From: a virus
Taxonomy: Duplodnaviria; Caudoviricetes
Virus record (IMG/VR): IMGVR_UViG_3300025390_000026
Location: 1-33,009 of that record
DNA length: 33,009 bases
Reading direction: 5' to 3' (one strand)
The translations under genes and the position numbers were made by a program. Within the stretch, counting starts at the first letter, position 1. The number at the start of each line of letters is the position of its first letter. The notes beneath the pieces are model-generated. The model was not told where the DNA came from and ran no database searches. It was given only the letters and a program-made list of their open reading frames with translations. Of the stretch, positions 1 to 33,009 are shown piece after piece.

Positions 1-127
1 AGGCTGTTGGACAGCGCCTGCGGCTGCTTGGTTGTCGTGACCACCGGTTTGGATTCGTGCATCCATTTTGTTTGTTCTCCTTGGCTATAACGTTGCCAGC
101 GTATTGTTATTTATGCTCGGGAGAACT
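1..127 (+). repeat. Exact 127-bp repeat of 32264-32390 (circular overlap; 5' end of scaffold gene and its leader)
   Basis: AGGCTGTTGG...GGGAGAACT is identical at 1-127 and 32264-32390, then diverges. Confidence 0.95.
108..114 (-). promoter_or_regulatory. ATAAATA late-promoter-like box upstream of scaffold-capsid operon (second copy 32371-32377)
   Basis: ATAAATAAC about 42 nt upstream of the scaffold ATG, followed by an AAGGAG RBS; motif recurs before many genes. Confidence 0.6.
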
Positions 128-137
128 TAGTTAATGG

Positions 138-1790
138 TTAGCGACCTGTGTTTAGACCTGTGATCTGCACTGCCACCGCTTGCGAGGGGTAATATGAAGT
201 TCCCATCGGAGTCGTGGGCGTTCCAGGACCTCCCAGGATACTGGCATTGTCTGCACTACCAAACTCACCAACACCCTCTTCTTGCTCTGCATTGATTCTG
301 GTTTGTTCAATAGCAGCGATCTCTTCCTTAGTCATCTCTGGATTAGGTTCAGGGATCATGGAGTATAGATTGTCTGCGGTGACGGCCTCGTTGGCTTCAT
401 CCAGAAGTAGATTACGCACTGCCTGATCTGGGATGCTATTCACATATACTGCTTCGTATTCTGCTGTGTCTTCTGTAGGAGCCAGCATACTAATGAGTTC
501 CTTAGTGATCAGGGCCTTTACCATCTCGCTATCACCAGCAAGCGTACTTGCCTGCTGCAGGAGGGCCATACGATAGTTTGTATCGTGCGCTTCGTAATCT
601 GTATTATAGCAAATGCTGCCTGCCCATCTCTGGCCCATAAATCTCGCAGCATATGTAAAGATCATACCTTCGGTTACTTCCATCAGCCTGGCTTTGGATT
701 TGGCAACTCTATGCACCTGTTTGCGTTCTTCTATGATGGAGATGCCTGATGCCACTTGTTGCTTGTCTTGGCGCTGACCGCCCATACCAACGAGACCTTC
801 CAGATTGCTCAGGATGTCATTCTGCTTCTTGATGATCTGCTCTACATCGCCAGTATCAATCTTGATTGCTTCTACTTGATCCTTTAAGGCACGAACGATA
901 GCACCAGCATGGACAGGAATAGCGATGCCTTTCTCGGCTCGGATGATTGTGTGAGCAAACTGTAATGCAGTATATGCTTCGCATTCCAACTTGTAGTGTT
1001 CTCTCATCGCGTCACTTGCAGCATCAATATCGCTGACGCCAAGGTCAATAACTCTGGGATCCTTACGACCAAATGCGATGAACAGGGGAATGCTCATACC
1101 AGCAGGGAACTGGCCAGCACCGATGCATTCTGCTTCATTGTCCAGTTGTCCGCTGAGGCTCATCTTGGGCAACTTATAACTGGCCCAGTGTGAAGGAGTA
1201 TTTGCATCACCCAAGTAATAGCATTTTAGATAGAAGTAATCTACATCTTCCATCTCCTTTACTTTCACATACTTGAGGATAGGCTTACCACCATAGTATT
1301 CCCATTCCCAGTCCCATACATCAATAGGGCTGATGGCGCAGGTATAAGGTCTGCCAAGATTACCTTGAGCAGTCTGCGGCATATCTACTGCGATCCAGCA
1401 GTGACCGAAGATTGATGTGAGATCGCCCACTTGTTCCATGAAACTATCAATATCACGGTTCTGCAGGTCAATGTCCATGGTGAATAGATCAGCCCACTCA
1501 CTATTATCAGGGTTAATAATAGTGCCTTGCGGTGTAGCAAATCTGATGTCGCGTTTTACGCCAGTCTCAAACAGGATGTCATTGATGGTATCAACAACAT
1601 AACGGCATATGGGCTGTGCTACAGTGTTGGTGATGAGGTCATTCCAAAGCACCGAATCCTCGCTTGGACGCTTCTTACGCACCTGCTGCTTGAAGATATA
1701 GCCCCCAAGATATGCATACTGGTAGTTCATCATTTGTTGGATGATAGCACTATAAGTTGTGCTCTTCTTGGTGAGATCGCTTACCTTCAT
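138..1790 (-). CDS. Portal protein
   Basis: 550 aa, between terL and scaffold in circular order; portal-like segments (YLGG, FGHCWIAVD...RPY, QVASGISI) and an acidic C-terminal tail. Confidence 0.85.
   Translation of the reverse strand: MKVSDLTKKSTTYSAIIQQMMNYQYAYLGGYIFKQQVRKKRPSEDSVLWNDLITNTVAQPICRYVVDTINDILFETGVKRDIRFATPQGTIINPDNSEWADLFTMDIDLQNRDIDSFMEQVGDLTSIFGHCWIAVDMPQTAQGNLGRPYTCAISPIDVWDWEWEYYGGKPILKYVKVKEMEDVDYFYLKCYYLGDANTPSHWASYKLPKMSLSGQLDNEAECIGAGQFPAGMSIPLFIAFGRKDPRVIDLGVSDIDAASDAMREHYKLECEAYTALQFAHTIIRAEKGIAIPVHAGAIVRALKDQVEAIKIDTGDVEQIIKKQNDILSNLEGLVGMGGQRQDKQQVASGISIIEERKQVHRVAKSKARLMEVTEGMIFTYAARFMGQRWAGSICYNTDYEAHDTNYRMALLQQASTLAGDSEMVKALITKELISMLAPTEDTAEYEAVYVNSIPDQAVRNLLLDEANEAVTADNLYSMIPEPNPEMTKEEIAAIEQTRINAEQEEGVGEFGSADNASILGGPGTPTTPMGTSYYPSQAVAVQITGLNTGR
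178..278 (+). repeat. Exact 101-bp repeat of 32909-33009 (portal 3' region)
   Basis: GCTTGCGAGGGG...AACACCCTC is identical at both places, offset 32731. Confidence 0.95.
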
Positions 1791-1813
1791 TTCATTTCCC
1801 TATAGTGATATGT

Positions 1814-1820
1814 TATTTAG
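1814..1820 (-). promoter_or_regulatory. CTAAATA late-promoter-like box upstream of portal
   Basis: CTAAATAAC about 24 nt upstream of ATG 1790. Confidence 0.5.
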
Positions 1821-2228
1821 TCAAGTTTTGCTTTTGCATTTGTCACCGTGTGCGAGTGCGTATATATTTACGGCTACATCTTTATTGCAGTGTTCGCATA
1901 CGCGCCTCTTCTGCTTCCAGCCTTTCGTGATAACAAAGTTATGCCTGCCCTTCTCCATCATATCTCTGACATTATCCTTCCTCGTGCCTGTCCATAGATG
2001 ATCAGGATTAACGCACTTTGGATTGTCGCAACTATGGCATACTACATTGCCTGGGGGAATAGGACCTTTGTGTTCTTCGTAACTCACGCGATGCGTAGTT
2101 CTCATCTTGTCTGGTGCTGTGCGGATCATACCATATCCGCAATTGTTATTACCGCCTTCATAGTTCCAGCACGCTGTCACAGGATCTACTTTAACTCGGT
2201 CTAATAATCTTTTTAGTAGTGGTGTCAT
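1821..2228 (-). CDS. HNH homing endonuclease with C-terminal CxxC...HGDxC module
   Basis: CW...GYG...HRVSYE...VCHSCDNPKCVNPDHL..GT..DNVRDM.EKGR is the phage HNH motif; free-standing between terL and portal; GGAGG RBS and ATAAATA at 2250-2256. Confidence 0.9.
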   Translation of the reverse strand: MTPLLKRLLDRVKVDPVTACWNYEGGNNNCGYGMIRTAPDKMRTTHRVSYEEHKGPIPPGNVVCHSCDNPKCVNPDHLWTGTRKDNVRDMMEKGRHNFVITKGWKQKRRVCEHCNKDVAVNIYALAHGDKCKSKT

Positions 2229-2260
2229 TGTTTATTTCCTCCGTTATATTATTTATGCCT

Positions 2261-3706
2261 TTATATCCATTTTTGATAATCTTCGGCTTCATCTTCGCCC
2301 ATCATGATTTGTTCCCAGGTCGGGCCGCCTGGATACACAGGACTCGGTGGCATATACCGCAGTCCAGGCTGTGTGAGTTGCTGATACTTGGGATCCATTC
2401 CCAGATACTCGGGTAAGTTGTATGGCGTCTCGTGCGTGATGGGGAATAGATGATGGATACCATATCGTATGCTATCGCCCAAGCCGTCAATGTGAGCATA
2501 GCGTTGTTCGGTATACTTAACCAACTTCTTGCGTGATGCATCCTCAAAGTGATAGGTGCCAAGAGCATCTAATAGGAACTTATCGTCTGGATCCACCCAT
2601 AGGCCACCTCTGGCTATGAAGGCATTAGAAGTATTGTCAGTGTCCGACACCAATGGATTGCTACGCCTGCTATTCACGATTGTAAATCCATATCGCTCAA
2701 GGATAACACGGTCGGTGATGCCGAAGGCACTGGTGGTATCTCTGTTAAGTTGTGTACCTGACATATCTATGATGCTGTCAATCCTGCGTCGGGGGAAATC
2801 ATCGCGTATTGCTTGTGCGATACCTTCTGTGCTGCAGTCAGGAATAGCATAGGTCCTCAGGACCTCTATGGTGCCATCTCGTGTATGTTCGCCCCTGACT
2901 TGGGCAACCACAGCACACATAACACGCTTGTTGAAGTCGTGGAAGGAATACAGAGGACCTCCCCGATCCTCTATCTTTTTAGTATATTTCGTCTTGTCCC
3001 AGGCGTAGTAGAACATATCTGCAACGCTTTCCCATTGGCACATATAATCCTGTGCGAACTTTAAGGGACTGATGATTCGCTTCTGTTCTTCTATGAAGTT
3101 GCGATTGCCTGAACGCATCTCCATATAGTTGTAGTGACGCACAACATACTTCTCTGGATTGTCACGGGCGAGGTTGAATAGGTCGTGCAGTGGTCCAGCA
3201 CCATTTGGTGTACTGATAACGATCAAGCGACCTTGTGTATCGGGTTGTCCTACCTTAGGTCTCAGGCGGTTTGTGATTTCTTGCAGCGTATCTCTGGTGT
3301 AGAGTGCGGCTTCGTCTGCTACCCATACGCCCACATTGAGACCTCTCAAGTTCTCCCTTTGTTCTGCTGATTTACATCTTATGAAGACGCCGTTGGGAAA
3401 CTTGATAGTGAGTTCGCTGTTGTTTATGTCCTTGCCATCTACTAAGCCGAAGTGTTTAACGCAACTCTGCTTCAGTGGTTCCCAGATCAGGGACTTGATC
3501 ATGGCACCTGTTGGTGCGCTGTAGATGATATCTTTACCCTTATGGAACTTGGCATCGCTGGCAAATATAGGCAAGGCGATAGCAGCAAGGAATGTCTTGC
3601 CGCTACCTACGGGAACAACATCTATACAATGCTTGTCTGTTGTGAGCCAGTCCTTGAGTATGGTCTTCTGCTCACCAAACAGCGGTATATCAATCTTTCC
3701 AGTCAT
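2261..3706 (-). CDS. terL: Terminase large subunit
   Basis: Walker A VGSGKT, LRGL..Walker B VADEAA, motif III ISTPNG, RNase H-like nuclease residues (HDFN...HIDGLGDSIRY). Confidence 0.92.
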   Translation of the reverse strand: MTGKIDIPLFGEQKTILKDWLTTDKHCIDVVPVGSGKTFLAAIALPIFASDAKFHKGKDIIYSAPTGAMIKSLIWEPLKQSCVKHFGLVDGKDINNSELTIKFPNGVFIRCKSAEQRENLRGLNVGVWVADEAALYTRDTLQEITNRLRPKVGQPDTQGRLIVISTPNGAGPLHDLFNLARDNPEKYVVRHYNYMEMRSGNRNFIEEQKRIISPLKFAQDYMCQWESVADMFYYAWDKTKYTKKIEDRGGPLYSFHDFNKRVMCAVVAQVRGEHTRDGTIEVLRTYAIPDCSTEGIAQAIRDDFPRRRIDSIIDMSGTQLNRDTTSAFGITDRVILERYGFTIVNSRRSNPLVSDTDNTSNAFIARGGLWVDPDDKFLLDALGTYHFEDASRKKLVKYTEQRYAHIDGLGDSIRYGIHHLFPITHETPYNLPEYLGMDPKYQQLTQPGLRYMPPSPVYPGGPTWEQIMMGEDEAEDYQKWI

Positions 3707-4076
3707 CCAACTCCTTGGTGGGGAAGTTAAACACGGTGTTAAACGATTTGCCGCCAGTAGTTACATCTTGTGCTGCAACATCGCTGAAGTAGTATTTGGC
3801 AAATGCGGTCTGATAGCGGAACAGCATCTCATAATCACCGCGGGCCCGTGCATCATACATATCTCTGGCGAGGTCTTCCTTTAGGTCGTTACCATGCACT
3901 TTTCTGTATTCTACGAGGAACTCTCCGCCTTGGATCTTGTTTACCGATCCTTTCTTGCGTCCAGCACCTGGTCTCCTGCCGCCTGGGCCAGATTTCTTCT
4001 TGAAAGGGACCAGATTGTTATTCAGGTCAAAGGTGTTGGAGAGGCTCTCGTTTACCTGATCTTGATCATATTCCAT
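3690..4076 (-). CDS. terS: Terminase small subunit (likely start ATG 4076)
   Basis: Immediately upstream of and overlapping terL; GGRRPGAGRKKGSVNK motif and C-terminal QDVTTGGK; GGAG RBS before MEYDQ. Confidence 0.7.
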   Translation of the reverse strand: MEYDQDQVNESLSNTFDLNNNLVPFKKKSGPGGRRPGAGRKKGSVNKIQGGEFLVEYRKVHGNDLKEDLARDMYDARARGDYEMLFRYQTAFAKYYFSDVAAQDVTTGGKSFNTVFNFPTKELDDWKD

Positions 4077-4141
4077 TTTACAATCTCCTAAATAGGTAGT
4101 GGAATACTGCAACGATTATAATGGCAAATAGAATAGGATGC

Positions 4142-4525
4142 CTAAACATAAATCTTCTCCCAGTCTTCTGGGTTATCGTGTGGATCGAGTCCATCATAGA
4201 TTGTCTTGTCGGTGCCGTCTTTGCGGCGCCACTTCATCTTACCGAATACCGTGAGCATCTTTTGGTTTTCTTCATTCCACTGCATCACGATCTCTTTGTA
4301 TCTGTCACTTCCGAACATCAACTTAAACTGATTCTCGCAGTCAGTGACTGATGGATTTACATCATACTTGGTGTCCCGCAGGGTCATCATGAAATCAATG
4401 CAGGCGTCCATTTCCTTTGGTGTCATATACTTGCCCAGTTCCACCGTCATACGATCAAAGTGAGCGATATGCTGTGTGAAGGGACGATCAAGCACCGTCT
4501 TGGGTTGGATTATTCTGCTTCCCAT
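4142..4525 (-). CDS. Hypothetical protein
   Basis: 127 aa ORF, GGAGG RBS, overlaps upstream gene. Confidence 0.7.
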   Translation of the reverse strand: MGSRIIQPKTVLDRPFTQHIAHFDRMTVELGKYMTPKEMDACIDFMMTLRDTKYDVNPSVTDCENQFKLMFGSDRYKEIVMQWNEENQKMLTVFGKMKWRRKDGTDKTIYDGLDPHDNPEDWEKIYV

Positions 4526-4809
4526 TTAATCACCTCCATCTGTTGGGTGGCCTTAGCGATCTCTTCTTCTATAGAGTTCTTCTCGCGGATTTCTCCCAGC
4601 TTGCTTTCCATTACTAGGGCACCCAGAAACTGATAGACTTGTTGCAGACCTACGCACTTCATATCAAAGAGTTCAATCTCTTTTTGTGTGAACTTGGTGA
4701 GGTCCATATCGCATAAGGTGTTATAGTTTTTCTGTATGTCTGCCATAAGGGGCTCAATATTGACCCAGGTCTGGCCTTCGTGCCGCTCTAACTTATATGT
4801 GTTTTTCAT
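4510..4809 (-). CDS. Hypothetical protein
   Basis: 99 aa ORF packed between co-oriented neighbours. Confidence 0.7.
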   Translation of the reverse strand: MKNTYKLERHEGQTWVNIEPLMADIQKNYNTLCDMDLTKFTQKEIELFDMKCVGLQQVYQFLGALVMESKLGEIREKNSIEEEIAKATQQMEVIKWEAE

Positions 4810-5155
4810 TTGTTTTTTCCATCTTTGCTGCCGCTCTGGCGTCCCTTAGTCTCTGTTGTGCCCTACGCATGTTGGCACGGTGTTCCGCAGATTTGGGGAC
4901 GCCCAGCTTTGCTTGCCGCATCTTCTCGCGGTGTTCATCTGTCTTGGGAATACCGAGGCACACACGCCTGATTCCCTTTACTACATTCTCATACTGAGCC
5001 TGCGTCATAGGACCAGTTCCACGCATCCAAGCAGTAAAGCCTGCTTCTTGCACGGGATTTGGTACCTCTGTGGTTCCGAAACGCTTGATCTGCTTTTCAC
5101 CATCTGCATCTCGGTAACGATGCCAGCGTGAATACATGTTCTTGTATGGGGCCAT
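4793..5155 (-). CDS. NUMOD3-repeat DNA-binding protein (no nuclease motif seen)
   Basis: GIPKTDEHREKMRQAKLGVPKSAEHRANMRRA = two NUMOD3-like repeats; TATAAATA at 5182-5189 and AGGA RBS. Confidence 0.65.
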   Translation of the reverse strand: MAPYKNMYSRWHRYRDADGEKQIKRFGTTEVPNPVQEAGFTAWMRGTGPMTQAQYENVVKGIRRVCLGIPKTDEHREKMRQAKLGVPKSAEHRANMRRAQQRLRDARAAAKMEKTNEKHI

Positions 5156-5181
5156 CTTGACTTGTTCCTGTATTGTTATCT

Positions 5182-5198
5182 TATTTATACAATAAATA
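5182..5198. promoter_or_regulatory. Back-to-back late-like boxes: TATAAATA (- strand, 5182-5189) and ATAAATA (+ strand, 5192-5198)
   Basis: Each faces a gene start 22-27 nt away (5155 on -, 5220 on +). Confidence 0.6.
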
Positions 5199-5219
5199 AT
5201 AGTTTAAGGAGAACTTCAT

Positions 5220-5423
5220 ATGTCAAAAAACATCATCACTCTGTTTAACCAGAATAAAGCCTACATCGTGGCAGTGCTAACAGGTATCTCTGCGGGTGCC
5301 AGTGCTCTGGGATATCACATCCCTGAGTATGTGTATGCTGTGCTTGCTGCCTTCGGTATCACCGTAGTGCATAACTCAATTGCGGCTGTAAATGCCAAGA
5401 TTGATGCGACTAAGCGAGACTAA
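5220..5423 (+). CDS. Small two-TM membrane protein, holin-like
   Basis: 67 aa, two hydrophobic stretches (YIVAVLTGISAGASAL; YVYAVLAAFGITVV), charged C-terminus, AAGGAG RBS. Confidence 0.6.
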   Translation: MSKNIITLFNQNKAYIVAVLTGISAGASALGYHIPEYVYAVLAAFGITVVHNSIAAVNAKIDATKRD

Positions 5424-6265
5424 TCCATACCTTCGTGAGGTGGAGCACTCAGTGAGCGATTGCTGAGTATCTCCACCCACATATCTTGCTTTAACTGATT
5501 TAACCGCCAGAAGTCAATCTCCATTTTTGTCTGCACAGGACGCAGGAAGAATGTCCTCTCAATGGGTATGATCATCTCCTGTGCAGTGGTCCTCATCATC
5601 TTGCGATCTGTAGTGGTGCGAAGCACATTCATCTGCGTATTCTTGTTTGGCTGACCGCACATTCCATCTATGATATCTTGGGGCGTCTTTGCCCGCTTCA
5701 GGACGGCTTCTGCTTGCTTCATACGCGATTCGCTTGATTTACGCGATAGGTCTTGGTTCTTGTCTATGCCCAACTGATAGCCAGCCTTCTCAAGCCAGAT
5801 ACCGTGATTGGTCCGGGCTATGGTCTGACTACGCTTGATCTCTTCCATATCGTAGTAGTATTTGTTAGTCTCTGTATCCAGATAGGCTTCTACTGCGAAT
5901 AGTCGGTCTTGGTCAAAGACGAATGTATGACCAGTGAGTTCCAGATCAATAACTGCCTGTGCTGCCTTCTCGGGGTTCTTCTCTGCGAGTGCTTCCTTGA
6001 TCTTTGCACCATCACCAGCACCACCTTGGTTTGGTGATGCGATGACTTCTTCGTCGTCAATGACCATGAGCGATGTGCTGAGTATGCTGACGCCCATGCT
6101 GTTAAAGCCCTCTTGGTAGTCAGTCATCTCATCATAGAACAGCAAGCGATCCATTCCGTTGGTCTTGCCCAACTTAAATGTTACATCAGGGATGTAGTTT
6201 CGGTCCCTGTTTTTAACGGCACACCACCCGATATCATAGAAGTATTTCGCTGCCATTGTGCACAT
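5420..6265 (-). CDS. N-terminal-nucleophile (Ntn) cysteine hydrolase, choloylglycine hydrolase/peptidase C45-like
   Basis: Starts M-C-T; KNRD, EGFNSMGV, ARTNH, SESR motifs; CTAAATA at 6285-6291. Confidence 0.7.
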   Translation of the reverse strand: MCTMAAKYFYDIGWCAVKNRDRNYIPDVTFKLGKTNGMDRLLFYDEMTDYQEGFNSMGVSILSTSLMVIDDEEVIASPNQGGAGDGAKIKEALAEKNPEKAAQAVIDLELTGHTFVFDQDRLFAVEAYLDTETNKYYYDMEEIKRSQTIARTNHGIWLEKAGYQLGIDKNQDLSRKSSESRMKQAEAVLKRAKTPQDIIDGMCGQPNKNTQMNVLRTTTDRKMMRTTAQEMIIPIERTFFLRPVQTKMEIDFWRLNQLKQDMWVEILSNRSLSAPPHEGMD

Positions 6266-6270
6266 ATGCG

Positions 6271-6540
6271 TTATTCCTTTTTTGTATTTAGTCGCTCTAT
6301 GTAGTAAGGGCGATCAGCCAGGACCTCTGCATACTTCATCGCTTCCTTATCATCAGGCGTGACGCTGATCAGCCACTCTAGATATGAACTGGGCAGGGAC
6401 TTTAACTTAAAGCCGCTGTATTTGCCGAAGAGGATGATCTCTTCTTCTATCGCTGGACCTCGACGCATCTTCCTGATGCGATCTCGCTGAGTGCTCACCT
6501 GTACGCGATATGCAGGTCTTTGCCAGTCAAACTTAGCCAT
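6271..6540 (-). CDS. DUF3820 / exodeoxyribonuclease X C-terminal-like small protein
   Basis: FGKYSG..L..LPSSYLEWL motif. Confidence 0.65.
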   Translation of the reverse strand: MAKFDWQRPAYRVQVSTQRDRIRKMRRGPAIEEEIILFGKYSGFKLKSLPSSYLEWLISVTPDDKEAMKYAEVLADRPYYIERLNTKKE

Positions 6541-7262
6541 TAGATTTCTCCTTCATCCATTTCCCAGAGTGCTTGTTGCACATAGTTGGCATCTCGTTGC
6601 GCTTGCGTTAGGTCGTCATTAAACACGAACTCATGATATTCTCCGTCCAGGAACAACTCGCCAACAAATCCCTCATCCTGCATCCACACAGCGCATAGGC
6701 CCATCCTTATATTTTTGCGATGTTGTGCAGTCACAAATCCCTTGATTGCTTTATATCTGATCCTGCCCAAGAACAGACCTTGATCGCTGCGTTCTGCGAT
6801 GTATTGCTCTGCTACTTGCTGCAAAGTCTTATTCTTGTGATTCGTGATACTACGCATTACCTCATCATGAGCAGTAGTCAGGCTTGATCTCATAAAGATC
6901 ATGTAGCGATTATCTGTGTCGGTCTTGATAGAGAAGTAGGCAGTCATCCTATGATTCCTGGCTCCCGATCTTACCTTCGCCAACTGACATAATATCTCTA
7001 CCACCATCTCCTTCTTGCTATCCAACTCTCGTCCATACCTGACCTTACCTGGGTCCTTCACTCCTGGGTGCGCAGCACCGGTCGGAGACATCCGGGCGGG
7101 CGCAGCCCCGCCTACATTTACAAAGTCCGAGCTACTGCGAGTGCTCTGCTGAAATGTTTTCGCTTTCGCTTTCTGTTTTAGTTTATGTTTAGAAACTGAA
7201 TGGGAATACATTTCAGCGTTATTATTATCGTCATCTTCATAGTTATATACATATTCCGTCAT
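6540..7262 (-). CDS. Hypothetical protein with low-complexity N-terminus; carries internal DNA hairpin cluster
   Basis: 240 aa ORF, AAGGA RBS, own promoter at 7283-7313. Confidence 0.65.
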   Translation of the reverse strand: MTEYVYNYEDDDNNNAEMYSHSVSKHKLKQKAKAKTFQQSTRSSSDFVNVGGAAPARMSPTGAAHPGVKDPGKVRYGRELDSKKEMVVEILCQLAKVRSGARNHRMTAYFSIKTDTDNRYMIFMRSSLTTAHDEVMRSITNHKNKTLQQVAEQYIAERSDQGLFLGRIRYKAIKGFVTAQHRKNIRMGLCAVWMQDEGFVGELFLDGEYHEFVFNDDLTQAQRDANYVQQALWEMDEGEI

Positions 7263-7282
7263 GTGTGATTCCTTCTATCATC

Positions 7283-7313
7283 TATTTATACTATAACCTA
7301 TTTATGTTGTCAA
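7283..7313 (-). promoter_or_regulatory. Sigma70-type promoter overlaid with two ATAAATA boxes
   Basis: TTGACA (7313-7308), 17 bp, TATAAA (7290-7285); ATAAATA at 7305-7299 and TATAAATA at 7290-7283. Confidence 0.75.
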
Positions 7314-7780
7314 GACTTATTTTTGCAGTTATCGCCGTGCCAGCGTTTATAGTTGGCATTATCAGTAGTCTTGTTGCAATGAGGACAGGTTGAAAGGTTT
7401 TCTTCCTTATTCCAACGGTCCTTCATACCATTTTTAATGCCTTCAATCCACTTGGGATTACTGGCTTGTGCGCCGTTGATTGCCTTACGGACCTTTTTGA
7501 ACTCTGGATCATCCTCACGCTTTCTAGCACCTGCCTTAACATTTTTTTGCCATTCAGGATTATTTGCTCGGATGTTATGAATTCCTTGAAGTTGGTGTTC
7601 CTTCCATTCTTCTGTCTGTGTTTTTTTGCGAATGCCAGCGGCTTGCGCTTTCCGCCATTTAGGATTGTCACTTTGTCCCTTATTCGCAATCTTATGATTG
7701 AGTGTGGGACTTGTCAAGTCCCAACCAGGAAGATTTTGGTTACCCCATTCATCAGGATTAAAATCATCAAGCCTTGGCAT
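7310..7780 (-). CDS. Basic repeat protein with C-terminal CPHC...HGDNCK module (homing-endonuclease-associated domains; likely start ATG 7780)
   Basis: Repeated NPKW/NPEW/DPEF helical units and TCPHCNK...KRWHGDNCK; overlaps the 3' end of the ATPase gene. Confidence 0.6.
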   Translation of the reverse strand: MPRLDDFNPDEWGNQNLPGWDLTSPTLNHKIANKGQSDNPKWRKAQAAGIRKKTQTEEWKEHQLQGIHNIRANNPEWQKNVKAGARKREDDPEFKKVRKAINGAQASNPKWIEGIKNGMKDRWNKEENLSTCPHCNKTTDNANYKRWHGDNCKNKS

Positions 7781-8612
7781 TGGCAGACCCCAGCTTGATG
7801 TTGTCAAGCAGAACACGCTTCATCATGGGATTAGCATTATGATAATAGATAGTATCTGCAATCTTGACTGCTACCCGAGGAGTGATATCCGATAGATACA
7901 TATAGTTATCATCAATGTAGTCCATGGCCTCGTCAACAACTTCTTGCGGATAGCCGTTGAACTTCTTGCCATCCAGCTCATATGTATGAACCTTACACTT
8001 ATCAGACAGCATGTGCTTGTCCTCTACCAGATACTTGGTATACATATACTTCTGCTCGTGATTAAAGATGCAACTCACGCTATTGAAGCGACTGGAGAAC
8101 GCTTGCTTCCATTGAGACATCTTTGCACCGATATCTTCCATGGTGTAGTTGGTAATAACGATAATGTTGCCGTTGAACATGAAGTCAAAGGGAACATCAT
8201 GCTCTTCCATGAGCGCATTGCGCTTTGCAGTATTCCAACTGCAGAGACGATTGCGACCTTCTTCCACTGCACCGAGGATCAGGGGAACGATCTTGGACTT
8301 CTCAGCATGGTTGATGATATCCACGTCGTCCAGCACCATGATGCGATTGGAGAAGCGATTGAGGTAGAGCTTTACATACAAGCCTGCGGCAGTGATAGTG
8401 CCGCCCTTGATGTATTCAACATTTTGCATGACACCTGCGTCACGCAGTGCTTCCTGTACAAAGTGCGACTTACCAGTACCAGCATCGCCCATGACCAGCA
8501 GACCGTTGATGGCGCTACCTGGATTATTTGCGAAGTTCAGCGTCTGATAATATGTCGTCTGGAAAGCCTCTACAACGGGCTTGATAATGGGATTGATACG
8601 TTCCTTAGTCAT
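7767..8612 (-). CDS. AAA+/P-loop ATPase (likely start ATG 8612)
   Basis: Walker A GDAGTGKS, Walker B VLDDVD, sensor I ITN, arginine finger AFSSRF; GAGGAGG RBS. Confidence 0.85.
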   Translation of the reverse strand: MTKERINPIIKPVVEAFQTTYYQTLNFANNPGSAINGLLVMGDAGTGKSHFVQEALRDAGVMQNVEYIKGGTITAAGLYVKLYLNRFSNRIMVLDDVDIINHAEKSKIVPLILGAVEEGRNRLCSWNTAKRNALMEEHDVPFDFMFNGNIIVITNYTMEDIGAKMSQWKQAFSSRFNSVSCIFNHEQKYMYTKYLVEDKHMLSDKCKVHTYELDGKKFNGYPQEVVDEAMDYIDDNYMYLSDITPRVAVKIADTIYYHNANPMMKRVLLDNIKLGSANAKA

Positions 8613-8616
8613 TTGA

Positions 8617-9027
8617 TCAGCCCTCCTCGTCATCTTCTTGGTTCATAAAGTTGAGGTCCAGGAAGACCCCTTCGGCGTTGATACCAGCGATGAACTCCTC
8701 GCGGATTTTGCGGCGTTCGGCAAGCACGCCTGCCTTCTCCATCAGGCAGCGGTACTGATGGACTGCCTCATAAACCTCGCTCTTGGCGCAGCGACGGCAC
8801 GCAGTGTCAGTCAGCGAACCATACTTATTGCCTTGGGGGTCAAGGCAGATGAGAATGGTGCTAAACGCAACATCAATCGCGCTATCAATATAGCCCTGAC
8901 CTTGCTCGGTGGCGTAGTAATCGTTCTTCAAGACTTGATTCTTGATGATCATAGTAATAGCAGTATCGCGCATCGCATTGATGACTGCACTGCGGAAGTG
9001 ATCGTGTTCGGTGTCAAAGATATTCAT
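8617..9027 (-). CDS. Hypothetical early protein (likely start ATG 9027)
   Basis: AGAGGA RBS before MNIFD; first gene after promoter 9078-9108. Confidence 0.65.
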   Translation of the reverse strand: MNIFDTEHDHFRSAVINAMRDTAITMIIKNQVLKNDYYATEQGQGYIDSAIDVAFSTILICLDPQGNKYGSLTDTACRRCAKSEVYEAVHQYRCLMEKAGVLAERRKIREEFIAGINAEGVFLDLNFMNQEDDEEG

Positions 9028-9077
9028 GTCATTAGTCCTCTGTTTTGTTGAGAGCACCGCGCTCTTTGTCTATGATC

Positions 9078-9108
9078 TATTTATACGCTATGTCGTATTT
9101 AATGTCAA
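9078..9108 (-). promoter_or_regulatory. Sigma70-type promoter whose -10 is a TATAAATA box
   Basis: TTGACA (9108-9103), 17 bp, TATAAA-TA (9085-9078). Confidence 0.75.
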
Positions 9109-9183
9109 CCGATATCTTTGCCCAAACCCATTTTCTTTTGTAAAAAAGTTTTTTATTTTTTTTAGGAAATGGGCAGAAAACGG

Positions 9184-9211
9184 TTGACTTAGGTTTGTAA
9201 GGCTCTATAGT
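9184..9211 (+). promoter_or_regulatory. Sigma70-type promoter, divergent from 9108
   Basis: TTGACT, 16 bp, TATAGT, with A/T tracts upstream (9131-9164). Confidence 0.6.
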
Positions 9212-9263
9212 GAGAAATGTGGCGAGTGACGCTACTAACACACACACACACAGGAACTACACA

Positions 9264-9623
9264 ATGGCTTGGATTATGACTAAGGACGAGTTCGTCGCGA
9301 TGCTGGACAACGCGACCAACTATAAGAATGAGCGTCTGGCTAAGTGCACCACTGCATACCAGCGTCGTAAGTTTATCAAGGAATACAAGGATACACTGAT
9401 TGAAGTCGGCATGAATCACCTCGTTAGCCATGATATCTTGGTGAAGGATCTGGCTGATCTTTATGCTGGCAAGATTGATCGTAAGTTGGCCAAGCAGGTG
9501 ATCAGCACGATTGAAGGTGCTCTTCCCATGTATTGGGCTCTGGGCATGGCACAGCGGTCTGCCCAGTTCAAGGAATCGGTTGACAATCTTTGGGAACAAA
9601 TGTTTGGTTCGGAGGCAGCGTGA
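9264..9623 (+). CDS. Hypothetical early protein (likely start ATG 9264)
   Basis: (CA)7 leader then AGGA RBS before MAWIMTK. Confidence 0.75.
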   Translation: MAWIMTKDEFVAMLDNATNYKNERLAKCTTAYQRRKFIKEYKDTLIEVGMNHLVSHDILVKDLADLYAGKIDRKLAKQVISTIEGALPMYWALGMAQRSAQFKESVDNLWEQMFGSEAA

Positions 9624-9624
9624 T

Positions 9625-9921
9625 ATGTTGTATGATACAGGTCTATATCGTCACAGGATCCGAGCACAATCATATGAGATTGCGGTGTGTATAGAAGTAG
9701 ATGATCGTTGTTACCATTATAATGGTGATAACTTTGATCCATTTACTCAGGCTATTCATGATGCGATTATGAATAATCTTGGACTGTTAGGCACAGTGCA
9801 GAATACATGGCAAGGACGATATGAGGTATTGTCTCGGCACAGTGAATCTTGTATTCAATCTATTGTGACTTCTATTATAGAAGAGATTGAAGAAGCTCGG
9901 ATTCGTATATACTATTCATAG
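9625..9921 (+). CDS. Hypothetical early protein (likely start ATG 9625)
   Basis: GGAGG RBS; starts 1 nt after the upstream TGA. Confidence 0.65.
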   Translation: MLYDTGLYRHRIRAQSYEIAVCIEVDDRCYHYNGDNFDPFTQAIHDAIMNNLGLLGTVQNTWQGRYEVLSRHSESCIQSIVTSIIEEIEEARIRIYYS

Positions 9922-9950
9922 CATTAGTCCCTGCAGAAGGCAGGTATTAA

Positions 9951-9981
9951 TAATCCCCGCAGAAGGCGGGGATTACCTTTT
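9951..9981 (+). terminator. Possible intrinsic terminator
   Basis: Perfect 10-bp stem TAATCCCCGC/GCGGGGATTA, AGAAG loop, then CCTTTT. Confidence 0.55.
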
Positions 9982-10000
9982 GTAGAAGCAGCAGCATAAG

Positions 10001-10153
10001 TATTCTGTGAGACATCTGGCCGGGTGCGCCGGCAGCAGGTTGACCTGTAACTGAAACTGTAAGGCATTCCAAGCAACTGACCAAGTTACCTGATCTTGTC
10101 GGTAACATGCGGCCTCCCGAATAGCAAAGAAATCTATTATGTCTCACATAATA
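10001..10153. other. Multi-branch structured non-coding element
   Basis: 15-bp closing inverted repeat with 1 mismatch (10001-10015/10139-10153) enclosing four short hairpins. Confidence 0.55.
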
Positions 10154-10157
10154 AGGC

Positions 10158-10186
10158 TTGACATCATAAATAGAATGTCGTAAGAT
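10158..10186 (+). promoter_or_regulatory. Sigma70-type promoter with embedded ATAAATA
   Basis: TTGACA, 17 bp, TAAGAT; ATAAATA at 10166-10172. Confidence 0.7.
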
Positions 10187-10255
10187 ACAAACATAGTAGA
10201 GAGCAATGACGCACTCTACTATGTTAAAAAAGACAAACACAAAGGAGGGTCTACA

Positions 10256-10693
10256 ATGGCTCAAAGTCTAAAGAGTAAGATTCGTAAACTCACATATCAG
10301 TATAATGTAGAAGCAATCATAGATACAGCACACGAAGTCCGTGCTGATATCAAGGATGAAGAAGATTGGATCGTGATGTCCAACGAAGAGCAGTTGCAAT
10401 GGTTCTATGATCAATGCAAACATTATGGTCTTACTACAAAGCAGCGGTCAAATCAAATCTCTGTAGTTGAGTTGCCTGAAGTTGGTAATCACGGCGGATC
10501 TAAGGCATACTTCACTGTATTTTTGCCTTCATCTATGCACGAAGATGGTGACTGGGAGCATGGCATACATCTTGAGATTGGTAGTGCTTATGCTAATAGC
10601 AAAGCAGGTCAAATCTGGCCTAGGCATCCTGGCAAGCGAGGCAAAGAGAAGCAAATCGCTGAAGTTATGCGTTTGCATATGATCGGCAAATAG
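10256..10693 (+). CDS. Hypothetical protein, stand-alone transcription unit
   Basis: 145 aa, AAGGAGG RBS, own promoter and downstream terminator. Confidence 0.8.
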   Translation: MAQSLKSKIRKLTYQYNVEAIIDTAHEVRADIKDEEDWIVMSNEEQLQWFYDQCKHYGLTTKQRSNQISVVELPEVGNHGGSKAYFTVFLPSSMHEDGDWEHGIHLEIGSAYANSKAGQIWPRHPGKRGKEKQIAEVMRLHMIGK

Positions 10694-10766
10694 TCTTAAC
10701 GAATATCAATGATGGGGTCATCTTCTTCTTCCCTTCGCGGTCATTGATATTACGCTCACAACTCTG

Positions 10767-10801
10767 GTCCCGAAGTTGGTTAAGAATCGGGACACCTTTT
10801 T
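10767..10801 (+). terminator. Intrinsic terminator
   Basis: GTCCCGA/TCGGGAC stem followed by ACCTTTTT. Confidence 0.5.
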
Positions 10802-10813
10802 ATTCGCAGGCAT

Positions 10814-10841
10814 AAAAATACCCCCCTTTTGGGGGGGGGTA
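10814..10841 (-). terminator. Intrinsic terminator
   Basis: On - strand TACCCCCC-CCCAAAA-GGGGGGTA then TTTTT. Confidence 0.75.
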
Positions 10842-10950
10842 AGTCATCTCGCAACATGGGAATATAGTAGGGGCCCTCGCTGTAGACTACGGATGACGGC
10901 CGCTCTACGAAGCCCGATGGGCACAAAGGAAAGGAACCGAGAGCCCCTAC
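10814..10950 (-). ncRNA. Putative ~137 nt structured small RNA
   Basis: ATAAATA at 10962-10956 with the 13-bp stem starting 6 nt later (10950-10938 pairs 10879-10867, U-G wobble only on - strand), internal hairpins, terminator at 3' end. Confidence 0.6.
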
Positions 10951-10964
10951 AAAGATATTTATGC

Positions 10965-11399
10965 CTATGCGAGTGTGCTGCGCAACATCCACTGAAAGCG
11001 ATAGTGATCGTCAAGGCGCGCTTCTAGGTAGTTTACGAGACCGTATGCTTCCTGCTCGCCTGCCACAGCATGAGCATCGCGTATTGTCTGGCATACAGTT
11101 TCGGTATCAGCCAGCAGTTCTCTAATCATGGTGAGAGCATCTGGCGTATCTGTAGCATCTGTGATCTTGCTGAGTTTTGTGATGCGATCTAGGCTGAAGG
11201 GAACCACGCTCTGCAAGGACCTTATTTCCTCGGCGATCTTGTCAATGTTCTCTTGTGCATCTTCATACACCTTCTGCAGCAACTTGTGATACTGATAGAA
11301 GTCGGGGCCCACCACATTCACATGATAGCCGTGTGACTTTGTATAGTACTGGAAGTTGGTGGCGAAATACACCTTCATCAACGTGATTAGTTCATCCAT
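10965..11399 (-). CDS. dps: Dps/ferritin-like protein
   Basis: HGYHVNVVGPDFYQYH...Y......DKIAEEIRSL ferroxidase signature and C-terminal WMLRS; ATAAATA at 11428-11434. Confidence 0.9.
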   Translation of the reverse strand: MDELITLMKVYFATNFQYYTKSHGYHVNVVGPDFYQYHKLLQKVYEDAQENIDKIAEEIRSLQSVVPFSLDRITKLSKITDATDTPDALTMIRELLADTETVCQTIRDAHAVAGEQEAYGLVNYLEARLDDHYRFQWMLRSTLA

Positions 11400-11426
11400 C
11401 TCTTTGCTCTTTCCTGGGCTGAATAT

Positions 11427-11720
11427 CTATTTATGAAGGAATGCTACGCCCATAAGAACTGCAGCGCCCAGTGCAGGGAAGAACCAGCGTAGGAAGGATT
11501 CTAGGAATACCTGATATGTCTTCTCGTCCTCTTTCATCTTGCGCTCCACCCAATGTAGTAAGTCAACAATCTCGTGCGGTTCATAGCCGTTCCTACCTGC
11601 AGCAATATCAGCCTTGAGTTGCTGCTGGTCCATGGCCAACTCGTTTACCTTAGTCACTAAGGATTTCTGTCCGTCGTTGATCTCCCTTAGGAGTTGTAGG
11701 ATTAGGTCTTCGTTCTGCAT
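11427..11720 (-). CDS. Coiled-coil protein with C-terminal TM helix (holin/XhlA-like position and shape)
   Basis: Heptad-like N-terminus, WFFPALGAAVLMGVAFL TM segment; lies after the fibre genes. Confidence 0.55.
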   Translation of the reverse strand: MQNEDLILQLLREINDGQKSLVTKVNELAMDQQQLKADIAAGRNGYEPHEIVDLLHWVERKMKEDEKTYQVFLESFLRWFFPALGAAVLMGVAFLHK

Positions 11721-11890
11721 TATTCTGGTATCCCAAAGAAGAGTTTTGCTTCCTGTTCAGTCTCAAACCAGTACCATCCATTGTATGGATAGGTGAGAGA
11801 GGGAGCAGTTTCGGCATCAATATATTCTCCGCTGGGGAAGGTGATGCAAGGACCGCTGAGCAAAGTATCGTTTAGATAAGAGTAATACAT
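11720..11890 (-). CDS. 56-aa protein missing from the ORF track; possible fibre chaperone
   Basis: ATG 11890 to TAA 11720: MYYSYLNDTLLSGPCITFPSGEYIDAETAPSLTYPYNGWYWFETEQEAKLFFGIPE; fills the gap, TAATG overlap with next gene. Confidence 0.75.
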   Translation of the reverse strand: MYYSYLNDTLLSGPCITFPSGEYIDAETAPSLTYPYNGWYWFETEQEAKLFFGIPE

Positions 11891-11894
11891 TTTG

Positions 11895-14240
11895 TTATCC
11901 TGTTACTGTCCAGTTCTTGAAGGTGGCTAAGTTAGTGTTTAGTATGCGTGATGATACTGCTGTTGCAGTGCCGTTACCTGCGGGATAGGCGTTCAGCACC
12001 ACGTTCGCATTTGTATTTACTGCAGTTACCTGAATATTCACGCTCATGGTCGCGCTTCCGTTGGTAAATGTCAAGGGAGTGCCGCCTGGTGTAGCACTGA
12101 TGTTATAGGTCCAAGGACCGCTGCCCGAAACATTGCTGGTGTAATAGAGCGTGTTGGCTGCTATGTTGCTGGTAGTTACTGAAGGGAACGCAACTACAGT
12201 GTTTGCTGTGGGCATATAGGTGCTGACGCTTACAAGATTGCTGCTGAGCGTAGCGGCATAGCCCAGTTGGACGTTTGCGGTGTTGGATATCTGTGCACCA
12301 ACTACCACGCCTACCGTGTTAGCCATAGTCATGACATTGCTGGCGTTGTTCCAAATGGCTGTCTTGCTGAGTGCAGTATCAGTTCCTGGGTTACCCGTGA
12401 CGGTGATTGTCTGGGCGCCGTTAGAGATGAGACCGTTAGCAAATACCGCTTGCATAGTGTTGGCACTGAACTTGGCTTGTAGAGTTATCGGGAACTTAAT
12501 GTTGGTAGAATCAAGTTGTGATAGATTAAAAGTGGATGTTATAAAGTTAGTCGTAGCGTTGGTCACATTAGTTAAGTTATAGTTGGGAATATTTTGTAAT
12601 GCAACACATAAGTTAAACATACTGGTTGCAACTGTAACATTATTAGTAGTCATAGAAGGAGCAGATAGCAAACCATAACATCCATTAAATGTACTAAGTG
12701 TAGTTGTAACATTGGCGGTATTAGATAGAGTAACACTTGATAATGCATTACATCCTTGAAAGCAAGAACTTATATCAGTTGCTTTAGGGATATTTAGGTT
12801 GGCAGTGGTTAATCCAGTGCATAGATAAAATGTCTGTGACAGGTTAGCCACATTGGAATAATCATATGAAGGTGTAGTATTGAGTGAACAGCAGTTACCA
12901 AACATATTCTGCATATTAGTAACATTGCTTGTGCTAGTAAGGGGCGGTGCAGTAAGCAATGAATAACATCCATTAAATGCACCATTCATAGTAGTAACTT
13001 TTGCAGTATTAAATGCAGGAACACTGGTTATAGAATAACAACCGAAAAAAGCATTTGCCATAGTAGTTACGTTAGCAGTATTGAACGGCGGTATACTGAT
13101 TAGTGATGGACAGGTACCAAATATGTTTTGCATATTGGTTACTTTGATAGTATTATATGTTGGTGCATACAATAGGTTTGTGCATCCGTTAAACATACCT
13201 AGCATAGTAGTCACATTTGCTGTATTGAAGAAAGGAGCCACTGAAAGTGAAGGACAATTATTAAACATATTAGACATATCAGTTACAGATGATGTATCAA
13301 ATGTAGGCACACTAATCAAAGCGTTACATCCTTGGAACATACCTGATGTAGTAGTAATCTTATTGCCACCCAATATTCCAGAAATAGTTTTTAGATCAGT
13401 ACAAACAGCGAACATCTGGGCAGCATTAACTGAGGTACAGTTAGTAAAATCATATACAGGAACATATTGCAGTGCATAGCAGGTATTAAACATATAATTT
13501 AAGTTAACTGTGGTTGAGGCAAAGTTTAGATTAGGAGCATTTTTTAATGAGAAACAGTAAGAAAAACCGAACTGGGCATCACCTACAAGAGCATTGCTGG
13601 GCCAGATAACATTTTGTAGGCTATAACAGTTTCTAAAAAAGCTTGATAAGGTCCAGTTAGTGGAGGTAGACAAACTTACAACATTGATTTGTTCTAATAA
13701 AGATTGTAATATACTGTTACTATTTGTTCCTATACTAACGCCTGTAAAATAAGGACTTCCTAATACAATATCTAACCAAGGATTAGTAGCATTTGTCCAA
13801 CCAGCACCTGCAGGAACAGTTGAGTTTTTTACCTGTAGATTGATACCAGTCAAGTTACCAGACACAGCAGTAACTTTTACGACGGCTTGTTTATAACCAC
13901 GTGAACTGATAGTAGATGCTGATAGGTTGGCATAGTTATATTGATAGTTTGCCTGTACGCCGCTGGCATAGGTCAGGACAGTTCCATCTCCCCAGTCAAC
14001 CTGATAGTTACCTGCACTGGTTGTAGCAGATATGGCTATGTAGTTGGCATCGTTGTTCCATACAGCAACCAGACCAGCGAACAACTGAGTTGTAGCAGTA
14101 AGCGTAGGAAGAGCCAACCAATCACTGGGACGCACATAAGGAGTAGGAGATGAAACAGGAACATATTGCTTAGGCTTAGATTGCGGTATTACCGCATCCT
14201 TATTTCCTCCAGATGCATTGGTGCCATATCTAACCGACAT
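11895..14240 (-). CDS. BspA/DUF285-type repeat virion or receptor-binding protein
   Basis: Many ~23-aa repeats like FNTANVTTMLGMFNGCTNL; VDWGDGT PKD-like motif; in tail module. Confidence 0.8.
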   Translation of the reverse strand: MSVRYGTNASGGNKDAVIPQSKPKQYVPVSSPTPYVRPSDWLALPTLTATTQLFAGLVAVWNNDANYIAISATTSAGNYQVDWGDGTVLTYASGVQANYQYNYANLSASTISSRGYKQAVVKVTAVSGNLTGINLQVKNSTVPAGAGWTNATNPWLDIVLGSPYFTGVSIGTNSNSILQSLLEQINVVSLSTSTNWTLSSFFRNCYSLQNVIWPSNALVGDAQFGFSYCFSLKNAPNLNFASTTVNLNYMFNTCYALQYVPVYDFTNCTSVNAAQMFAVCTDLKTISGILGGNKITTTSGMFQGCNALISVPTFDTSSVTDMSNMFNNCPSLSVAPFFNTANVTTMLGMFNGCTNLLYAPTYNTIKVTNMQNIFGTCPSLISIPPFNTANVTTMANAFFGCYSITSVPAFNTAKVTTMNGAFNGCYSLLTAPPLTSTSNVTNMQNMFGNCCSLNTTPSYDYSNVANLSQTFYLCTGLTTANLNIPKATDISSCFQGCNALSSVTLSNTANVTTTLSTFNGCYGLLSAPSMTTNNVTVATSMFNLCVALQNIPNYNLTNVTNATTNFITSTFNLSQLDSTNIKFPITLQAKFSANTMQAVFANGLISNGAQTITVTGNPGTDTALSKTAIWNNASNVMTMANTVGVVVGAQISNTANVQLGYAATLSSNLVSVSTYMPTANTVVAFPSVTTSNIAANTLYYTSNVSGSGPWTYNISATPGGTPLTFTNGSATMSVNIQVTAVNTNANVVLNAYPAGNGTATAVSSRILNTNLATFKNWTVTG

Positions 14241-14241
14241 A

Positions 14242-14568
14242 TTAACTTAACTCCGAACCAAATAGCGAGAATGATACATTTGCCGTGCCTGCATAGATGG
14301 TTACCACGTCAGTTGTTGCTAGAGCGACACCAAGAGTGAGGAACAGGCTATCGTTGGCATTTACAGGAAGTGCGTATAGGATGTATTGTGATGCTGTAAG
14401 AGCAGCACCTGCAGGTCTCACTGCTACGTTGATGGTAGTGCTGACGCCCTGATTGCAGATGCTGAGTGTGCTCGCAACTGTTTGTGTAGCAGCAGGAACT
14501 GTGTAGAGCGTGGTATTAGTTGTTGCTGCTGGGTTGCTTTGTCCGAGGACCTTATATGCCGTTGCCAT
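14242..14568 (-). CDS. Small virion structural protein
   Basis: 108 aa beta-rich ORF coupled between fibre genes. Confidence 0.7.
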   Translation of the reverse strand: MATAYKVLGQSNPAATTNTTLYTVPAATQTVASTLSICNQGVSTTINVAVRPAGAALTASQYILYALPVNANDSLFLTLGVALATTDVVTIYAGTANVSFSLFGSELS

Positions 14569-14574
14569 TTGTCG

Positions 14575-17226
14575 TTACATTCCTCCGAGTAAAAATGATG
14601 GTACATAGTCTGTTGGTGTTCCTGCACTCACTGATGCGAACACGCCGTTGCCGTATAGCACATTGCTGGTGCTACCTGTTAGATTGATTGTGGCGATATT
14701 GCCTATGCCTACCACGTTTGCGACATTCACTGAATAGGCATTACCTGCATATGCTGCATAGTTGGCATTAGCAACTGTGCCAGTGACATTCGCACCTGCA
14801 ACCGCATTAGCACTTGATGCGATACCTGCATATGCTGCATAGTTGGCATTGGCTACGACACCGCTTACATTGGCACCAGCAACCGCATTAGCACTTGATG
14901 CGATACCTGCATATGCTGCATAGTTGGCATTTGCCACGACACCGCTTACATTGGCACCAGCAACCGCATTAGCACTTGCTGCGATACCTGCATATGCTGC
15001 GTAGTTGGCATTGGCTACGACACCGGTGACATTCGCACCATTTACCGAATACGCAGTTCCAGCATAGATTGAGTAGTTGGCATTCGCTACGGTGCCAGTG
15101 ACATTGGCTCCTGCAACACTATTTGCTGTTGCTGCTGTTCCTGCGTAGATAGAATAGTTAGCGTTGGCAACGGTGCCTGTGACATTGGCTCCAGCAACTG
15201 CATTAGCACTCGCAGCAGTTCCAGCATAGATTGAGTAGTTCGCATTAGCAACGGTTCCTGATACATTCGCACCTGCTACTGAGTTAGCAACTGCAGCGAA
15301 CGAGACTTGACCAGTGACATTTGCACCTGCTACGCTATTGGCTGTAGATGCGACATTAGCAAAGAGGGCGTAGTTGGCATTAGCGACTTGACCTGATACA
15401 TTCGCTCCTGCTACTGCATTCGCTGTATTGGCGATGGTCGCATTACCTGCATATGCTGCATAGTTGGCATTTGCTACTATACCAGTGACATTAGCACCTG
15501 CTACGCTGTTGGCTGTAGATGCGATACCTGCATATGCTGCATAGTTGGCATTAGCCACATTGGATACATTAGAACCATTTACATTGCTCAGGTAACTACC
15601 ATCACCGATGAAGTAGTTGGACCTTACTGCATTGCCGAGATTGGCGCTGCCAGCCTTGATGTTACCGAATGTATTGACAGTAACAATGTTATTTGTGACT
15701 GATACATTGCTACCGAACTGAAACTCGCCATTCGCGTTCTTCCAGCCCATAAATGCTGAAACTGGAGTAGTTGTATAATAGTCTAATACGGTGCCGCGGT
15801 CAAAGCCATCGTTGCTTGTCAGCGGAGTATTGTTGGGACCACCACCGAGAGTGAGGATCGGAGCCTCTACATACACGATGTTAGAGTTGATATAGTCTAT
15901 GTTACCATTGATAGTGAGGTCGCCATTGATTGTGGCATTACCATTCACGGTCAGACCAGTCAGCGATCCAACACTTGTGATGTTAGGCTGTGCATTGATA
16001 TACACAGTGCCTGCGATGAGTGCGTTTGCTACTTGACCTGATACATTCGCACCTGCTACTGCATTCGCTGTATTGGCGATGGTCGCATTACCTGCATATG
16101 CTGCATAATTTGCATTAGCGACTATACCAGAGACATTAGCACCAGCGACACTATTGGCAACATTAGCAGTTCCAGCATAGGTCGCATAGTTGGCATTTGC
16201 TACGAAGCCAGAAGGAGGAGCGAAGACGCCGTTGCCATATAGGATAGTAGTCGTGCTACCTGTTAGATTGACGGTTGCGATGTTACCGATGCCTGCGACA
16301 TTGCTGACTGCTACTGAGTTTGCTACTGCAGCATAGTTGACCTGACCTGTTACATTCGCACCAGCCACTGAATAAGCAACATTGGCAGCATCTGCGATAT
16401 TGGAATGTGTCGCATTTGCTACATAGCCCGTCACATTCGCGCCAGTGATATTGCCAAGATTACGACCATCACCCACAAAGTAGTTGGCAGATACCGCATT
16501 TCCGAGATTTGCGTTATTTGCAGCCAGATTAGCACTAACTATGACTGAATCGCTGTTACTGCTCAAGTTTTGGCTACCTAGGAAAATAGTCGTTCCTGAG
16601 AGATATAAGTCTTTGAACCTATTGGTATTATTTCCGAGATTTGCACCAAGATTTGCATTTGGCACGATATCGCCACTTACTTGCAAACCAGTTAAAATGC
16701 CTACTGATGTGATATTTGGTTGAGAACCTACAGTTACATTACCTGCATAGTTGGCAAAGTTAGACACCAATGCATTATTCACGCTACCTGTGACATTAGG
16801 TCCTGCTACTAAGTTGGCTATGTTAGCGACATTAGCGTTACCTGCATAGAGCGAATAGTTGGCATTTGCGACTTGACCTACAACATTGCTACCTGATACA
16901 GAGAATGCATTACCTGCATAGTTGGCAAAGTTGGCGTTTGCTACGAATCCAGAAGGAGGAGCGAACACGCCGTTGCCATATAAGATATTGCTGGTGCTAC
17001 CTGTCAGATTGACGGTGGCGATATTACCGATACCAACGACATTGCTGACATTTACCGAGAAAGCAGTGCCGGAGAAGTTGGCGTAGTTGGCGTAGTTCGC
17101 ATAGTTGGCTACAGGAACATTACTTAATGTATAGGCTGATCTGCTGAGTTGGACCTGTACCTGAGGAGTAGGTTCTATGTTTATTTTTACTTCGTGGTCG
17201 CGTGATACGATTATCTGATTTGCCAT
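14575..17226 (-). CDS. Ala/Asn-rich repetitive tail fibre
   Basis: 883 aa with ~26-aa ANANYAAYAG...AVAGANVSG repeats and QPNITSVG fibre motifs. Confidence 0.8.
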   Translation of the reverse strand: MANQIIVSRDHEVKINIEPTPQVQVQLSRSAYTLSNVPVANYANYANYANFSGTAFSVNVSNVVGIGNIATVNLTGSTSNILYGNGVFAPPSGFVANANFANYAGNAFSVSGSNVVGQVANANYSLYAGNANVANIANLVAGPNVTGSVNNALVSNFANYAGNVTVGSQPNITSVGILTGLQVSGDIVPNANLGANLGNNTNRFKDLYLSGTTIFLGSQNLSSNSDSVIVSANLAANNANLGNAVSANYFVGDGRNLGNITGANVTGYVANATHSNIADAANVAYSVAGANVTGQVNYAAVANSVAVSNVAGIGNIATVNLTGSTTTILYGNGVFAPPSGFVANANYATYAGTANVANSVAGANVSGIVANANYAAYAGNATIANTANAVAGANVSGQVANALIAGTVYINAQPNITSVGSLTGLTVNGNATINGDLTINGNIDYINSNIVYVEAPILTLGGGPNNTPLTSNDGFDRGTVLDYYTTTPVSAFMGWKNANGEFQFGSNVSVTNNIVTVNTFGNIKAGSANLGNAVRSNYFIGDGSYLSNVNGSNVSNVANANYAAYAGIASTANSVAGANVTGIVANANYAAYAGNATIANTANAVAGANVSGQVANANYALFANVASTANSVAGANVTGQVSFAAVANSVAGANVSGTVANANYSIYAGTAASANAVAGANVTGTVANANYSIYAGTAATANSVAGANVTGTVANANYSIYAGTAYSVNGANVTGVVANANYAAYAGIAASANAVAGANVSGVVANANYAAYAGIASSANAVAGANVSGVVANANYAAYAGIASSANAVAGANVTGTVANANYAAYAGNAYSVNVANVVGIGNIATINLTGSTSNVLYGNGVFASVSAGTPTDYVPSFLLGGM
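14740..15560 (-). repeat. Tandem ~78-bp coding repeats within the fibre
   Basis: ACCGCATTAGCACTTG(A/C)TGCGATACCTGCATATGCTGC recurs at 78-bp period near 14801, 14882 and 14963 with more diverged units on either side. Confidence 0.8.
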
Positions 17227-17227
17227 T

Positions 17228-18007
17228 TTACAATCCTACGCCTGAACTGGTATTAACCACTCCGTCTGAGTTCACCAAGAACAGAAGGAATATTGCTTCA
17301 TCATATGCTGGCTGTGCCCCGTGAGCAGGGAAACTTATTTTAATACGACCTGTATAACAAGCAGGTTCTAACGCATTGATGTCAAGGTCAGGATCGCCTG
17401 CGATCAGGCCCCAAGTGCTCTCGTCAATAATAAGTGTGAAGGTTCCAGCAAGATCATCGCGATTAGTGATACTCATTGTGATAGGAGTCGGCGCTATTGT
17501 GTTAGCATCCATTGACCCTGTTTGTGTGCTTGGCACAAACACACTTCCACCTGATGTAGCACTGATAGTGAATGTTGTGCTTGACAGGACATTTAGCACA
17601 TAGTAAGTGGTATTGAGTTGCACTCCACCATATACAGCACCAGTAAAGCGAATAGGCTTACCTACATATAGAAGTGCAGTCGTATCACAAGTAAATGTAT
17701 TGTCGCTGGCTGATGTCGCAGTTACTGTGCAGACCTTAGGAACCAGAGGATAGTCATTGATCTGGAAGTTATATCCAGAACGACTGTCTGAGAAGTTTGT
17801 GATAGCACGACGCACGATCTGTGCGCTGATTGTAGCACCTGTGAGGTCTACAGGAACAGTATTAGCAGTCCAACCACCTGCATAACTGACAATCGTGCTC
17901 CAAGCCAGATTCCAATAATCGTTTTGGTTGTAGATGAGGTTCTGTGCTAATACCTGAGCACCGAATCCTGCCACTTGTGTTAAAGTGGCTTGTGAGAATG
18001 TGGCCAT
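17228..18007 (-). CDS. Virion/baseplate structural protein
   Basis: PVDLTGATISAQI motif typical of baseplate upper (BppU-like) N-termini; tail module position. Confidence 0.6.
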   Translation of the reverse strand: MATFSQATLTQVAGFGAQVLAQNLIYNQNDYWNLAWSTIVSYAGGWTANTVPVDLTGATISAQIVRRAITNFSDSRSGYNFQINDYPLVPKVCTVTATSASDNTFTCDTTALLYVGKPIRFTGAVYGGVQLNTTYYVLNVLSSTTFTISATSGGSVFVPSTQTGSMDANTIAPTPITMSITNRDDLAGTFTLIIDESTWGLIAGDPDLDINALEPACYTGRIKISFPAHGAQPAYDEAIFLLFLVNSDGVVNTSSGVGL

Positions 18008-18453
18008 TATACGGCTTCCTTTTCTTTTCTTTTATTTGCTTCTCGTATTTTAGAAGCCTGTCTAAGTTTTTCGCGATGTTCTGGACTAAATGGTGCTCTC
18101 TTTTTACCTAACTGAGCCATTCTCATTTTTTCGCGGGACTCTGCTGTGCGTGTTTTGCCTGTAGCAGAAAGGCGACGCTTCTCAATATCTTGAGATGGTT
18201 TCTTTTTGCCCAACTGAGCATCCCTTACATTTTGTGAATGTAGTTGGATGAATACATTGCCTAATGCATAAGGACCGATGTCACCAAATCGGCTCATCGC
18301 ATATTGTCCTCTACGACAACCACGAAGTTCCCATTTACCTGATTGTTCCCAGATTGCACACCACTCATCAAAGGTGAGAGTGAACTCAATGCCTCGTTTT
18401 TCGGCACTTTTTTTATGTGCATTATAACGCCGTCTGGCGATTTTCATATCCAT
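18007..18453 (-). CDS. HNH-like putative homing endonuclease with NUMOD3 repeats
   Basis: LTFDEW..IW..SG...MSRFGDIGPYALGNVFI.....N core plus TAESREKMRMAQLGKK and SPEHREKLRQA; paralogue of 32404-32829. Confidence 0.7.
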   Translation of the reverse strand: MDMKIARRRYNAHKKSAEKRGIEFTLTFDEWCAIWEQSGKWELRGCRRGQYAMSRFGDIGPYALGNVFIQLHSQNVRDAQLGKKKPSQDIEKRRLSATGKTRTAESREKMRMAQLGKKRAPFSPEHREKLRQASKIREANKRKEKEAV

Positions 18454-18517
18454 TATATCTTCCTCTGCATTCTCGCATTATAACGAACGACTACTGCCTC
18501 GCCATCGTTCGCGTGAT

Positions 18518-18557
18518 ATAATAAGTCATAACAACTCTTATGTCAAGTATATTTATA
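18518..18557 (-). promoter_or_regulatory. TATAAATA box followed by sigma70-type promoter
   Basis: TATAAATA 18557-18550; TTGACA 18546-18541, 17 bp, TATTAT 18523-18518. Confidence 0.65.
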
Positions 18558-18562
18558 CTTCC

Positions 18563-19600
18563 TTACGAAAGTAGTATCTGCCCGATATTCAGTGCATTCA
18601 CTGCAGCAGTATTCCAAGCACTGGATGTATTTGGATCTGTCTCATAGAGGTCAATGTAGTAGAGATAGTTACTTGAGATAGTATTGGTGTTGCCAAGAGT
18701 TACATTGGCGCCTGACTGCAGAGCACTGGCTACCAGTTTAATGGCAGTATTGTCTTTGGCCACGCAGATGCGTTGTTGGACGCAGTCAATGGTAGTGGTT
18801 GTTCCTGACAGGCTAGTGATACCATAGAGGTCCTGGAGGCTGGCTGTGTTGGCATACACATACTGCGTTGGATTACCAGCAACAGGAAGCGTATTCACCA
18901 GATTATAGTTGGTGAAGCCAGTGCTTGGAGTCCATTGCACCGAGACATCTGACGCTGGAACCAGCGATTGGACACGACGCTCGCCAAGATTGGTGCTTGA
19001 GTCGGTGAAATACATATCATCATAATACACATTGGTTTCTAACGTTCTGTCTGCAGCACCGAAACTACCAAAGCCCACACTTGCAGGAGTGCCTGATGAT
19101 GTATTCCCGCTGAAGGTAGCATCCAGAGTTCCATCTACATATAGATGCACGAAGCCAGTAGCAGATATATCCATAGATAGTTCTACATAGTGCCAGGCTC
19201 CTACACCTGCATTGATGGATCCAGTGCACACGATGTTGTTGTCTCCTGGATTGCCCTTATAGACATAGAAGTGATAGTTGGTATCTACGCCTATACCATA
19301 TAGGATGCCACCTGTGTTATTCACATAAGCGATGCTGCTGGCAGGAGTGCCACCATTCCATGTGTTTAGATTGACTGCGAAGCCTATGGTGAATGTGGTA
19401 GTGGGAGTGATGTTCCTCTGTATGTAACCAGTCAAGGTGTTGATGAAGCCGATGCAGGAGACGGCTTGGCCACCGAACCTTCCCGCTACCATGCTGACTT
19501 CTCCACCGTTACCATAGAGGCCCCAGATAGCTTTTAATCCATTGGTAGTATCATAGACATTGGGATAAACGTCAAAGCCTTCAATCCATTGTATAGTCAT
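18563..19600 (-). CDS. LamG/concanavalin A-like virion protein
   Basis: GRFGGQA, WHYVE, LYVDG, YYDDMY beta-sandwich motifs. Confidence 0.7.
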   Translation of the reverse strand: MTIQWIEGFDVYPNVYDTTNGLKAIWGLYGNGGEVSMVAGRFGGQAVSCIGFINTLTGYIQRNITPTTTFTIGFAVNLNTWNGGTPASSIAYVNNTGGILYGIGVDTNYHFYVYKGNPGDNNIVCTGSINAGVGAWHYVELSMDISATGFVHLYVDGTLDATFSGNTSSGTPASVGFGSFGAADRTLETNVYYDDMYFTDSSTNLGERRVQSLVPASDVSVQWTPSTGFTNYNLVNTLPVAGNPTQYVYANTASLQDLYGITSLSGTTTTIDCVQQRICVAKDNTAIKLVASALQSGANVTLGNTNTISSNYLYYIDLYETDPNTSSAWNTAAVNALNIGQILLS

Positions 19601-19613
19601 TCTCTGGTTTCCT

Positions 19614-22600
19614 TTAATAACTCGTTAGAACTTCAATCATATTTAATGCGGCGTGTGCGTTAGAGGCGTTGTTGGTCAATACTTCTAACATATTTACTGC
19701 TGTATCGGCATTGGTGACAGGCGGTGCAGGAGGCGGACGCTGTGCCGATGTCTTGTTCTTGGTGACGCTGAATGTGCAGTCTGCTATCGTGACCTTTGTA
19801 TTCGCCACCATATTACGCATCAGGAGACCTTGACCATACTCTTGCTCTGTTCCAAACAGGGAAGATTGCTGATAGATGATGAATGGTTCATTGGCTACCA
19901 GTTCATAGGTGCTGAGTTGCGTGGTATCTGCAAAGATTAGATCGGTATTGCTCTGGTATTTCTGGAAAGGAACTACCTGGACCTTAGTATTGGCATTAGC
20001 CACTACCTGCAGATAGGTTGCTTGGTTAGTGATCTCGTATGCATTGACCACGATATTGGCTTGGGGCCAACCATTGCTCTCTGCCACGGTGTACCAGTTA
20101 AAGTTACCATTCTGTATGCGTAGTTCAGCAGCACCTATGGGTATGAAGGGAGCGATGCTGGTAGCCACATAACCGATCGTGGTGCTTGATGTTCCTTGAT
20201 AGTAAGGATAGATGCGATTGGCTGTTACTGCAGTTCCCGTAATATAGACAGGTTGATTGATGGCTGTATTAGATACTGCTACAGGCAGATGCAGCGAGCC
20301 GCCGTATGTGACACCATAGTTCACGAAGCCGATCTGCTGACCAGCAGTAGTGGTGCTGTTTAGATTGGTATAGCCTACGCCGCCTTGCTCAAAGTTCACG
20401 CAGGCATTTACCAGAGCAACATCAGGTGCCTGATAGAGATATACCTGCGTGTTGGACACTACCGTAGAGATGAATGTGTTAGCAAGTATGTTACCAGTGC
20501 CACTTGCCATAGTGACTTGGATCTTGCTGCCTTGTGCTACTGATAACTTCAGGCTCTCGTAGTAGGTGCTGTCAAAGGGAGTGCTGAATGTGATGCTGTT
20601 GCCTGAACTGCTGGCACCACAATGCACATTGCTGGCATTCGTAGTTACTGCAGGACCCGTCCATTGTATGGGCGTCTCTGTGCTTGGACCTCGCACTGCC
20701 ACCAACTTGTTTCTGGCACTCACGCTCCAATACACATTGCCTGATGGCACATCAGTGCAGTTGATGGATAGGGTAGAACCATTGATGAGCGGCTGACCGT
20801 TGCTGTTGCTTACGGTGGTATAGAGTTTGTGATCGCTGCTGATATTGCTGTAACCATAGTTAAAATCCATGAACATAACTTGTCCAGGAGTGTCAGCACT
20901 ATAAGTAGGCACCGTTCCCAACACATGCATAGCAGCAACCGTGTTGGCAGTGGTCAATGTAGCAACAGGAGGATCAGGAGTTCCTAGAACGCTGGTCTGC
21001 GATAGACCTGTGTTTTGATCTGGCACATATTCTTGTATAGGATTGTTGGCATAGATGGTATCATTATACTCGGTGGCACTCACGCTGATACCTAAGGAAC
21101 CTGCACCATCCTTGATCTCCTGCACCTGCATGATGCGGAACAACTTACCGTAGTTGTAGTTCAGCGTATTCCAACCATATGGTGCGAAGGGAATAGCGAT
21201 GACATCACCTGCAGTGAGTTGGATGCCGCTATAATCCAGATTGAAGGTGATGCTGAGACCATCGCGGCTTGCTAACAATCTACGCTCACCGATGTAGGTA
21301 GCAGTCACATAGTTATTGGTGATGGGCAACTGAACCGTGAGCAAGTTCTTTGGTTCATTATAACTCATCACTTCAGGCAGCGATACTCTGAGGTCAATGT
21401 AACTATAGTCAGTCTGGTCCTTGATGTTGGCATCTGGATACTGCACTTCTAACAGATTGTATATCTGATCCAGCGACACAGGGTTAACCGTAATACCGCT
21501 CACAAGATTGTAGTCAGTTACCTGGAATGGAGCCTGCACTGCAGTTCCGCTACCCGTACCAGCATTCAGCACCGTGATGGTCTCGCCAGGCTGATATGAG
21601 ATAGTGCTGGTGCCAGCGATGTAGTTCCAGTCGGTGCTGCCCAGAGAGGAGATGGTGTATTCTTTGCCCACCACAAGATCGGTTGCAGCGATGGGATTTA
21701 CATCAAGATAACTGCGATTGACGACCACTTGCCATCTACCCGTGATCTCGTTGTATGAGACCCAGCTATCGCAGGAGTCAGCCATGAGTTGTAGATTGTG
21801 TAGGCAGTTCTGTCCAGTATCAATGGGACCATTGAACCTATATCGGGGCTGGACAGCAGTGCCGCCACCTGCTGGTGTATATGAGATGTCTTGATCGCTG
21901 TAGTCATTGAGTTGTGCGAAACTATAATAATCTATCTGCTCTGCAGGGATACCGCAGCCATATCTTGTATTATGAAAGTAGTCAGTGAAGACATCGCCTG
22001 GCTTGTTGCGTGAGTTCTGTAGTTGGACGGTGAGCGTTCCCAGATTGGTGGTGCCAGCATTTACATCATACACGATCTTGAGGATGACAAATGCGGTGTT
22101 CGTCATATTTGGTGACTGACCGCCCGTGTTATAGATAGGTCCGTCCCAACGCTCGCCTGCAGGAATAGCAGCATCACTTAAAATATCAATAGCACTACGA
22201 CCACCAGTATTGATACCTGAATAGCTCCCGTTAGGGAACAGATACATATAAAGTTTGTCCTTCATCTTGGTATCTACCTGATTAGGGACTGAGTTAGTAG
22301 TGAGGCTGATGACATTGTTATTGCCGCCACCTGCACCTGCACCGAATGTTACTAACTTGTTATCATAGTAGATGTTACCAAATGTGAATGTATCTGGCGT
22401 ATCCAATACTGAGTTAGTGTTTGTGACTTCGCTGAGGGCGCACACATACCACATAGTTGTCTGATCGCTGCTTATCTTGGCATCAGTGATAGTAGGACTG
22501 ACGAACGCACTACCATATACTACTGGCAAGACGTTGTTTGTCTGGGGAGGCAACTGAGTTCTGGCACCTGAGTCTCCTTGTCCAGTGCCAGCGGCATTCT

Positions 22601-22739
22601 TGGTGAGCAGTCGGCTGATACCAGTCAGCAAGAAGGCTTCTGTAGCGAATGCTGCTACATATCCCAGCGTAGTAGCCACTGCACCTGCGCCGATGACGGC
22701 TTCAGCGATGCCAACGAAGATAGGAACTAAGAAACCCAT
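19614..22739 (-). CDS. Tail tip / central fibre protein (lambda J-like)
   Basis: 1041 aa; hydrophobic N-terminus, LPVVYGS, RYGCGI, RYRFNG, GDVIAI motifs; follows TMP, Dit and hub genes. Confidence 0.8.
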   Translation of the reverse strand: MGFLVPIFVGIAEAVIGAGAVATTLGYVAAFATEAFLLTGISRLLTKNAAGTGQGDSGARTQLPPQTNNVLPVVYGSAFVSPTITDAKISSDQTTMWYVCALSEVTNTNSVLDTPDTFTFGNIYYDNKLVTFGAGAGGGNNNVISLTTNSVPNQVDTKMKDKLYMYLFPNGSYSGINTGGRSAIDILSDAAIPAGERWDGPIYNTGGQSPNMTNTAFVILKIVYDVNAGTTNLGTLTVQLQNSRNKPGDVFTDYFHNTRYGCGIPAEQIDYYSFAQLNDYSDQDISYTPAGGGTAVQPRYRFNGPIDTGQNCLHNLQLMADSCDSWVSYNEITGRWQVVVNRSYLDVNPIAATDLVVGKEYTISSLGSTDWNYIAGTSTISYQPGETITVLNAGTGSGTAVQAPFQVTDYNLVSGITVNPVSLDQIYNLLEVQYPDANIKDQTDYSYIDLRVSLPEVMSYNEPKNLLTVQLPITNNYVTATYIGERRLLASRDGLSITFNLDYSGIQLTAGDVIAIPFAPYGWNTLNYNYGKLFRIMQVQEIKDGAGSLGISVSATEYNDTIYANNPIQEYVPDQNTGLSQTSVLGTPDPPVATLTTANTVAAMHVLGTVPTYSADTPGQVMFMDFNYGYSNISSDHKLYTTVSNSNGQPLINGSTLSINCTDVPSGNVYWSVSARNKLVAVRGPSTETPIQWTGPAVTTNASNVHCGASSSGNSITFSTPFDSTYYESLKLSVAQGSKIQVTMASGTGNILANTFISTVVSNTQVYLYQAPDVALVNACVNFEQGGVGYTNLNSTTTAGQQIGFVNYGVTYGGSLHLPVAVSNTAINQPVYITGTAVTANRIYPYYQGTSSTTIGYVATSIAPFIPIGAAELRIQNGNFNWYTVAESNGWPQANIVVNAYEITNQATYLQVVANANTKVQVVPFQKYQSNTDLIFADTTQLSTYELVANEPFIIYQQSSLFGTEQEYGQGLLMRNMVANTKVTIADCTFSVTKNKTSAQRPPPAPPVTNADTAVNMLEVLTNNASNAHAALNMIEVLTSY

Positions 22740-22740
22740 G

Positions 22741-23196
22741 CTATACCTCTAATGTCCATATTTTTTCAGTCATTCTAAAACCGTATCTGCCAAAGTCCAT
22801 ATCAAACAGGGGCTCGCTGGCTACCATACTATGCGTAAGGATCCTCTTCTCTTCTATCAGCGTATCGGCACACTCATTGTATTCTGTGAATAGGGAATGT
22901 GCTACTCTGGTGTGCCTATATTCAGGTTCTACATAGAAGAGGACCTGATTGAGGAAGTATGCTGTAGTTACCCAGAAGTTAGGGCAGATCACGCCCATTA
23001 TGATACCTGCATAGTCACCATCGCGTTCTGCGATGATGGTCACGCCGCCACCCACTATGGTCTGATGGAATATCTTGCTGAGATGCTCTTCATCCAACTC
23101 CATATCATGCACACATGCAGTATGATCCATGGTATGGACCTTGTGTATCTTGCTTATGAAGTAAGGCAGGTCAAATCTATTTGCTGGTCTGATCAT
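22741..23196 (-). CDS. GNAT-family acetyltransferase-like protein (likely start ATG 23196)
   Basis: MIRPA...D start, FYVEPEYRHTRVAHSL motif A, RYGF..TE end. Confidence 0.75.
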   Translation of the reverse strand: MIRPANRFDLPYFISKIHKVHTMDHTACVHDMELDEEHLSKIFHQTIVGGGVTIIAERDGDYAGIIMGVICPNFWVTTAYFLNQVLFYVEPEYRHTRVAHSLFTEYNECADTLIEEKRILTHSMVASEPLFDMDFGRYGFRMTEKIWTLEV

Positions 23197-23200
23197 TTGC

Positions 23201-23869
23201 TTACCACGCTGGAGGACGATCTGGTGTGACCTGATGCCAGTTAGCAGGCACGCCACCATATACACCAGGTGAAGCAGTGGCAGTGACCTTCATACCGAAG
23301 TCAAAGTATTGACCTGCGATAGAAGCCAGATTGTTCATACTGCTGTCCAGCGGATTTACTCTGGTCCAACTATTGAGATTTGTCTTGCGACCGCTCACTC
23401 TGTTGGACAGCACGCCCTTAAAGTTAGTAGCGTTCAGCGTCACGGTGAAGTTGTCGGTGATATCTTTGCGATCTTCTGTGATGTTATAGCTTGTTACGAT
23501 CCCAGTAAAGCGATTGGCAAACGATGTGAGATTATAGTTTTCGTTATAAAAGCCGCGTATGATCTGTAAACCAGCACCTTGGATCTTGAGTCCCAAGACG
23601 ATGAAGATGTTATCACCACTGAGGCCTGATAGGCTTATGCTTGTCTGTGCACCTGTTGCTTGCAGGTCTCTTTGCTGAGCACTGATCTGCAGCATACCAC
23701 CCAGAGGACCATATTCCAGACCATCTATCACCTGAAAGTTATAGGCTGAACTGAATGTATATACTGAAGTATCTGCAGGATTGTTCACACTATTGTAGAT
23801 AGTGAGTTTAACGAAGTCGGCTGTGATTAGTTTGGGCGGATCGCCTGCTACTGCTGGAATAATATCCAT
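23201..23869 (-). CDS. Minor tail / baseplate hub protein
   Basis: Position after the Dit-like gene; SISLSGL, RFTGIV, SGRKTN pattern. Confidence 0.6.
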   Translation of the reverse strand: MDIIPAVAGDPPKLITADFVKLTIYNSVNNPADTSVYTFSSAYNFQVIDGLEYGPLGGMLQISAQQRDLQATGAQTSISLSGLSGDNIFIVLGLKIQGAGLQIIRGFYNENYNLTSFANRFTGIVTSYNITEDRKDITDNFTVTLNATNFKGVLSNRVSGRKTNLNSWTRVNPLDSSMNNLASIAGQYFDFGMKVTATASPGVYGGVPANWHQVTPDRPPAW

Positions 23870-24558
23870 TATGCGTCTCCAACATACTCATAAAGCTCAA
23901 ATCCGCTACTCCAGTTTAATATAGCGTTGTTGAGCAGCACACCATTCTGTGTGATCTGGCCACCTACCACCAACTTATACTTGGGCATATTTGGACAGAA
24001 CACCTTGAAGTGACAGCCATTACCCGCGATGATATTGTTGCCCACTACACTGGTAAGTATGATATTGGGGCGGCTGGTAGTTATAGTTACCGTCGTGCCT
24101 GATCCGCGAAGCACATCAGTTGTGCTGGTGAACGGGAACGGATAAGGAACAATCTGTATCAGGTCGTTCTTGGCAAACAATACGCTGTCTGATGCCATTG
24201 TTGGTAGATTGCCTAATATCAACTGATTGCCTATATAACTTACAACAGTGACGCTGGTGACCTGTGAAGGAGACATCGCTCCTTGATATGCGAAGATCCA
24301 GGATAGTTTAGGATTGTTTCCAAATGTGACAACTTGGGGTTGCCAAGCATCCAGCGTATCTACCTCTTCCATAAGTGCCCGTGCTTGGCTGTATCGGAAG
24401 CTGTTGGGCAGTTCTACAGTGATCTTCCACGGATTCAGCGTGGGTGTCAGCGTGGTCCTTGGAACCTCGTTCCTCGTGTATTGTATGCCTACTACCTTAC
24501 GACGATCTATTAGCATCGTGTTGCTGTAGTCTATGACTGTTTGTAAGCCTGTGCTCAT
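23869..24558 (-). CDS. Distal tail (Dit-like) protein
   Basis: Directly downstream of the tape measure gene; beta-rich. Confidence 0.55.
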   Translation of the reverse strand: MSTGLQTVIDYSNTMLIDRRKVVGIQYTRNEVPRTTLTPTLNPWKITVELPNSFRYSQARALMEEVDTLDAWQPQVVTFGNNPKLSWIFAYQGAMSPSQVTSVTVVSYIGNQLILGNLPTMASDSVLFAKNDLIQIVPYPFPFTSTTDVLRGSGTTVTITTSRPNIILTSVVGNNIIAGNGCHFKVFCPNMPKYKLVVGGQITQNGVLLNNAILNWSSGFELYEYVGDA

Positions 24559-24568
24559 TTATTCCTCA

Positions 24569-27418
24569 CTAAAATTTTGAGTTGTTATAGGGCAGTTCAT
24601 TTTGTGCGGTCACAACAGCAGCATAGGCCATCTTGCGATTGCTCGCGAAGAACTGGGCCACCGATTGACTATCAATCGCGCTGATGTTATAGACATTATT
24701 GGTTGTATTATTATGTATCGTTTGTTGTCCGCCCAATGCGCTATTTGGTATGATAGTGCCTGCTTGCTTAGGAACGAATAATTCTGGACCATTCTCACCT
24801 ACGAGGCTTGCCTTACCTACGGGAGGATCACCGCCGTCAGCGAAGCCAAAGATGCCGGCGATTGCTCCAAATATTCCACCACCAGCACCCATTAATGCTT
24901 TTACAGCCATCGCTGCTTGTGCCTTCATCTCAATAACAATAAGGTCTTGGATGACTGATGCTGCGAAGCTCTTAAAGTTAAACTTACCAGTTTTAGCAAA
25001 GTTATCAATCGCATTGTTCATGCTGTTAGTTACTGTATTGAATACATTTCCTGCGATTTTAGCAGCATTGGTGCTTTCATCTACGAATGTATTAAAGGCC
25101 TGCTTCCATCCTGTTGACCATTCACGGCTAACTGCGATTTGTTTTTGTGTCGCAGTAATCTGGTCTTGGAATGTAGCGGCTATTCTACTTCTGATTTGGT
25201 CAGCTTCACCTGCAGGAACATCGCCGCCTAACTGAGCCTGACGCTTCTTTAATGCAAGTTCTTGCTCGGCAGAGATTTGCTTATTGATATTTGCTAATGC
25301 TTTCTCGCTCTCAGTCATAGTTAACTCAGCGGTAGCATTATTGATATCTTGGATATTCTTCTGCACTTTTAACTTGGTGTCTAGGAAAACAAGTTCCATT
25401 TCCTGTAGTTGGTTCTGCTTTACCAGTTCAGCAGTTTTTGCTGCCATCAAAGTATTATTATTTTGGAGGGCGGCTTTTTCTTGTTGTAGCGTAGCAATAA
25501 TCTTATTGTATAGAGGAATCTCATCAGAAGCCGCACTTTTTTTCTTGGTCTGGTATGACTCTATTTCTTTGTTGATCTTTGCAATATCAGCGTTATATTT
25601 TACATTAGCATCAAATGCTGCTAATGCCGCTTTTTTACTTTCTTCAGTAGCATGAGCATACTTAATCTCCAAATCAAGCCTATCAGCCGCTGCCTTATTG
25701 GTTGCCAACAGAGCACTATATTGGGCTTTAATATTTACTAACTGATCCTGTAATGCAGTAGAACCAGATGAAACGCCAGCACCTTGACCTTGGGCCACGA
25801 CCGGAGGACCCGAAGGAGCAGGTTTCTTGGGTTCTTCCTTAGGAGGAGGAGGAGCAGGAGGTAACGGAGGCAGATGAAACAGCTCTCGTAGTTTGGCGGC
25901 GGCTTCACTTGTCCACTTATCAAACCAACCAGTAAACTTCTTAAATGCTTCTTCAATACCTTTAAAGATTCCAAGCACAAAGTCACTGAAGCCTTGCCAG
26001 GCCTTTTTTAATCCATCTATTATTTCAGGACCGAAGGCTTTCCAAACTACAACACCTAATGTGGCAACTACTGCTACAGCCGCAGCGACTGCAGCAACGA
26101 TGCCAGCAGACATAAGACTAAAGCCAGCAACAACACCTGCTATCGCTTCACCTATTCCAGTAAGCATAGCAGATAATCTTGCGAAGACTCCCACAGATGC
26201 TGCAGTTGTTACTGCCATACCTTCGGTAGTAGCAGCACCTTCCATTAATATTGCATTCAATGCTTGTTGTGCTGATGCTCTAGCAATAGTCAGTCTTGTT
26301 ACCTGAGCAGTTGTTGCTGCGATTTCTTCTTGTGCTGCTGCATATGCTTGGCTGGTAGTTGTTCCTGCAGCCTCTTCAGCAGCAGCAGCCTGTTCAGCCA
26401 AACTTTTATTGACTAACTGGGTTAATAATCTTCCTACAGCGGCTGAGTTATAAAGGTTGGCAGTGGCCGCACCTAAGGTTGCTGTTGTATAGGCAGTTGT
26501 GGCTGTAGCACCGACGGCTGCTGCTTCTGAAGTTCCTATGAACGCAGCACCTAATGATTTTACTGCATCAATAATACTAACTACACCTTTTAATACTGCA
26601 CCTGCGGTAAGGGCTGTGAATACTCCAACTAGTAGTTCTGCAGCCTTTTTGCTTCCTAGGATACCAGAAACATCATCTCCTCGTAATCCAGTCAACTTTT
26701 CTATTATTTCAATAACCTTAACCTGAAGTTGTCTAATACCTTCTTTTAACTGGTCAGTGAACTCTGCAGCCTTTTCGGTAGCCTCGGCTGATCCGGCCAT
26801 AGTACCGTTTAGTTTTTCATATTGTTTTACATAGTTTTCTAAGTCGGCGCCCTTGAATCCCTTGCCCAATAGTTCTTGCATCACTAATGCTTTTTCAGAC
26901 GGACTCTTCATATCGGCTAATGCTTTAGCAATCTTGTTGAAGGTTTCGGAAGCATCATGCGTCTTTAGGTAATCCATAGAGATGCCTACCCGTGCGAAGG
27001 CAGTGATCATCTGCTGATTGCCGTCAGCGGCTTTACCAGCAGCGATTTCCATCTTGGATAATGCTATACCTAAGTCTTCGCTTTTCTTACCAGCGGCGAC
27101 CATTGCGGTGCTCATTTCCATATAACTTTGGGTGCTTATACCTAACGAACTTGCAGTATTCACTGCTTGGCTGGCGGCTTCGAATGCACCACGGACAAAC
27201 TCAGCAAATCCGATTCCGATCACAACAGCGCCGAACTTCTCAAAGGTTTCGCTGGAAGCCTTTACGGCTTCACCCACAGTTGCAATACTTTCAGACACTT
27301 CTTGCATCTTGAGTTTAATATTACCTGCAACAGTGTTTACTGTTGTTCCTAGTTTATTGAGTTCGGATAGGACTTGTGTGTCGTCCAAACCCATTGTGAT
27401 GCTAATATCTTGAGCCAT
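24569..27418 (-). CDS. Tail tape measure protein
   Basis: 949 aa Ala-rich helical, hydrophobic middle, C-terminal FADGG...VGENGPELFVP motif. Confidence 0.92.
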   Translation of the reverse strand: MAQDISITMGLDDTQVLSELNKLGTTVNTVAGNIKLKMQEVSESIATVGEAVKASSETFEKFGAVVIGIGFAEFVRGAFEAASQAVNTASSLGISTQSYMEMSTAMVAAGKKSEDLGIALSKMEIAAGKAADGNQQMITAFARVGISMDYLKTHDASETFNKIAKALADMKSPSEKALVMQELLGKGFKGADLENYVKQYEKLNGTMAGSAEATEKAAEFTDQLKEGIRQLQVKVIEIIEKLTGLRGDDVSGILGSKKAAELLVGVFTALTAGAVLKGVVSIIDAVKSLGAAFIGTSEAAAVGATATTAYTTATLGAATANLYNSAAVGRLLTQLVNKSLAEQAAAAEEAAGTTTSQAYAAAQEEIAATTAQVTRLTIARASAQQALNAILMEGAATTEGMAVTTAASVGVFARLSAMLTGIGEAIAGVVAGFSLMSAGIVAAVAAAVAVVATLGVVVWKAFGPEIIDGLKKAWQGFSDFVLGIFKGIEEAFKKFTGWFDKWTSEAAAKLRELFHLPPLPPAPPPPKEEPKKPAPSGPPVVAQGQGAGVSSGSTALQDQLVNIKAQYSALLATNKAAADRLDLEIKYAHATEESKKAALAAFDANVKYNADIAKINKEIESYQTKKKSAASDEIPLYNKIIATLQQEKAALQNNNTLMAAKTAELVKQNQLQEMELVFLDTKLKVQKNIQDINNATAELTMTESEKALANINKQISAEQELALKKRQAQLGGDVPAGEADQIRSRIAATFQDQITATQKQIAVSREWSTGWKQAFNTFVDESTNAAKIAGNVFNTVTNSMNNAIDNFAKTGKFNFKSFAASVIQDLIVIEMKAQAAMAVKALMGAGGGIFGAIAGIFGFADGGDPPVGKASLVGENGPELFVPKQAGTIIPNSALGGQQTIHNNTTNNVYNISAIDSQSVAQFFASNRKMAYAAVVTAQNELPYNNSKF

Positions 27419-27795
27419 TATCTTCTCCCAAAGGTATTAATGTATTGTTTCACTAATCGTGCGGCTTCTACTTTAGTAGGCTTAGTCATACCATCAGGAG
27501 CCTGATCGGATCCTCTCATCTGACCATCTCTATTTCCACGACCTGCATCCAGCACACCTGCATAGGGATAATCTGCTTGGATGACCATATTAGAACCTAA
27601 AGTTGTATTGTTTCTGGCATTACCTGATCTTATAGGTGTCTTGGATTTGAAGAAGTTATAAACATTGGGCATAACCACCTGCTTCACTGATTGCAACTTC
27701 TTTAGTTTTTGCTGATAGGCGATATCATTGATCTTAAAGGATATTGGACCTTTAGTGAGTGATACGCTGGGAGTTGAGTTTAATATGCTGGCCAT
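27418..27795 (-). CDS. HK97 gp10-like tail component
   Basis: TPIRSGNAR...YPYAGVLDAG...QAPDGM motif. Confidence 0.6.
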   Translation of the reverse strand: MASILNSTPSVSLTKGPISFKINDIAYQQKLKKLQSVKQVVMPNVYNFFKSKTPIRSGNARNNTTLGSNMVIQADYPYAGVLDAGRGNRDGQMRGSDQAPDGMTKPTKVEAARLVKQYINTFGRR

Positions 27796-27798
27796 CTT

Positions 27799-28092
27799 TT
27801 ACCTCATCCATACTTGTTTCATCAGGCTATAAGCCGCTAACATAACTTTGTTTGGCAACTTATAGCCTGACTTGACCACAGGGAGACCGTCTTTATTTAA
27901 GATGAGTAGTTTAAGGATATCAACTGTTTCTTCATATGTAACTTCATGTTCTTCTATGAAGTTTAAGCCAGCAAGGGCGGCATCGTGATATGCATAGAAC
28001 TCAAGTTCATCGCCATATTCCGCGACGATTTCTTCATCATCAATGATGAATCGTTCCAGTGTCGCAGATTGGACTATTGAGTTCAGTTTCAT
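27799..28092 (-). CDS. Paralogue of tail assembly chaperone
   Basis: Aligns by eye with 28342-28641: MKL, DDEE, EY..LEFY, LIL..G, LP.KV. Confidence 0.7.
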   Translation of the reverse strand: MKLNSIVQSATLERFIIDDEEIVAEYGDELEFYAYHDAALAGLNFIEEHEVTYEETVDILKLLILNKDGLPVVKSGYKLPNKVMLAAYSLMKQVWMR

Positions 28093-28093
28093 A

Positions 28094-28344
28094 TCACTTT
28101 ACCTTATTCATTATTTCCATTAGTTCTTGTTCAGTTAGGTCTGGGGCCGGGGCAACACCATTGTTATTAATCTTTTCCATCTCGTAGTTGTGATAACTCA
28201 TAGCAACATCCATAAGATACAAGTCGTAAGTAGTGGCACGTTCTAATACTTCGCTTGGTAACATCTTATATCGTTTAGCCATTGTCTCAATAGTAAGAAT
28301 TATATACAACTCCTTAGATTGGAGTTTTATAGTGCTGCCTGTTA
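28094..28344 (-). CDS. gpT-like extension of tail assembly chaperone (-1 frameshift product)
   Basis: -1 frame after GGGAAAG reads GKVTGSTIKLQSKELYIILTIETMAKRY... open to 28094. Confidence 0.8.
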
Positions 28345-28641
28345 CTTTCCCAGTAGTTCGCTTACCTTTGTGATTGCCTTCATAAGGACCTTAGGAGGCA
28401 GCATATTCTCCTTGGATAGGATTTCCTTGCCTTCCTCATCAAGGATCAGTGTTCTGACAATCTCAATGATATTGATGTTTGTTGATGCGGGATCAATGCT
28501 CGCCAACTTCATGAATACATCCATTGGTTGACGGTCCCAAGTATAGAACTCTAGAGGCTCATTATATTCTTGGATAGTTTCTTCATCATCAAGTGAGATG
28601 AGAACGAGTACTGGTTTGGCTGATAGTTGTGATAGTTTCAT
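28342..28641 (-). CDS. Tail assembly chaperone (gpG-like)
   Basis: Between tail tube and TMP; ends CTG GGA AAG TAA. Confidence 0.8.
   Translation of the reverse strand: MKLSQLSAKPVLVLISLDDEETIQEYNEPLEFYTWDRQPMDVFMKLASIDPASTNINIIEIVRTLILDEEGKEILSKENMLPPKVLMKAITKVSELLGK
28345..28351 (-). other. -1 programmed frameshift site GGGAAAG
   Basis: Same heptamer as the lambda G/GT site, just before the stop codon, with the -1 frame open. Confidence 0.85.
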
Positions 28642-28669
28642 GTGATTTGTTCCTTGTGATTTGTTTCTA

Positions 28670-28846
28670 TTACTTATCGTTTTCTTCTTCGTCCAGCAGT
28701 TGGTTGAGCAATGCTATACGAAAGCCAGATTTGGCTTGTAGTTGTTTTACTGTGGTGTACAGAGTTTTAAGGATGTCGCTGTTCTTTGCCTCATCGGCAA
28801 GCAGGCTCCTAAGCTTCTCTTCTCTGGTCTTGAACCATACGTTCAC
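28670..28846 (-). CDS. Small hypothetical protein (likely start GTG 28846)
   Basis: GGAG RBS before VNVWFKT; coiled-coil-like. Confidence 0.6.
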   Translation of the reverse strand: MNVWFKTREEKLRSLLADEAKNSDILKTLYTTVKQLQAKSGFRIALLNQLLDEEENDK

Positions 28847-28871
28847 GATTTGTTCTCCATTACGACTTGTT

Positions 28872-28905
28872 AAAAAAGGGGGCACCCGTTTTAGAGATGC
28901 CCCCC
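28872..28905 (-). terminator. Intrinsic terminator after tail tube gene
   Basis: GGGGGCAT/GTGCCCCC stem followed by TTTTTT. Confidence 0.8.
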
Positions 28906-28912
28906 AGCTTGC

Positions 28913-29395
28913 TTAGGCTACGCTTCCTACAGTGTAGGCACCGTCAACAGCGATTTCCATCGGAGTGATCCAGACAGGCTGAGTTGGTGTAGTCTTTGGT
29001 GCGAGGTTAGTGATGAACCCAGTACCAGTGTAGGTGTATGCACCGTTGGCAGTTCCGTTCCAGTAGATTTCAAAGTCAAGCGGTTGCTTGTTTACTGAGA
29101 GCAGAGCGATACCGTCGTATACTGCAGTGTTTGCAGTAGCATTGGCATTACCGAAGTAGGTTACGCTGTCTACGACGATGTTGGTTGCCAACTTGTTGTC
29201 TGCCGGTGTGCTGAGCTTGCGCTGGTCTGTATCACTGAAGTCAGTGTACATATAGACACCAGTAGAGTTGGTGATAGTGATATCTTGGATGTATGGGATA
29301 GTTAGTGTAACGTTTGCGTTGGCAAGGTTAGCACCTGCATACGCAATCTTGATAACGGGCTGTGTACCGTTAGTGTTGGTTGTAATACGTGCCAT
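28913..29395 (-). CDS. Major tail tube protein
   Basis: 160 aa beta-rich, YTYTGTGFITNL..EIAVDG; AAGGAG RBS; followed by terminator and chaperones. Confidence 0.75.
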   Translation of the reverse strand: MARITTNTNGTQPVIKIAYAGANLANANVTLTIPYIQDITITNSTGVYMYTDFSDTDQRKLSTPADNKLATNIVVDSVTYFGNANATANTAVYDGIALLSVNKQPLDFEIYWNGTANGAYTYTGTGFITNLAPKTTPTQPVWITPMEIAVDGAYTVGSVA

Positions 29396-29419
29396 CTTAC
29401 AGTTCTCCTTGTGTGCTGG

Positions 29420-29863
29420 CTATTGAAACTCTAATCTTGTTAACTTAAAAGTCCAGGTGTATCGTTGTCTTTGTGGTCCATAGTTCAGCACTTCTTGGTA
29501 GCTACGGTCAAAGTAGCCATCCATGAACTGCTGATCAGTTCCAGGAATATTCTGTGTGACTAGGCTGCTTATCATATCTCTTACACGATCCAGATAGGGA
29601 TCAGTCTGGAAACTGATGTAAGCGATATAGAACTCATCCACTGCATTATAGATGTTGCCACCTTTGTTTACTGCCAGTTGATTGGGAGTCCTGCTTGTAG
29701 TCACGATGTCGCTAATGTAGATACCAAACCTGACAATATCATCATCGCTGGCCCAGTCAGTATTACTGAATACTGGGACATCCCAGTTCTGAGGTATATA
29801 GAACTTTACCATTCTATATACCCCATCACCAGTGATATAAGGCATATTGCCAGGATTATACAT
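29420..29863 (-). CDS. Putative tail terminator / head-tail joining protein
   Basis: Position just before tail tube; size. Confidence 0.5.
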   Translation of the reverse strand: MYNPGNMPYITGDGVYRMVKFYIPQNWDVPVFSNTDWASDDDIVRFGIYISDIVTTSRTPNQLAVNKGGNIYNAVDEFYIAYISFQTDPYLDRVRDMISSLVTQNIPGTDQQFMDGYFDRSYQEVLNYGPQRQRYTWTFKLTRLEFQ

Positions 29864-30390
29864 TAGAAGAATCTCCTGTCACCATTAAAGTAATCTACGT
29901 CAGCGGTCCAGTTCTCTTCCAGTTTCGTGGTAGGACCGTTTGGTGAGTTGCCATAAAGATTATAGAAGTTCATTAACTCCAATGCTTTAATCCACTCACG
30001 GTCGCACCTATCCTTAGCAAAGTCATAGTTCATCTTATCCACATCGTTCATATTACTGACTTCAGTGACAAGTGATTCATAGAACACTAGAACTGCACCA
30101 AATGTGTCCAGGCGTATTAAGGTCTGGTCACTCTTGATGAGTAGGCTAGGATTGAAACTGGAGATGAGCGCACCATTAGGCAAGTTTGCATAATAGTACG
30201 CTCCTAGAACCGTGTCGCAGTACTTGTTCCACCAGCCAAACTCTAACTTGTAAAGCCATTCCTGTGATCCCACACGAAAGTATGGTTCCCAGTCGGTATT
30301 GAGGGCTTCTGCTCTGCGATACGCTGCTGGATCATAGAACTTTATGTCCTGGACAGTCGCATTAGAGATTCGCTGATATGGTACAGACAT
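29863..30390 (-). CDS. Putative head-tail adaptor
   Basis: Directly after the major capsid gene; helical. Confidence 0.5.
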   Translation of the reverse strand: MSVPYQRISNATVQDIKFYDPAAYRRAEALNTDWEPYFRVGSQEWLYKLEFGWWNKYCDTVLGAYYYANLPNGALISSFNPSLLIKSDQTLIRLDTFGAVLVFYESLVTEVSNMNDVDKMNYDFAKDRCDREWIKALELMNFYNLYGNSPNGPTTKLEENWTADVDYFNGDRRFF

Positions 30391-30413
30391 TGATTATCTC
30401 CTAGATTTTTAGA

Positions 30414-31526
30414 TTAAGCGTCCTGAACGATATTGATGGCACCACCACGACGCTGGTCACCAACGCCGCTACCGAAGTAACCGACACCAGTCAACCAGTT
30501 CTGCAAGCCACCTGGTACTTCACCCAGCTTGATCTGTAGACCTTCCTTCATGACAGTGAACAGAGCACTCTCACCGAAGTATGCGCCTACGAGGCAAGGA
30601 GTAGAAGCAGTACCAGCGATTGTGCGAGTTGTATGCTGAAGGAATGTGGTGAACATTACCATAACCCCATAAACGTTTTCAATCTTGCCGGTCTGTAGCA
30701 ACTCATTACCAAGAGCAGATAGGTTAGAACCACCTGAAGATGGACCAGAGACTGAACCACCAGTTAGTTCTGCGAGAAGGCGAGTCAATGAAGAACCGCT
30801 TCCGCCCACTGCGCCTACAGTTGCTTCAGTTACGATACCGTTGCTGTCAAGAACAACAACTGGGTTACCAGTCATACGAGCGATCTTGAACTGTTGCTTG
30901 GCGAGACGGATCAGGCCGATAACAGTATTCTCAGTGAAGCCACCTGTACCAGCGAGAACGTTGCCGCCTGCTGGGAGGAGTTCAAGAGCACCAAGACGCA
31001 GGACGCGATAGTATCCGTCAGCACTCTGAGGATAGAATGTGTTACCTGGAGTTGGCTTGAAGCCAGTTGTCTGACCTACTGGAGTTGCAGTGCCATCAGT
31101 CTCTGAAGCAGTGCCATTGGCGAATGCTTGGCAGACACGCTGGTCAACCTTTTCAGCGAATGAGTCGCCGAGTTCTGCACCGAGAGTTGCTGCCAACTGG
31201 AAGCTAGTAGTCCAACCCAGGAAGATATCAAAGGCAGTAGTTGCTACTGCAGGTGATGCCAAGATGCTGGTCTGAGACATAGCAGGATTCTGGACAGTCG
31301 CGTTACCAGTATTCCAAGGAGCAACATTAGAGCCCGCTGGATTGAAGTCTTGGTACGTAATGGGTGCGAAATTTGGCACCAAGAACTGATTACCCTGAGT
31401 TGGGGTAACAACGTTAGTCATATTAACTAGACCGAGTGATTCGTGCATTGCACGTAGTGCGAAGTTTGCGATTGCGAATGTGAAACCATAGTTTTCGCCA
31501 TCCGATCCACCGAGTACGTAAGCCAT
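30414..31526 (-). CDS. Major capsid protein
   Basis: 370 aa after scaffold; LGAELGDSFAEKVDQ spine helix, GKIENVYGV, GYFGSGV patterns; AAGGAG RBS. Confidence 0.8.
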   Translation of the reverse strand: MAYVLGGSDGENYGFTFAIANFALRAMHESLGLVNMTNVVTPTQGNQFLVPNFAPITYQDFNPAGSNVAPWNTGNATVQNPAMSQTSILASPAVATTAFDIFLGWTTSFQLAATLGAELGDSFAEKVDQRVCQAFANGTASETDGTATPVGQTTGFKPTPGNTFYPQSADGYYRVLRLGALELLPAGGNVLAGTGGFTENTVIGLIRLAKQQFKIARMTGNPVVVLDSNGIVTEATVGAVGGSGSSLTRLLAELTGGSVSGPSSGGSNLSALGNELLQTGKIENVYGVMVMFTTFLQHTTRTIAGTASTPCLVGAYFGESALFTVMKEGLQIKLGEVPGGLQNWLTGVGYFGSGVGDQRRGGAINIVQDA

Positions 31527-31555
31527 TTGAGATTCTCCTTTTGTTGGCTGTTATT

Positions 31556-32329
31556 TTAGATGATAGTTTTCCCCGGCATTGAGCTTGTGGCTGATACTTG
31601 CATAATCTTTAGACCGACATTCTTACCTAGACCTGATTTTTGCGCCCAAGCATTGAACGCGGCAGGATCCTTAGAATAGTCAGGAATAGAGTCTTGCGGA
31701 GCACCAGCAAAGTTACCTTGACCGGGACGTAGACCAGATCCAGAGGAGAGCGTATTCTGCTTTAGTAGCTTGGGATTACCTGCGGCTACTTCTTGGACTA
31801 ACCCCTGGATGGTAAGTGGATTGCCGTCAATACCGTAACGCTCTTGTCCTTTACCATTGATTATGTTGTAGGTACCATCACTATTCCACTGAATATTGCT
31901 TTTAACCTTACTTAATGCATAATCTAACAGGTCTGGATCAAATCGGTCACCCATAGCACGCTGAATATCACTGTCCAGTTCTCGCTCACGGATCATCTGG
32001 TCTTTGCGAGCCAGGTCCGATTGTAGTTTACTGAACTGCTCATGCAGATCGTTAGTAGTGACGCGACCAGCGCGTTGCTGTTGCGGTTCTTCCACTGGCT
32101 GTGCGGAGCCACCGGTTTGTTGAGATGCAGAAGTCCTTGCCATGAAACTTAACGCTGCTTCTACTGACTCAAAGTTTTGTCCAGATGCCTGCGAAAGTGC
32201 ATTCAGGATTGAGTTAGTGGTGCTCTTACGAATAGCACCTGCATTGACTTGTGTATCTGCTTCAGGCTGTTGGACAGCGCCTGCGGCTGCTTGGTTGTCG
32301 TGACCACCGGTTTGGATTCGTGCATCCAT
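31556..32329 (-). CDS. Capsid scaffolding protein
   Basis: Between portal and capsid; coiled coil then NPKLLK..SSGSG linker and short C-terminal helix. Confidence 0.75.
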   Translation of the reverse strand: MDARIQTGGHDNQAAAGAVQQPEADTQVNAGAIRKSTTNSILNALSQASGQNFESVEAALSFMARTSASQQTGGSAQPVEEPQQQRAGRVTTNDLHEQFSKLQSDLARKDQMIRERELDSDIQRAMGDRFDPDLLDYALSKVKSNIQWNSDGTYNIINGKGQERYGIDGNPLTIQGLVQEVAAGNPKLLKQNTLSSGSGLRPGQGNFAGAPQDSIPDYSKDPAAFNAWAQKSGLGKNVGLKIMQVSATSSMPGKTII

Positions 32330-32403
32330 TTTGTTTGTTCTCCTTGGCTATAACGTTGCCAGCGTATTGTTATTTATGCTCGGGAGAACTAATATAGTAT
32401 TGA

Positions 32404-32829
32404 CTATTTTTTATTCCAAGGAATCCTGTTAGAACAATCGTAAAGTCCATTTACGAATACATTTTTTTTACTATTCTTTTGGCCCAAACTATTAGCAAGC
32501 CTGCGTTCTTCACTATGCTTTACGCCTATTAGTTTTTGTCGCCGACGCTCAATCAAAGCAGGATCTTGTTTTTTACCTTTATGTGCTTCACTGGCGTTCT
32601 GTTCATTACTATTGATATAGACATTACCTACTTCATAGGCACCAGTATCACCGTAACGGCTCATACAATAAGTTCCTGCGCCTCTGCCGCGGAGATGATA
32701 TACTCCTGATTGTTGCCAAATATCCCACCATTCCTCAAAGGTGAGTTTCCATTCTATTTCTCTAATCTTTGCCATTGATCGCTGGCGAGAGAATATTGTT
32801 GAAGGCGGCAATGTTTTAACTAGGCTCAT
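32404..32829 (-). CDS. HNH-like putative homing endonuclease with NUMOD3-like tail (likely start ATG 32829)
   Basis: LTFEEWWDIWQQSG...CMSRYGDTGAYEVGNVYI.....N; GVKHSEERR; the ORF-track TTG start coincides with a -35 box. Confidence 0.75.
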   Translation of the reverse strand: MSLVKTLPPSTIFSRQRSMAKIREIEWKLTFEEWWDIWQQSGVYHLRGRGAGTYCMSRYGDTGAYEVGNVYINSNEQNASEAHKGKKQDPALIERRRQKLIGVKHSEERRLANSLGQKNSKKNVFVNGLYDCSNRIPWNKK

Positions 32830-32836
32830 ACTTTTT

Positions 32837-32865
32837 AATATAAGACCAGTTTTATGAGAAGTCAA
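32837..32865 (-). promoter_or_regulatory. Sigma70-type promoter of the cassette, probably leaderless
   Basis: TTGACT (32865-32860), 17 bp, TATATT (32842-32837), ATG 7 nt later with no RBS. Confidence 0.65.
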
Positions 32866-32868
32866 GTA

Positions 32869-33009
32869 TTATCTTCCGGTGTTGAGCCCCGTTATTTGCA
32901 CGGCTATGGCTTGCGAGGGGTAATATGAAGTTCCCATCGGAGTCGTGGGCGTTCCAGGACCTCCCAGGATACTGGCATTGTCTGCACTACCAAACTCACC
33001 AACACCCTC
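32869..33009 (-). CDS. Portal C-terminus, alternative recoded allele (partial)
   Basis: Translates ...YYPSQAIAVQITGLNTGR* versus ...YYPSQAVAVQITGLNTGR* at 138-194. Confidence 0.9.
   Translation of the reverse strand, partial: EGVGEFGSADNASILGGPGTPTTPMGTSYYPSQAIAVQITGLNTGR

Follow-up and report, generated by a model that had tools for sequence, protein, structure and literature searches.

A probable homing cassette behind a phage portal gene, with a re-spelled portal end and a putative histidine-less nuclease

The window, as we call the whole stretch of 33,009 nucleotides analysed here, is a circular phage genome whose assembly ran through a two-allele bubble and left one path at each end. 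In the empty allele the portal gene ends in its native tail; in the occupied allele, a 518-bp segment brings a re-spelled portal end together with a gene for a 141-residue protein. We consider it likely that the 518-bp allele is a mobile cassette which spreads by intronless homing, equipped with a putative nuclease and with a self-immune portal tail that is locked to the cassette. The candidate target would be the empty portal end, most likely at about positions 153-188.

Results

Two alleles in one circular genome

The genome in the window belongs to a tailed phage, and almost all of its genes lie on the minus strand. The features relevant to the two alleles are:

128-177, minus strand: empty allele, 50 bp, with the native portal tail, stop and a 10-nt spacer
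138-1790, minus strand: portal gene, empty-allele version, 550 aa (phrog_145 portal, E 1.7e-22)
141-179, with stop at 138-140, minus strand: last 13 portal codons of the empty allele, by translation
1821-2228, minus strand: HNH_3 gene, between terminase and portal
2261-3706, minus strand: terminase
30414-31526, minus strand: capsid gene
31556-32329, minus strand: head scaffolding gene (phrog_206, E 1.7e-07), the downstream neighbour in both alleles
32264-32390: assembly overlap, downstream flank, 127 bp, exact copy of 1-127
32391-32908, minus strand: occupied allele, 518 bp, with a GC content of 39% (the genes on either side have 47-48%)
32404-32829, minus strand: 141-aa putative homing endonuclease gene in the cassette (phrog_16521, E 7.6e-24)
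32837-32865, minus strand: candidate sigma-70-like promoter match (10/12, 17-nt spacer), ending 7 nt ahead of the ATG
32869-32908, minus strand: recoded portal tail and stop on the cassette, 11 of 13 codons changed, V to I
32909-33009: assembly overlap, upstream flank, 101 bp, exact copy of 178-278
32938 (= 207), minus strand: synonymous Pro-codon change tied to the occupied allele; the window has the empty-allele base

As the preliminary description had claimed, 50 bp are exchanged for 518 bp between flanks that are exactly identical, and the circle sizes that follow, 32263 bp for the empty and 32731 bp for the occupied form, are exact. A recount also returned the same 13 substitutions in 37 nt between 141-177 and 32872-32908, altering 11 of the last 13 sense codons with a single amino-acid change, V to I. 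The longest run that is identical in the window's two tails measures 5 nt. The cassette gene is a free-standing ORF between the portal stop and the scaffold gene, and the portal is whole in both alleles.

The border between the alleles, originally placed at 178/32909, stands in the window itself and fails in the independent occupied records, which carry a linked synonymous change at 32938. This variant is present in all of them (X1, X3, X15 and L016; see below), while the empty records (X1, X14 and L001), together with both ends of the window, have the other base at 32938/207. The allele difference therefore extends 30 nt past the border and, given the empty-allele base at 32938 in the window, its last 101 bases mix both alleles.

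The promoter-like match ahead of the cassette gene would yield a leaderless transcript and gives a weak hint that the cassette may drive its own expression; the region holds three sigma-70-like matches against 1.7 expected, so the match is weak when taken alone, and the spacer bearing it is absent in other cassettes. A TAAATA box between portal stop and scaffold start is found in 50 of 61 empty types, and in the window (90-100 and 32353-32363) it is untouched by the cassette. We take this box to resemble a T4 late promoter.

Elsewhere, the window holds a tape measure gene and tail genes. Two short ORFs (4793-5155 and 7310-7816) appear nuclease-like, with weak matches to homing-endonuclease PHROGs. 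A Dps/ferritin-like gene lies at 10965-11399; in several relatives it sits directly behind the portal stop instead. The segments 11895-14240 and 14575-17226 encode a DUF285 repeat protein and a fibre-like protein with 81-nt repeats. Rfam gave no match anywhere in the window. The closest named portals, those of Pelagibacter phages, share 22% identity, which is too distant for host assignment.

Both alleles in independent records

Of 24 public runs listed, all from freshwater in 2017 and perhaps from one campaign, four were examined at the level of contigs. Run X1, which may be the window's source run, contains an occupied unitig of 608 nt (depth 18.2) and an empty unitig of 140 nt (depth 7.1), with shared flanks at depths 31 and 25.1. 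Run X14 has the empty junction along with a portion of the cassette, and runs X3 and X15 present the occupied form alone in contigs, which cannot prove absence of the empty one. Viral contigs from other assemblies provide a further example of each allele, L001 (empty) and L016 (occupied), the latter differing from the window at one base in 4436 nt, namely position 32938.

These records speak to the concern that the assembler joined a 518-bp piece from another phage to this genome. Such an artefact would be in keeping with contig ends that are assembly overlaps and with a final 101 bases that mix two alleles. On the other hand, the separate viral contig L016 carries the occupied form within 4.4 kb of near-identical sequence, the occupied form is bridged in X3 and both paths are present in X1, and we regard the probability of an artefact as negligible. 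Both junctions, empty and occupied, are supported by public-run contigs as well as by separate viral contigs: the two alleles are real and segregate in a natural phage population.

A second near-isogenic pair

A second comparison of the same kind is given by two other loci, L024 (empty) and L273 (occupied). Their first 887 nt are identical and all 16 differences in 942 nt fall within the last 55 portal nt, changing 14 of the last 19 codons, with V to I at the same place as in the window. The L273 cassette adds 446 nt and encodes a protein 70% identical to the window's; beyond it, the two loci agree at 449 of 451 nt (2 differences). To call the tail synonymously recoded understates the pattern, since one and the same V-to-I change recurs in the two isogenic pairs. 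In the two pairs the longest runs shared by both alleles' tails are 5 and 6 nt. At window positions 176, 165, 162 and 153, the candidate discriminating bases, the two empties agree and both carriers differ from them.

The two pairs come from distant phages: over the stretch compared, the L024/L273 portal body has 50% protein identity to the window's and differs at 61% of synonymous codons. Among all other tails, however, the one closest to the window's occupied tail is that of L273 (40/48 nt; next 35-36). That L273 is nearest in the tail despite a distant portal body indicates that tail and gene move together between lineages, so that horizontal transfer of tail and gene as a unit between phage lineages is shown by the sequence comparison. 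Occupied portal-end types are scattered across the portal tree, with the cassette present or absent among near-identical genomes. Among occupied types, protein identity and tail identity correlate with rho 0.37 (p 0.10).

Codon usage at the portal end

The survey covered 212 loci with this portal end (52 + 83 + 77, two of them the window's own record), which reduce to 91 distinct types. Eight have a homologue of the cassette gene right after the portal stop and 75 are empty; another two have a different short insert and six are too short to classify. Each tail was scored for codon rarity against the codons of empties at the same position and amino acid. The occupied types rank 2, 3, 4, 5, 6, 7, 8 and 73 (L052) among the 91 (p 1e-4). 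The effect is limited to the last 16 codons (p 4e-4), with p of at least 0.08 in all 17 upstream blocks, and after collapsing similar tails it gives p 2e-4, 5e-4 and 4e-3, weakening to p 0.08 under the strictest collapsing. Searching by the protein added three more occupied types, which score -1.66 (L073/L089), -1.92 (L074) and -1.87 (L075), the empty median being -1.44. Since these three and L052 are not clearly anti-consensus, the effect is present in 7 of 11 occupied types, two of which (L050 and L237) are near-identical. The carriers share derived codons, and occupied tails may stem from few recoding events.

The link claimed between recoded tail and cassette is borne out by the L024/L273 pair and by the survey, in which seven of eight occupied tails are among the eight most unusual of 91. 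Nor are recoded-looking tails common without the gene: they occur in about 3 of 77 non-occupied types (L227, L242 and perhaps L249). L227 and L242 rank 1 and 9 with a carrier-like tail, and the L249 tail resembles that of L290 and lacks the cassette gene; all three are possible scars of cassette loss. L227 (804-898, minus strand) and L242 (947-1032, plus strand) also have a conserved insert of about 90 nt after the portal stop, with two hairpin groups and no nuclease gene, for which there was no Rfam match and no copy among the other fetched loci.

The window's own empty tail proved unusual. That an empty allele exists is confirmed by independent records; its designation as naive is less secure, as the tail ranks 10 of 91, the most unusual of the 75 empties. 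Among 36 Pro-bearing empties it alone has the codon used by 5 of 7 Pro-bearing carriers, a codon that is common in the window's portal (6 of 23), and its GC3 excess of 0.12 is inside the range of empties. The window's empty allele may be non-naive, possibly an old scar.

Two further observations concern the tails. An argument that carriers show more amino-acid changes in a QQAVAVQ motif was dropped because the DNA pattern used to collect loci forces the motif in empties; L012-L014, which were found without it, also deviate. In the clade of L007, L008 and L010, synonymous sites vary less in the empty tails than in the portal body (L007/L010: 2 of 17 against 43%), a pattern that sweeps or a constraint on the DNA itself would be expected to produce.

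The codon pattern weighs on an alternative in which the cassette protein is no nuclease (a catalytically dead DNA-binding protein or a regulatory moron). The cassette would then spread simply because phages recombine by homology within the conserved portal end, and the saturated codons of a distant donor would be carried along. A single pair is indecisive here, and 166 of 2436 empty-empty pairs, differing at 83% or more of synonymous tail codons, are as different as the window's pair, as this alternative would have it. A donor tail, however, should look ordinary, while the carriers' tails are anti-consensus and GC3-rich (0.53, against 0.26 in empties) above AT-rich bodies of their own, whose GC3 of 0.26 (n=7) does not differ from the 0.24 (n=67) of empties. 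The tail GC3 also exceeds that of the window's cassette gene (0.31), and the effect is confined to those last 16 codons. The sharp contrast to identical flanks, together with the family-wide codon pattern, places the difference beyond chance.

The cassette protein and its family

The cassette protein belongs to phrog_16521, a PHROG annotated as unknown function, and neither Pfam nor NCBIfam returned a match for its 141 residues. At E 1e-10 this large family comprises 5,398 clusters, and it fuses with NUMOD3 and HTH DNA-binding modules; 15 of 31 members match an HNH PHROG, and some match Srd anti-sigma and sigma-decoy PHROGs. In the ESM Atlas only unnamed viral clusters were found, one with NUMOD3 in 48% of its members. 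In 80 viral loci (the best 80 of 463) family members are free-standing between virion genes, inserted after the portal, after the capsid, before the portal or between tail genes.

The window itself contains a second member:

18007-18453, minus strand: second family member, between two tail-region genes (43% identity over 106 aa; phrog_16521, E 5.8e-24)

This copy is flanked by a structured-looking leader (18454-18560) and by the gene at 17228-18007. Of three relatives compared, L312 and L313 have a similar leader immediately ahead of the latter gene, with no insert, and L314 has another family member at this place.

The family also occurs in 78 GenBank phage records, T2 included. T2L trna.1 is a frameshifted member (39% identity, E 2e-8), located in the tRNA cluster where T4 has segB. 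The trna.1 frame lies at 511-985 of L310, and homologues are present in S16-like and other T-even phages.

An HNH-like core spans about residues 6-89, with a basic helical tail behind it. The core motif M-x-R-x-x-D-x-G-x-Y-x-x-x-N-x8-N is found in 78 of the 80 loci. Among 162 domains from the 150 best representatives, R58 and N69 are conserved in 162/162, D61 in 154/162, G63 in 159/162, Y65 in 155/162 and N78 in 152/155; the Tyr65 position holds Phe or Val in seven of the 162, and the residue preceding the Arg is not acidic. From the motif spacing, the invariant Arg would occupy the position of the HNH catalytic His. Ten top representatives (P0151-P0160) have two core domains per protein, an arrangement that could permit double-strand cutting by a single chain.

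The enzyme had been likened to the T4 seg/mob type, an assignment we abandon: no GIY-YIG match to the cassette protein was found in Pfam, NCBIfam or PHROG, and with Arg for the catalytic His in all 162 domains it is not a canonical HNH enzyme either. In agreement, there was no Pfam HNH match, and a profile comparison with the family of the window's HNH_3 gene gave a probability of 0.2.

A predicted fold with a possible likeness to PacI

Two models of the protein (pLDDT 87.5 and 92.7) show a strand-loop-strand-helix layout, with strands at 54-58 and 70-74, a helix at 75-83 bearing N78, and Y65 in the loop. Among 48,161 chains the top match of both models is PacI (Z 6.3, rmsd 3.9, 84 residues aligned; Z 5.5, rmsd 4.4, 79 aligned), but an unrelated axonemal chain scores no more than 1 Z unit away. 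In Foldseek against the PDB no match reached E 0.001; its rows are mostly His-Me nucleases, with PacI having the best query TM-score (0.64, none being significant). Several of the fold matches to viral proteins carry an anti-sigma factor label. Two profiles run against the sequences of solved structures returned nothing meaningful and matched no solved nuclease. As modelled, the cassette protein is likely a His-less beta-beta-alpha nuclease.

These results again concern the alternative of a non-nuclease protein. It would account for the missing catalytic His, for the anti-sigma and sigma-decoy matches of sequence and fold, and for the lack of a sequence match to any solved nuclease. Against it, the near-invariant R-D-G-Y-N-N residues, the DNA-binding fusions, the insertion at many unrelated, scattered places and the decayed copy in T2 are in keeping with a selfish nuclease, and in our assessment the non-nuclease alternative is improbable. 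The homing explanation has its own difficulties in the Arg for His, in the middling fold scores and in the four of 11 occupied types that lack a clear codon effect.

A proposed homing mechanism

Mechanistically, in a mixed infection the cassette protein would be expressed, possibly from its own promoter-like site, and bind DNA through its basic C-terminal helices. It would then nick or cut the ordinary portal end of the co-infecting phage by means of a His-less beta-beta-alpha-metal site whose base would be Tyr65, in the manner of PacI. Recombinational repair from the carrier genome would insert the cassette while the portal protein stays whole, and the re-spelled tail would spare the carrier from cutting. 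No identical stretch between the two tails is longer than 5-6 nt, so pairing for repair would have to occur upstream of the tail on one side and downstream of the gene on the other; immunity would then not be copyable without the gene, and the recoded tail would act both as shield and as lock.

A different version keeps the homing endonuclease and places immunity elsewhere, leaving the recoded tail as only a recombination lock or an old hitch-hiker. The insertion could split a site that spans the stop and spacer, or the cut could lie deeper in the portal or in the scaffold gene. Consistent with this version are the occupied types whose tails are not clearly unusual, the linked change 30 nt beyond the tail, and the habit of T4 free-standing enzymes, which often cut hundreds of bases away (passages of PMC2988022), so that adjacency does not fix the target. 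In both pairs, however, the alleles match exactly or almost exactly in the portal body and on the scaffold side, so that the carrier would not escape a cut at a distant site; they differ only in tail, spacer and one synonymous base. A distant target is therefore unlikely given isogenic pairs that are otherwise the same, and we give immunity from elsewhere a low probability, preferring the self-immune tail.

A far more general proposal can be made only tentatively, and we think it doubtful as a whole. PHROG 16521 (more than 5,000 clusters at 50% identity) would consist of homing endonucleases that depend on tyrosine and do without zinc, a large family that has gone unrecognised. At the portal, its members would reach intron-like precision without an intron, the re-spelled end shielding the carrier and blocking the copying of immunity without the gene. 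Each round of invasion and loss would leave a re-spelled scar, among them the window's 'empty' allele, open to renewed attack by later variants. In this way selfish nucleases would keep the synonymous codons at the ends of essential phage genes turning over.

Discussion

The two natural near-isogenic sets supply a protein, a presumed substrate and a presumed resistant control for a very common phage family. If cutting holds true, a His-less branch would be added to the homing endonucleases and thousands of hypothetical genes would receive a name. With the family-wide codon signal, sequence data by themselves can point to homing targets. On the homing reading, conflict between co-infecting phages, and not translation, can decide how the end of an essential gene is spelled.

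A literature search, mostly without subscription papers, found no portal-targeting cassette with a recoded tail, no account of PHROG 16521 as a nuclease and no activity test of any member of the family. Passages of PMC10448857 describe nuclease genes near essential phage genes as widespread, and carry no mention of synonymous change.

The mechanism itself is already known from T4, whose seg and mob genes establish intronless homing with co-conversion (passages of PMC2988022). For MobE, carriers differ at nrdB codon 42, the codon that is nicked in T2, immunity being conferred by a codon polymorphism (PMC2790892). The likeness to MobE and the seg/mob genes lies in an intergenic gene between conserved genes, a patchy presence among close relatives and differing codons in the neighbouring essential gene (PMC2790892 and PMC2988022). 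Unlike them, the cassette protein has neither a GIY-YIG motif nor the HNH histidine and its presumed target is the portal gene; moreover, the differing stretch adjoins the cassette instead of lying hundreds of bases off, and it is recoded almost completely. T2L trna.1, described in passages of PMC2330249 only as an ORF of unknown function, is a homologue that sits where T4 has segB, and differs in being frameshifted.

PacI is an HNH restriction enzyme with a loop Tyr in place of the His (passages of PMC5714182, PMC4081073 and PMC3384342). As modelled, the cassette protein would share with it the beta-beta-alpha layout; like PacI it has no catalytic His, a Tyr in the inter-strand loop and a helical N-terminal part (PMC5714182 and PMC4081073), the tyrosines being compared by layout and not by superposition. 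It has none of the zinc-binding Cys pairs, however, and at 8-10% identity there is no detectable sequence match. With no conserved Cys pairs, it would be PacI-like in layout and is not a member of the PacI family. PacI is also a host restriction enzyme, whereas the cassette protein is encoded by a free-standing phage gene.

The mobile ORFs of fungal mitochondria (Allomyces atp6; Glomus atp6, atp9, cox2 and nad3) form gene hybrids in which, much as here, the element brings a foreign in-frame C-terminus that completes the host gene, followed by a nuclease ORF (passages of PMC3630166). The fungal elements, by contrast, are organellar, of LAGLIDADG or GIY-YIG type, and keep the displaced native C-terminus downstream (same passages). 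No displaced native portal tail follows the cassette in the window, and of nine cassettes scored two exceed all internal control windows, narrowly; with no significant remnant of the native tail, the portal cassette is a replacement, unlike the fungal hybrids. The stop region of the cassette gene in L074, L273 and L038 echoes the last 2-3 portal codons and stop (L074: 11/11 nt); these echoes, which are not significant against controls, hint at an ancestral element inserted within the portal gene. Compared with the known systems, what is new is the clean replacement without a duplicate, its occurrence in two isogenic pairs, and a putative nuclease family that dispenses with the histidine.
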